Positions 1 through 64,000 of a DNA stretch of 64,000 nt are shown here, piece by piece. The notes below the pieces were generated by a model. That model was not told the DNA's origin. It ran no database searches and was given only the letters and a program-made list of their open reading frames with translations. Made by a program: the position numbers and the translations under genes. Numbering within the stretch: position 1 is the stretch's first letter; every line of letters starts with the position of its first letter. Source of the stretch: an uncultured bacterium (lineage in GTDB: Bacteria > Auribacterota > Erginobacteria > Erginobacterales > Erginobacteraceae); the NCBI GenBank assembly GCA_964587835.1, contig CAZPMN010000001.1, positions 88,968 to 152,967 on the forward strand, written 5' to 3'.

Positions 1-1
1 C

Positions 2-1201
2 ATCATCCCCGGGATCGCGGATATGGGGACGCCCTTCGACTGGCCCCGGATCGTCCGCCGCCTGGAGCGAATCTCCGGGAGGGACCTGACCCACCGCCAG
101 GCCTCCGCCTACCTGGTCGACCAGGCCCTCGAGTACATCCGGGCCAACCCCGGTGACTTTTTCCGCAACCTGGGGAAGAAGACCCTTTACTTCTGGGGGC
201 CGCGGGAGATCGCCAACCTGAGGGAGATCCATTACGCCCGGCTCAACTCACCGGTCTTGCGGGCGATCCCCCTCAACTTCCCCCTGGTGCTGGCGCTGGC
301 CCTGATTGGTTTTCTCATTCTCCTGCGCGAGAACCGGAAAGCCTCCGCCGGGGCGACGGCCCGGTCCCGTCGTTGGGAGGTCACCATCCTTTTGGTAACC
401 TTCATCGGAAGTTACTTCCTCTCGATGGTTCCCTTCGCCGCCGCCGCCCGCTACCGGGTTCCGGTCATTCCCTTCCTGCTCTGCCTCGGGTCGCACGGGA
501 TAGTGGCGGTGGCTCGAAGATGGTTCCGTTGGGAGTGGAAGCCGGCGGCACTCTGGACGGGGGCCGCGGTGGGATTATTCGCCCTCTTTTCCGTCGATCT
601 TACCGACTATCGGCCTAGTTTGGACCGCTGGCACTACGACCTGGCCCTGGCTCATACCGACCGGGAAGAGTGGGGAGAAGCGGTTCGGGAATACGAAGAG
701 GTGATACGCCTCCAGCCTCGGGCGATCCGAGCGTGGAATAACCTGGGCAACATTCACACCCTACGCGGGGACTACGAGCGGGCGGCGGAGTGCTACCGTC
801 AGGTGATCCGGATCCGGCCGGATATCGTCCACCCTTACAACAACCTGGGCAGCGTCCTCTTCCGGATGGATCGGCTGGATGAGGCTTTGCAGTACTTCCA
901 GGCGGCCCTGAAGATCCGTCCCGACCTGGCCGAGAGCCTCAACAACGTAGGAGCGATCCATTTCCGGAAGGGCCGCTACGAGGAGGCCGAGAAGAGCTAC
1001 CGGGAGGCCCTAAAATACAAGCCGCTCAACCCCTCGGTCCACTTCAACCTTGGCAAGGCACTGGTCAAGCAGGGGAGGCTGGAGGAAGCCGCTGTCCATT
1101 ATTCCGAAACCCTCCGGATCGATGCGAGTCACAGGGAAGCAAGAGAAAGCCTTAATCTTATCCTCCGCCGCCGAAACCGGCCGGGGGACGGGGAAGAATA
1201 A
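2..1201 (+). CDS. 5'-truncated membrane protein: C-terminal TM helices of a GT-C/PMT-like domain followed by about six TPR repeats; the reading frame is open to the window edge
   Basis: Frame open from nt 2 with no upstream stop. Hydrophobic segments (LVLALALIGFLILL, VPFAAAARYRVPVIPFLLCLG). TPR signatures AWNNLGNIHTLRGDYERAAECYRQVIRIRPD, PYNNLGSVLFRMDRLDEALQYFQAALKIRPD, SLNNVGAIHFRKGRYEEAEKSYREAL, HFNLGKALVKQGRLEEAAVHY. Confidence 0.7.
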   Translation: MIPGIADMGTPFDWPRIVRRLERISGRDLTHRQASAYLVDQALEYIRANPGDFFRNLGKKTLYFWGPREIANLREIHYARLNSPVLRAIPLNFPLVLALALIGFLILLRENRKASAGATARSRRWEVTILLVTFIGSYFLSMVPFAAAARYRVPVIPFLLCLGSHGIVAVARRWFRWEWKPAALWTGAAVGLFALFSVDLTDYRPSLDRWHYDLALAHTDREEWGEAVREYEEVIRLQPRAIRAWNNLGNIHTLRGDYERAAECYRQVIRIRPDIVHPYNNLGSVLFRMDRLDEALQYFQAALKIRPDLAESLNNVGAIHFRKGRYEEAEKSYREALKYKPLNPSVHFNLGKALVKQGRLEEAAVHYSETLRIDASHREARESLNLILRRRNRPGDGEE

Positions 1202-1395
1202 ATTTTTCAAATATTTCACGGTTTCGGGACTGGTCACGGTCCAAATATATTGCGTACGGGGAATATTCCGGGCCGACTTCGCTATATTTTGCGCTACAAA
1301 CCATTGCAGTGAGGTTTTTTCCTCCGGGCCCCGAGGGAAGGCCGTAAATGTCAACTAATAAACTGGTGGGGAAAACTTTTATCTCTCCGTTCCAT

Positions 1396-1428
1396 TGACA
1401 CCTGGTCAAGAGTGGTTCATATTATAGT
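1396..1428 (+). promoter_or_regulatory. Candidate sigma70-like promoter (TTGACA, about 17-19 nt spacer, CATATT/TATTAT) upstream of the giant gene
   Basis: TTGACAcctggtcaagagtggttcaTATTAT lies in the AT-richer 300-nt intergenic region. A GGAGAGG Shine-Dalgarno sits 4 nt before the ATGATG at 1545. Confidence 0.3.
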
Positions 1429-1544
1429 GAATTGCCTTACAAATAGGGTATTTCTCTATCCGCCACCGCCGACGGCGGCCTTGAACAACTAAAGATTTAT
1501 TTACACGATTGATCGGCCGTACCGGGTCACCCCGGAGAGGACAG

Positions 1545-4500
1545 ATGATGAATCAATCAACATTTCCCCTCTCAGCTCTTCTGCCCAGTTCTCTCGCCCG
1601 TCTCTGTGGAACTTCTCTTATGCTTATCCTCCTGTCCGCATTTCTTACCGCCAGCCTCTTCTTGTCCGGATCTATCTTTGCCCAGGGGCCGATGGAGATC
1701 TGGTTTGTCTCCCAGTACGGCTCCGCCGGAACCGCCACCTTGATCAAGGGCCCGGACGGGACGGTGGTCCTCTACGACGAGAGCGGGGGAACGGATGGCG
1801 GCAACGCGGTCTACAATATCTGTGCCGCCGAGGGGATTTCCTACATCGACTACGCCATCGGAGGCCATTACGACTACGACCACATCGGCGGGCTCAGTCA
1901 GCTCTCAAGCCAGTTGGGGGGGGATTCGGCTTTCGGGACCTACTACGACCGGGGCGGGTCCACGAACTATGACGGCGCCGCCATCGCCTCCTCCTACTAC
2001 GACATAGTCAACGGCAACCCGAAGCGGGAGACGGTGGTCCTGGACGGGTCGAGCGACATAGTTCTCGGGACCTATAACGGCCAGACGGCGCTGCTCCAGT
2101 TTATGTCGGTGGGATCTGCGGATAATGGCGGATCGGGAGACCCCGCCCTCTACATCCGGGGTCGTTCCACCGTGACCAGCGGGATCTCGGAGAACAACAA
2201 GTCGATCTCGGCCCTGGTCTCCTTCCCCGCAGCTTCCGGGGCGGCCGGTTTCGACCTCTACCTCGGTTCCGACCTCGAGGGGACAGGGGAGCTGGCGGTG
2301 GATGATGTAGTCTCGGATCTGCGCGGCTCTCGGGACGGGGCCGGGGTGGACGTTCTCCTGGTCGATCACCACGGCTCCTACACCAATGGGATCAGTTCCC
2401 CGACCTTCTTCGGAAATATGAACCCCGAGCTGGCCTTGATCTCGGTCTGGAACAACGGCTTCGAGCATCCGCGGATCGAGGTGGTGGAGAACCTCCAGCA
2501 GGTGGTGGATCCTCTCGACCAGCGGATCATCCGTCTGATGCCGGGGGATACCAACCCGACCGAGGGCGAGTGGGCCCCGGAGACGATGGACTACTGCCAC
2601 ACCACCGGCAGCGATTCGATCAACGGGACGGTCAAGATCACCGTCTCCACCGATGGTCTCTTTTACACGGTGACCGGGTACGGGATTACTGAGTCCGGTC
2701 TGATCAACCACCCGGTGGACGAGGGAGTGATCACCCCCACCCCAACGGTGAGAGTGGTGACCCCGACCCCGGCGCCGTCGCCTTCCCCGACGGCGGTACC
2801 CAGCCTGGACGTGGTCATTAACGAGATCGCCTGGATGGGGACGACTTACAGCACGGACGCCGAGTGGATCGAGTTTTACAACCCCAACCCCTCGAGCGCG
2901 ATCGACATCAGTACCTGGTCGATCTACGGCGCGCATTCCGGCAATTTGATTAACTTCGCCGACGCCGATGGCTGGACGACGACCACCATCCCGGCTGGCG
3001 GCTATCTGGTCTACGGGAATTCGAATTTCATCTTTGCCTCGGGGGCGGAGGTGGCAATCTGGGACGCGACGATCCAGTTGCTCAACACCTCACCCGGCGA
3101 AGTTCGGCTCTACAACGCGGCGGACGCCGGGGGCACGCTGGTGGACGTGGCCAACCAGCCGACCGGGGACTGGTTCGCCGGGGAAGTCGGTGTGGGCACG
3201 ATGGAAAGGATTCACCCGGAGGTTTATGGAACGACTGATTCAAACTGGGCAACCTGGGACGGGGTGGCCTTCGCCACCGACTCGGGGAGCAATGACATCC
3301 TCGGATCGCCGGGAGCGATCAACAGCGCCTATGCGGAAGCCACCCCGACCCCGAGAGTGATTACCCCGACTCCGCCTCCGACGCGGACTCCTCCCCCGAC
3401 TCCTCCGCCGACCGCTTCGCCTACCCCGAGCGCGATTCCGACCTCAACCCCGACTCCGACGGCGGTGCCGACGGCAACCCCGGTGCCGACCGCGGTACCC
3501 AGCGGTGACGTGGTCATAAACGAGATCGCCTGGATGGGGACAACCTACAGCACTTCCGAGGAGTGGATCGAGCTCTACAACACGACCGGCAGTCCGATCG
3601 ATATCAGCGGCTGGTCGATCTACGGAGCCGACACCGGCCAGGTCATTAACTTCGCCGCCGCCGACGGCTGGGCGGAAACCACGATCGCGGCCGGTGGTTA
3701 TCTGCTCTATTGCAACAGCAGCACCGTCTTTGCTTCCGGTGCCAGCGAGGATATCTGGGACGCCACGATCGGGATGGATAATACCAACCCCGGGCAGGTC
3801 CGTCTCTACGATGGGGCGAACGGCTCCGGGAACCTGATCGACGTCGCCAACCAGCTCTCCGGCGACTGGTTCGCCGGCGAGGCCGGGGTGGGGACGATGG
3901 AGAGAATCGACCCGTATTTCTACGGGACGGTCTCGACCAACTGGATGACCTGGGACGGGGTGGCCTTCGCCACCGACTCCGGGGGCAACGACATCCTCGG
4001 TTCCCCGGGCGCAATTAATAGTGCCTTTGTGGGCAACACTCCGACCCCGACGCCGAGGGTGATTACCCCGACGCCGACTCTTACGCCGGCCTCCTGCGAC
4101 GCAATTACCGACGGTGATATGGAGTACGCCGATATCACCTACTGGCCGCATACCGATGTCACCGACGTTAACTCCAGCGCCAAGGCGACTGATCGGAAGC
4201 AGGGCGGATCGCAGTCGCTGAAGGGGACCGGAGCCGCTGGCCGGAATATCTCCGTCAGCTGGTTCAACGCCCAGACGGTGGGAGAGATTGCCGCGTCCGA
4301 CCCGGTCACCCTCAGTCTCTGGTACGGATACCAGGTCCACAATTATAACACCGTCAAGTCCGCCACGATTTACTTCGACGTCAAGGCCGCCTCGGCCGGG
4401 ACCTGGACCACCGCCTGGAGCCACGATCTTTTCTATGAGATCAGCGCCGACTTTGCCTCGTCCTCGATTTCCAGTCTGGATATCAGCGACTCCTTTACCA

Positions 4501-7500
4501 CCGACGACACCTATCAGGTCCGCCTGCGTTTCGTGGGGCAGAATGACAATGACCCCAGTACCTACATCAATATCTGGTGGGATGACGTGATCCTGGAAGT
4601 TCCTTGCCCGGTGGTGGCGACCCCGACCCCGACGCCGCGGGTAATAACCCCAACCCCGACGCCGAAGATAGTCACTCCGACGCCGTCCGCTCCTCCCACC
4701 TCCACGCCAACGGTTCCGCCGACGCTGACGCCGACACCGACCGCGGTACCAACTGTCCCCCCGCCGGCGACGGCTACTCCCACTCCGAGCCCGGTTCCCA
4801 CGGCTTCGCCGGTTTCGACAGCTTCGCCGGTCCCGACGGCCTCACCGACGCCGGAGATCTGCACCCGGATCAGCGAGGGGTTCGATGATTTTGTCGATCC
4901 GGCCTGGACGGTTCCGGCCGGTTGGACTTTCTCCGGGATTGCCGGCGGCGATGTCTATACCACCACCGGGAATTTCGGTTATCTCTCCCCCTCGCTCAAG
5001 CTCGATAATACGGGTGACGCGGCCACCACCGCCGCCTTTGCTGATGCGGCCTGGCTCCAGTTCTGGCTGAAAGGTCAGGGCACCGACGACACCAGCAGCC
5101 TTCTGGTCGAGGAATACTGGTCGGGTTCATGGAATGAAATTACCACTATCGTTCCCCTGCCGACGTCGGGAACGTATTTTACCGGCTTGGCGCTGAACCC
5201 CGCGACCAGCCAGGTGAAGTTCAGCTACACCAAGGTAGCGGGGAACATTGGTCTGGACGATGTCCTGGTGGCCTGCCTGGTCACGCCCACCCCCTGGGTG
5301 GCGACCCCGACCCCGACTCCGAAGGTGATCACCCCGACCCCAACCCCGAGCGCGCCGCCGACAACGACGCCGACGGCCAGCCCGGTGCCGACCATCAGCC
5401 CGGTTCCCACGGCTTCGCCGGCGCCCAGTCTGACCCCCAATCTCCTGATCGACCAGGTCTATCGCTCCCCGGGCGATGATTATGACTATGTGGTCCTCTT
5501 CAATCCCCTAGAGTGGGCGATCAACCTCGGCGATGAGGGCTACACCCTCAATATGCAGACGGATATCGACTACGGGGAGAGCTACGCCTTCAGTAGTTGC
5601 GACGAGATCCCGGCGGGAGGATATTTTATGGTGGCCTCGCAGGGCCGGGTGGACAGCGTTTGGGCCGATGCCGTCGCCCCTGTCCGGGTGGTCAAAGGCA
5701 GTACCGCCGGCAATTCCTGGGTCCAACTACTGAAAGATTCCGCTCAGGTGGACGCCCTGGGCTGGGCTACCAACCCGGATTACTTTGAGACAACCGGGGC
5801 TTCCGGGACGATCACCGGCTCCCTGGCCTTCTTCCGTAGTGCCTACGGGATTGCCCATATCGATACCAACGATAACTCCGCCGATTTCACGCGTTCCACC
5901 TATGTCCCGGTCAGCTCCGGCAATGTCACCAACTGGTTCACCCACACCCTCTGGCCGGTCGAAGATCTGGAACCCCAGGAGTGGAGCCGGGTTTACGCCG
6001 GAGGGAGTGATTATTATTACCAGGCCATCAATGAAAGTCATCCCCCCACCGACTACGATCATTACCTTTACAGCAACCCTTCGAGCGCTACCGAAAGTGC
6101 CTGGTTCCGCCTGGCCGACTTCCCCTGGAACACGGTTGAGGGCGATCCCTGCCGCCGGGTCAACCTACAGATCCGGGCCTTCGGGTACCAGACCGGCCTG
6201 ACCCGGTCTTCGGTCATCCTGCGGAGTGGGGGGGTTGAGTCCAGTAGGGAATACAGGTTCTCCGAACAGACCGGGCTGGTGGACTGGATTACCGGTTGGG
6301 ACAAGGATCCGGCCACCGGTGGCTTTTGGACCCAGACCGGTCTTTCAGGGTTGGAGATCGGGATTGAGAACGACGATGATGTAAGCAAGATCCTGACCCA
6401 GTTCTACGCCCTGGTCTGGTACACCGGCGACCCGCCCCCGCCTTCCCCCACCCCCACGGCCTCGTATCCCCCGACTCCGAGTCCGACGCCGAGCCTGATA
6501 CCGACGGCGACGCCGCCGCCGACCGCGATCCCGACCCCGAGTATGTCGCCGACCGCCACCCCGCCGCCGACGGTGACTCCGCCCCCGACTCCGCCCCCAA
6601 CGGCGACTCCAGTGCCGACGGCGTCGCCGACACCGGAGATCTGCACCCGGATCGACGAGGGGTTTGACGATTTCGATATCGGGACTCGCCCGGCCGGTTG
6701 GACCTTCACCGGTTGCGACGCGAACTGGGACGTTTACACTTCGTCGGGGAACTTCGGCCATCTCCCCCCCTCGATCAAGCTCGATGCCACGGGAGATTCG
6801 GTTGCCTCAGCTTCATTCTCCAACGGGGACTGGCTCCAGTTCTGGGTCAAGGGACAGAACGCCCATATCTCCAGCGAACTGTTGGTCGAGGAGTACTGGT
6901 CGGATTCCTGGAACGAGGTCACCACGATTGCCCCGATTCCGAACTCGGGGACCATGTTCACCGGCTTGACCCTGGACCCCTTCGCCAGCCGGGTCAGGTT
7001 CAGCTATACCAAGGTCTCCGGCAACCTGGCCCTGGACGACGTTTTGGTCAGCTGCCGCCCCTCCGATGGATTCCAGTCCGTGGTCTTCAACGAGTTCGCC
7101 TGGTTCGGGACGGCGGCCAGCGCCGACGATGAGTGGATGGAGCTGCGCAGCAACAGCAGTTCGGCGATCAATCTCCAGAACTGGCGAATTGCCGCCGCCG
7201 ACGGCAACCCGGACTTCACCATCCTCTCCGACGTATCGATCCCGGCCTATGGTTTCTTCCTGATCGAAAGAGGGACGGACGGATGCATCATCGATAAGAC
7301 GGCCGACTTTATTTATCCGGTGGAAAATGAAATGGACGATTCGGGTGACTGGATGCAGCTCTTCGATTTCGACGGTGCCCTGGTGGATGAAGTGATCGAG
7401 GGAAGTTGGTTTGCGGGGACGGGCGAACCTTACTACTTCACAATGGAGCGGATCGATCCCGAAATTACCGGAAACGTGGATTGGAACTGGTACGACAACA

Positions 7501-8771
7501 ACGGCGTGGATATCACGGGCACCGACGCCGATGGGAACGAGATCAACGGCACCCCGGGCGAGGAGAACAGCGAATATGACCCGACCTACGTGGAACTGGT
7601 TGATTTCTCCGCTACCGGCTATGACGGCCTGATCGCGGTGGAGTGGGAGACCGGGGCGGAGACCGACAACTTCGGGTTTATTGTCCACCGGTCGGAGAGT
7701 GAACGGGACGAATTCCAACAGGTGAGTGTGTTTATCGATGCCTCGGGCAACCCGACCGGGGGACGTTACCTCTTCCCCGACGAGTCGGTCGAGAACGGGA
7801 TAAGGTACTACTACAAGCTGGAGGACATATCCACCGATCTTGAGAGCACGCTTCACGGTCCGGTCTCGGCCACCGCTCTCTCTACAGGTGGGGAACTGTC
7901 CTATGACCCTGCCGATTACACCGCGGTGGGAGAGAAATACATCACTCCGACGCCCGTTCCCTTGCCGACGGCCAGGCCCACGGCCTATTCCCCATTCCCC
8001 ATTCCCCATTTCCCCACTCCCATCCCACTGCCCATCGTCGACCGCGGCGACTACGATGGCGACGGGACCAGCGACATCGCGGTCTTCCGCTCCGCCGGCG
8101 GGCTCTGGCTGGTGAGGGGGATGACCCGCATCTACTTCGGCGCCGCCGGCGACATTCCGGCTGCGGGGAACTATGCCCCGGACGCCAGGAGCGAGATTGC
8201 GATTTACCGCCCATCCACCGGCCTCTGGGCAATCCGGAACCTGAGCCGGTTTTACTTCGGTGCGGGAGAAGACATTCCGGTTCCGGCCGATTACAGCGGG
8301 GACAGCCTGGCGGACGCCGCGGTCTACCGGCCGGCGTCCGGGTTATGGGCGGTGCGAAACTGGAGCCGGGCGCATTTCGGACGTCCGGGAGACATCCCGG
8401 TTCCCGGGGATTACGACGGCGACGGGAAGGCCGAGTTTACGGTTTACCGGCCGGAATCCGGTCTCTGGGCGGTGCCGGGAATTACCCGGCTGTATTTCGG
8501 AGCAGCCGGGGACATTCCGGTTCCGGGGGACTACAGCGGCGACGGCACCACCGAGGTGGGAATCTTCCGCCCGAACAGTGGCCTCTGGGTAATCCGAAAC
8601 CTGAGCCGGTTCTATTTTGGGCGTCCCGGAGATCTCCCGGTCCCGATGGGCGGTATGGGGGCCTGGAAGCAGGTCCCGGCCGTCTACCGACCCGGCTCCG
8701 GCTTCTGGGCGATCCGGGGCGTGACCCGGGCCTACTTCGGAGACCGGAAGGATCTCCCGGTGACGAGATAG
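1545..8771 (+). CDS. Giant secreted/surface protein (about 2,400 aa): signal peptide, ComEC-like MBL-fold domain, four lamin-tail domains (LTD), Pro/Thr-rich linkers, CBM-like beta-sandwich modules (one pair duplicated), C-terminal FG-GAP/VCBS-like repeats (6-7 copies)
   Basis: ORF track 1509..8771; the likely start is ATGATG at 1545 after a GGAGAGG SD. N-terminal hydrophobic signal (LMLILLSAFLTASLFLSGSIFAQG). MBL motifs resemble the ComEC C-terminal domain: GGHYDYDHIGGL (HxDxDH variant of HxHxDH), LLVDHHGSYTNG, ISVWNNGFEHPRIEVVENL. LTD signatures VVINEIAWMGTTYS...EWIEFYN...IDISTWSIYG (nt ~2811 and ~3510), LLIDQVY...DYVVLFNP (~5440), VVFNEFAWFG...EWMELRS (~7075). Repeated TPTPTPRVITPTPTP linkers. 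A ~150-aa module is duplicated (EICTRISEGFDDF... at ~4860 and EICTRIDEGFDDF... at ~6640). C-terminal repeats GDYDGDGKAEFTVYRPESGLWAV...FGAAGDIPVPGDY (nt ~8030-8760). Confidence 0.85.
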   Translation: MMNQSTFPLSALLPSSLARLCGTSLMLILLSAFLTASLFLSGSIFAQGPMEIWFVSQYGSAGTATLIKGPDGTVVLYDESGGTDGGNAVYNICAAEGISYIDYAIGGHYDYDHIGGLSQLSSQLGGDSAFGTYYDRGGSTNYDGAAIASSYYDIVNGNPKRETVVLDGSSDIVLGTYNGQTALLQFMSVGSADNGGSGDPALYIRGRSTVTSGISENNKSISALVSFPAASGAAGFDLYLGSDLEGTGELAVDDVVSDLRGSRDGAGVDVLLVDHHGSYTNGISSPTFFGNMNPELALISVWNNGFEHPRIEVVENLQQVVDPLDQRIIRLMPGDTNPTEGEWAPETMDYCHTTGSDSINGTVKITVSTDGLFYTVTGYGITESGLINHPVDEGVITPTPTVRVVTPTPAPSPSPTAVPSLDVVINEIAWMGTTYSTDAEWIEFYNPNPSSAIDISTWSIYGAHSGNLINFADADGWTTTTIPAGGYLVYGNSNFIFASGAEVAIWDATIQLLNTSPGEVRLYNAADAGGTLVDVANQPTGDWFAGEVGVGTMERIHPEVYGTTDSNWATWDGVAFATDSGSNDILGSPGAINSAYAEATPTPRVITPTPPPTRTPPPTPPPTASPTPSAIPTSTPTPTAVPTATPVPTAVPSGDVVINEIAWMGTTYSTSEEWIELYNTTGSPIDISGWSIYGADTGQVINFAAADGWAETTIAAGGYLLYCNSSTVFASGASEDIWDATIGMDNTNPGQVRLYDGANGSGNLIDVANQLSGDWFAGEAGVGTMERIDPYFYGTVSTNWMTWDGVAFATDSGGNDILGSPGAINSAFVGNTPTPTPRVITPTPTLTPASCDAITDGDMEYADITYWPHTDVTDVNSSAKATDRKQGGSQSLKGTGAAGRNISVSWFNAQTVGEIAASDPVTLSLWYGYQVHNYNTVKSATIYFDVKAASAGTWTTAWSHDLFYEISADFASSSISSLDISDSFTTDDTYQVRLRFVGQNDNDPSTYINIWWDDVILEVPCPVVATPTPTPRVITPTPTPKIVTPTPSAPPTSTPTVPPTLTPTPTAVPTVPPPATATPTPSPVPTASPVSTASPVPTASPTPEICTRISEGFDDFVDPAWTVPAGWTFSGIAGGDVYTTTGNFGYLSPSLKLDNTGDAATTAAFADAAWLQFWLKGQGTDDTSSLLVEEYWSGSWNEITTIVPLPTSGTYFTGLALNPATSQVKFSYTKVAGNIGLDDVLVACLVTPTPWVATPTPTPKVITPTPTPSAPPTTTPTASPVPTISPVPTASPAPSLTPNLLIDQVYRSPGDDYDYVVLFNPLEWAINLGDEGYTLNMQTDIDYGESYAFSSCDEIPAGGYFMVASQGRVDSVWADAVAPVRVVKGSTAGNSWVQLLKDSAQVDALGWATNPDYFETTGASGTITGSLAFFRSAYGIAHIDTNDNSADFTRSTYVPVSSGNVTNWFTHTLWPVEDLEPQEWSRVYAGGSDYYYQAINESHPPTDYDHYLYSNPSSATESAWFRLADFPWNTVEGDPCRRVNLQIRAFGYQTGLTRSSVILRSGGVESSREYRFSEQTGLVDWITGWDKDPATGGFWTQTGLSGLEIGIENDDDVSKILTQFYALVWYTGDPPPPSPTPTASYPPTPSPTPSLIPTATPPPTAIPTPSMSPTATPPPTVTPPPTPPPTATPVPTASPTPEICTRIDEGFDDFDIGTRPAGWTFTGCDANWDVYTSSGNFGHLPPSIKLDATGDSVASASFSNGDWLQFWVKGQNAHISSELLVEEYWSDSWNEVTTIAPIPNSGTMFTGLTLDPFASRVRFSYTKVSGNLALDDVLVSCRPSDGFQSVVFNEFAWFGTAASADDEWMELRSNSSSAINLQNWRIAAADGNPDFTILSDVSIPAYGFFLIERGTDGCIIDKTADFIYPVENEMDDSGDWMQLFDFDGALVDEVIEGSWFAGTGEPYYFTMERIDPEITGNVDWNWYDNNGVDITGTDADGNEINGTPGEENSEYDPTYVELVDFSATGYDGLIAVEWETGAETDNFGFIVHRSESERDEFQQVSVFIDASGNPTGGRYLFPDESVENGIRYYYKLEDISTDLESTLHGPVSATALSTGGELSYDPADYTAVGEKYITPTPVPLPTARPTAYSPFPIPHFPTPIPLPIVDRGDYDGDGTSDIAVFRSAGGLWLVRGMTRIYFGAAGDIPAAGNYAPDARSEIAIYRPSTGLWAIRNLSRFYFGAGEDIPVPADYSGDSLADAAVYRPASGLWAVRNWSRAHFGRPGDIPVPGDYDGDGKAEFTVYRPESGLWAVPGITRLYFGAAGDIPVPGDYSGDGTTEVGIFRPNSGLWVIRNLSRFYFGRPGDLPVPMGGMGAWKQVPAVYRPGSGFWAIRGVTRAYFGDRKDLPVTR

Positions 8772-9095
8772 AGACAGTCTCGGGGTTGATAAAACCAGGG
8801 ATTATTGGATCGTGATGGACCGTCCGCCTGCACGTACGCCTTCTTCAGAACTAGAGAAGAATTATTGCGGCTACATCCTACCGGTCGAATTTTCTTTCCG
8901 GTTTGCCGATTTCGCAGCGGCGGTCAGTGAAATTGGCTTGTTCGGATTAGGTTTTCCTTTTACCATTGATCTTCAATTGGACGCAGGATTCGGGTAAGGC
9001 CTGCTCCCGTCAGGAGAAGAGTGTAGAGGGCGGGATGACAATCGGCTGTTTCCGGCACGGCGCTTTCGTCACCGGATTAAATAAGGATTTGATTT

Positions 9096-10823
9096 ATGAA
9101 GCGTGAAGCCGTAATCGCTACTTGTCTGTTGATGCTGATGGCATTCCCGTTCGCTCTTTCCCCCGCGGGCTCGAACGGTCAGCTCACCCAGTGCGAATGG
9201 GCGATCGACCTCTCCCGGGCCCTGGGGCTGAAGGGGGGTCTCCCGGAGGATGCCGGATCGGATCGGATTATCTCCATCCTGAGCCAACGCGGTTTTCGGG
9301 AAATTGAAGGCGAAGATTATCGGGAAGCTGATGATGCACTTCGCAAGGTTGATGCTCCGTCTGACGTTGCCGCCAGTCAGCAGCAATGGGTGGAAGCAGG
9401 CAGCGAAGGAGGGGTGGCGCGTTACTACTTCGAAATTCCGCTTCAGCAGGAGATCATCCTTCGGGCGCGGGGGCAGGGAGCACCCCAGTTCTGGTCTATT
9501 GATACCAGTCAGTCAATATTACTAGACATCGGAGATGAGTTGGAATGGATGGAGGTGGGGAGATTCAATTTGGATCCAGGCGAACATAAAGTCGAGGTAT
9601 CCATTCCCTCGGGTGGAGTTCTTGATATTTTTGAGATCATCGCCCCCGGTCACTCCCCGATAGAGCCATTGGGGGGGTTCAGACCGTCAGACCCGCTGAC
9701 CTACGAGGACAAGGCGGTTACTATGGTCAGGGCCCTGAACCTGGAGAATGAGTTGCCCATCGATGATGGTTTTTTCCTAATCCGGGAATCGGAGCTCTAT
9801 GATCAGGTGGATGGGGAATATCAGGTCAGCAGCGGAGAGGAGTCCGGGAAGCCATCGCAGGGCAGATGGGTCAAACCATCGTCGGGGTCGCGAATCTATT
9901 TCAAGTTTGAAGTGCCCGAGGCTGGAATCTATTCGATATTCTCTCGTGGTTTTGGCCAGTTCGAGGAAGAATGGGTGTTAGATCGTGGGTCCGAGCGGGT
10001 GATTTTTCAACCCGAAGACCAAGATGAATTCGGCTGGAATCCAGTCTTTACGGTTTTCCTGGAAGCCGGTCCCCACACGCTGGAGATCAGGCCGGAAGGA
10101 GATAACGGCTTCGATGTTTTTCAGATACTCCGTCATCGGTCCCGGGGGGTTGATTATCTCCAGCTGCTCTCCGACCTGGGATTCCGGGAAGGAACGTTGC
10201 CCCCGTCACAAGGGGAAGTGGGCAGTGAGGGACGGCGCTACGCGTCTTACCGGGAGGTGGAAGCAGAAGATTATTTTGAGGCTGATGGCGAGCCGACCAA
10301 GGAGCGAAACGAGGAATACGGCGAGCCTTCAAACCGGGTTTGGATTAATCCAGGTGGGGAGCCGGTCCCGCTCCGGTACCGGTTGCAGGTAGAACGGGAG
10401 GGGACTTACGCGATATATATGCGGGGTTTCGGCTCTTCTCCGGTTACCTGGGCCATCGATCCGTCCGGAGAGAGTTACCGGGAACTGCGGGACGTCTTCC
10501 CTCGGGCCGCCGACGCTTTTGTCTGGCAGGAGGTGGTTACCCTGGATTTGGAAGCGGGAGAACATATCTTTGAAGTGACCTTGCCCCCAGACAGCGGGCT
10601 CGACCTCTTTGAGCTGCGCCGGCAGCCCTGGACCTTTTCCGATCTTGATCTGCTGGCCCGGAGAGAGGTGGACAGAGAGCAAGGGCAACGCAATATTGAA
10701 GAACTGGAGAAGAGGATAGCAGAACTGGGTAGGGGTGTTGAGCCGCCGGCAGGGGTCAGACTGGCGGCACCATCAGAAGAACCGGAGTATCCAATCCTCA
10801 GTCCCTATGTGCCCTGGGATTGA
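9096..10823 (+). CDS. Secreted protein with three ~115-aa CBM6/CBM35-like (galactose-binding-like) repeats; putative carbohydrate-binding/lectin-like protein
   Basis: AAGGAT SD 8 nt upstream. Signal peptide MKREAVIATCLLMLMAFPFALSPAGSNG. Three internal repeats each start E.EDY.EAD, with an ...AGIY/GTYAIY...RGFG... segment in repeats 2-3, and end ...LEAG.H..EV......G.D.FE (EGEDYREADD..., R2 from SELYDQVDGEYQV, EAEDYFEADGE...). Confidence 0.6.
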   Translation: MKREAVIATCLLMLMAFPFALSPAGSNGQLTQCEWAIDLSRALGLKGGLPEDAGSDRIISILSQRGFREIEGEDYREADDALRKVDAPSDVAASQQQWVEAGSEGGVARYYFEIPLQQEIILRARGQGAPQFWSIDTSQSILLDIGDELEWMEVGRFNLDPGEHKVEVSIPSGGVLDIFEIIAPGHSPIEPLGGFRPSDPLTYEDKAVTMVRALNLENELPIDDGFFLIRESELYDQVDGEYQVSSGEESGKPSQGRWVKPSSGSRIYFKFEVPEAGIYSIFSRGFGQFEEEWVLDRGSERVIFQPEDQDEFGWNPVFTVFLEAGPHTLEIRPEGDNGFDVFQILRHRSRGVDYLQLLSDLGFREGTLPPSQGEVGSEGRRYASYREVEAEDYFEADGEPTKERNEEYGEPSNRVWINPGGEPVPLRYRLQVEREGTYAIYMRGFGSSPVTWAIDPSGESYRELRDVFPRAADAFVWQEVVTLDLEAGEHIFEVTLPPDSGLDLFELRRQPWTFSDLDLLARREVDREQGQRNIEELEKRIAELGRGVEPPAGVRLAAPSEEPEYPILSPYVPWD

Positions 10824-10874
10824 TTACTCCCTGGTTACTTCCCTCCCTCGAGTTTAGTCTATTCTCAATTCAAA

Positions 10875-11047
10875 CTTGCCGGACCACCCGATGCCGGGTT
10901 GTAAGATTGTCGGGGGGGGCTCCGGTTTTTTCAATATCGGTAAAGGTGGCCGCCGGTTCTTTACCGCGACATAATTTAGACTGAATTATTCACTGATTTT
11001 CGGTCGACTTGATTTACACTAACCCGATTTATGAAATCGGGTTAGGC
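10875..11047. repeat. Copy 1 of a ~45-nt palindromic motif (TTGCCGGACCACC..GATTTACA(C/T)TAACCCGATTTATGAA(A/T)) upstream of the beta-barrel gene; split by a ~125-nt insertion relative to copy 2
   Basis: Direct sequence comparison with 12431..12490. The core TAACCCGATTT-atga-AATCGGGTTA is a near-perfect inverted repeat. Confidence 0.6.
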
Positions 11048-11062
11048 GGTTGAGGTTCAATA

Positions 11063-12199
11063 TTGAGGGGACAATTCCTGACAATTCAATTCATCGTTTT
11101 GGGAGCTTTGGTCTCCCTTCTTTCCGTCCCTACGGTTTGGGGCTGGGAAACCCTCCGATTTACTCCCACCCTGACTGTGACCGGAAACTACGATGACAAC
11201 ATCGAATTTGTGCCCCAGGATGAGATTGAGGATTTTTATGCCCAGATATCTCCGGGGATTGTGATGGATACGGAACTGCCGCCCTTTCCCCTCACCGCCA
11301 AGTATGTCTATACCAGGTATCAGTACCGCACCGAGTCGCAGTTTAACCGGAATTACCACTACCTCCTGCTGGCGGTTCCCGATGGTATCCGGATAACGCG
11401 CAACTTATCGGTGGTAATCTGGGATAGATACGAGACGGTTCCGGTGGACGTTACGCTTCCGGAAGACGACCCCTATAACCTCACCCAAAAAAACACCTTC
11501 ACTGTCGGCCCGGTCTGGGAAAGCCAGGTATCCCAGAGGATGGATCTGCGGGCCGGTTATGAATTTTCCCGGGTCGACTATACCTCCAGCGGATCGATAG
11601 GAGATGATTACTTCGGCCACCTGTTCTTTGAGCGTCTTGACTATGAACTCAGCCGCCGGGTGACCTGTTTTCAGCGCAACAGCTACGAGATGAAATATTT
11701 TGCCCAGGCGCCCGACTACACGCAATTTCTTCCCGAAGTCGGGGCTCGGATCGAAATCGGGGATCGCGTAGATCTGCTGGTTTCAGGAGGCTATTCCTTC
11801 GAGGAGATCGGTGACGAAGAGCAGGACGGCTACATTTACTCGATCAGAGGTAACTGGATGGTGACGGAAAGGATTGATCTGGGAGCGAGGTTCCGCCATC
11901 GCCGGACGATCGATATTAATGGCGACCCTTATGAAGAGCGGTCCGGCAATCTGTACCTCAAGTATCGCCCGGTCGAGAGGCTGACCATGCAAGCTTCCGG
12001 TGGATATTATGACTTTGATTATATTAACATCGACAGCAAGCGGGTCGATCTCAGGCTGGGATTGGTTTACGAGTTGAACCGTTGGAGTTCCCTCAACTGC
12101 GGCTACCGCCGGTATCAGAATGTGGATATGCCGTCCGAGGAAAGTGCGTTAGCCAACCGTTTCTATGCCGGGGTCAATATCTACTTCGGGACGCTCTAA
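11063..12199 (+). CDS. Putative outer-membrane beta-barrel protein (polysaccharide-locus associated)
   Basis: Signal peptide (LGALVSLLSVPTVWG). Alternating hydrophobic/aromatic beta-strand pattern throughout (LRAGYEFSRVDYT, LLVSGGYSFEEIG, YIYSIRGNWMVTERIDLGARFRHRR, LRLGLVYELNRWSSLNCGYRRYQN). C-terminus ...GVNIYFGTL. Sits immediately upstream of the Wza/Wzc export genes. Confidence 0.55.
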   Translation: MRGQFLTIQFIVLGALVSLLSVPTVWGWETLRFTPTLTVTGNYDDNIEFVPQDEIEDFYAQISPGIVMDTELPPFPLTAKYVYTRYQYRTESQFNRNYHYLLLAVPDGIRITRNLSVVIWDRYETVPVDVTLPEDDPYNLTQKNTFTVGPVWESQVSQRMDLRAGYEFSRVDYTSSGSIGDDYFGHLFFERLDYELSRRVTCFQRNSYEMKYFAQAPDYTQFLPEVGARIEIGDRVDLLVSGGYSFEEIGDEEQDGYIYSIRGNWMVTERIDLGARFRHRRTIDINGDPYEERSGNLYLKYRPVERLTMQASGGYYDFDYINIDSKRVDLRLGLVYELNRWSSLNCGYRRYQNVDMPSEESALANRFYAGVNIYFGTL

Positions 12200-12244
12200 C
12201 CTGAATTATTCACGAAAAATAATATTTTTCGTGAATAATTCAGG
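12200..12244 (+). terminator. Perfect 21-bp stem / 3-nt loop palindrome immediately after the stop of the beta-barrel gene (terminator or protein-binding palindrome)
   Basis: CCTGAATTATTCACGAAAAAT-aat-ATTTTTCGTGAATAATTCAGG; the two arms are exact reverse complements. CTGAATTATTCAC also occurs at 10981 upstream of the same gene. Confidence 0.55.
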
Positions 12245-12430
12245 TTGTGAATTGCCAGGCAACAAGTTAGGAATAGAGACACCTTAAGGTTGAAATTGCA
12301 CTCTGCTTTTTCGATTAACTCACCTCGATATTTCTTTTCCTTTCCCAAAGCCGGAAAAATTTACCAAATAACTTTGCAATAAATTATAAGCCAAGGTGTT
12401 ATGTACTTAAACCTTTTCTCCTTCTCATTA

Positions 12431-12490
12431 ATTGCCGGACCACCTGATTTACATTAACCCGATTTATGAATAAATTGGGCTAATGTAGTG
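12431..12490. repeat. Copy 2 (contiguous) of the same palindromic motif, about 580 nt upstream of the wza-like gene
   Basis: attgccggaccacctgatttacattaacccgatttatgaataaattgggctaatgta; 15/17 imperfect inverted repeat around a TGAA spacer. Confidence 0.6.
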
Positions 12491-12700
12491 TGTCAAAATT
12501 AATAAGGCTCAATCCGGATTTCTCAATAGATGAGAGAGAATTATCTATCGCCCCCTGCAGGGGCTCTGAGTCATTTTTTCTGATTCAGTATCACGGGCTG
12601 ACGAGGCTGCCCGACAAACCCAAAAATGTCATCGCGATCCGGCTTTAGACGGAGAAGCGATCTCAGATTGAAGATAGAACATGTTCCGCGCCAACAGGGT

Positions 12701-13022
12701 GAGATTGCTTCGTCGCTCCGCTCCTCGCAATGACCCGAAAATTGGCAAAAACGCTAATTGTCGGACAGCCTCTGACGCCCGTGGATAAGAATGTATCGCC
12801 CGCTGCGCGGGCTTCTATTAGTAATACCTGTGTGGAGTCAGGTTACTACTCTGGACATAGATCAGTTTGCATAACCTATGGTTTTAAGACAACAAGACGC
12901 AGAGAAGTCATTGCGAGACCCCCGAACGGAGTGAGGGGGGCGAAGCAATCTCAAGCTGTTTAGAAGCAAGCTATTCTGTTCACAAGTTGAGATTGCCTCG
13001 TCGCTTTGCTCCTCGCAATGAC
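12701..13022. repeat. Cluster of three copies of a ~34-nt REP-like palindromic unit (GAGATTGC(T/C)TCGTCGCT..GCTCCTCGCAATGAC), in + / inverted / + orientation; a fourth inverted-pair copy lies at 42279..42358
   Basis: Copies at 12701-12734, 12907-12952 (reverse orientation, GTCATTGCGAGA...GAAGCAATCTC) and 12989-13022. Copies 2 and 3 can form a long imperfect stem-loop. The ORF-track ORF 12730..12963 lies inside this region and is probably not coding. Confidence 0.65.
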
Positions 13023-13068
13023 TTATTTATGCAAGTTATCTCTGAGACGGCACACTGGATAATAGAGG

Positions 13069-14010
13069 ATGCATAGGATCCCTACTTTGCGAATAGGACT
13101 GACTTCGGTCCTACTCCTTCTCTCCGGCTGCGCCGCCCCGAAAGTTGAGACTCCCCGGGAAACACCTGATCCCGTGCCGGCGGCGGCCAGTCCGGCCCCG
13201 GAGGTTGCTTCCACCCCCCAGACCTGGTTTGGCGGAGAGAATGTTTATCGGGTTGGAGTGGGTGATGTTCTCAAGATAACTGTTTACGGAGAGCCCGACC
13301 TGTCGGGGAATTTTCGGATCTCCCCGGAAGGAACGATCTCCTGGTCCTGGGTGGGCGATGTCCGGGTGGCTGGTCGGACCGAGACCGAGATCCTGGAAGG
13401 ACTGAAGGGGATCCTGACCCGGGATTACATCCGTCGGCCTCGGGTCGACCTGACCGTGGCCGAGTATCAAAGTCAGGTGGTTTACTTTTTCGGCAATGTC
13501 CGCAATCCGGGGATCCGCCGCCTCGGGGATAACCGTTCGCTTCTGGCTAATTTTCTCCAGACCGGGGGGCCGAGGATCTGGGGCGAGAGTATGATCGGTA
13601 TTCTGCGGACAGATCCTGACTCCAAAACCCAGGACCAGATCTCGATCAGTCTCCAATCCCTGCTCAGCGGGGAGAGAGATATTCTGCTCCAGGACCAGGA
13701 TATTATAACCGTCTCGGTCTCGGAAACAGCTTCGAGCTTTGCCGGAGATAATCGGGTCTATGTCCTGGGGGCAGTGATGACTCCCGGGGCTTTCTCCTGG
13801 GTGGAGGGGATGACCGCACTGGATGCCCTCCTGGCGGCCGGCGGCCTGAGCGAATACGCATCCGGTAACAAGGTCCGCCTGGTCCGCGGGCAGGGGGATG
13901 AGAAAACGGAGACCAGGGTTTTCCTCAAGGATGTCCTGGAAGGGGAGAGGAATAAGAACATCAGCCTTCTGCCGGGAGATCTTCTGATAGTACCCGAATC
14001 CTGGTTTTAA
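13069..14010 (+). CDS. Polysaccharide export outer-membrane lipoprotein, Wza/OPX family (Poly_export + SLBB domains)
   Basis: Lipobox LLLLSGC. Poly_export signature YRVGVGDVLKITVYGEPDLSGNFRISPEGTISWSWVGDVRVAGRTETEILEGLKGIL...; SLBB-like C-terminal part. Confidence 0.85.
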   Translation: MHRIPTLRIGLTSVLLLLSGCAAPKVETPRETPDPVPAAASPAPEVASTPQTWFGGENVYRVGVGDVLKITVYGEPDLSGNFRISPEGTISWSWVGDVRVAGRTETEILEGLKGILTRDYIRRPRVDLTVAEYQSQVVYFFGNVRNPGIRRLGDNRSLLANFLQTGGPRIWGESMIGILRTDPDSKTQDQISISLQSLLSGERDILLQDQDIITVSVSETASSFAGDNRVYVLGAVMTPGAFSWVEGMTALDALLAAGGLSEYASGNKVRLVRGQGDEKTETRVFLKDVLEGERNKNISLLPGDLLIVPESWF

Positions 14011-14094
14011 GCCGCTGGTATTGGGAAAAATCGCCGACCGCTGGAAAGTGGAAAGAGGGCGGGACGGCGCTCTGGAATCGCTAGAAGAGAGATT

Positions 14095-15978
14095 ATGTCC
14101 ATCCGCGCATTAATCATTCCTTATTTGGATTACCTCAGGATCCTCTGGCGGAGGGCCTGGATCCTGGTTTTGATTACCGCTCTCACCATTGGGCTGAGCG
14201 CTTGGTATACCCTGCGGCAGGAACCGATCTACCAGGCCAGCTGTTTGATCCGTTACAAGAAACCGGATACCACCTCCCTTCTCGGGGGAAGGAATAATCC
14301 CTACTACCTGAATCCCTATTATGACAGTGTAAGTTTTGAGACCGAGAAGCACGTTATCACCAGCACGCTGGTTGCCGAAGGAGTGGTTGAATCCCTGGAC
14401 CTGGCCGATCGGGAGGATTCCGATCGGTGGAGAGTTTGGGTGCGCCGGGTTCAGTCCTCGATCAGTGTGGAACGGGTCAATGAAACCAGGATCTATCGGA
14501 TCGTGGCCCGCTCCCCCGACCCTGCCTTGGCCCAGAGCCTGGCCAACGCCACCGCCGAGGTCTATATCGACTCCAGTCTGCAGGAGAGACAGGAATCGGC
14601 GGATAAGGTACTGGCCATATTGAGCCGTCAGATTGAGGAGTTGAGGAAGAAGATCGAGCGCTCTGAAATGGCCAAGATCGAATATGTCGAGAAAAACCGG
14701 AACGTTCCGGGGTCAGCCGAAGGCGGCGAGAGACCGGATTTCTCGGGTGGCGGAGTGGCGCAGTCGGATTCTCTCCTGGAGGAACTCCGCGCCACCTTGG
14801 TCAGGCAGGAGATCCGGCGCCAGGAACTGCTGAGCAACTATCTGGAAAAGCATCCGAAAATTCTTGAAATCGATCGCCAGATCCAGGTGCTGAGAGAGAA
14901 GATTGAAGACGAAAACGAAAAGTTGATTCAGGCCCATAAAGCGGCGATTGAATACGGAATTTTGGAACAGGAGGCGGCGGCCGATCAGGACCAGTATCAG
15001 GTATTGATCAAGAAACTAAAGGATTTGAATATCACCGACAGTGGACTTGAGAGCGGGATATCCATTATCGAGAGAGCGGAACGCCCCGCTTCCCCCATCG
15101 CCCCCCAAAAAGGGCGTAATCTGGCCCTGAGTGCCTTATTCGGGCTCTTGCTTGGCGGCGGCGCTATCTTCCTGATCGAGTATTTCGATGCCACCCTGCA
15201 GACCCCGGAGGAAGTGGAGGGCTACATCGGTCTGTCGATCCTGGCGACTATCCCCCGAATGATCAACCTGAAGGGAGAGAGAGACCCCGCGCAGTATCCA
15301 TTTTTAATTGCCCGAAAAGATCCTTCCGGCCACGAGGCCGAGATGTTCAAACACCTGAGGACCAGCATCCGGATAAGTCACCCGGAATCAGAGCATCTTG
15401 CCCTTCTGGTGACCAGTAGCGGACCCAAGGAAGGGAAATCCGTCATCTCCTCCAATCTGGCCATCTCTACCGCCCAGGCCGGAATGAAGACAATCCTGGT
15501 TGATGCCGATCTGCGGCGACCGGTCCTGCACAAGGTATTTAAGACCGGGAATCAGGCTGGACTGGCCTCCTTCCTCACCGGCACCGCCGGCCGGGATGAG
15601 ATCATCCATCCCACCGCTATCCCTGGTCTGTCTTTGATCCCGTCCGGACCTATACCCGACAACCCTTCGGAATTGTTGGAATCACCTCGGTTGCTTGAGC
15701 TGATCAACCTTTTGAAACAGGATCATCCCCGGGTAATTTTCGACTCCCCCCCGGCCGGGTCCCTGACCGATGCCTCGATCATCGCCGGGCGGGTCGATGG
15801 TGCGATTTTGGTGATCTTTGCCGGTCAGTGGAATAAGAAATTCGTTCTTCAGACCAAGTCGCAGTTAGACAAGGCGGGAGCCAATATCTTTGGGGCGGTG
15901 CTCAATTACATCTCCCTCAAGATGAGGAGTTACTATTACTACTACCACGGGGTTTACAAGTACGGGTACAACTCCTGA
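14095..15978 (+). CDS. Polysaccharide co-polymerase / tyrosine autokinase (Wzc-like BY-kinase: Wzz domain + P-loop kinase + C-terminal Tyr cluster)
   Basis: N-terminal TM plus chain-length-determinant region and coiled coil. Walker A GPKEGKS, Walker A' ILVDADLRRP, Walker B VIFDSPP. C-terminal YYYYYHGVYKYGY tyrosine cluster. Confidence 0.85.
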   Translation: MSIRALIIPYLDYLRILWRRAWILVLITALTIGLSAWYTLRQEPIYQASCLIRYKKPDTTSLLGGRNNPYYLNPYYDSVSFETEKHVITSTLVAEGVVESLDLADREDSDRWRVWVRRVQSSISVERVNETRIYRIVARSPDPALAQSLANATAEVYIDSSLQERQESADKVLAILSRQIEELRKKIERSEMAKIEYVEKNRNVPGSAEGGERPDFSGGGVAQSDSLLEELRATLVRQEIRRQELLSNYLEKHPKILEIDRQIQVLREKIEDENEKLIQAHKAAIEYGILEQEAAADQDQYQVLIKKLKDLNITDSGLESGISIIERAERPASPIAPQKGRNLALSALFGLLLGGGAIFLIEYFDATLQTPEEVEGYIGLSILATIPRMINLKGERDPAQYPFLIARKDPSGHEAEMFKHLRTSIRISHPESEHLALLVTSSGPKEGKSVISSNLAISTAQAGMKTILVDADLRRPVLHKVFKTGNQAGLASFLTGTAGRDEIIHPTAIPGLSLIPSGPIPDNPSELLESPRLLELINLLKQDHPRVIFDSPPAGSLTDASIIAGRVDGAILVIFAGQWNKKFVLQTKSQLDKAGANIFGAVLNYISLKMRSYYYYYHGVYKYGYNS

Positions 15979-16082
15979 TCCGTCTCTTTGTCGCGGCCGT
16001 CTAGTTTTTATTCCGCCTTCAAGCCGCCTTCCAACTTCGGGCTAGTCTGCTTCCATCCCCCCTGACGGGGGGAAATCGGCGG

Positions 16083-18497
16083 TTGGTGGCCCGGGACTCA
16101 TACGGAGTTTGCTCCTTGAAGTCCTGCTTGATCAGTATCGCGGTCTTCCTGTTGCTCGGTTCTCTCACCGTACTCCACGGAGGGGTGACCTTAGATGGCG
16201 AAGTACTGGCTGCTGCCGGGGCGGTGGTCTTAACGATCGCGGTGCTTTTCGGCGGTTTAAGCACCGCCCTCCCGCTTTTGGATCGGAAGCTGCTTATCCC
16301 GCTCACCCTGATCCTGGGAGGAGTCCTGGTCACCTTGTTTTCACCCCTGCCGGCGGAGGGGAGAGTTGAATTGTCTCGGCTGGTGACCGGAGTCCTGCTC
16401 TTGGCAATGTTCCTTTTGCTCCGTCCGCCGGATTCCGCCCGCCTCCTGTTCTACATTCTGACACTCGTTCTGGGGGCAGGGCTGATCGTATACGGAATAG
16501 TGCAGCGGGAGGGGATAGGTCTTTCCCTCGAGCCGCTGACCGCCACCTACGTTAACCGTAATCACCTGGCCTCCCTCCTCGTCCTGATCGCTCTTCCCGC
16601 GTTCTCTTTCAGTATGTTCGGCGGCCGCCGGGCGGTAGCCTGGATCTCCCGGGCGGTTTTGCCGGTACTGGTGCTTGGAATTTTGCTGACCAAATCACGC
16701 GGGGGAATCCTGGGGCTGGGGGGAGGGGGTTTGGCGGTCGGCCTGTTGCATTATTTCCCGCTACGGCCCGATATGTCCGGCCGGAGGACAACCGTTCTGG
16801 CCATAACGCTATTCCTTCTCGTTATCCTGGGGCTCGCTGGTTTCTATGGCTGGTTTCAACTGTCGGAATTGTTGCCCATCCCGGCTCCTCATCCCGGTAC
16901 CCTCTCCATCCGCACCCGCCTGTCAATCTGGAGCAGCACCCTGGAGATGTTTCTCTCCCGACCGATTGCCGGCTGGGGATGGGGAACATTTCACCATATC
17001 TATCCTTCGTTCAAAGAAGCCGGGGTCTGGTACAGAGTTCCCCACGCCCATAACGAATTTCTTCAGCTTTTGGCCGAGGGGGGAGTGGTCGGATTCCTTC
17101 TGATACTTATCTCTCTGATTCTGACGCTGCGGGAATTGGGGGTAAAATATGCCGCCTCGCCCGGGAGCATTTCCGGTCTCCTGGCCCTGGGGGCGATCGG
17201 GTCTCTGGTCGGCGCCGTCATCACTGCCGGATTTGATTTTGTCTTCCGTCTCCCGGCTAATATCATCCTTCTGGCAGTCTTGGTTGGGCTCGGTCTGGCG
17301 GATCGAAAACAGCCGGGGAGGCCAAGGTCACGTCGCCTGATCGCCCCGGCAGCAGGTTTTCTTCTGATCGGCCTCCTGCTCGCCAGTATTTTCCTGCCCC
17401 TGTTGAGCTTGTACCGGTCGGAAGTCATCGCCCGGAAAGCCGAACGGAAGCTGGCCGGAGGGGAGATGGAAGAAGCGCACCGGCTATTCTCCCGGGCCCA
17501 CCAGTTGGATCCACCCTCCAATCGACCTCTGCTGGGCCGGGCGGCGGTGGGAATGGCGAGCTTTGAACGGAATCAGGATAAAGCCGGGCGGTACGCTTCG
17601 ATTCTTGAGGACTTCGCCGCGGCAATGAGGAATAACCCCTGGGATCCCCGCCCCCTCTGGCAATTGAGCCGCTTTCATCTCCGGCTCTCCGCGCCGGAGG
17701 AAGCCGCCCGGTATCTCGAGATGGCCCTGGCCCTTGATCCGTTCAACGCCTATCTATATTATGAACTGGCCGAAATTGAACTGGGGCAGGGCGATTATCC
17801 GTCGGCCGTTCGCCATCTCCGGCGGGCTTCCGCAATATACACGAGTATCTGGTCGTACTCGCTGAAGCTTGTCAGTAGTTATACTACAGACTACGAAATA
17901 TTGAGGGAACTCCCTCCTCCGGAAGATGAGTTCCACCGGAGTTTGGGATACTATCTGCTGAATCTGGGCAATCCGTCCGGAGCCGAGGAGGAGTTCGGAA
18001 AGGCGCTTTCCCTGGACTCCGAGGATCCGGAAAATTTCCGGGCCTGGGGGGTATTCCATACGCGAACCGGGAACCCGGCCGCGGCGGACGAATATTACCT
18101 GAAGGCTATCGGATTCGAGCCGGAGAATCATCACTGGTTGGTGGAGTGGGGAGATGTTCTTATGGAGCTCAATCGGCCCGAAGAAGCATTGGGGCTGTAT
18201 CTTCGGGCTTGCGATCTAGCTCCCGAGCGGAGAAAGTACTACCTCCACGCCGGGCGGGCGGTTTTGTCCTTCCAGGGACCGTTGAAAGCAGTCTCCTTCT
18301 GGAGAGGGGTCACAGAGAAGTTTCCGGATTGGTCCCGTCCCGCTTTCCTCCGGGCCGGGTTGCTGCTTGAACTCGGCCGGACCGGGGCGGCGGCGGATGA
18401 AATCGACCGGGCTCTGAAACTGGAACCCGGCAATCCGCAATACCTCAAACTCAAGGCTCGGCTGGCCCCGGCCGCCAGCGGTAATAACCTCCGGTGA
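16083..18497 (+). CDS. O-antigen ligase/Wzy_C-family membrane protein fused to C-terminal TPR repeats
   Basis: About 10 TM helices. Wzy_C signature LLTKSRGGILGLGGGGLAVGLL. C-terminal ~350 aa are TPR-rich (YYELAEIELGQGDYPSAVRHL, FRAWGVFHTRTGNPAAADEYYLKAIGFEP, etc.). Start codon uncertain. Confidence 0.7.
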   Translation: MVARDSYGVCSLKSCLISIAVFLLLGSLTVLHGGVTLDGEVLAAAGAVVLTIAVLFGGLSTALPLLDRKLLIPLTLILGGVLVTLFSPLPAEGRVELSRLVTGVLLLAMFLLLRPPDSARLLFYILTLVLGAGLIVYGIVQREGIGLSLEPLTATYVNRNHLASLLVLIALPAFSFSMFGGRRAVAWISRAVLPVLVLGILLTKSRGGILGLGGGGLAVGLLHYFPLRPDMSGRRTTVLAITLFLLVILGLAGFYGWFQLSELLPIPAPHPGTLSIRTRLSIWSSTLEMFLSRPIAGWGWGTFHHIYPSFKEAGVWYRVPHAHNEFLQLLAEGGVVGFLLILISLILTLRELGVKYAASPGSISGLLALGAIGSLVGAVITAGFDFVFRLPANIILLAVLVGLGLADRKQPGRPRSRRLIAPAAGFLLIGLLLASIFLPLLSLYRSEVIARKAERKLAGGEMEEAHRLFSRAHQLDPPSNRPLLGRAAVGMASFERNQDKAGRYASILEDFAAAMRNNPWDPRPLWQLSRFHLRLSAPEEAARYLEMALALDPFNAYLYYELAEIELGQGDYPSAVRHLRRASAIYTSIWSYSLKLVSSYTTDYEILRELPPPEDEFHRSLGYYLLNLGNPSGAEEEFGKALSLDSEDPENFRAWGVFHTRTGNPAAADEYYLKAIGFEPENHHWLVEWGDVLMELNRPEEALGLYLRACDLAPERRKYYLHAGRAVLSFQGPLKAVSFWRGVTEKFPDWSRPAFLRAGLLLELGRTGAAADEIDRALKLEPGNPQYLKLKARLAPAASGNNLR

Positions 18498-19846
18498 AAG
18501 TACTGCTGATTACCTTACTGTTCGGCTTCCTCGCCGTGTATATCGCCCGGACGTTGGACCGGCTCCAATTCGCGCCCCGCCGGCTGCAGGCCTTCATAGC
18601 GATCGCCCTGGTCTCCACTTTGTCGTTCCTGATGCTGAACTGGCCCCAGGTGGCGTTATACCTGGTAATCGCCAGTGTCAGTTTTTATGACCCCCGTTAC
18701 TGGTGGGCTTTTCTCCGACTCTGGCTGCACCAGTGGATCATCCTCTTCTCCATCTTCCTGTTTATCGGGCTCAGGCTTTATCATCGGCAGAAATTTGCCC
18801 TGCATACCCTGGATATCTGGTTGGGGGGCATATTTTTGACTTTCATAATCTCCTGGGTCAATTCGCCCCATCTGGGAATGAGCGTAAAGTGGACGATTTA
18901 CTTTCTCATTCTGGTGGGAGGATATTTCCTGACCCGACTCTCGATCAGCAAACCGGACCAACTAATTAATGTCATCTGGTTTCTAGTCCTCTGCGGAGCC
19001 GGTACCGGGGTGATTTCATTTTTCCGGCCGACGGTCGGCCCCCGGGTCGGTTCCCTGGTGCTCACTAATCCCAACGCCCTGGGTAATTTCCTGACGGTAA
19101 TCCTTCCCCTTCCCCTGGCCCTGCTCTTTTACGGACGGCTCTCCCACGTGAAGAGGATTCTGGCAATCCTGGCTGTCATTCCGCTGGTCTCCTCGATTAT
19201 TCTTACCCTTTCCCGAAGTTCCTGGGCCGGTTGCGGGGTGGGATTGTTGGCCCTGGGATTAGCCCGGCCCCGGTTCAAGTATTTCGCCTTGGTGATAGCG
19301 GGCCTGGTGGTTGTCCTGATGATCCCGGCGGTGAAAAATCGCCTGGTCGGGGATAAAGACGATCCCGGCGTTTCCTACCGCCGGATCAAGATCATGATCG
19401 CCTACGAGATGTTCAGGGCCAATCCAGTACTGGGCCAGGGGCCCGGAGCCTTTCAGGCCCTGGCCCCGGGGCAGGATGAGTGGCAGGTGGTAGCTCACTC
19501 GGCCCTGGAGAATCTCTATATGCGTATTTTGGCCGAGGGGGGGATGCTTCAGGCCGCGGTGTTCACCGGACTGGTGATCTATTTTTCGTTTTTGGGCTGG
19601 ACAACCGGCAAGAGATTACCTCCGGGGCCTTCCCAGGCCGCGGTTCTGGGGAGTCTGGCCGCTTTCTGGGCCGCCCTGGGTATCGGGATCGGGGAAGATA
19701 TCCTCCTCTTCCCGATGACCAACTGGCTGCTCGGTCTCTATATGGCGGTTATCGTCATCATCCGGGAAAATATCGGGCAGGTATCGTTGGAAGGCCGGCG
19801 GTCGATCGAGCCGCTCAGGGAACGCGAGGCGGAGGAAAAAACGTGA
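18494..19846 (+). CDS. O-antigen polymerase/ligase (Wzy_C family) membrane protein
   Basis: Multi-TM protein. Signature ILTLSRSSWAGCGVGLLALG. 4-nt overlap with the upstream gene. Confidence 0.7.
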   Translation: MKVLLITLLFGFLAVYIARTLDRLQFAPRRLQAFIAIALVSTLSFLMLNWPQVALYLVIASVSFYDPRYWWAFLRLWLHQWIILFSIFLFIGLRLYHRQKFALHTLDIWLGGIFLTFIISWVNSPHLGMSVKWTIYFLILVGGYFLTRLSISKPDQLINVIWFLVLCGAGTGVISFFRPTVGPRVGSLVLTNPNALGNFLTVILPLPLALLFYGRLSHVKRILAILAVIPLVSSIILTLSRSSWAGCGVGLLALGLARPRFKYFALVIAGLVVVLMIPAVKNRLVGDKDDPGVSYRRIKIMIAYEMFRANPVLGQGPGAFQALAPGQDEWQVVAHSALENLYMRILAEGGMLQAAVFTGLVIYFSFLGWTTGKRLPPGPSQAAVLGSLAAFWAALGIGIGEDILLFPMTNWLLGLYMAVIVIIRENIGQVSLEGRRSIEPLREREAEEKT

Positions 19847-21150
19847 AGACCGGGAATCGTCCGATCCTGCGAAAATTCGCTTCCGATTTCTCGTTTTCCC
19901 TGTTCCTGAAGGTAATCTCCATGGGACTGGGGTTGCTGGTCACCCGTCTGCTGGCCCGCCGCCTGGGAGTGGACGGTTTCGGTACCTATTCGGTTGTCTG
20001 TGCGTTGATTATGCTCTTCCAGGTATTTGTCCAATTCAACGTCCGGGGCATAGTAGTGCGGGAGGTGCAAACCGGGCGTCTCTCCCTGCAGGAGGCGGCG
20101 GAGACCCTGCTCTACCTGATGTGCTTCACCGTCCCGATCTCCTATCTGGCCCTGCTGGGAGCCGGATATCTGTTCCAGCCCGGCCTGATCAGCCTGGTGG
20201 CGATTGGGGGGCTCGGTTACTTCCTTCAGGGCTACCGTTCCCTGAACGCGATCCTTCACGCCCGGGGGAGGATTAAGACCGAGTCGTTTATCGGTGCCCT
20301 GGTCGTGCTCTTCAACTGCCTACTGCTCTATTTATTCCTGCCCCCCGGCGGCTCGATCTCCCTGGTTTTGTTCTGCAGCCTGGGGGCGGTCGCGCTGGCC
20401 CTGGTTTACCAGAGTTACACTTTGTCCCGGGAAGTTAAGATCCGGGTGAAGAAACACCCTGCCGCCGCCGGAACACTGGTCGGGCAGAGCTGGCCGTTGG
20501 TGTTCTCGGCCTTGGTTCAGTTGATTCACAGCCGGGCCGATCTCTTTATGCTGGACAAGTTATCCCTAATCGTTCGTCTGGCTGATCACCTGCCCTTTTT
20601 TCCACCGGTCGATCTCCTGGAGAGGTTCGACTCGGCCTATCAGGTCGGCATCTATGCCGGCGCCTATCGTTTCTTCGAGATGCCGATATTCATTCCGACC
20701 TATATCCTGGCCACCGGTTATCCTATCCTCTCCGGCCTGGTGGTTCCTTCGGAGTTCAAGTCCTTCCTGAAGAAGCTGCTTTTGCTATTGGCCGGGGCGG
20801 CGGTTGCAGTGATGATTGTTCTGTTCGTTGCCGCCCGCCCCCTGGTCTATACGATCCTTGACCGCGATTTTGCCGAGAGCATCGGCATCTTGCGGATATT
20901 CATCTGGGGGATGCCGGCAATGATGATCCGGCCGCTATTCCGTCAGGTGATGATAATCCGCCGCGCCCAGAAACACTTTGTCTGGATCCTTCTCAGCGGT
21001 CTCGGGGTTAACCTGGTTCTCAATGTATACCTGATTCCTCTCCGGGGAGCATTCGGCGCGGCCCTAGCCACCGTAATCTCGGAGACCTTGACGGCTGTCT
21101 TCGTGATCGCCCTGGCGCTCCGCGAACTGGTTGGGTGGAAGGAAGGGTAA
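19843..21150 (+). CDS. Wzx-like polysaccharide flippase (MOP superfamily, polysaccharide biosynthesis protein)
   Basis: ORF track gives 19480..21150, but its 5' part overlaps the previous gene in another frame. An in-frame GTG at 19843 overlaps the upstream stop (GTGA). The protein begins VKTGNRPILRKFASDFSFSLFLKVISMGLGLLVTRLLARRLGVDGFGTYSVV..., a typical Wzx N-terminus, and is multi-TM. Confidence 0.7.
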   Translation: MKTGNRPILRKFASDFSFSLFLKVISMGLGLLVTRLLARRLGVDGFGTYSVVCALIMLFQVFVQFNVRGIVVREVQTGRLSLQEAAETLLYLMCFTVPISYLALLGAGYLFQPGLISLVAIGGLGYFLQGYRSLNAILHARGRIKTESFIGALVVLFNCLLLYLFLPPGGSISLVLFCSLGAVALALVYQSYTLSREVKIRVKKHPAAAGTLVGQSWPLVFSALVQLIHSRADLFMLDKLSLIVRLADHLPFFPPVDLLERFDSAYQVGIYAGAYRFFEMPIFIPTYILATGYPILSGLVVPSEFKSFLKKLLLLLAGAAVAVMIVLFVAARPLVYTILDRDFAESIGILRIFIWGMPAMMIRPLFRQVMIIRRAQKHFVWILLSGLGVNLVLNVYLIPLRGAFGAALATVISETLTAVFVIALALRELVGWKEG

Positions 21151-21178
21151 GGATCGGCTTGGGGGAGATACCGCGGGT

Positions 21179-21952
21179 TTAACGGCCGAGGAGTTTCTTG
21201 GCCAGCCCGACCAGCAGCCGGTAGGTCTGCAGCCGGAATTTTCCCAGCCGGGTGGTGGGATGGAGGCCGAAACCCACGCCCCAGCCGCCAAAAACTGACC
21301 GCCGGCCGATATGCCGAAAGGGGGCGTCGTGCATCTGGGCGGTACGCCATCCCCGTTGATGAAAGATTCTCTGAGCGTAGTTCTCCGCCTGGTCACGGAG
21401 CGGCCCGGCCTCGATGGGAACGATATCCTCGAGGGCGGCGGGATTGATCAGGGAGGGGACAAAGGCAAAATGCGCCGGTTCCACGGTCAGGCTGAATTGT
21501 TCATCCCCGATCTTCTGCGGGGATTCGAATTCGATCGCCCGGCGGGTGACCAGGTTGATTCTGGAGATGTGATAGACCCCCCAGAAAGGGTAGAGACGCA
21601 GCTGACCGACTTCCGGGTTCCGATCCAGAAACTCCAGGCAGGATTCCAGCCAGCCACCCCGTTCGGCGACCATATCATCCTCCACGTGGAGGACGCGCCG
21701 TCCGGCGAGATCCCGCCAGAGCCTGTTGAGAGCCGGGACCTGGCCGAGGTTTTCGGGGGATAGGAAGAGACGGTCGAAACCGGGACGATACCGGTTGATA
21801 ACGCCGATGGTCGCGGGATCTGCCCCGTTAACGAAGATCCAGGTTCGTAACAGGTCTTCCCGGAATACGTTTCGTTCCAAGGCCGACAGTGTCCGGCGGA
21901 GATAACGGGGCCGGCGGGAGGTCAGAACCGTAATCAGGACTTCAGGATTCAT
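21179..21952 (-). CDS. Glycosyltransferase, GT-A fold (family 2-like)
   Basis: The ATG at 21952 (MNPEVLITVLTSRRPRYLRRTLSALERN...) is preferred over the track start at 22000. Resembles the GT2 N-terminus (VSVIIPTYNR...LRR.L.SL). Confidence 0.55.
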   Translation of the reverse strand: MNPEVLITVLTSRRPRYLRRTLSALERNVFREDLLRTWIFVNGADPATIGVINRYRPGFDRLFLSPENLGQVPALNRLWRDLAGRRVLHVEDDMVAERGGWLESCLEFLDRNPEVGQLRLYPFWGVYHISRINLVTRRAIEFESPQKIGDEQFSLTVEPAHFAFVPSLINPAALEDIVPIEAGPLRDQAENYAQRIFHQRGWRTAQMHDAPFRHIGRRSVFGGWGVGFGLHPTTRLGKFRLQTYRLLVGLAKKLLGR

Positions 21953-23309
21953 TACCGGAGGGTGAACGCCGGTAAAAGATTTCGATCGGGGATTCGGCAT
22001 CCCCCAAACCGAACTCGGCCGGCAGAGGTCGGAGGGGATCTTCTCCGCGTTCCAGGTTGGCCCGGGCCGTCGCTCCCTTGGATTTCTCCCGGTAGAATTC
22101 GGTCCGGCTGTTCTCGTCGTGGTCTAGCGCCCGGCATAATGAAAGATCGAACAGGACCGGGGTCAGACCGGCGGCCCGTAACCTCTTCCTGAAGTCATCA
22201 TCTTCCCCGCCCCAGCCCCGCATAGTTTCGTCGAAACCCCGGACTCCTTCCCAGTCCTTTTTCCAACAAGCGATAATTCCCCCGTAGCCGAGCAGGCCGG
22301 CCCCGGAACCGTAATCCTTTTCCCCGGTGAGTACCATACTGGTGACCAGGAATGTGCCTTTATTCAGACGGCGGCGGACTGAAGAGAGGAACCCCGGTTC
22401 GAGAACGGTATCGGCGTCAATGAATACCAGGATGGATCCGGAAGCAAACCGACCCCCCAGATTCCGGGCGTGACTCTGGTCGAAGAACGGTTTGTTGCGG
22501 ATCTTGACTGCCACAATCCGTTCATCGCCGCGGCCTCGAAGCCAGCCGGCGGTATCCTGGGGGCAGTCGTAATCAACCACCAGGTATTCGAAATTATCAT
22601 CCTCCTGGGCCAGGCAGCCGGATATAGTAGTCTTGAGCTGTTCGAGCCGCCCCTTGCAGGTTGCCACCAGGCTGATCCGGCCGAGGACCTTCCGGCCGGG
22701 ATAGCGGGGGAGGGGGGGGAGGGTTGCCCCCCAGAGATCGGACGGTTGCACGATTGAACAACCGACACCTTCTCCGGCCTCTTTCCGGATTAGGTCGGCC
22801 GTTTTTCTGTTTAGGCAGTAAACCACCCGGGATCGCTGGAGAGCCAGCCGGATCCGGCTGGCTACCCAGGGATCGGGATGGTGCAGGGGAGGGGGTGGGA
22901 AAATCCATCCGACGGCGCCGGCGCCGAGCGCGTGGAGATAGCTCTCCAGAATGGGCAGGGCTTTAGCCGCCGCGGTACTTTCCAGGTCTTCTCCGGTCAA
23001 CAGGATCGCATAATCTCCCGGGGTCCAGATGCAACCCCGGGGATCGATGGTCCCGGAACAAGCGGTTAGATTATTTTGCCGCGTCCGGCGGACACCACGG
23101 GGGGAGGCGATATATTTCAACCGTCCGGGCAAGGAGCGGGAACAGACGTGCCACGTCTCGACCAGGTCCCGATGTTCCATCCGCCCGGGACCGACGAAGA
23201 AGACCATCTTCGGAGAACGGGACCGCTCGGCCGCCTTCCGCCGCGGTAGGCGGCGCAGTTCCAGCCGGAATCGGTTGAGGAATAAATTAACGAGGTCGGC
23301 TATGCCCAT
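21942..23309 (-). CDS. Glycosyltransferase; the C-terminal half is GT2/Glyco_transf_7C-like (DxD motif)
   Basis: YLVVDYDCPQDTAGWL, ILVFIDADTVLEP, GWGGEDDDFRKRL. The N-terminal ~200 aa have no recognisable domain. Confidence 0.6.
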   Translation of the reverse strand: MGIADLVNLFLNRFRLELRRLPRRKAAERSRSPKMVFFVGPGRMEHRDLVETWHVCSRSLPGRLKYIASPRGVRRTRQNNLTACSGTIDPRGCIWTPGDYAILLTGEDLESTAAAKALPILESYLHALGAGAVGWIFPPPPLHHPDPWVASRIRLALQRSRVVYCLNRKTADLIRKEAGEGVGCSIVQPSDLWGATLPPLPRYPGRKVLGRISLVATCKGRLEQLKTTISGCLAQEDDNFEYLVVDYDCPQDTAGWLRGRGDERIVAVKIRNKPFFDQSHARNLGGRFASGSILVFIDADTVLEPGFLSSVRRRLNKGTFLVTSMVLTGEKDYGSGAGLLGYGGIIACWKKDWEGVRGFDETMRGWGGEDDDFRKRLRAAGLTPVLFDLSLCRALDHDENSRTEFYREKSKGATARANLERGEDPLRPLPAEFGLGDAESPIEIFYRRSPSGNES

Positions 23310-24102
23310 AATTATCCTTCTCCAGTAGATAAATCCGATAAATCGAGAGCCGGTTGATCAGGGGAGCTCGGGACCAGAGCCGGTTGAGGAATCGAGAATA
23401 TAGCAGGGAGTCAAACCTCTCCAATCCGGGTATCGTGTAGAGAAGTTTACAGAAATCGTAACCTATACCCCGGCACCGGAGGATCAGGAGACCGTTATCC
23501 TGAAAGGACCTCTCCAGGTGCCGGACTCGGATGAACTTCTGATCGAAATGGGTCAGATCGAAATAGGTGTATTCCCGCAGATGTTCCTCGGTCTCATAAA
23601 CCGCAGTTCGATTCTTCTTGATCAGCAGAAATTTTCTCCAGGAAACCGTGGGCACGCTGAGGATTGCCCTTCCACCCGGTTTGAGAACCCGTCTGATCTC
23701 CCCCAGTACCTCACCGGGATCGGCGACGTGTTCCAGCACCTCGGTCAGCACCAGGCCATCCAGGGACCGTGTCTGAAACGGGAGACATCCGGCGTCGGCT
23801 TGAAGGAAACCGGCGGTCCTTCCGGTTCGGGCGAACTTGCGGCGGGCCCGGTCGCATCTTTTCCAGGCGATATCCACCCCGACCATTTTCCGGTCCGGGC
23901 CGTCGAGAAGAAGACAAATCCTCCCGTCACCGCAGCCGACATCGGCTATCCGCCCGGAGAGATGCTTGCCGTACCTGGCTATTTCGTCCAGGAGAAGAGC
24001 CGGGGAAGGGTTTACATATTGGTACTCATCCATATCCCCCCGCTCGTCGGCGGATCTTTCATAGTATTCCCGCAACCGGGTTTTCAGTGCGCTATAATCC
24101 AC
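23287..24102 (-). CDS. Class I SAM-dependent methyltransferase
   Basis: Motif I IADVGCGDGRICLLL; acidic post-I residue; LKPGGRAILSVP. Confidence 0.75.
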   Translation of the reverse strand: MDYSALKTRLREYYERSADERGDMDEYQYVNPSPALLLDEIARYGKHLSGRIADVGCGDGRICLLLDGPDRKMVGVDIAWKRCDRARRKFARTGRTAGFLQADAGCLPFQTRSLDGLVLTEVLEHVADPGEVLGEIRRVLKPGGRAILSVPTVSWRKFLLIKKNRTAVYETEEHLREYTYFDLTHFDQKFIRVRHLERSFQDNGLLILRCRGIGYDFCKLLYTIPGLERFDSLLYSRFLNRLWSRAPLINRLSIYRIYLLEKDNYGHSRPR

Positions 24103-24234
24103 AGCCGATTATTTCACCTCCGGGAAAATTTGTTTCCCGGCCCGGCAATTTAACCTAGACTGGAGAAGATCCCCCGATCTGCTACCGGCGGGGATTAATG
24201 TCCTCCAGCTCTCTAGAGTTAATGATAACCGGAA

Positions 24235-25458
24235 GTGATGACCAAGTCGAAATTAAATATCCTCTGTCTGTCCTCGGTTCCCTGGGACAATCCGTTTCGC
24301 GGCAACCGCCAGCAGGTTATGCGGGCGCTGGGCGCGAGGCATAATGTTCTATATATCCAGCTGCCGGTCAAACAATCTTTTCGCGATTGTATTTTGAGGA
24401 AAAGTTTGCCCCGTCTCCGGAAGCTGCCCGTTACTTCTGGGGAAAAGGGGATACTCTTGCTTACGCCTGATTACAACCTGCTCCCGTTCCTTCGCTGGCC
24501 CCCGGTCAAAAAAATCCGCGACCGGATCCTGGCCGGGCAGATCAGCAAGACCCTCCGGAGTCTCGGCTGGGAAGAATACCTGGTCTGGACTTACTATTTC
24601 GGCTCGGCCGGGTTGGTCCGGAACCTCTCGCCGGACTTCTGCATCTATGACTGTGTCGATAATCACGCCGGCTACGCTCTCTGCGTGGGCAACCGGCAAG
24701 GGGCCGGGCGGGTGGAATCGGAAGAAGCCGAACTCCTGAGGGAAGCCGACCTGACGGTTGTCGTTTCCTCCGCCAATCTGGCCGCCAAGAGTGCCGTCAG
24801 CCCGCGAGTGGCCCTGGTCCCCAGTGGAGTGGAGTTCTCTCATTTTCATCGGGCGACGGAACCCGCGCTGGAGGTGCCGGAAGAACTGCGGAAGATCAGG
24901 AAGCCGGTGGCCGGCTTCATCGGTTCGATCCGGGACTTCCGGTTCGACGCCGGCCTGGTCGCGGAGGTCGCCGAAGAACTTCCAGAACTCTCTCTCGTCC
25001 TTGTTGGAGACTATCAGTGCGAACGATCTGCCGCAATTGAGCGGCTGGCCGCCTTTCCCAACATCCACCTCCTCGGCCAGCGCCCCTATGCCGAACTGCC
25101 CCGGTACCTGAAATATTTCGATCTGGGAATCACCCCTTACCCGCGCAATCCCCATACCGACTATATCTATCCCCTCAAGTACCTGGAATATCTGGCCGCC
25201 GGCAAGCCGGTAATCACCACCGCCATCGGGGGAGTCAAGGGGGAAGAATTTTCCGGCCTGCTCACGATTGCCGCCGATCGGGAGGAATTCATCGAATCGG
25301 TAAAATACTGGTTGGAGAACGACTCCCCCGAGGAACGGCAAAAACGGACCGCTTTCGCCCGGGAGAGGACCTGGGAAAAGAGGGCCGATACGATTTTGGG
25401 CCTGATACAACGGACGCCAGCAAAGCAAGCCGCCGCTTTAAATGAAAAAGCCGAATAG
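24235..25458 (+). CDS. Glycosyltransferase family 1 (GT-B), paralog of 26625..27812
   Basis: HLLGQRPYAELPRYLKYFDLGITPY...KYLEYLAAGKPVITTA; shares the LPRYLKYFD/GKPV(I/V)TTA motifs with the gene two positions downstream. Confidence 0.7.
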   Translation: MMTKSKLNILCLSSVPWDNPFRGNRQQVMRALGARHNVLYIQLPVKQSFRDCILRKSLPRLRKLPVTSGEKGILLLTPDYNLLPFLRWPPVKKIRDRILAGQISKTLRSLGWEEYLVWTYYFGSAGLVRNLSPDFCIYDCVDNHAGYALCVGNRQGAGRVESEEAELLREADLTVVVSSANLAAKSAVSPRVALVPSGVEFSHFHRATEPALEVPEELRKIRKPVAGFIGSIRDFRFDAGLVAEVAEELPELSLVLVGDYQCERSAAIERLAAFPNIHLLGQRPYAELPRYLKYFDLGITPYPRNPHTDYIYPLKYLEYLAAGKPVITTAIGGVKGEEFSGLLTIAADREEFIESVKYWLENDSPEERQKRTAFARERTWEKRADTILGLIQRTPAKQAAALNEKAE

Positions 25459-26638
25459 AGTCCAGTTCCAATACCTGTATTTCAACCCCCCCCTGGGCGG
25501 CGTGGAGAATTACTTTCTGGCCGGAAGTAAGTACTTTCGGGAGAGGGGGATCAGGGCATCCGTCCTGGCCTCCCAGAATCCCGGGCGGCCCGCCCCGGAG
25601 CGGGAAGAAATCCGGGAACTATCGGTTGTCCGCCATCCTTACTTCTCTCCCTTAGCTCCCCTGATCATTTTCAAGCCCAGTCTATATGCGCGCTGGCTGG
25701 AAAGTTATCTGGCCCGTGAGGGCAAAGAAATAGATTTGTTTATCAGTCGTCATCCCGCGTATGTCCTGGCGACCAGGAGAGCTCTCCCCGGCCGACCGGT
25801 CATCTTTATCCCTCCCGATCTCAGGCGGCGTCGATTGGCCCAACAAGCGGGCGGATCGTGGAAAGAAAGGATCATCTTTGCCATTTTCCGCCCCCAGATC
25901 GTCCGGATCGAAAGGAACGCGCTCCAGGCCGCCGATCGGGTCATAACCCTGAGCGAAAATCTGAAGAGACAGCTGATCGAGGAACATCGGATTCCGGCCC
26001 AGCGGATCGAGGTCCTTCCCCCCGGAGTGGATACCGGGCGTTTCTCCCCCGGCCCGGCCGATCAGGACCTCCTCCGGGAATTTGATCTTAAGGAAGACGA
26101 CCAAATCATTCTCACAATCGGGCGTCTCTCTCCGGAGAAGAATCTGGAGTTCCTGCTCCGGGCGTTTGCCCGGCTTAAGCTGCCGCGCGCCGCGTTGGTG
26201 ATCGTGGGCGATGGTGGTCAGCTCAACCGTCTCGAACGTTTGGCCCGGGAGAGAGGAATATCCGATCGAACCAGATTTGCCGGATTGCGAGAAGACCCGG
26301 AAAGATTTTACCGGATCGCCCGGATCTTTGTGCTTCCTTCCCGGGAAGAGCCGTTCGGCCAGGTTTATCTGGAGGCGATGGCGTCGGGACTCCCCTGCCT
26401 TGGCTTGAGAAACCGGCCGGGCCTGACCCGGGTCGCGACTGAAGAGATCATCACTGACGGACAGGATGGATTCTGGGTGGAACCGGATGCTGAGGATGAT
26501 CTGACGGCCAAGATGGAACTTCTCTTGAACGATGATGACTTAAGAAGACGACTGGGGTCCGCGGCCCGGAGAAGCTGCCTGGCCAGATACAGCTGGCAGT
26601 CCCATTTCGATAATCTCCTCTTGAATGTTTATGAATGA
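25442..26638 (+). CDS. Glycosyltransferase family 4 (GT-B, retaining)
   Basis: SREEPFGQVYLEAMASGLPCLG (EX7E-type motif); LTIGRLSPEKN. Confidence 0.8.
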   Translation: MKKPNRVQFQYLYFNPPLGGVENYFLAGSKYFRERGIRASVLASQNPGRPAPEREEIRELSVVRHPYFSPLAPLIIFKPSLYARWLESYLAREGKEIDLFISRHPAYVLATRRALPGRPVIFIPPDLRRRRLAQQAGGSWKERIIFAIFRPQIVRIERNALQAADRVITLSENLKRQLIEEHRIPAQRIEVLPPGVDTGRFSPGPADQDLLREFDLKEDDQIILTIGRLSPEKNLEFLLRAFARLKLPRAALVIVGDGGQLNRLERLARERGISDRTRFAGLREDPERFYRIARIFVLPSREEPFGQVYLEAMASGLPCLGLRNRPGLTRVATEEIITDGQDGFWVEPDAEDDLTAKMELLLNDDDLRRRLGSAARRSCLARYSWQSHFDNLLLNVYE

Positions 26639-27812
26639 ACTAACCCAAAACAATATCATCTGTTTATCCTCGGTTCCCTGGGATTACCTCAAGATCGCCA
26701 ACCAGCAGACAATGATCCGGCTCGCCCGGGCTAACCGGGTGCTCTTCATCGAGCGGAATATGTCCCTGGCGGCCTGGCTCTGCGACCGGGAGAAGGCCCG
26801 GGGCTGCCGTAAGCTCCGGCAAGCCCGGCTGAGGAGGGAGGGTGAGAATCTTTTTATCTTTACCCCGCCTTTCGCGTTGCCTTGGGCCTCCAAATCGGTC
26901 ACGATCAATCGGATCAATATGTTCCTGACCCGATCCCGCGTCCGCCCGCTCCTGGAAGAGCTGCAGTTCAGTGATCCGATTTACTACTCTTACCTGCCCC
27001 AGGGGCATTTCCTGGTCGGCCACTTGAACGAGAAGCTGGTCTGCTACGAGGTCATCGACGAATACAGTGCCTTCCCTCATATTTCCCCCCGCCTCGCCGC
27101 CGCCCTGGAAAGCAAGATGCTCAAGAAGGCCGACCTGGTCTTCGCCATCTCCCCCAATCTCTATCGAAACCGGATTGACCGAAATCAGGCTACCCATCTG
27201 GTACCGATCGGAGCGGAGACCGAACACTTTGGCCGGAGCCGCCGGTCGGATCTAGAAAAACCTTCAGAGCTGACGGGGTTGCCGGCTCCGATTATCGGCT
27301 ATTTCGGGGGGATCGACGACCGTTTCGACTCCGAACTCTACCGTTACCTGGCCGGGGAGTTCCCGGACTGCTCCTTTATTATTATCGGACCGGAGAAAGG
27401 CGAGAAGATCAGCAAGTCACTGTCGGACTTGACCAATATACATTTTCTTGGTCCCCAGAATTACGAGCAACTCCCCAGGTACCTGAAATATTTCGATGTC
27501 TGTACGCTTCCTTACCGGATCACGCCTTTTATCGAGAACATCTTCCCCAACAAAATCTTTGAATACCTCTCCTCCGGGAAACCGGTGGTTACCACCGCGA
27601 TCCCGGCGATCGAGTACCTGCGGGAATCGGGGGCGATCTGCTGGGCCCGGACCAGAGAAGAATTTCGGGCGGGTATCCGGCGGGGGCTGGAAGAGAGCGA
27701 AAACGATTTACTGGTCCGAAAACGTATCAAGATCGCGGAAAATAACACCTGGGACAAGCGGGTAGAGAAGATTGCTCGATTAATCGCAAATCGCCTGGAG
27801 CAGAAGCAATGA
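26625..27812 (+). CDS. Glycosyltransferase family 1 (GT-B), paralog of 24235..25458
   Basis: HFLGPQNYEQLPRYLKYFDVCTLPY...IFEYLSSGKPVVTTA. Confidence 0.7.
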   Translation: MFMNELTQNNIICLSSVPWDYLKIANQQTMIRLARANRVLFIERNMSLAAWLCDREKARGCRKLRQARLRREGENLFIFTPPFALPWASKSVTINRINMFLTRSRVRPLLEELQFSDPIYYSYLPQGHFLVGHLNEKLVCYEVIDEYSAFPHISPRLAAALESKMLKKADLVFAISPNLYRNRIDRNQATHLVPIGAETEHFGRSRRSDLEKPSELTGLPAPIIGYFGGIDDRFDSELYRYLAGEFPDCSFIIIGPEKGEKISKSLSDLTNIHFLGPQNYEQLPRYLKYFDVCTLPYRITPFIENIFPNKIFEYLSSGKPVVTTAIPAIEYLRESGAICWARTREEFRAGIRRGLEESENDLLVRKRIKIAENNTWDKRVEKIARLIANRLEQKQ

Positions 27813-29131
27813 TGAAGTCGTTCAACCAGCAGAAAACAATTATCCTCGGCGCGGGAATGACCGGCCTGGCGGCCGGGTATCGCTCCGGCTATCCGATATT
27901 CGAGGCCGGAAGTTATCCGGGGGGAATTTGTTCGTCCTACTACATCCGTCCCGGGGATCCCCGACGTCTTCACCATCCGCCCGAAGACGGCGAGGCCTAC
28001 CGTTTCGAGATCGGGGGCGGGCACTGGATCTTCGGCGCCGATCCGGAAATTCTCTCTCTGATCCGGACTCTAACCCCGGTGATAACCTGCCGCCGGAAGG
28101 CGGCGGTATTCTTCGCCCGGCGGAACCGGTTCATTCCCTATCCGATCCAGAATCATCTCCGATACTTCGAGCCGGAAAGGATTGAACAGGTTGTCGGGGA
28201 GATCAAATCGGCCTCCCGGCAAGTCCCCCGGACGATGGAGGAATGGTTGCTGAATAATTTCGGCCCGACCCTGGGGGGACTATTCTTCATTCCCTTCCAC
28301 GAAAAATATACAGCGGGGCTCTACCGGGAGATTGCCCCCCAGGACGCCTATAAGAGCCCGGTGGATATCGAGACCGTGCTTCGGGGTGCTCGAGCCGAGA
28401 CTGCCCCGGTCGGGTACAATACCGAATTCGTCTATCCGGTCGGGGGATTGGACAGGCTGGCCCGGGAACTGGCCGCCGGAGCGCGGATTAACTATCGGAA
28501 GAAAGCGGTCCGGATCGATCCGGCCAGGAAAACCGTTTATTTTGCTGATGGCTCGGAAGAACAATTTCATCGGGTCATCTCCACTCTCCCTCTCAACCGG
28601 GTGATGGAGATGACCGGGCTGGAGGCCCCGGGACGACCCGAACCCTATTCCTCGGTCCTGGAACTCAACATCGGCGCCGAGAAAGGCCCCCGTTGTCCCG
28701 GCCAGCACTGGCTCTATATCCCCGACAGTCTCTCGGGGTTCTTCCGGGTCGGTTTCTACAGTAATGTCGATCCCTCCTTCATTCCCGCCTCCGCCCGGCC
28801 GGCGGAAAACCGGGTGGGAATCTACGTGGAACGGGCCTACCCGGGAGGGGAGAGGCCGGGCGAGAAGGAGCTGACGGATTATAAGAAGGACGTCGAAAGG
28901 GAGTTGCAAGCACTCGGATTCATCGGCGAGGTGGAGGCCAACGACAGCACCTGGATCGATGTCGCCTATACCTGGTCCTGGCCGGACAACCCCTGGAAGG
29001 CGGCGGCCCTGGAGACTCTGGCCGGGCACGGGATCATCCAGGCGGGACGTTACGCCCGCTGGGGGTTCCAGGGGATCGCGGTCTCGATCAAGGAAGGGAT
29101 CCGGGTGGGGGAGGATCCAGGGATTTGCTGA
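27809..29131 (+). CDS. FAD/NAD(P)-binding oxidoreductase (amine-oxidase / protoporphyrinogen-oxidase-like fold)
   Basis: N-terminal Rossmann motif TIILGAGMTGLAAGY...FEAGSYPGGI. Confidence 0.6.
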   Translation: MMKSFNQQKTIILGAGMTGLAAGYRSGYPIFEAGSYPGGICSSYYIRPGDPRRLHHPPEDGEAYRFEIGGGHWIFGADPEILSLIRTLTPVITCRRKAAVFFARRNRFIPYPIQNHLRYFEPERIEQVVGEIKSASRQVPRTMEEWLLNNFGPTLGGLFFIPFHEKYTAGLYREIAPQDAYKSPVDIETVLRGARAETAPVGYNTEFVYPVGGLDRLARELAAGARINYRKKAVRIDPARKTVYFADGSEEQFHRVISTLPLNRVMEMTGLEAPGRPEPYSSVLELNIGAEKGPRCPGQHWLYIPDSLSGFFRVGFYSNVDPSFIPASARPAENRVGIYVERAYPGGERPGEKELTDYKKDVERELQALGFIGEVEANDSTWIDVAYTWSWPDNPWKAAALETLAGHGIIQAGRYARWGFQGIAVSIKEGIRVGEDPGIC

Positions 29132-37967: not shown

Positions 37968-39036
37968 CGTCTTTCCTCCTGGTTTCCTTGAGCAATATAG
38001 CCCGAAGGTGGGTGACCTGGCAAAGGAATTCTACCGGTTTTTCCGGCGTTCCGTTCTCCAGGGTGGACCAGGCCGGACAGACGTTACAGATCCCCCGGAG
38101 CTCACAGTCGTTGCATCTGTTCGGCTCCCTGGTTACTTCATTTCTGACCCGGGGGATGAACTGATCCCATCCCTCGCGGAAGCTCCCCCGGATCAGATTG
38201 TAACGAAAGTTGGTATCCAGAACGCAGAGACCGAGCTGGCCAGAGGAGGAGACGTGGAAAGAACAGAGTCCTCCGCCGCATTTATAAAGTCGGTCCGATT
38301 TTACCGGCCCCCATTTCCGGCAGTCAAAGGAAAGCCAGGCCCGCCACTTATCCGGATCTTCGTAATCGAGCTCGATGACCTCCTGCGGGGAGAGACGGTA
38401 GCCGGTACCGCTGCGGGAACCGTTCAACTGGGCGCAGATCAGGGCGTCGAATCGGAAATCCTTCCCGTAGTCGGCCGCCAGTTTTCTCATCTGCCGGATT
38501 TCCTGTCGGTTGACGGTATTGATGACCGACCTAAAACTGAAAGAGATGTCTCTCTCCGCGAGCAGATCAATAGCCTGCCGGAATTGCCGGTAACTGCCCG
38601 GCACCCCGGAAATTTTCTCGTACGTCTCTTCAGTGGCGCCGAGCAGGCTGATGTCGATCTGATATGGAGGATACCGGTCCAGAAAATCCGCTATCTCCCG
38701 GTCGATCAGTGTTCCGTTGGTGAAGACGTTTATCAAGAAACCTTTTTTTATAGCGTACTGATAGATGGAACGAAAATCATCCCGGATGAACGGTTCTCCC
38801 CCGCTGAAGGTGAGACAGAGCCCCCCCCGATCGGCGATCTGGTCTATGAGAGAGCAGACCTGCTTCCGGCTCAACTCCTCTTCCGGCGGGGTCTGACGGG
38901 CGAAACCAACGTAACAGTACGGACAGCGGAGATTGCATCTCCGGGTCAATTCAATCATCCCCAGCAGGGGGAGATGGTCTCTCCGCGCTTTTTCCCAGAG
39001 TGAGAATTCAACCGCGCTCTCGATGGGGGGAGGCAT
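37921..39036 (-). CDS. Radical SAM / SPASM-domain peptide-modifying enzyme (PqqE/anSME-like)
   Basis: CNLRCPYCYV (CxxxCxxC), LTFSGGEPF, C-terminal SPASM cysteines CGGGLCSFHVSSSGQLGLC and CNDCELRGICNVCPAW. Confidence 0.85.
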   Translation of the reverse strand: MPPPIESAVEFSLWEKARRDHLPLLGMIELTRRCNLRCPYCYVGFARQTPPEEELSRKQVCSLIDQIADRGGLCLTFSGGEPFIRDDFRSIYQYAIKKGFLINVFTNGTLIDREIADFLDRYPPYQIDISLLGATEETYEKISGVPGSYRQFRQAIDLLAERDISFSFRSVINTVNRQEIRQMRKLAADYGKDFRFDALICAQLNGSRSGTGYRLSPQEVIELDYEDPDKWRAWLSFDCRKWGPVKSDRLYKCGGGLCSFHVSSSGQLGLCVLDTNFRYNLIRGSFREGWDQFIPRVRNEVTREPNRCNDCELRGICNVCPAWSTLENGTPEKPVEFLCQVTHLRAILLKETRRKDDEKEKALPKTRTQGR

Positions 39037-39040
39037 TCTC

Positions 39041-40102
39041 TTATCTCATCCGTGATCTGATCGAAAACCGGAAGTCCTCGATGATCTTTAAAAATAGAAA
39101 GACGATCAGCCCGACCAGGAAGAGCATCCCGGCGGCCAGGCTGCGGTCGGCGTACTTCATCACCAGGGCGAGCAGGCCGAGGTTGATCGTCAGCAGGTAG
39201 AACATCCGCACCGTTTCCCGGGGGGAGAATCCCATCTCCACCAGCCGGTGGTGGAGATGCTTCCGGTCCCCGGTTAAGGGGTTTTGCCCCCGGGCGATCC
39301 GACGGCAGAAGGCGATGGTCAGGTCGGCCAGGGGCAGGAGGAGGACGATCAGGGGCAGGATCAGGGCGATCCCGGCGGTGGTCTTGAAGGAACTCTGGAT
39401 CGAGACCGCCGCCAGAATGAAGCCGATCAGAAGGCTTCCGGTGTCGCCGAGGAAGATCCGGGCGGGGTAACGGTTGTAGCGGAGGAAGCCCAGGCACCCC
39501 CCGACCAGGGCGATGGTTATGGTCGGCATAAAGGGGAGTCCGTCCACGCTGCTGAAGAAGAGAACCAGTCCGGCGATCGCCGCCGTTCCGGCGGCCAGCC
39601 CGTCCAACCCGTCGAGAAGGTTAAAAGCGTTGGTCACGGTGAGCACCCAGAGAACGACCAGCGGCCCGCCCCATAATCCGAGCCGGATCTGGCCTCCCAG
39701 GGGATTGGTCAGGACCTCCACATTGTAGCCGCAGGCGATCAGAATCAGGGCGGCGATGGTCTGGAAGATCAGTTTCACCGGCGCTCGTGCCCCCCGGATG
39801 TCATCGAAAATCCCCAGCCCGAGGATGATAACCCCACCCAGGACCAGGCCCAGGTAGTGGGTATCGAACGAACCCAGCATTTGGCTCCGGCCGAGCAGAA
39901 AGGAGATGCCGGTGGAAATGATGAAGGCGATGAAGATGATTACCCCTCCCAGCAGGGGAACTTCCCTTCCCGCCCCGCCTGATTCAAGGGATCGGGCGGT
40001 TACCCGGCGCATCCGCACCCAGCGCGCCACCGGCGGGGTGGCCAGCAGCGCGATGGCCAGGGAGAGAAGAAAAACCAACCAGTACATCCCCATCTCCGTC
40101 AT
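39041..40102 (-). CDS. Polyprenyl-phosphate N-acetylhexosamine-1-phosphate transferase (WecA/MraY family, GT4 of PF00953); catalytic motifs intact
   Basis: IFDDIRGARAPVKL (DD), NAFNLLDGLDGLAAG, RIFLGDTGSLLIGF, KHLHHRLVEMGF. Confidence 0.8.
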   Translation of the reverse strand: MTEMGMYWLVFLLSLAIALLATPPVARWVRMRRVTARSLESGGAGREVPLLGGVIIFIAFIISTGISFLLGRSQMLGSFDTHYLGLVLGGVIILGLGIFDDIRGARAPVKLIFQTIAALILIACGYNVEVLTNPLGGQIRLGLWGGPLVVLWVLTVTNAFNLLDGLDGLAAGTAAIAGLVLFFSSVDGLPFMPTITIALVGGCLGFLRYNRYPARIFLGDTGSLLIGFILAAVSIQSSFKTTAGIALILPLIVLLLPLADLTIAFCRRIARGQNPLTGDRKHLHHRLVEMGFSPRETVRMFYLLTINLGLLALVMKYADRSLAAGMLFLVGLIVFLFLKIIEDFRFSIRSRMR

Positions 40103-41151
40103 CGGCTTTCTCCCGGTTCTTCTCCGTCCAGCACCAGGATCCGCGACCTGTACTCTTCGACGATCCTGAAGAGAAGATAGAGCATCGACCCCACCAGGAA
40201 GAAGATCCCCAGGGCCAGGATCCTCCCGGCGGCGGCGGCGACCAGGGCGATCATCCCCAGGTTTGCCTGGAGCAGGTAGATAAGCAGAACCACCTGCCGG
40301 GGAGAATAACCGAGCAGGAGAAGCCGGTCGGCGATCTGCCGCGGTCTGGGGTTCCTCCCCGCCGGGGATGCGGGGGCGGGGGGTCGGCCGAAGATGGCGA
40401 AGACCAGGGCCAGGATCGGGAGGATCAGGGCGATCCCGGCGGTGGCCTTGAATTCACCCTGGGCGGCGATCGCTGCCAGGAGGAAACCGAGGAAGAAGGT
40501 CCCGGTTCGCCCGAGGTGGATCCGGGCCGGGTAGAAGTTGTAACGGAGGAAACCCGCGCAGCCCCCGACCGTGGCCAGGGCCAGGACGGGGACAAAGGGC
40601 GGCCCGGTCAGGGCGGCAAAAAAGATAGTGGCGGCGGCGATGGCGGCGATCCCGGCGGCCAGTCCGTCGATCGTATCGATGAGGGCGAAGGCGTTGACCA
40701 TCCCCGTAACCCAGGCGACCAGGAGCAGCGCTCCCGCCGGGCCGAGGCTGATCTTGTCGCCGGCCAGGAAGGTGACCGTGTCCAGCCGGTAACCGCAGCT
40801 GACCAGAATCAGCCCGGCCAACGCCGTGACCGCGATCTTCAGGGGCCAGTGAACCTTGCGGATGGCATCCCGGAGGCCGAGGAGAATCATCAGGGTTCCA
40901 CCGAGCAGGACCCCCAGGTAATGATAGTCGTAAAAACCGAGCAACCGCTCTCGGTTGAAGAGAAAGGCGGCCCCGGTAACCGCGATGAAGGAGAGGTAGA
41001 TCACCACCCCCCCGGAGAGGTTCAGGGCCCGGCTTCGGACCCGGCCGCTGGGGCCGTGGTGCGAGATGCCGTAATGGGAAGAAAGGCGGATCAGGGCCGG
41101 GGTAAGGACCAGGGAGAGAAGCGCGGTGGCAATGAAGATGATAAAATTCAT
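40099..41151 (-). CDS. WecA/MraY-family paralog with degenerate catalytic motifs (probable pseudoenzyme or altered specificity)
   Basis: Same 10-11 TM topology and NAFALIDTIDGLAAG motif. The DD motif is replaced by RD (LGLRDAIRKV), GDTGS by GRTGT (RIHLGRTGTFFLGF), and the His-rich C-terminal loop is absent (RQIADRLLLLGY). Confidence 0.7.
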   Translation of the reverse strand: MNFIIFIATALLSLVLTPALIRLSSHYGISHHGPSGRVRSRALNLSGGVVIYLSFIAVTGAAFLFNRERLLGFYDYHYLGVLLGGTLMILLGLRDAIRKVHWPLKIAVTALAGLILVSCGYRLDTVTFLAGDKISLGPAGALLLVAWVTGMVNAFALIDTIDGLAAGIAAIAAATIFFAALTGPPFVPVLALATVGGCAGFLRYNFYPARIHLGRTGTFFLGFLLAAIAAQGEFKATAGIALILPILALVFAIFGRPPAPASPAGRNPRPRQIADRLLLLGYSPRQVVLLIYLLQANLGMIALVAAAAGRILALGIFFLVGSMLYLLFRIVEEYRSRILVLDGEEPGESR

Positions 41152-41155
41152 AGAC

Positions 41156-42268
41156 TCATTCTAACAACTCCTGGTACATTCGGAAAGTCCGCTCGGCCAT
41201 TCTTTCCTTGGTGAATTCTTCTTCCACTCTCTGCCGGCCCCGTTTTCCCAGCTCCTCCCCCCGGTCCGGTTCGTCGAGAATCCGGTTAAGTGCCCGGGCC
41301 AGGGACCGGGAGTCCCGAGGCGGGGCGACCAGTCCGGTAACCCCGTCGAGGTTGGTGTAAGTGACCCCAGTTTCGAGCCGGGTGCTGATTACCGGGCGGG
41401 AGCTGGCCATCGCCTCCAACTGGACGATACCGAAGGCCTCGTTACGGGAGATCGAGGGAAGGCAGAAGACCGAACAGGCCCGGAGGTAGGCCAGGAGGTT
41501 GTCCCGGGATACCTCGCTCATCAGGACGACCCGGTCCTCCAGGCCGTGAGAGACCACCATCATCTTCAGGGCGTCAAACCTCTCGCCGCTCCCGATAATC
41601 ACGAGTTTCCCGGTTACCTCCTCCATCGCCTTGACCAGGTATTCCACCCCCTTGTAGAGGGTCAGCCGTCCGACAAAGAGGACGATCCGATCGCCGAGCC
41701 GTTTACGGATCAGTTGGGCCTGAGCGTTGATCTCCGCCCGATCCGCGTAGAGCGAGAGGTCGATCCCGATCGGGATCAGCACGCACTTCTCCCGGAACCG
41801 CTGCAGGACAGCAGACCCTTCCAGGTAGCGGGGCGAGGCGACGACGATCCTCTCCGCCCGGGCCAGAAATTTCAGCAGCAAAGGACGGTAAAGCAGCCCG
41901 GCGATTTTCTGCCTGACGATGTCGCTCTGATAGACCACCGTCAGCCTCCCCGGTGGACGGGCTTTCAGGTAGGAGATCGTGGCCAGGGGATTGGGGTGGT
42001 GGACGGTGATGATATCGGCGGCGTTTTCCCTTAGCAGCCGAGGGAATGAGGGGCTGAGCGAAGTCGAGAGCAACCTTCCCCAGCTCCCGGCTCGGATTAC
42101 CTCCACCCCATCCACGGTCTCCCGAACGGTCCGGGGGGAGGTGTTGGAGACCAGGACCTTTAGATCGACCCGGTTCTTCAGCCCCTGGCAGAGGTCGAGG
42201 AGGTAAGTCTCCATCCCGCCCCGGTAGGGGTGGTAGAATTTTCCGACCTGGAGGACGCTGAATCTCAT
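41156..42268 (-). CDS. Glycosyltransferase family 4
   Basis: SRNEAFGIVQLEAMASSRPVISTRL. The ATG at 42268 (MRFSVLQVGKFYHP...) is preferred over the TTG at 42310, which would run into the intergenic palindromic repeat. Confidence 0.75.
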   Translation of the reverse strand: MRFSVLQVGKFYHPYRGGMETYLLDLCQGLKNRVDLKVLVSNTSPRTVRETVDGVEVIRAGSWGRLLSTSLSPSFPRLLRENAADIITVHHPNPLATISYLKARPPGRLTVVYQSDIVRQKIAGLLYRPLLLKFLARAERIVVASPRYLEGSAVLQRFREKCVLIPIGIDLSLYADRAEINAQAQLIRKRLGDRIVLFVGRLTLYKGVEYLVKAMEEVTGKLVIIGSGERFDALKMMVVSHGLEDRVVLMSEVSRDNLLAYLRACSVFCLPSISRNEAFGIVQLEAMASSRPVISTRLETGVTYTNLDGVTGLVAPPRDSRSLARALNRILDEPDRGEELGKRGRQRVEEEFTKERMAERTFRMYQELLE

Positions 42269-42278
42269 TTTGATTGAC

Positions 42279-42358
42279 CTGTCAGTGCGAGGAACGAAGC
42301 GACGAAGCAATCTCAGGAGGTTTTTTTAAAAAAAAGATTGCTTCGTTCACAATGACAG
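42279..42358. repeat. REP-like palindromic element between two GT4 genes (same family as 12701..13022)
   Basis: CTGTCAGTGCGAGGAACGAAGCGACGAAGCAATCTC-aggaggtttttttaaaaaaaa-GATTGCTTCGTTCACAATGACAG; inverted arms with a T7A8 loop. Confidence 0.65.
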
Positions 42359-42365
42359 TTCCGGG

Positions 42366-43520
42366 TTATAGGATCTCCCCATAGCAAGATATAACTCCGT
42401 TCACCATCTTCTTTATAGAAAAATCCGCCGCCCTTTGCCGGCCAGCCTTGCCCATCTCCGTCCGTAGACCGCTGTCTCGGGCCAGGGTGATGATTGCCCG
42501 GGCGAGGGCCGCGGGCCGTTGTGGGGAGACCAGGATCCCGGTCACCCCGTCGGCCACCACCTCGGGGATTCCCCCGACATCGGTGGAGACCACCGGTAAC
42601 CCGGCGGCCATTGCTTCCAGGTTGGCCCGTCCGAACCCCTCCGACCGCGAGGGGAGGACAAAGATATCCAGGGCGGGGAGAATCTCTCCCGGATCTTTCC
42701 GTCCGCCGGTGAAGTTGACCTTTTCGGACAGTCCCAACCGCACCGCTTCGGTTTCCAGCTTCCGGTGGTAGTCCCGCCAGGCCGGGTAGAGGGCTTCGCC
42801 GGTGATTACAAAGCGGGCCGAAGGGACCTGTTTCAGAACACTGGGCATCGCCGCCAGAAAGTCCTCGTAGCCTTTCAGGGGGGCGAGATGCCCGATCGTC
42901 CCGATCGCGATCTCATCTTCCTCCAATCCCAGCATTCTTCGGGCCGAGGAGCGGCTGTATCCGGCACCGACCGGAAACGGATCCACTCCGTTATAGACTA
43001 CCCGTGTCCGGAGCGGACTCTTCAGCGCCCGCTTGACCGCTTGAGAGTTGGCAATGATCCGGGTCGGGAGGATGCGCGCCAGGGACCGGAACAGGATGCC
43101 GTATCCCCCCCGCCCGGGCAGATCCCGAAAATGCCAGACTAGGGGCCGCCGGCTCAGGAGCGCGGGAAGCAGTGCTATGAGATGGGCCTTGATCCCGTTG
43201 GTGTGAACCAGGGCGATCCTCTCCTCCCGGATCAGCTTGATCAGGTGGCCGATGACCGATGGTAGATGGAACGGTCCGGAGAGAAGGAGAAGGATGAGGT
43301 TGAACCGGTCTTTCCGGCTCAGTCCGAGCAGGGCTGACGGGAGGTGGACCTCCCGGATCTCTACCCCCCGGTCAAACAGTTCCCGGGCGAGGGGACCCGG
43401 TCCCAGGATGACCACCAGGGGATGAAAACGTTCCCGAGGCAGCCGGGTTACCAGATCGATCAGACTCTTCTCCGCCCCCCCGATGCCGCCGGCGGGATTG
43501 ATAAATAGGATATTGTGCAT
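42366..43520 (-). CDS. Glycosyltransferase family 4
   Basis: SRSEGFGRANLEAMAAGLPVVSTDVGGIPEVV. Confidence 0.8.
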   Translation of the reverse strand: MHNILFINPAGGIGGAEKSLIDLVTRLPRERFHPLVVILGPGPLARELFDRGVEIREVHLPSALLGLSRKDRFNLILLLLSGPFHLPSVIGHLIKLIREERIALVHTNGIKAHLIALLPALLSRRPLVWHFRDLPGRGGYGILFRSLARILPTRIIANSQAVKRALKSPLRTRVVYNGVDPFPVGAGYSRSSARRMLGLEEDEIAIGTIGHLAPLKGYEDFLAAMPSVLKQVPSARFVITGEALYPAWRDYHRKLETEAVRLGLSEKVNFTGGRKDPGEILPALDIFVLPSRSEGFGRANLEAMAAGLPVVSTDVGGIPEVVADGVTGILVSPQRPAALARAIITLARDSGLRTEMGKAGRQRAADFSIKKMVNGVISCYGEIL

Positions 43521-43560
43521 CAGTCAATCAGGTTCCTTCCCGCACCAAACGGAAGAGAAT

Positions 43561-44691
43561 CTAAACAAGTAGTCGCCGATAGAGAGCTTCATACTCGTCT
43601 ACCATCCTCTCTCGGCCGAAGTTCTCTTCCCCGCGCTTCCGCCCCGCCAGGCCCATCAGGCGGGCTTTCTGCGGGTTTTCGGCCAGGTGAATTATCTTCT
43701 CCGCCAGGGCAGTGTGATCTTCCAGGGGGGTAAGGAAACCGGTCTCTCCCTCGAGCACGGCCTCCGCTGTCCCCGGAACAGCGGTTGCCACGACCGGCTT
43801 GGCCAAGGCCATCGCCTCCAGCACCGCCAGGGGCAGGCCCTCCCAGAGGGAGGAGAGGGCGAAGATATCGAAACCAGCGACGACCTCCAGCGCCTTCTCC
43901 CGGTAGCCGAGAAACCTGACCCGGTCGGAGATTCCCAGTTTTGCCGTCAGCTTTTCCAGTCCTGGACGGAGATATCCCTCGCCCAGAATCAGGAATAGTG
44001 AGTGGGGCACGGAATCCTTCACCCGGGCCGCCGCCCGGAGGAGGGTGGGGTAGTCCTTTTGAGGTGAGAGTCTTCCCGCCGTTCCAATTACCAAGACATC
44101 TTTTGGTATCCCCAGTTTCCGGCGGCTTCTTTCGTATTCCCGTCGATCAAGCTGGGGTATCTCGATCCCGTTCTGGACAACCGTCACCCGACGGGGATCC
44201 ATCCCCTGTTCCAGAAGATCATCCCGCACCGCCCCGGAGACGGCGATTACCATATGATTATAGCGACTGGTAAAGTTGTCGAGCCGCCGGTAATAAGCGG
44301 CCCGGAGTCTTTCCCGCCAACCCCGCCCTCGCCCCCCGTGAGCCAGATCCATCGTCAGGTGTTCGGTCGAGACCGAGACCGATGGCCCGGCCCAATGCCC
44401 GGCCAGACGGGTTAATATGTTGGTCAGCATACTGTGGGAATGCAGGACTTCGATTTTTTCTCTCCGGATGAACCGGGCGATCCGCCGGGCGGCCGCCAGG
44501 TCGTAGGTTTTATGGAAGGGTATTATTTTTACCCGGATTCCGTTTTCGGCCAGTCTATCGGGCAGCTGTCCGTCTTCGGGGCAGATCGCCGAAACTGTAT
44601 GTCCGCGGGTCCGGAGCGATACCGCCAGGTCGAAGAGAACCTTCTCCCCCCCGCTGATCGTGGATTTATAGGCCACCTGAAGTATTTTCAT
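43561..44691 (-). CDS. Glycosyltransferase family 4
   Basis: SSLWEGLPLAVLEAMALAKPVVATAVPGTAEAV. Confidence 0.8.
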   Translation of the reverse strand: MKILQVAYKSTISGGEKVLFDLAVSLRTRGHTVSAICPEDGQLPDRLAENGIRVKIIPFHKTYDLAAARRIARFIRREKIEVLHSHSMLTNILTRLAGHWAGPSVSVSTEHLTMDLAHGGRGRGWRERLRAAYYRRLDNFTSRYNHMVIAVSGAVRDDLLEQGMDPRRVTVVQNGIEIPQLDRREYERSRRKLGIPKDVLVIGTAGRLSPQKDYPTLLRAAARVKDSVPHSLFLILGEGYLRPGLEKLTAKLGISDRVRFLGYREKALEVVAGFDIFALSSLWEGLPLAVLEAMALAKPVVATAVPGTAEAVLEGETGFLTPLEDHTALAEKIIHLAENPQKARLMGLAGRKRGEENFGRERMVDEYEALYRRLLV

Positions 44692-44720
44692 AAAAGTTTA
44701 TCCCGGGGTTCGGGGTTTGC

Positions 44721-45881
44721 TTAGAGGAGCGGATCGCGATCTGCGGTTACCGCCGCCGCCACCTCTTCCGGCCGCAACTTTTTCCAGCATTGAAGATCGT
44801 GTTCGCAGATAAATTTCCTTCCCGGCAGCCAGCAGGGCGAGCAGGGGAGGGGATGGCGGATTACGGTATGATGTTGCCGGTCAAGGGGGCCGGTAATCTC
44901 TTGATGGGTGGGCCCGAATAGTACCACGGCCCTGGTGCCGACGGCCTGGGCGATGTGGGCGGCGGCCGAGTCATTTCCAACCAGGCAGTCAAGTTGCTCA
45001 ACCAGAGCGGCCAGAAGCCGGATCCCGGCGGGAACAATAATCGGAGGCTTCTCCTCCATCCCCTGAGCAATTTCCTGCAGGAGGGGACGGTCGTGCTCCG
45101 AACCCAGGAGGATGATCAGCCGCCCCGGCCCGGCGAGGAGATTCCCCAGTCGGCTGAATCCCTCCGCTCTCCAGCGCTTAAAAGGTGAGGCTGCCCCGGG
45201 GTGGAGACCGATAATTCTATCCCCGGGGCTCCCTCCGGCCCGGGAGATGAGAGCCTTCGCCCGCTTTCTGTCGCCCGGGGAGAGGGACAGTTCCATATTG
45301 CACCCATCGGGATTGACGCCCAGCGGGGCCAGCAGGTCGATGGCTCGGAGAATCTCGTGCTGGCCGGGGTCAAGGGAAACGGGGTGGGTAAAACAGAACT
45401 CCCCCCCCCGACTGCCGTAACCGATTCGACACCTCGCGCCGGTGGCGGCGATCAGCAGAGCTTCCCGGGGATCGGGGCGGAAACCAACCACGCAATCGTA
45501 GACCTCCCGCCGCAGATCCCAAACGCATTGTGCAATCTCGGCCGGCCTGGCCTTCTTCCCCCGAACAATTGTCCAGGGGGCGTCAAGGGTTATGATCTTG
45601 TTGAGGTGAGGGTTGAGTTCGACCGCTTCCCTGGTCTGGGTTTTAATTAACAGGTGAATATCGGCAGCGGGGAAAGTCTTCCGCAGGGCCCGGATTGCCG
45701 GGGTGGTCATCAACAAGTCCCCGATGTGATCGAGCCTGATTAGGAGGATTTTGCTGATGAGGCCCGGGGTGATCTCTCCCCGCGGCCGGTTCCGGCAAAA
45801 GATCCCCCCAGTTTTATCCAGGAGGTTGGCCAGGAATATCTTCCCGGGGCTGTCGAACAGATATTGCCGCTTTTCTCTCAC
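44721..45881 (-). CDS. Glycosyltransferase family 9 (heptosyltransferase-like, GT-B)
   Basis: ILLIRLDHIGDLLMTTPAIRALRKTFPAADIHLLI and C-terminal VGNDSAAAHIAQAVGTRAVVLFGPT are typical of ADP-heptose:LPS heptosyltransferase-family proteins. Confidence 0.7.
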   Translation of the reverse strand: MREKRQYLFDSPGKIFLANLLDKTGGIFCRNRPRGEITPGLISKILLIRLDHIGDLLMTTPAIRALRKTFPAADIHLLIKTQTREAVELNPHLNKIITLDAPWTIVRGKKARPAEIAQCVWDLRREVYDCVVGFRPDPREALLIAATGARCRIGYGSRGGEFCFTHPVSLDPGQHEILRAIDLLAPLGVNPDGCNMELSLSPGDRKRAKALISRAGGSPGDRIIGLHPGAASPFKRWRAEGFSRLGNLLAGPGRLIILLGSEHDRPLLQEIAQGMEEKPPIIVPAGIRLLAALVEQLDCLVGNDSAAAHIAQAVGTRAVVLFGPTHQEITGPLDRQHHTVIRHPLPCSPCWLPGRKFICEHDLQCWKKLRPEEVAAAVTADRDPLL

Positions 45882-45901
45882 CGGTTTTTCCTCGGGGCGG
45901 T

Positions 45902-46657
45902 TCAGATAATCTTTCTTAATGGCCAGTAAAGGGGTGAGAGTTTAAGGCGGAGACGAAAGAGGTTATCCCGCCGGGAGATTAGGATTCTTCTCTGGGAGAA
46001 GTTGTCCTCCCGGCGGGGGATGACCGAGAAGGCCGCCCGGTACCCGGCCTCCCGGACCAGGCCCTTGATCTGTCCGTTGTAACTGCCGTGAGGGTAGGAG
46101 AAAAACTCCACCTCGCGGGATAATCTCTTTTCCAGGATATTTTTTGATTCTACAATCTCCCGGGCCGCTTCCCCGTGCGACAGCCGGGTCAGGTTGCGGT
46201 GGCCCATTCCGTGAGAACCGAATTTTACCAGCGGATTCTTACCCATTTCTCGGGCTCTCTCCCAGCTCAAGCCCGGGTAGCTCCCCCGCGGGAACAGCCA
46301 ATCCGTTCCCACCTGCCCAACGGTGAGGAAAAAGGTGACCGGGAGGGAGTGTTTCACCAGCAGCGGGTAAGCATTTTCCCAGGTGTCTCTGTAACCGTCG
46401 TCGAAGGTGATGGCCAGGATTCGGTGCCCGGAGCGGGGTGGGGGGTGTAGCGCCTCTTCCAAAGGGACGACCGTGCCGGCGGACGCCAGATAGGTGAGGT
46501 GGCCCTCGAATATCTCCGGCGGCAGGTTCACGCCGCTGGAAGCGGGGAAGTGATCGTCCTCTTGGACGGAGTGGTAGAGGATTATCTGTGCCCTGGAGCT
46601 CAACAGGACTCCTCCACGCCGCCCTCCCGAAAAAAGACCGCGGCCGCCCGGTCCCAT
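45902..46657 (-). CDS. Polysaccharide deacetylase (CE4, NodB homology domain)
   Basis: LAITFDDGYRDTWENAYPLLVKHSLPVTFFLTVGQVG; downstream His motifs (GSHGMGH). Confidence 0.8.
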   Translation of the reverse strand: MGPGGRGLFSGGRRGGVLLSSRAQIILYHSVQEDDHFPASSGVNLPPEIFEGHLTYLASAGTVVPLEEALHPPPRSGHRILAITFDDGYRDTWENAYPLLVKHSLPVTFFLTVGQVGTDWLFPRGSYPGLSWERAREMGKNPLVKFGSHGMGHRNLTRLSHGEAAREIVESKNILEKRLSREVEFFSYPHGSYNGQIKGLVREAGYRAAFSVIPRREDNFSQRRILISRRDNLFRLRLKLSPLYWPLRKII

Positions 46658-46828
46658 TCTGGGTTCCCTGGGCCCGGCGCCCAGTTTACCGGGGAGGCGG
46701 CCCGGATCAGGCGGTAAGGGCCGAACTGTTCCAGTTTGCGAAAACCCATTAATGCCTACCTGTCCGGTTAATTTGGCCAGTTTGCCGTTTATTCATCAGT
46801 TCAAGCTATGGGAGGTTCAAATTTGGAG

Positions 46829-48343
46829 TTATGAACCGGTTCGAATACGCTCGGTGACATCCAGAAAAACTCCGGGTGAATTTTTGCCTGAATAAAAACA
46901 CCGGTCTTCAAGCAAGGGTATTTCCGCCTGGAAGCATTGGTTGAATAACACTCGGAAAGTGTTGACCGGAGTAATCGAGTCATAAATTCCCTTCTCGCTC
47001 TCTCCAGGAAGAAGATAGGCGCTAAAAATACTCATCTGCCTTCGGAGAAACTCGTCGCTGGGAGCCTTCTCCAGAAAGATGTAGAATTCGTGAATGAAAC
47101 CAGAACCGTGGTCTGCCTGGATGATAATGACCGGCGGTGTTTTGGAACGTCCGATTATACGACCGACCAGTTCCTTGAGCCGGCGATTCACGTAGGCGAC
47201 CTGGCCGGCATATAGTTCCTCAAGACTACCTCCCTTCCCGAGCCGGGGATCCACATTGTCCAGAAAGACCTCTCCTCCATCGGCCTGGAAGACGAACGGG
47301 GGATGTGGGCAGAGTATGTGACCGAATACAAATTTGGGGCCCGGGATATCTATCGCTTTTTTCAATGATCGGAAACCATCCAATACGGCGCTCCGATGCT
47401 GTTTGATCCTGATAATGGAGGCCAGGGGTTTGGCGGCGGTGGTGCTGAGCAGCATAATCCAGAACCGGCCGTGGAGACTGCGGCGCAGATCGTCCTCCCG
47501 GTAGCGGCCGATTGTCAGCTTTCCCGTTGTATCGATGTAGACCAGCTGATATCCGCGGGATTCAAGAAAACCCGCCACGGCACTGTCGAGTACCAAGTGC
47601 TGTTGTGTGTCCAGAAGATTGGCGTCCCGGAGGTTCTGAAGGTAGTCCATATTCAATGTCGAGGGTAGCGAGAGACTGGTATACGCGTAATTGGAACAGC
47701 TCTCGGATGGTACAGAGAAACCTTTGGCGGTGAGATAATCTATGAACGGCTGATTGTCATAACCGTAAGCCTCCTTAAGCACGTCAGAGCGAACATAAGC
47801 GTCCGGAAGAATATAATAGATGTCCGGATGACTCTCTCCCCCGGAGCCGTTCTCCGACACCTTCAAGGAATCCGGTATTTCTGTTGCCTGTTTGCGCAGA
47901 ATCCCTGCTGTGATGCCAGGCAGGGCGGAGATGACCAGGACGGCGCCGACCAGATTTGCGATCTGGACAAAAATCGGCTTCTGCTTCCGGAACCGCTCCC
48001 TCAGCAGCAGCCAGGAGCCGACTCCCCCGAGAGCCGTCCAGAGAGGAAGGAAGTATCTGAAACGCCCCAGTGAGTGACCGATCTCGGAAGAGTAGTAAAT
48101 ATAACTGTGTATATGGCCGGCGGAGAAAAACCAGAACAACACAAGTGATGTCAGGATCGCCCCCCGAGACGAATCCTTAAACGCAAACGTGAATAATCCC
48201 CACAAAACCCCAGCCACTGCCAGCGTGACCCCGAGTGATGATAGAACATCGGCGAGCGGTGTCCTGTCATAATTTACCGAATATAGAAGAAACACCGGAT
48301 AAGCCGAGAAGAACAGCAGATGGAATGGATAGGGTTTCTTCAT
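46829..48343 (-). CDS. Membrane-anchored sulfatase/alkaline-phosphatase-superfamily protein (LtaS/EptA-like phosphotransferase)
   Basis: Five N-terminal TM helices, then the extracytoplasmic domain DIYYILPDAYVRSDVL... with a sulfatase-like arrangement. Confidence 0.5.
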   Translation of the reverse strand: MKKPYPFHLLFFSAYPVFLLYSVNYDRTPLADVLSSLGVTLAVAGVLWGLFTFAFKDSSRGAILTSLVLFWFFSAGHIHSYIYYSSEIGHSLGRFRYFLPLWTALGGVGSWLLLRERFRKQKPIFVQIANLVGAVLVISALPGITAGILRKQATEIPDSLKVSENGSGGESHPDIYYILPDAYVRSDVLKEAYGYDNQPFIDYLTAKGFSVPSESCSNYAYTSLSLPSTLNMDYLQNLRDANLLDTQQHLVLDSAVAGFLESRGYQLVYIDTTGKLTIGRYREDDLRRSLHGRFWIMLLSTTAAKPLASIIRIKQHRSAVLDGFRSLKKAIDIPGPKFVFGHILCPHPPFVFQADGGEVFLDNVDPRLGKGGSLEELYAGQVAYVNRRLKELVGRIIGRSKTPPVIIIQADHGSGFIHEFYIFLEKAPSDEFLRRQMSIFSAYLLPGESEKGIYDSITPVNTFRVLFNQCFQAEIPLLEDRCFYSGKNSPGVFLDVTERIRTGS

Positions 48344-48346
48344 TGA

Positions 48347-49498
48347 TCAGCAGTGCACTCCAAGATCCCGATAGGCTTCGATCTGCCTTCGGGCGATTAC
48401 CTTCCAGGAGAACTTGTCTCTTGCTCTTTCTCTCCCCCGTGTTCCCAGTTGTCGCGCCCTCGTGGGATTGTCGAGCAAGAGATTGATTTTCCCCGCCAGG
48501 TCCGTGGTGTTGCCTTCCTCGAAGACCAATCCGGACTCGCCGATGACACGGGGGATTTCACCCGAGCTGGAGCCGATAACCGGTACTCCGCAACTCATAG
48601 CCTCGACGAGAACCCGGCCAAACTGTTCCTTCAGGCCAGGCAGGGTGATCGAGGGGAGGACCAGGACGTGCATAGAGTTGAGATAGGCGGGAAGCTCGTC
48701 GTAAACGATTGGATCGATTATCCGGACGGCCTTCCGAATACCGAGTTCTCCGGATAGTCCAAGTATCCGTGACTTGAGGGGGCCCTGCCCGATCAGGAGA
48801 AGGTTGAAATCGCCGTCTAATTGGCGGGCTGCCTGGATCAGGTCGAGGATCCCTTTCTGCCGGTCGAACTTGCCCACGAAGCCGATGGTAAAATGTTCGA
48901 GTCCGAGCTGACGCCGGAGACGGGAACTGTCGAGTTCCCGGAAATGAGCCGGGTCGATCCCCATCGGCAGCACGGCCGAGCCCTTGCGCCATCCTTTCTC
49001 CCGGAGAATCTGATCGGTTTCGATATTAATCGGGAAAGCAAAGTCGGCGTGCCGGAATGTAAAACGCTCCAAGCAAGAAAACGGCGGCGGATAGTCTCGG
49101 CGGATATTCTGGGCGGAAAAAAATATAATCCGGGACGGGGGGTTGATCCCGCCTGCCGCCCGGACCGCCTGCGCGGTTACGGCGGCGAATGGTTCCGCCC
49201 AGACCTCAACGATGTCAGGCCGGAGTCTTTTGATCAGCTGGCTGAGGCCGGGGTAGATATGGGCGGCGTTTTTCAATCCGTGGTGCCGCAGTCCCCAGGA
49301 AAGCGGCTGGCGGGGAATGATCCGGAAGTCCCCGACGGTTGTCGCACCTAGCTCCACAACGGTATTGAATTGCCTCCACTGCCTGGGGACCAGCAGGGTG
49401 ATTTCCGCCCCGGATTGCCGAAAAACCTCGGAGAATCTCTGCCGGTAACCGGATATCACCGCCGAATGCGAGATGACCAGAAGTTTCACGTCAGGCAT
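48347..49498 (-). CDS. Glycosyltransferase family 4
   Basis: KEQFGRVLVEAMSCGVPVIGSSSGEIPRVIGESGLVF. Confidence 0.8.
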   Translation of the reverse strand: MPDVKLLVISHSAVISGYRQRFSEVFRQSGAEITLLVPRQWRQFNTVVELGATTVGDFRIIPRQPLSWGLRHHGLKNAAHIYPGLSQLIKRLRPDIVEVWAEPFAAVTAQAVRAAGGINPPSRIIFFSAQNIRRDYPPPFSCLERFTFRHADFAFPINIETDQILREKGWRKGSAVLPMGIDPAHFRELDSSRLRRQLGLEHFTIGFVGKFDRQKGILDLIQAARQLDGDFNLLLIGQGPLKSRILGLSGELGIRKAVRIIDPIVYDELPAYLNSMHVLVLPSITLPGLKEQFGRVLVEAMSCGVPVIGSSSGEIPRVIGESGLVFEEGNTTDLAGKINLLLDNPTRARQLGTRGRERARDKFSWKVIARRQIEAYRDLGVHC

Positions 49499-49520
49499 AC
49501 CCTGGACAGGGGGGAGTGGA

Positions 49521-50291
49521 TTACAGGCATCCCCCCCGCATTGCGCGGACTTCAGCCACGATTTTCGGGGAGGCTTTCTTCCAGACCGGGCAAGAAGGGT
49601 CGAATTTACTCTGCGCGTTCCCTAAGTAATAGTCCGGATCCGTCATTATCCTCGCTATCATCTCCGCGCCTTGTTGGCAGGCTTTTCGGTAAATATCCCC
49701 GTACCGGTCGGAGGGGGAGACGGGGATGGTCTCTTCCAGGATCACCTCTCCGGCGTCGAGTTTTTCGGCAATCTTATGAATGGTCACGCCTACTGGGTCA
49801 TTATTGTACAGGCTCCAGATAATGGTATCAGATCCACGGTATTTAGGCAGCAGACCGGTATGAAAATTGATGCATCCCCGGGGCGGTATTTGGAATATTC
49901 GCGGTTTGAGGATCCGGGTGCCCGAGACGGTACAGATATCAGGGAGCAGATCCGACAAGAATGACTCGGTTTCGGGGGCGTTGAAATCGGGTACCACTTC
50001 CACGGGGATATTGTATCGGCCGGCGAGGTCGCGAACGGTCAAACAATCCATCCGTTTGCTCAGCCGGAATTTTCCGAGCAGGAGACGGGCACCTTTCCGC
50101 GCGACGTATTTCCAGCCCCACTGACTGCTCTTCTTCTTGAGGAAAGCAAGATATCCCGATAGAGGATTGTGATCTTCCGGAAGCGGTCGTTCGATGATTA
50201 CGGCTGCGGGCGTCAGATCGACGGCCACGAGTTTCTCAAGGATGATCTTGCCGGATAAGGCGGTATTACTTGTTAACATGACGATTTTCAT
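49521..50291 (-). CDS. Formyltransferase (Fmt/ArnA-N-like); probable sugar N-formyltransferase
   Basis: NFHTGLLPKYRGSDTIIWSLYNNDPVGVTIHKIAEKLDAGEVILEE (formyl_trans_N catalytic His/Asp region). Confidence 0.75.
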   Translation of the reverse strand: MKIVMLTSNTALSGKIILEKLVAVDLTPAAVIIERPLPEDHNPLSGYLAFLKKKSSQWGWKYVARKGARLLLGKFRLSKRMDCLTVRDLAGRYNIPVEVVPDFNAPETESFLSDLLPDICTVSGTRILKPRIFQIPPRGCINFHTGLLPKYRGSDTIIWSLYNNDPVGVTIHKIAEKLDAGEVILEETIPVSPSDRYGDIYRKACQQGAEMIARIMTDPDYYLGNAQSKFDPSCPVWKKASPKIVAEVRAMRGGCL

Positions 50292-50312
50292 AAAAACCGG
50301 GAGGATTTGCAG

Positions 50313-51191
50313 TCACCTCTTTCTGGTAAGGCAGTCAGTTACGTTGATTCCTTCCGTGATCCGGCGAAAATGGGTAAAAGAGATGCCGGTGGAGATGCCG
50401 ATCCGGTTGAGACGCAAAGGATGACTGAGGAACGAGTTCTTTCCGCCGCACGCGTAGCTGGCGGAGATATAGCCGGTTTTGCTTAAGAGAGGCTCGAGTT
50501 CCCTTGTGATGGTGTGGATTTTGCCGTAGGGCCAGGAGAAGTGAACCGGCCTGAGGCCGATCCGGTCTGTGATTTCCTCGGCCGACCGCGAGATCTCATC
50601 CAGATATTGATCAATATTGCTCTGGTCGGGATGAGCGTGGGTTATGGTATGAGAGCCGATTTCGAATCCGTTGCGGGCGAGTTCCCCGACCTCGTCCCAG
50701 CTGAGTTTGGGATAGTTTATCCCTGGGTACCGGCTCTCGCCGGGCAGCTCGGAGTTTGTCCCGATGAAACCGGTCGCAACGAATAATGTCGCCGGCAGTC
50801 CGAGCTGCCGGAGTATTGGGTAAGCCTGGGTAAATACCGATTGATACCCGTCATCGAAGGTTATGATGATGAAAGGGCCCGACTCCGGCATCTTCGGAGC
50901 GGTATTCCTGAGCATCGCGATGTAGTGAGACAGCGAGATAATCCGGCAGTTTTGGGCCAAATAAGCCATCTGCCGGCCGAAATCGTCGGTGGTCAGGCAG
51001 ATTTTATTAAAGTAGGCCCTGTCCGGAGCCTGGTCGCTGACGATATTGTGGTAAAGCAGGATTATTATTTTGGGTTGCGGTGAATACTTATTGATGGCCT
51101 TCTGGAGCCCGCTCAGGACAGAATTATCCCAGAGTGCCTCAAGTACATTCTTGACCGTCTTCTTAAGACGTAGCGAATAGATCTCTTTCAT
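50313..51191 (-). CDS. Polysaccharide deacetylase (CE4, NodB homology domain)
   Basis: IIITFDDGYQSVFTQAYPILRQLGLPATLFVATGFIG; EIGSHTITHAHP. Confidence 0.8.
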   Translation of the reverse strand: MKEIYSLRLKKTVKNVLEALWDNSVLSGLQKAINKYSPQPKIIILLYHNIVSDQAPDRAYFNKICLTTDDFGRQMAYLAQNCRIISLSHYIAMLRNTAPKMPESGPFIIITFDDGYQSVFTQAYPILRQLGLPATLFVATGFIGTNSELPGESRYPGINYPKLSWDEVGELARNGFEIGSHTITHAHPDQSNIDQYLDEISRSAEEITDRIGLRPVHFSWPYGKIHTITRELEPLLSKTGYISASYACGGKNSFLSHPLRLNRIGISTGISFTHFRRITEGINVTDCLTRKR

Positions 51192-51413
51192 TTAATTGCC
51201 GGATTATCCGGCCTCTCGGGCGTGGTCCCGGAGCCGAAAAACATAGATGCGGAATTAGCTAATCACTGGCGGATCCATAGGCCGATCTCACCGAGTGCCT
51301 GACTGGATCAGAAATCAGGAGGACCACCGCTAACCGGGGGAATAGCCGAAGACCATACATTACATCGCGCCCCCGGGTTGAGGCAACCTCATTTCCGCGT
51401 GTCCTTTGACCTG

Positions 51414-51442
51414 ATTAATTCATAAATCGGTTTATTGGTCCT
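51414..51442 (-). promoter_or_regulatory. Third occurrence (reverse orientation) of the CCGATTTATGAAT(T/A)AAT core motif, about 225 nt upstream of the leftward EPS operon and 340 nt upstream of dnaK
   Basis: The reverse complement reads ...ACCAATAAACCGATTTATGAATTAATCAG; compare 11019-11044 and 12456-12478. Confidence 0.4.
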
Positions 51443-51783
51443 ACCCCGACCTCATCCTGCTTCCGGATTCTGTTCTTCTGTAGTTGCCGTTCACGATCAT
51501 CCTGATATGGGGTAATGTGGAATTTCCACTTTGTTCCTGGTTCTTTCGATGAGTCAAAAAGACACACCTGGGTCGTTATACTGTAGCGGGTGTAACATAA
51601 TGATCCCCTCAAACTGCCTCTGATCCGGACCAGTCCATTGAGGGGGGATTTTTTAATGTGCTGGGAAGGAGTTAATTACGAACGGAATATCTCTTTCCCA
51701 GATAAAGTTCAGCATCTGGCATAGTTATTGCATTTAGTTATGCCCACAGGGTTTTACATAAAAATTTTCCAGAGGAGGAAATT

Positions 51784-53718
51784 ATGCCCAAAGTAATCGG
51801 AATCGACCTGGGAACGACCAATTCCTGCATGGCGGTGATGGAAGGCAAGGAACCGAAGGTTATCTCCAACGCCGAGGGGAGCCGGGTTACCCCTTCCGTG
51901 GTCGCCTTCACCAAGACCGGGGAAAGGTTGGTCGGCCAGCCGGCCAAGCGGCAGGCCATCACCAACTCGGCCAACACCGTCTTCTCGATTAAGCGCTTTA
52001 TGGGAAGGCGGTACGACGAGGTCTCCTCGGAGATCAAGCTCGTCCCCTACAAGGTGATCAAGGCCGCCAACGGCGACGCCCGAGTCGAGGCGGAGGGCAA
52101 GATTTACTCCCCGCCCGAGATCTCGGCTATGCTCCTGCGCAAGATGAAGCAGGACGCCGAGTCCCACCTGGGCGACAAGGTGACTGCGGCGGTGATCACG
52201 GTCCCCGCCTATTTCAACGACAGCCAGCGGCAGGCGACCAAGGACGCCGGAAAGATCGCCGGACTGGAGGTGAAGCGGATCATCAACGAGCCGACCGCGG
52301 CCTCCCTGGCCTACGGACTGGACAAGAAGAAGGACGAGAAGATCGCCGTCTTCGATCTCGGGGGCGGGACCTTCGATATTTCGATCCTGGAGATCGGGGA
52401 GGGCGTCTTCGAGGTCAAGTCGACCAACGGGGATACCCATCTCGGGGGTGACGACTTCGACCAGCGGGTGATCGACTGGATCGCCGAGGAGTTCAAGAAG
52501 GACCAGGGGATCGACCTCAAGCAGGACGCGATGGCGATCCAGCGGCTGAAGGAGGCGGCCGAAAAGGCCAAGTGCGAACTTTCCTCGACCAAGGAGACCG
52601 AGATCAACCTCCCCTTCATCACCGCCGACGCCGCCGGTCCCAAGCACCTCTCGATGAAGCTAACCCGGGCCAAGCTCGACCAGCTCTGCGAGGACCTGAT
52701 CAACCGGACGGAGAATCCCTGCCGGCAGGCGCTTAAGGACGCCGGGCTGGCCGCCGACGGGATCGATGAGGTAATCCTGGTCGGGGGAATGACCCGGATG
52801 CCGGCGGTCCAGGAGATGGTGAAAAAACTCTTCGGCAAGGATCCTCACAAGGGGGTCAACCCGGACGAGGTGGTCGCCATCGGGGCCGCTATCCAGGCCG
52901 GAGTGCTCCAGGGGGATGTCAAGGACGTACTCCTGCTCGACGTCACTCCGCTCTCGCTGGGGATCGAGACCCTTGGGGGCGTGATGACCCGCCTGATCGA
53001 GCGCAACACCACCATCCCGACCAAGAAGAGCGAGATCTTCTCGACCGCGGCCGACAACCAGACCCAGGTCGAGATCCACGTTCTCCAGGGGGAACGGGAG
53101 ATGGCCTCCGCCAACCGGACGATCGGAAAGTTTCACCTTACCGGGATTCCCCCGGCTCCCCGGGGCGTCCCTCAGATCGAGGTTTCCTTCGATATCGACG
53201 CCAACGGGATCCTCAACGTCTCGGCCAAGGACCTCGGCACCGGCAAGGAGCAAAATATCACCATCACCGCCTCCAGCGGCCTGGAGAAGGAAGAGGTGGA
53301 GAAGATGGTCAAGGATTCCGAGCAGCACGCCGAGGAAGATAAGCAACTGAGGGAAGCGGTTGACGCCAAGAACCAGGGCGACGCCGCCGCCTACCAGGCG
53401 GAAAAACTCCTCAAGGACAACGAGGGAAAGATTTCCGCCGAAGCCAAGGCCAAGATCGAGGCCGCGATCGAGCGGTTGAAGACCGCCCTCAAAAACGAGG
53501 AAGTCGAGGAGATCAAATCCGCCACCGAGGACCTCAACCAGTCCTGGCACGCGGTCAGCCAGGAGATGTACCAGCAGGCAGCCGGGCAGCCGGGCGCCGA
53601 CGCCGGGCCGTCCGCCGGCCCCCAGGCCCCGCCTCCGCCTCCGGAAGCAGAGGAAAAATCCCCGGAAGGCGAGGTCATCGATGCTGAATTCGAGGTTGAG
53701 GACGAGGGGAAGAAGTAA
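51784..53718 (+). CDS. dnaK: Molecular chaperone DnaK (Hsp70)
   Basis: [24 protein letters not shown]-terminal EEVD-like acidic tail; GGAGGA SD upstream. Confidence 0.97.
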
Positions 53719-53747
53719 TTCGGAAAGACACCGCGAAGTCACCAAGT

Positions 53748-53780
53748 GTCCTTTAGGTCCTTTAAGTCCCTTAGGTCCTC
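53748..53780 (+). repeat. Four tandem 9-mers GTCC(T/C)TTA(G/A) in the dnaK-groES spacer
   Basis: gtcctttag gtcctttaa gtcccttag gtcctc. No CIRCE (TTAGCACTC-N9-GAGTGCTAA) was found upstream of dnaK, groES or clpB. Confidence 0.6.
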
Positions 53781-53890
53781 TCCAGGGCAGTCATCGAAAA
53801 GGAGGTGGTGTTTCGGGAAAGAAAAGTCAAAGGGGTAAACGGGAAAACATTGTCTAACCAAGTATCAAATTCAACAGGAGGAAAGAGAGT

Positions 53891-54178
53891 ATGAAGATCA
53901 CACCTTTGGGCGATCGGGTTCTGGTCAAGAGACTGGAGCCGGCAGAGACCAAGAAAGGCGGAATCATCATTCCGGAGACGGCCCAGGAGAAACCGATGGA
54001 GGCGACCGTGATCGCCGTCGGGACCGGCAAGGTTCTCGAAGACGGGACCAAGGTCAAGTTCGAAGTGGCCAAGGGCGACCGGGTCCTGATCGGGAAGTAT
54101 TCCGGGACCGATGTCAAAATCGACGATGAGGATTACCTGATCCTGAGTCAGGACGATATCCTGGCCATCGTGAAGTAA
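53891..54178 (+). CDS. groES: Co-chaperonin GroES
   Basis: MKITPLGDRVLVKRLEPAETKKGGIIIPETAQEKP. Confidence 0.97.
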   Translation: MKITPLGDRVLVKRLEPAETKKGGIIIPETAQEKPMEATVIAVGTGKVLEDGTKVKFEVAKGDRVLIGKYSGTDVKIDDEDYLILSQDDILAIVK

Positions 54179-55858
<1,680 letters not shown>

Positions 55859-55894
55859 TTTAAATCCCCGGCGGGGATTTAAATTAGTGGAGAA

Positions 55895-55931
55895 GCGGCC
55901 CCCCGGCCTTCGGTCGGGGGGCCGCTTTTTT
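55895..55931 (+). terminator. Rho-independent terminator after groEL
   Basis: GCGGCCCCCCG-gccttcggt-CGGGGGGCCGC followed by TTTTTT. A second short hairpin AAATCCCCGGCGGGGATTT lies at 55862-55880. Confidence 0.8.
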
Positions 55932-55994
55932 GATTCTCCGGGAGAAGAATAGTGATATGATCCAAAAGATCGTTCGGTAGGTCCGAAGGAAGAG

Positions 55995-56726
55995 ATGATC
56001 GAAAACGGAATTCTCTGGCTGCTGCATCTGTTCTTTCCCCGGGAGTGCGTCCACTGCGGGGTCTTGCTCGATCACCTAAATCGGGATTATCTCTGCCCGG
56101 CCTGTCGGGATCTCCTGGAGCCGGTCGGGAGGCCGGTCTGTGAACAGTGCGGCCGGCCGCTGGCCGGGCCGGGAGATCTGATCCTGAACTGTCCGGACTG
56201 CCGGAAGAACCCTCCGGACTACCGCCGGGCCCGCTCGGCCATCTATTTTTCCGGGCCCGGCCGTTCCCTGGTACTGACCTACAAGTACAGCGCCAACCCC
56301 TATCTCTCCGTCGCCGCTCTCCGGTTGCTCCTGGCGGCCGGGGAGAGATGGTACGACTGGGATGATTACGAGCTGGTGCTCCCGGTTCCTCTGCATCCCC
56401 GGAAGATTCGGGAGCGGGGTTTCGATCAGTCGGCGATCCTGGTCGCGGGCTTGAGCCGGGCGACCGGGATACCCCGGGCCCGGAACTGTCTGATCCGGAT
56501 TCGTTACACACCCAGCCAGACCCGCCTGAACCGGGAAGCCCGACGGGAGAATATCCGGGGAGCTTTTCGGGTGAGTGGTCGAGAAATCCCGCCCGCGGCT
56601 TCAATCCTCCTGATCGACGACGTCTATACCACGGGATCGACCGCCAATGAGTGCGCGGCGGCGCTGCGGCAGGCCGGGGCGGGCGTTGTTGACGTATTGA
56701 CCCTGGCCCGAGCGGTGGAGAGATGA
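55995..56726 (+). CDS. ComF-family protein (zinc-ribbon + phosphoribosyltransferase domain)
   Basis: CVHCG...CPACRD...CEQCGRPL...CPDC zinc ribbon; PRTase motif ILLIDDVYTTGSTANE. Confidence 0.75.
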   Translation: MIENGILWLLHLFFPRECVHCGVLLDHLNRDYLCPACRDLLEPVGRPVCEQCGRPLAGPGDLILNCPDCRKNPPDYRRARSAIYFSGPGRSLVLTYKYSANPYLSVAALRLLLAAGERWYDWDDYELVLPVPLHPRKIRERGFDQSAILVAGLSRATGIPRARNCLIRIRYTPSQTRLNREARRENIRGAFRVSGREIPPAASILLIDDVYTTGSTANECAAALRQAGAGVVDVLTLARAVER

Positions 56727-57427
56727 GGCTGCAGAAGTTTCTCGCCCGGGCCGGGGTCGCCTCCCGGAGGAAGGCGGAAGAGCTGATCGCCTCCGGCCGG
56801 GTCCGGGTCAACGGTAATCCGGTCACCGTAATGGGTTCAGCAATCGATCCTATCCGGGATCGGGTGGAGGTGAACGGCCGGAGGGTCAGTGCGGAGGAGA
56901 TGGTTTATATCCTCCTCCACAAACCGGCCGGGTATCTCTGCGCCCTGAGCGACCGATCTCGCCGGCCCCTGGTCACCGACCTGGTCCGGCGGATCCCTCA
57001 GCGGGTCTACCCGGCCGGCCGCCTTGATCTCGATTCCGAGGGGTTGCTAATCCTGACCAATGACGGAGAGTTCGCCCTGAGACTGACCCACCCCCGGCAT
57101 GGCATCGAGAAGAAATATTTTCTTCGGCTCCGGGATCCTCTGACCGGTCCGGCGGTGGAGCGCCTGCAGCAGGGGGTGACCCTGGACGATGGTTTCCAGA
57201 CCCGCCCGGCCCGGGTGAGGATTCTCTCCCCCGACGGTCGGGAGGCGGAGATCGCCATCGGCGAGGGTAAGAAACGCCAGGTCAAGAGGATGATAAAAGC
57301 GGTCGGGAATCGGGTGACCTACCTGCGCCGGACCGCGGTCGGACCGTTGCGGTTGGATGATCTCAAGCGGGGAGAATGGCGGAGATTGACCACGGCTGAG
57401 GTGTCGTTTTTCCTGGATGGGGAATAG
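56723..57427 (+). CDS. RluB/RsuA-family rRNA pseudouridine synthase (S4 domain + PseudoU_synth_2)
   Basis: S4 RLQKFLARAGVASRRKAEELI; catalytic VYPAGRLDLDSEGLLILTNDGEFA. Confidence 0.85.
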   Translation: MRLQKFLARAGVASRRKAEELIASGRVRVNGNPVTVMGSAIDPIRDRVEVNGRRVSAEEMVYILLHKPAGYLCALSDRSRRPLVTDLVRRIPQRVYPAGRLDLDSEGLLILTNDGEFALRLTHPRHGIEKKYFLRLRDPLTGPAVERLQQGVTLDDGFQTRPARVRILSPDGREAEIAIGEGKKRQVKRMIKAVGNRVTYLRRTAVGPLRLDDLKRGEWRRLTTAEVSFFLDGE

Positions 57428-57480
57428 GGAATGGGGAATAGGGAATAGTTGACAGTAATCAGTAATCAGTGATCAGTAGG
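57419..57480. repeat. Tandem heptamer repeats (GGGAATA x about 4, then CAGTAAT/CAGTGAT x 3) immediately after rluB
   Basis: gggaatagggaatggggaatagggaatag ttga cagtaatcagtaatcagtgatcagtagg. The CAGTAAT block recurs downstream of clpB at 60479-60546. Confidence 0.7.
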
Positions 57481-57706
57481 CGGTATCGCCCTTCGGGCTT
57501 GATGGATCGGAATGCTGGGGCATTCCTTGTGGTAAATGTGGTATCGCTTTGCTTGAATTAGCGAGGATTCGCGAGGTTAGCGGATAATATAGGCAGTGGG
57601 CAGTAGGAACTGATCTGATAATCGGGGTAATCTGTGAACGAAGAAGAATGTAAGCGGTGATAAGCAAACGGTAAGCAATGTCAAAGGGGCCGGGGCAGGG
57701 GGATGA

Positions 57707-57874
57707 ATATATCCAGTTGATCCTGTTATCCTGTCAAAAAATGGGGGCGAGGCGGGGGGATAGAGACAGTAAGCGGTGAGCGGTTAGCAGTAAGCAGTGG
57801 GGGTGAGGCGGGGTACAATACATCCCATATCCTGTAGATCTTGTTATCCCTGTCAACAAATCGGAAGGAGGCGG
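57707..57874 (+). promoter_or_regulatory. Duplicated ~40-nt motif (TTGTTATCC(C)TGTCAA(A/C)AAAT(G/C)GG...GAGGCGG) in the clpB 5' region; the second copy runs into the clpB RBS
   Basis: 57716-57760 atccagttgatcctgttatcctgtcaaaaaatgggggcgaggcgg versus 57828-57874 atcctgtagatcttgttatccctgtcaacaaatcggaaggaggcgg. Additional GTAAGC(G/A)GTG short repeats lie between the copies. Confidence 0.5.
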
Positions 57875-57878
57875 AACA

Positions 57879-60478
<2,600 letters not shown>

Positions 60479-60479
<1 letters not shown>

Positions 60480-60546
60480 TCAGTAATCGGTAATCAGTGA
60501 TCAGTGGCCCGGGTTACCGATTACTGATTACTGATCACTGATTACC
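60479..60546. repeat. Heptad-repeat palindrome downstream of clpB (CAGTAATCGGTAATCAGTGATCAGT ... ACTGATCACTGATTACCG); possible bidirectional terminator
   Basis: An 18-bp stem (cggtaatcagtgatcagt / actgatcactgattaccg) with a ~24-nt loop lies between convergent genes. The left arm is a near-identical direct repeat of 57453-57480 upstream of clpB. Confidence 0.55.
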
Positions 60547-60548
60547 GT

Positions 60549-64000: not shown

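Follow-up and report, generated by a model that had tools for sequence, protein, structure and literature searches.

Why would a bacterium keep a degenerate copy of a phosphoglycosyl transferase directly beside an intact one? The question is raised by a locus in an uncultured member of the Candidatus Auribacterota, in a window of 64,000 nucleotides from contig CAZPMN010000001.1, where two adjacent genes encode homologs of MraY and WecA. All features described below lie on the minus strand. On comparative evidence, the degenerate protein (B) looks catalytically disabled and is probably a non-catalytic partner of the intact protein (A), since its metal- and donor-binding residues have been lost and yet it is conserved beside A across the phylum.

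The gene pair and its neighbourhood

Gene A (39041..40102) encodes a canonical PF00953 phosphoglycosyl transferase of 353 amino acids, and gene B (40099..41151) a degenerate PF00953 paralog of 350 amino acids. An earlier note on this DNA had described tandem paralogs with the degenerate one second; the two are indeed adjacent, but B is second only by plus-strand numbering and is transcribed first. The same note placed both in the WecA/MraY family, in agreement with their Pfam scores (133.8 bits for A and 94.4 bits for B, against a gathering cut-off of 27) and their pairwise identity of 42% over 343 residues (E = 2e-79). Among PDB sequences, A matches MraY (1e-13) and DPAGT1 (1e-8). Neither protein passes the equivalog models for WecA (TIGR02380; A 106.8 and B 40.8 bits, cut-off 326) or MraY (TIGR00445; A 79.2 and B 39.2 bits, cut-off 192), and A falls so far below both cut-offs that they assign it no donor sugar. 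Every family motif of A is intact by alignment, and in its motifs, its fold as predicted and its place in a glycan locus, where an initiating transferase is typically found, A resembles the WecA/TagO/WbpL-type HexNAc-1-phosphate transferases (PNPT, PF00953), and is best read as a polyprenyl-phosphate sugar-1-phosphate transferase that would initiate the glycan of the locus. B shares the fold of this group, but differs in lacking the Mg2+ ligands, the loop 9 element and the His motif. Current annotation calls B-type proteins 'UDP-GlcNAc:undecaprenyl-phosphate GlcNAc-1-phosphate transferase' or 'MraY family glycosyltransferase', which is probably wrong as a functional statement.

The stop codon of B and the start codon of A overlap in the sequence ATGA (40099..40102), and a GGGAG lies 7 nt 5' of the A start. 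An internal Met as the true start of A, which would abolish the overlap, was rejected, as the N-terminal MTE (MTETxIYWL) is conserved in the three closest relatives (P0121, P0272 and P0273), which have Ile at the internal position. The overlap on which co-translation had been proposed is therefore real, but such coupling is not universal: the spacing from B to A ranges from -4 to +207 nt among related loci, and in one of them (L088) a methyltransferase gene lies between the two.

The pair is flanked by conserved genes. A GT4-family glycosyltransferase gene (41156..42310) belongs to the same operon and lies 4 nt upstream of B, and its ortholog adjoins B in all tandem loci. On the other side, 4 nt downstream of A, is a radical SAM gene (37921..39036) in a conserved neighbourhood, whose top NCBIfam matches are SPASM-type maturases. 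It is accompanied by a conserved 52-amino-acid ORF (37809..37967), whose product has a leader rich in Lys and three conserved Cys, with a counterpart in all nine further distinct loci; this ORF may encode the precursor peptide on which the radical SAM enzyme acts, and belongs to the context rather than to the pair. The conserved downstream context continues (33214..37799) with a ScmC-like gene (36927-37799), an S26-like peptidase (36397-36930) and a C25/PorU-like peptidase (33214-36240).

Catalytic positions of the degenerate paralog

Pairwise and profile-profile alignments place the FDD of A opposite RDA in B, so that D95-A96 of B (40864..40869) face D100-D101 of A (39800-39805). The earlier reading of RD in place of DD was off by one, as D95 is kept and it is the second Asp that is gone. 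In loop 5, B reads NAFALIDTIDGLA (40657..40695) opposite NAFNLLDGLDGLA in A (39593-39631), with NAxN changed to NAxA at the Asn equivalent to N190 of MraY and N185 of DPAGT1, and DG changed to DT; the NAxNxxDGxDGLA motif had been taken as shared by both proteins, but its second Asn and a Gly are replaced in B. In loop 7, the alignment upholds GRTGT in B for GDTGS in A: HLGRTGT (40498..40518) stands opposite FLGDTGS (39434-39454), with Arg in place of the Mg2+-ligand Asp (D265 of MraY, D252 of DPAGT1) and His in place of Phe at the uracil-stacking position. B thus has neither residue of the Mg2+-ligand pair formed by the NAxN Asn and the GDxGS Asp (it has Ala and Arg there), and A has both.

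Loop 9 is changed as well: residues 251-277 of B, FAIFGRPPAPASPAGRNPRPRQIADRL (40321..40401), replace PLADLTIAFCRRIARGQNPLTGDRKHLHHRL of A (39242-39334). The near-universal P[LI]xD[TA]x6RR is absent from B, whose loop is 5-6 residues shorter and variable, and the HxHH of the donor-recognition motif, complete in A, is missing as well; KHLHHRL in A reads RQIADRL in B, as the reported loss of a His-rich motif had implied. B does keep the Asp-Lys pair D95/K105, as well as the core of loops 5 and 7 (DGLA, GFLRYNFYPARI).

The weight of these losses can be gauged from DPAGT1, in which N185 is the Mg2+/acceptor-guiding Asn, the Asp-Lys pair positions the carrier-lipid phosphate and loop 9, as in MraY, recognizes the donor sugar (PMC6218659). 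Activity falls to 1.2% in the N185A mutant, 7% in D252A and 2% in an H302 mutant (PMC6218659). Two sites that had been called essential prove less informative. The DD pair is an unsafe marker of inactivity, because D115/D116 mutants of DPAGT1 keep at least 10% activity (PMC6218659) and half of the B clade has DD. Likewise, the Asp of GDxGS is not decisive alone, because DPAGT1 D252N is 5-fold more active than wild type (PMC6218659) and natural family members exist without that Asp.

Loss on this scale stands apart from the family background examined. Of the 150 closest 50%-identity representatives, 138 keep all five motifs, and none has lost more than two. As the top match of the B profile used in this search was itself A-type, A- and B-types apparently share one 50%-identity cluster, and the search serves as a motif background only. 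A second background of unrelated members (at most 36% identity) came from a GTDB genome scan with the B-clade alignment; across the 80 loci among the matches listed, only five PF00953 ORFs carry any flagged motif change, and DD, PxxD and HxHH are lost in none. More than two lost motifs were found in none of the approximately 230 other family members examined, and the loss pattern of B exceeds chance.

Distribution and descent of the B clade

B-type proteins form 27 clusters in the Candidatus Auribacterota, and A-type proteins form 28 on matching contigs. The clade is well delimited, with scores dropping from 255 to 162 bits between B-type sequences and their next relatives. Every B-type sequence lacks the equivalents of both N190 and D265, carrying A, S, T or G at the Asn site and R or S at the Asp site. 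The loss of DD is limited to subclade B1, while subclade B2 retains DD, the uracil-stacking Phe and one His. In a neighbour-joining tree, the monophyly of A+B, the monophyly of B and the nesting of B1 within B2 each receive 100/100 bootstrap support, and B is nested inside the A-type radiation. Comparison of these sequences shows B to have arisen by duplication within the Auribacterota A-type lineage.

B lies upstream of A with conserved flanks in all seven distinct loci read, and on no contig read was B seen without A; the co-occurrence of B with an intact paralog is strict on these contigs. In contrast, two syntenic related loci contain a single canonical gene and no B, which marks B as accessory and shows that A-type enzymes work without it.

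The reading frame of B is intact in all 27 clusters, which have diverged to 48% identity, and 69 columns are invariant across 24 B sequences. The dN/dS values are 0.12-0.41 for B and 0.10-0.27 for A, and B has evolved somewhat faster than A. Constraint on B has relaxed mainly in loops 3 and 9 and in external loop 4, while loops 5 and 7 and TM10 are still conserved. By these comparisons, B is shown to have lost the Mg2+ ligands, the Gly of DGxDG, the loop-9 donor element and the His motif, and to have been under purifying selection beside A since then. B thereby fits the profile of an active enzyme's paralog that lacks catalytic residues and is maintained by selection.

AF2 models of B and A reach pTM values of 0.70 and 0.74, respectively. 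In a Foldseek search of the PDB, the only matches to the B model at E <= 0.001 were MraY and DPAGT1 chains (TM-score 0.52-0.62), and judged from the model the MraY-type membrane fold is retained in B. These two structural relatives, MraY and DPAGT1 (GPT), are the PNPT structures that have been solved, and both are homodimers, with differing dimer interfaces (PMC6218659). MraY dimerization uses W253, F254 and Q260, in a segment that corresponds to an invariant segment of B, and the carrier lipid of MraY is located at the dimer interface, via residues in that same segment. This interface argument is weak, because the MraY and DPAGT1 interfaces differ and PDB sequence and structure searches returned no WecA-type structure. 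The invariant loop-7 segment of B also forms the uridine pocket, which is an alternative reason for its conservation.

Roles for B and related systems

The explanation that best fits these observations, to which we give a probability of roughly 55%, is that B, a tandem duplicate of A, has been disabled in catalysis and works together with A, perhaps in a heterodimer. B would be co-expressed with A and assemble with it in the membrane, a step suggested by the dimeric state of MraY and of DPAGT1. As a protomer without catalysis of its own, B might stabilize or tune A; alternatively, it might serve the adjacent GT4 enzyme by holding carrier lipid or product. The new positive charge at the former metal site would probably neutralize the remaining acidic residues, replacing Mg2+. 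Weighing against this reading are the variable spacing between B and A, the single-gene loci, and the DD, Phe and His that B2 retains. The dead partner proposed in the earlier note survives to the extent that B looks disabled, is under selection and is always paired with an intact paralog, whereas its 'regulating or scaffolding' role, like assembly during translation, is something that we can only infer. In a bolder version, advanced tentatively as possible at best, no natural pseudoenzyme would have been described in the MraY/WecA/GPT superfamily before B, which would serve as the obligate non-catalytic half of a heterodimeric initiating transferase, with a basic side chain in the former Mg2+ site and with the retained Asp-Lys and uridine-pocket residues sensing or holding carrier lipid or nucleotide to gate glycan initiation. 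Searches of the literature turned up no relevant account of a PNPT pseudoenzyme or inactive paralog, and no report of a PNPT heterodimer with an inactive paralog; envelope glycan genes go unmentioned in the Auribacterota genome paper.

A precedent for such a partnership is the heteromeric cis-prenyltransferase NgBR/Nus1-DHDDS, in which a degenerate paralog acts with an active enzyme in polyprenyl-linked glycan biosynthesis. The complex and the activating role of the degenerate subunit have been shown experimentally in that case, while for A and B we infer the partnership; furthermore, the cis-prenyltransferase is eukaryotic and of an unrelated fold. MraY and DPAGT1, on the other hand, are homodimers of two active protomers, whereas A and B would combine one intact and one degenerate copy. 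PNPT enzymes such as MraY, WecA, TagO and DPAGT1 are targets of antibiotics and targets in disease, and their reason for dimerizing is still debated. If the main reading is true, the A/B pair would be a natural combination of an active and a disabled protomer, and a system for asking whether one active site per dimer suffices. It could also serve as a test bed for the contributions of the interface and the bound carrier lipid, and for the coupling of initiation to the next glycosyltransferase. The B clade has few members, all of them from a single uncultured phylum.

It is unlikely that B is non-catalytic and acts independently of A, either as a binder of carrier lipid or uridine nucleotide (a sensor, reservoir or inhibitor decoy) or as a membrane scaffold for the GT4 enzymes or the radical SAM peptide cassette. 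Such a role would account for the retention of the Asp-Lys pair and the uridine-pocket residues, for the conserved GT4 gene and radical SAM/small peptide/ScmC-like/peptidase/C25 cassette that flank B, and for the variable spacing between B and A. However, the GT4 beside B and the peptide cassette also occur in loci without B, and no gene was gained together with B; a joint gain of B and the adjacent GT4 was discarded on finding a 59%-identical GT4 ortholog in the single-gene locus L090. The only partner both adjacent to B and strictly co-distributed with it is A.

We regard it as distinctly unlikely that B has remained an enzyme but changed its chemistry or specificity, whether a metal-independent phosphotransferase with Arg/Lys in place of Mg2+, a transferase for a different donor, or one that adds a second sugar-phosphate onto a lipid-linked intermediate. 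The active-site face of B has not decayed uniformly, as K105, D95, N153, D162 and N205 show little or no variation within the clade, and both subclades have gained a basic residue near the former metal site, in addition to the DD, Phe and His retained by B2. Furthermore, B could have residual or altered activity, given the hyperactive D252N mutant of DPAGT1 and the natural family members that lack this Asp. Among the latter are Armatimonadota-type PNPT variants (TKxxDxIDGxDGLA, FMG[ST]xGA), which, like B, lack the GDxGS Asp and the NAxN Asn. Unlike B, they carry Asp where the Asn had been, suggestive of a ligand swap, and keep DD, PxxD…RR and HLHH; as their other motifs are kept and no further PNPT gene occurs in their loci, they are probably active enzymes. 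Against an active B stands the equivalent of DPAGT1 N185, which is never kept in the B clade, as both N185A and N185D leave only about 1% activity (PMC6218659). The new basic residue also occupies different positions in the two subclades (in B1 an Arg replaces the Asp, in B2 an Arg or Lys replaces the Gly), and Q272 is the only newly conserved polar residue of the cytoplasmic face across the whole clade. Most of all, loop 9, the determinant of the donor sugar, is the most variable internal region of B, with an entropy of 1.68 compared to 0.75 in A, differing lengths and, in the model, a low-confidence coil (pLDDT below 50 for residues 255-270), whereas conservation would be expected of a loop that had acquired a new specificity. 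This weakens the retargeted specificity offered earlier, and makes a retargeted enzyme less likely than a disabled partner.

Lastly, although several catalytic motifs are gone and B evolves somewhat faster than A, the idea that B is a functionless duplicate decaying into a pseudogene is highly improbable and was rejected on its dN/dS and clade-wide conservation, together with its open frame, invariant columns, and conserved position and orientation.

Active-site residues of the A/B pair

Genes B (40099-41151, minus strand, 350 aa) and A (39041-40102, minus strand, 353 aa), the upstream and downstream members of the pair, both pass the Pfam threshold for PF00953 (94.4 bits for B, 133.8 bits for A) and are 42% identical across 343 residues (E = 2e-79). 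The start codon of A overlaps the stop codon of B as ATGA, bearing out the tandem paralogs with overlapping ends described in the earlier note. This start is supported by the MTE N-terminus, kept in the three closest relatives, in which the internal Met is Ile, and by a GGGAG 7 nt 5' of it. The operon around the pair is tightly packed, with 4 nt from the end of the GT4 glycosyltransferase gene to B and 4 nt from A to the start of the radical SAM gene. From its sequence, A is a predicted initiating transferase of unassigned donor specificity, and is not a WecA in the strict sense, as both A and B score below the NCBIfam equivalog cut-offs for WecA and MraY.

Positions were mapped through phmmer alignments to solved MraY and DPAGT1 chains, the A-B pairwise alignment and a profile-profile alignment of both clades. 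In loop 3, D100-D101 of A align with D95-A96 of B (MraY D117/D118); the earlier reading of RD for DD was thus off by one, since B retains the first Asp and A96 replaces the second. The loop 3 Lys (MraY K133, DPAGT1 K125) is kept (A K110, B K105). Loop 5 reads N158-A-F-N161-L-L-D164-G165-L-D167 in A and N153-A-F-A156-L-I-D159-T160-I-D162 in B. The equivalent of MraY N190/DPAGT1 N185 is therefore gone from B, as is the Gly, and the NAxNxxDGxDGLA motif, formerly taken to be shared by both genes, is not intact in B (A156, T160). Loop 7 is F217-L-G-D220-T-G-S in A and H212-L-G-R215-T-G-T in B; as had been noticed from the GRTGT in place of GDTGS, R215 lies opposite D220, so that the MraY D265/DPAGT1 D252 equivalent is Arg, and the uracil-stacking Phe (MraY F262) is His. 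Loop 9, 5-6 residues shorter in B, reads PLADLTIAFCRR…KHLHHRL in A and FAIFGRPPAPASP…RQIADRL in B, in agreement with the earlier observation that the His-rich motif is missing. Also absent from B is P[LI]xD[TA]x6RR, which nearly all examined family members retain with D→E or similar changes only; it is intact in every unrelated-locus ORF with motifs printed, and altered in just 7 of 150 representatives.

In DPAGT1, N185, D252 and the pyrophosphate of the donor coordinate Mg2+, and residual activity is 1.2% in N185A, 0.7% in N185D, 7% in D252A, 2% in the H302 mutant and below 2.2% in K125 mutants, while D115/D116 mutants keep at least 10% and D252N exceeds the wild-type activity 5-fold (Dong et al., 2018; PMC6218659). 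Because of these mutant activities, the missing Asn together with the missing loop 9/His element are the strongest signs in the sequence that B has lost catalysis; the DD change, and likewise the Asp change by itself, are weaker evidence.

Distribution and origin of B-type proteins

Among the 150 closest 50%-identity representatives, all five motifs are intact in 138, and none has lost more than two. Some Armatimonadota-type enzymes resemble B in lacking the GDxGS Asp, but carry Asp at the old Asn site and keep the other motifs. In these variants (TKxxDxIDGxDGLA and FMG[ST]xGA; P0058, P0060-62, P0075, P0094, P0102 and P0117, and the Fimbriimonadales/Chthonomonadaceae loci L059, L064 and L078), the Asn ligand is replaced by Asp and the Asp ligand by Ser/Thr, DD, PxxD…RR and HLHH are retained, and the gene is single-copy in its locus, which looks like a metal-ligand swap in an active enzyme. 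In the searchable literature, no description of an inactive paralog in this superfamily was found. Two PF00953 genes occur in one of 80 unrelated loci, that of a Desulfarculia MAG (L080 3827-7770). In this sole other tandem pair, both proteins are canonical in their Mg2+ ligands, the second being 603 aa and of the DNMDGLS/HSSH subtype.

A database search with B returned 27 B-type clusters at 90% identity, scoring 730 to 255 bits, with the next relatives at 162 bits; those members that carry a name are assigned to Candidatus Erginobacter occultus and Candidatus Auribacterota. This small clade is limited to one uncultured phylum, and its proteins are at present annotated as active GlcNAc-1-P transferases. 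Both Mg2+-ligand equivalents are missing in every B-type sequence. Subclade B1, which includes B of the window, has D[AT], NAx[AS], D[TS] and GR.G[TS] and has lost the first and third His of HxHH (B of the window retains none), while subclade B2 keeps DD and Phe and has NAL[STGA], D[RKV], GS.G[TN] and QLHN. Each subclade has a new basic residue near the old metal site, at differing positions. Searching with A gave 28 A-type clusters that score 744 to 343 bits, ahead of a drop to 251 bits; the lengths of their contigs match those of the B-type clusters.

In a neighbour-joining tree with 100 bootstraps, A and B together are monophyletic (bootstrap 100), and B forms a monophyletic clade (bootstrap 100) inside the A-type radiation; B2 is paraphyletic, with B1 (bootstrap 100) nested within it. 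The A-types that group with P0291 and P0289 fall outside the main A clade, and at their loci (L090 and L092), which share the synteny, one canonical gene comes directly after a PMT_2 gene. On the simplest account, the gene was duplicated in tandem within this lineage and the upstream copy then lost catalytic features step by step, passing through the B2 state before reaching that of B1. Related organisms evidently manage with one A-type gene, and B is therefore accessory.

Constraint on B and its proposed partnership with A

In all seven distinct loci read, the order is GT4, B, A, radical SAM, ScmC-like, S26-like peptidase (~170 aa) and C25/PorU-like peptidase (~1000 aa), and the A partner is fully canonical. 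B and A overlap by 4 nt in the window and by 1 nt in two other loci; three further loci have gaps of 27, 107 and 207 nt between the genes, and L088 carries an intervening methyltransferase gene. Small toxin-antitoxin-like or abortive-infection genes (AbiEii/DUF6088, DUF4160/DUF2442, DUF4258, Unstab_antitox) interrupt the otherwise conserved locus at varied points (L088 308-1917 and 7404-8105; L084 11760-12295; L087 11375-11844; L089 8649-8867).

That B is a decaying copy is countered by purifying selection (dN/dS 0.12-0.41 for B, 0.10-0.27 for A; between-genome protein identity 52-81% and 63-84%, respectively) and by its strict pairing with A. A new donor specificity is argued against by the variable, shortened donor-recognition loop. 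Column entropy is most relaxed in B relative to A in loop 9 (0.75 to 1.68), loop 3 (0.45 to 1.10) and external loop 4 (0.57 to 1.21). Loop 5 (0.49), loop 7 (0.41), TM8 and TM10 are still conserved in B. D95, K105, N153 and D162, together with the stretch GFLRYNFYPARI, hardly vary, if at all, among B-type proteins, the stretch being the counterpart of MraY W253, F254, N255 and Q260, which serve the uridine pocket and the C55-P-binding dimer interface alike. Of the polar residues on the cytoplasmic side, only Q272 has become newly conserved across the B clade. The AF2 model of B (pLDDT 67.8, pTM 0.70) matches only MraY and DPAGT1 chains in the PDB (TM-scores 0.52-0.62). Helix 9 of B stops at residue 254, with 255-270 modeled as low-confidence coil, whereas the A counterpart is helical to 271; this contrast is weak evidence, as confidence in A is also low there.

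The best-supported reading is that B is a putative non-catalytic paralog working together with A. Given that both solved family members are dimers, an A-B heterodimer would be the most economical form of partnership, and B may bind the carrier lipid or a uridine nucleotide. We infer that B acts as a pseudoenzyme partner inside a well-known enzyme family.

Surrounding locus

Directly 3' of the transferase gene(s) in all related loci, including the two single-transferase loci, is a SynChlorMet-like peptide-maturation cassette within the glycan locus (33214-39036, minus strand in the window), comprising radical SAM, a small Cys peptide, ScmC-like (PF27840), S26-like signal peptidase and C25/PorU-like peptidase (1008 aa) genes. 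Between the radical SAM and ScmC-like genes, overlapping the radical SAM 3' end, lies a conserved ORF of ~52 aa (37809-37967, minus strand), missed by gene calling in several loci. Its leader is rich in Lys (KKKxYRKPElKVVELSFNxAQM) and three of its Cys are conserved (C…C.LT.C), which makes it a candidate precursor that the radical SAM maturase would act on. Counterparts lie at L082 ~9284, L084 ~9233, L086 9159-9320, L087 ~9438, L088 ~10500, L089 ~10028, L090 9523-9678 and L092 2752-2907.

A large glycan-assembly region (26625-51191) surrounds A and B, with six GT4-type genes, a GT9 (heptosyltransferase-like) gene, two polysaccharide deacetylases, a formyltransferase-domain protein, a PMT_2 (GT-C) protein, a methyltransferase and an NTP_transf_5 protein; a 504-aa protein at 46829-48343 has no family match. 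The ORF at 52660-53745 (minus strand), despite its match to PF10712 'NAD-specific glutamate dehydrogenase' (E = 1e-76), is probably not a real gene, as it is antisense to dnaK (51784-53718, plus strand, 1062 bits to the DnaK model). A further ORF, upstream of the glycan locus (1509-8771, plus strand), is very long, at 2420 aa, and starts with TTG.
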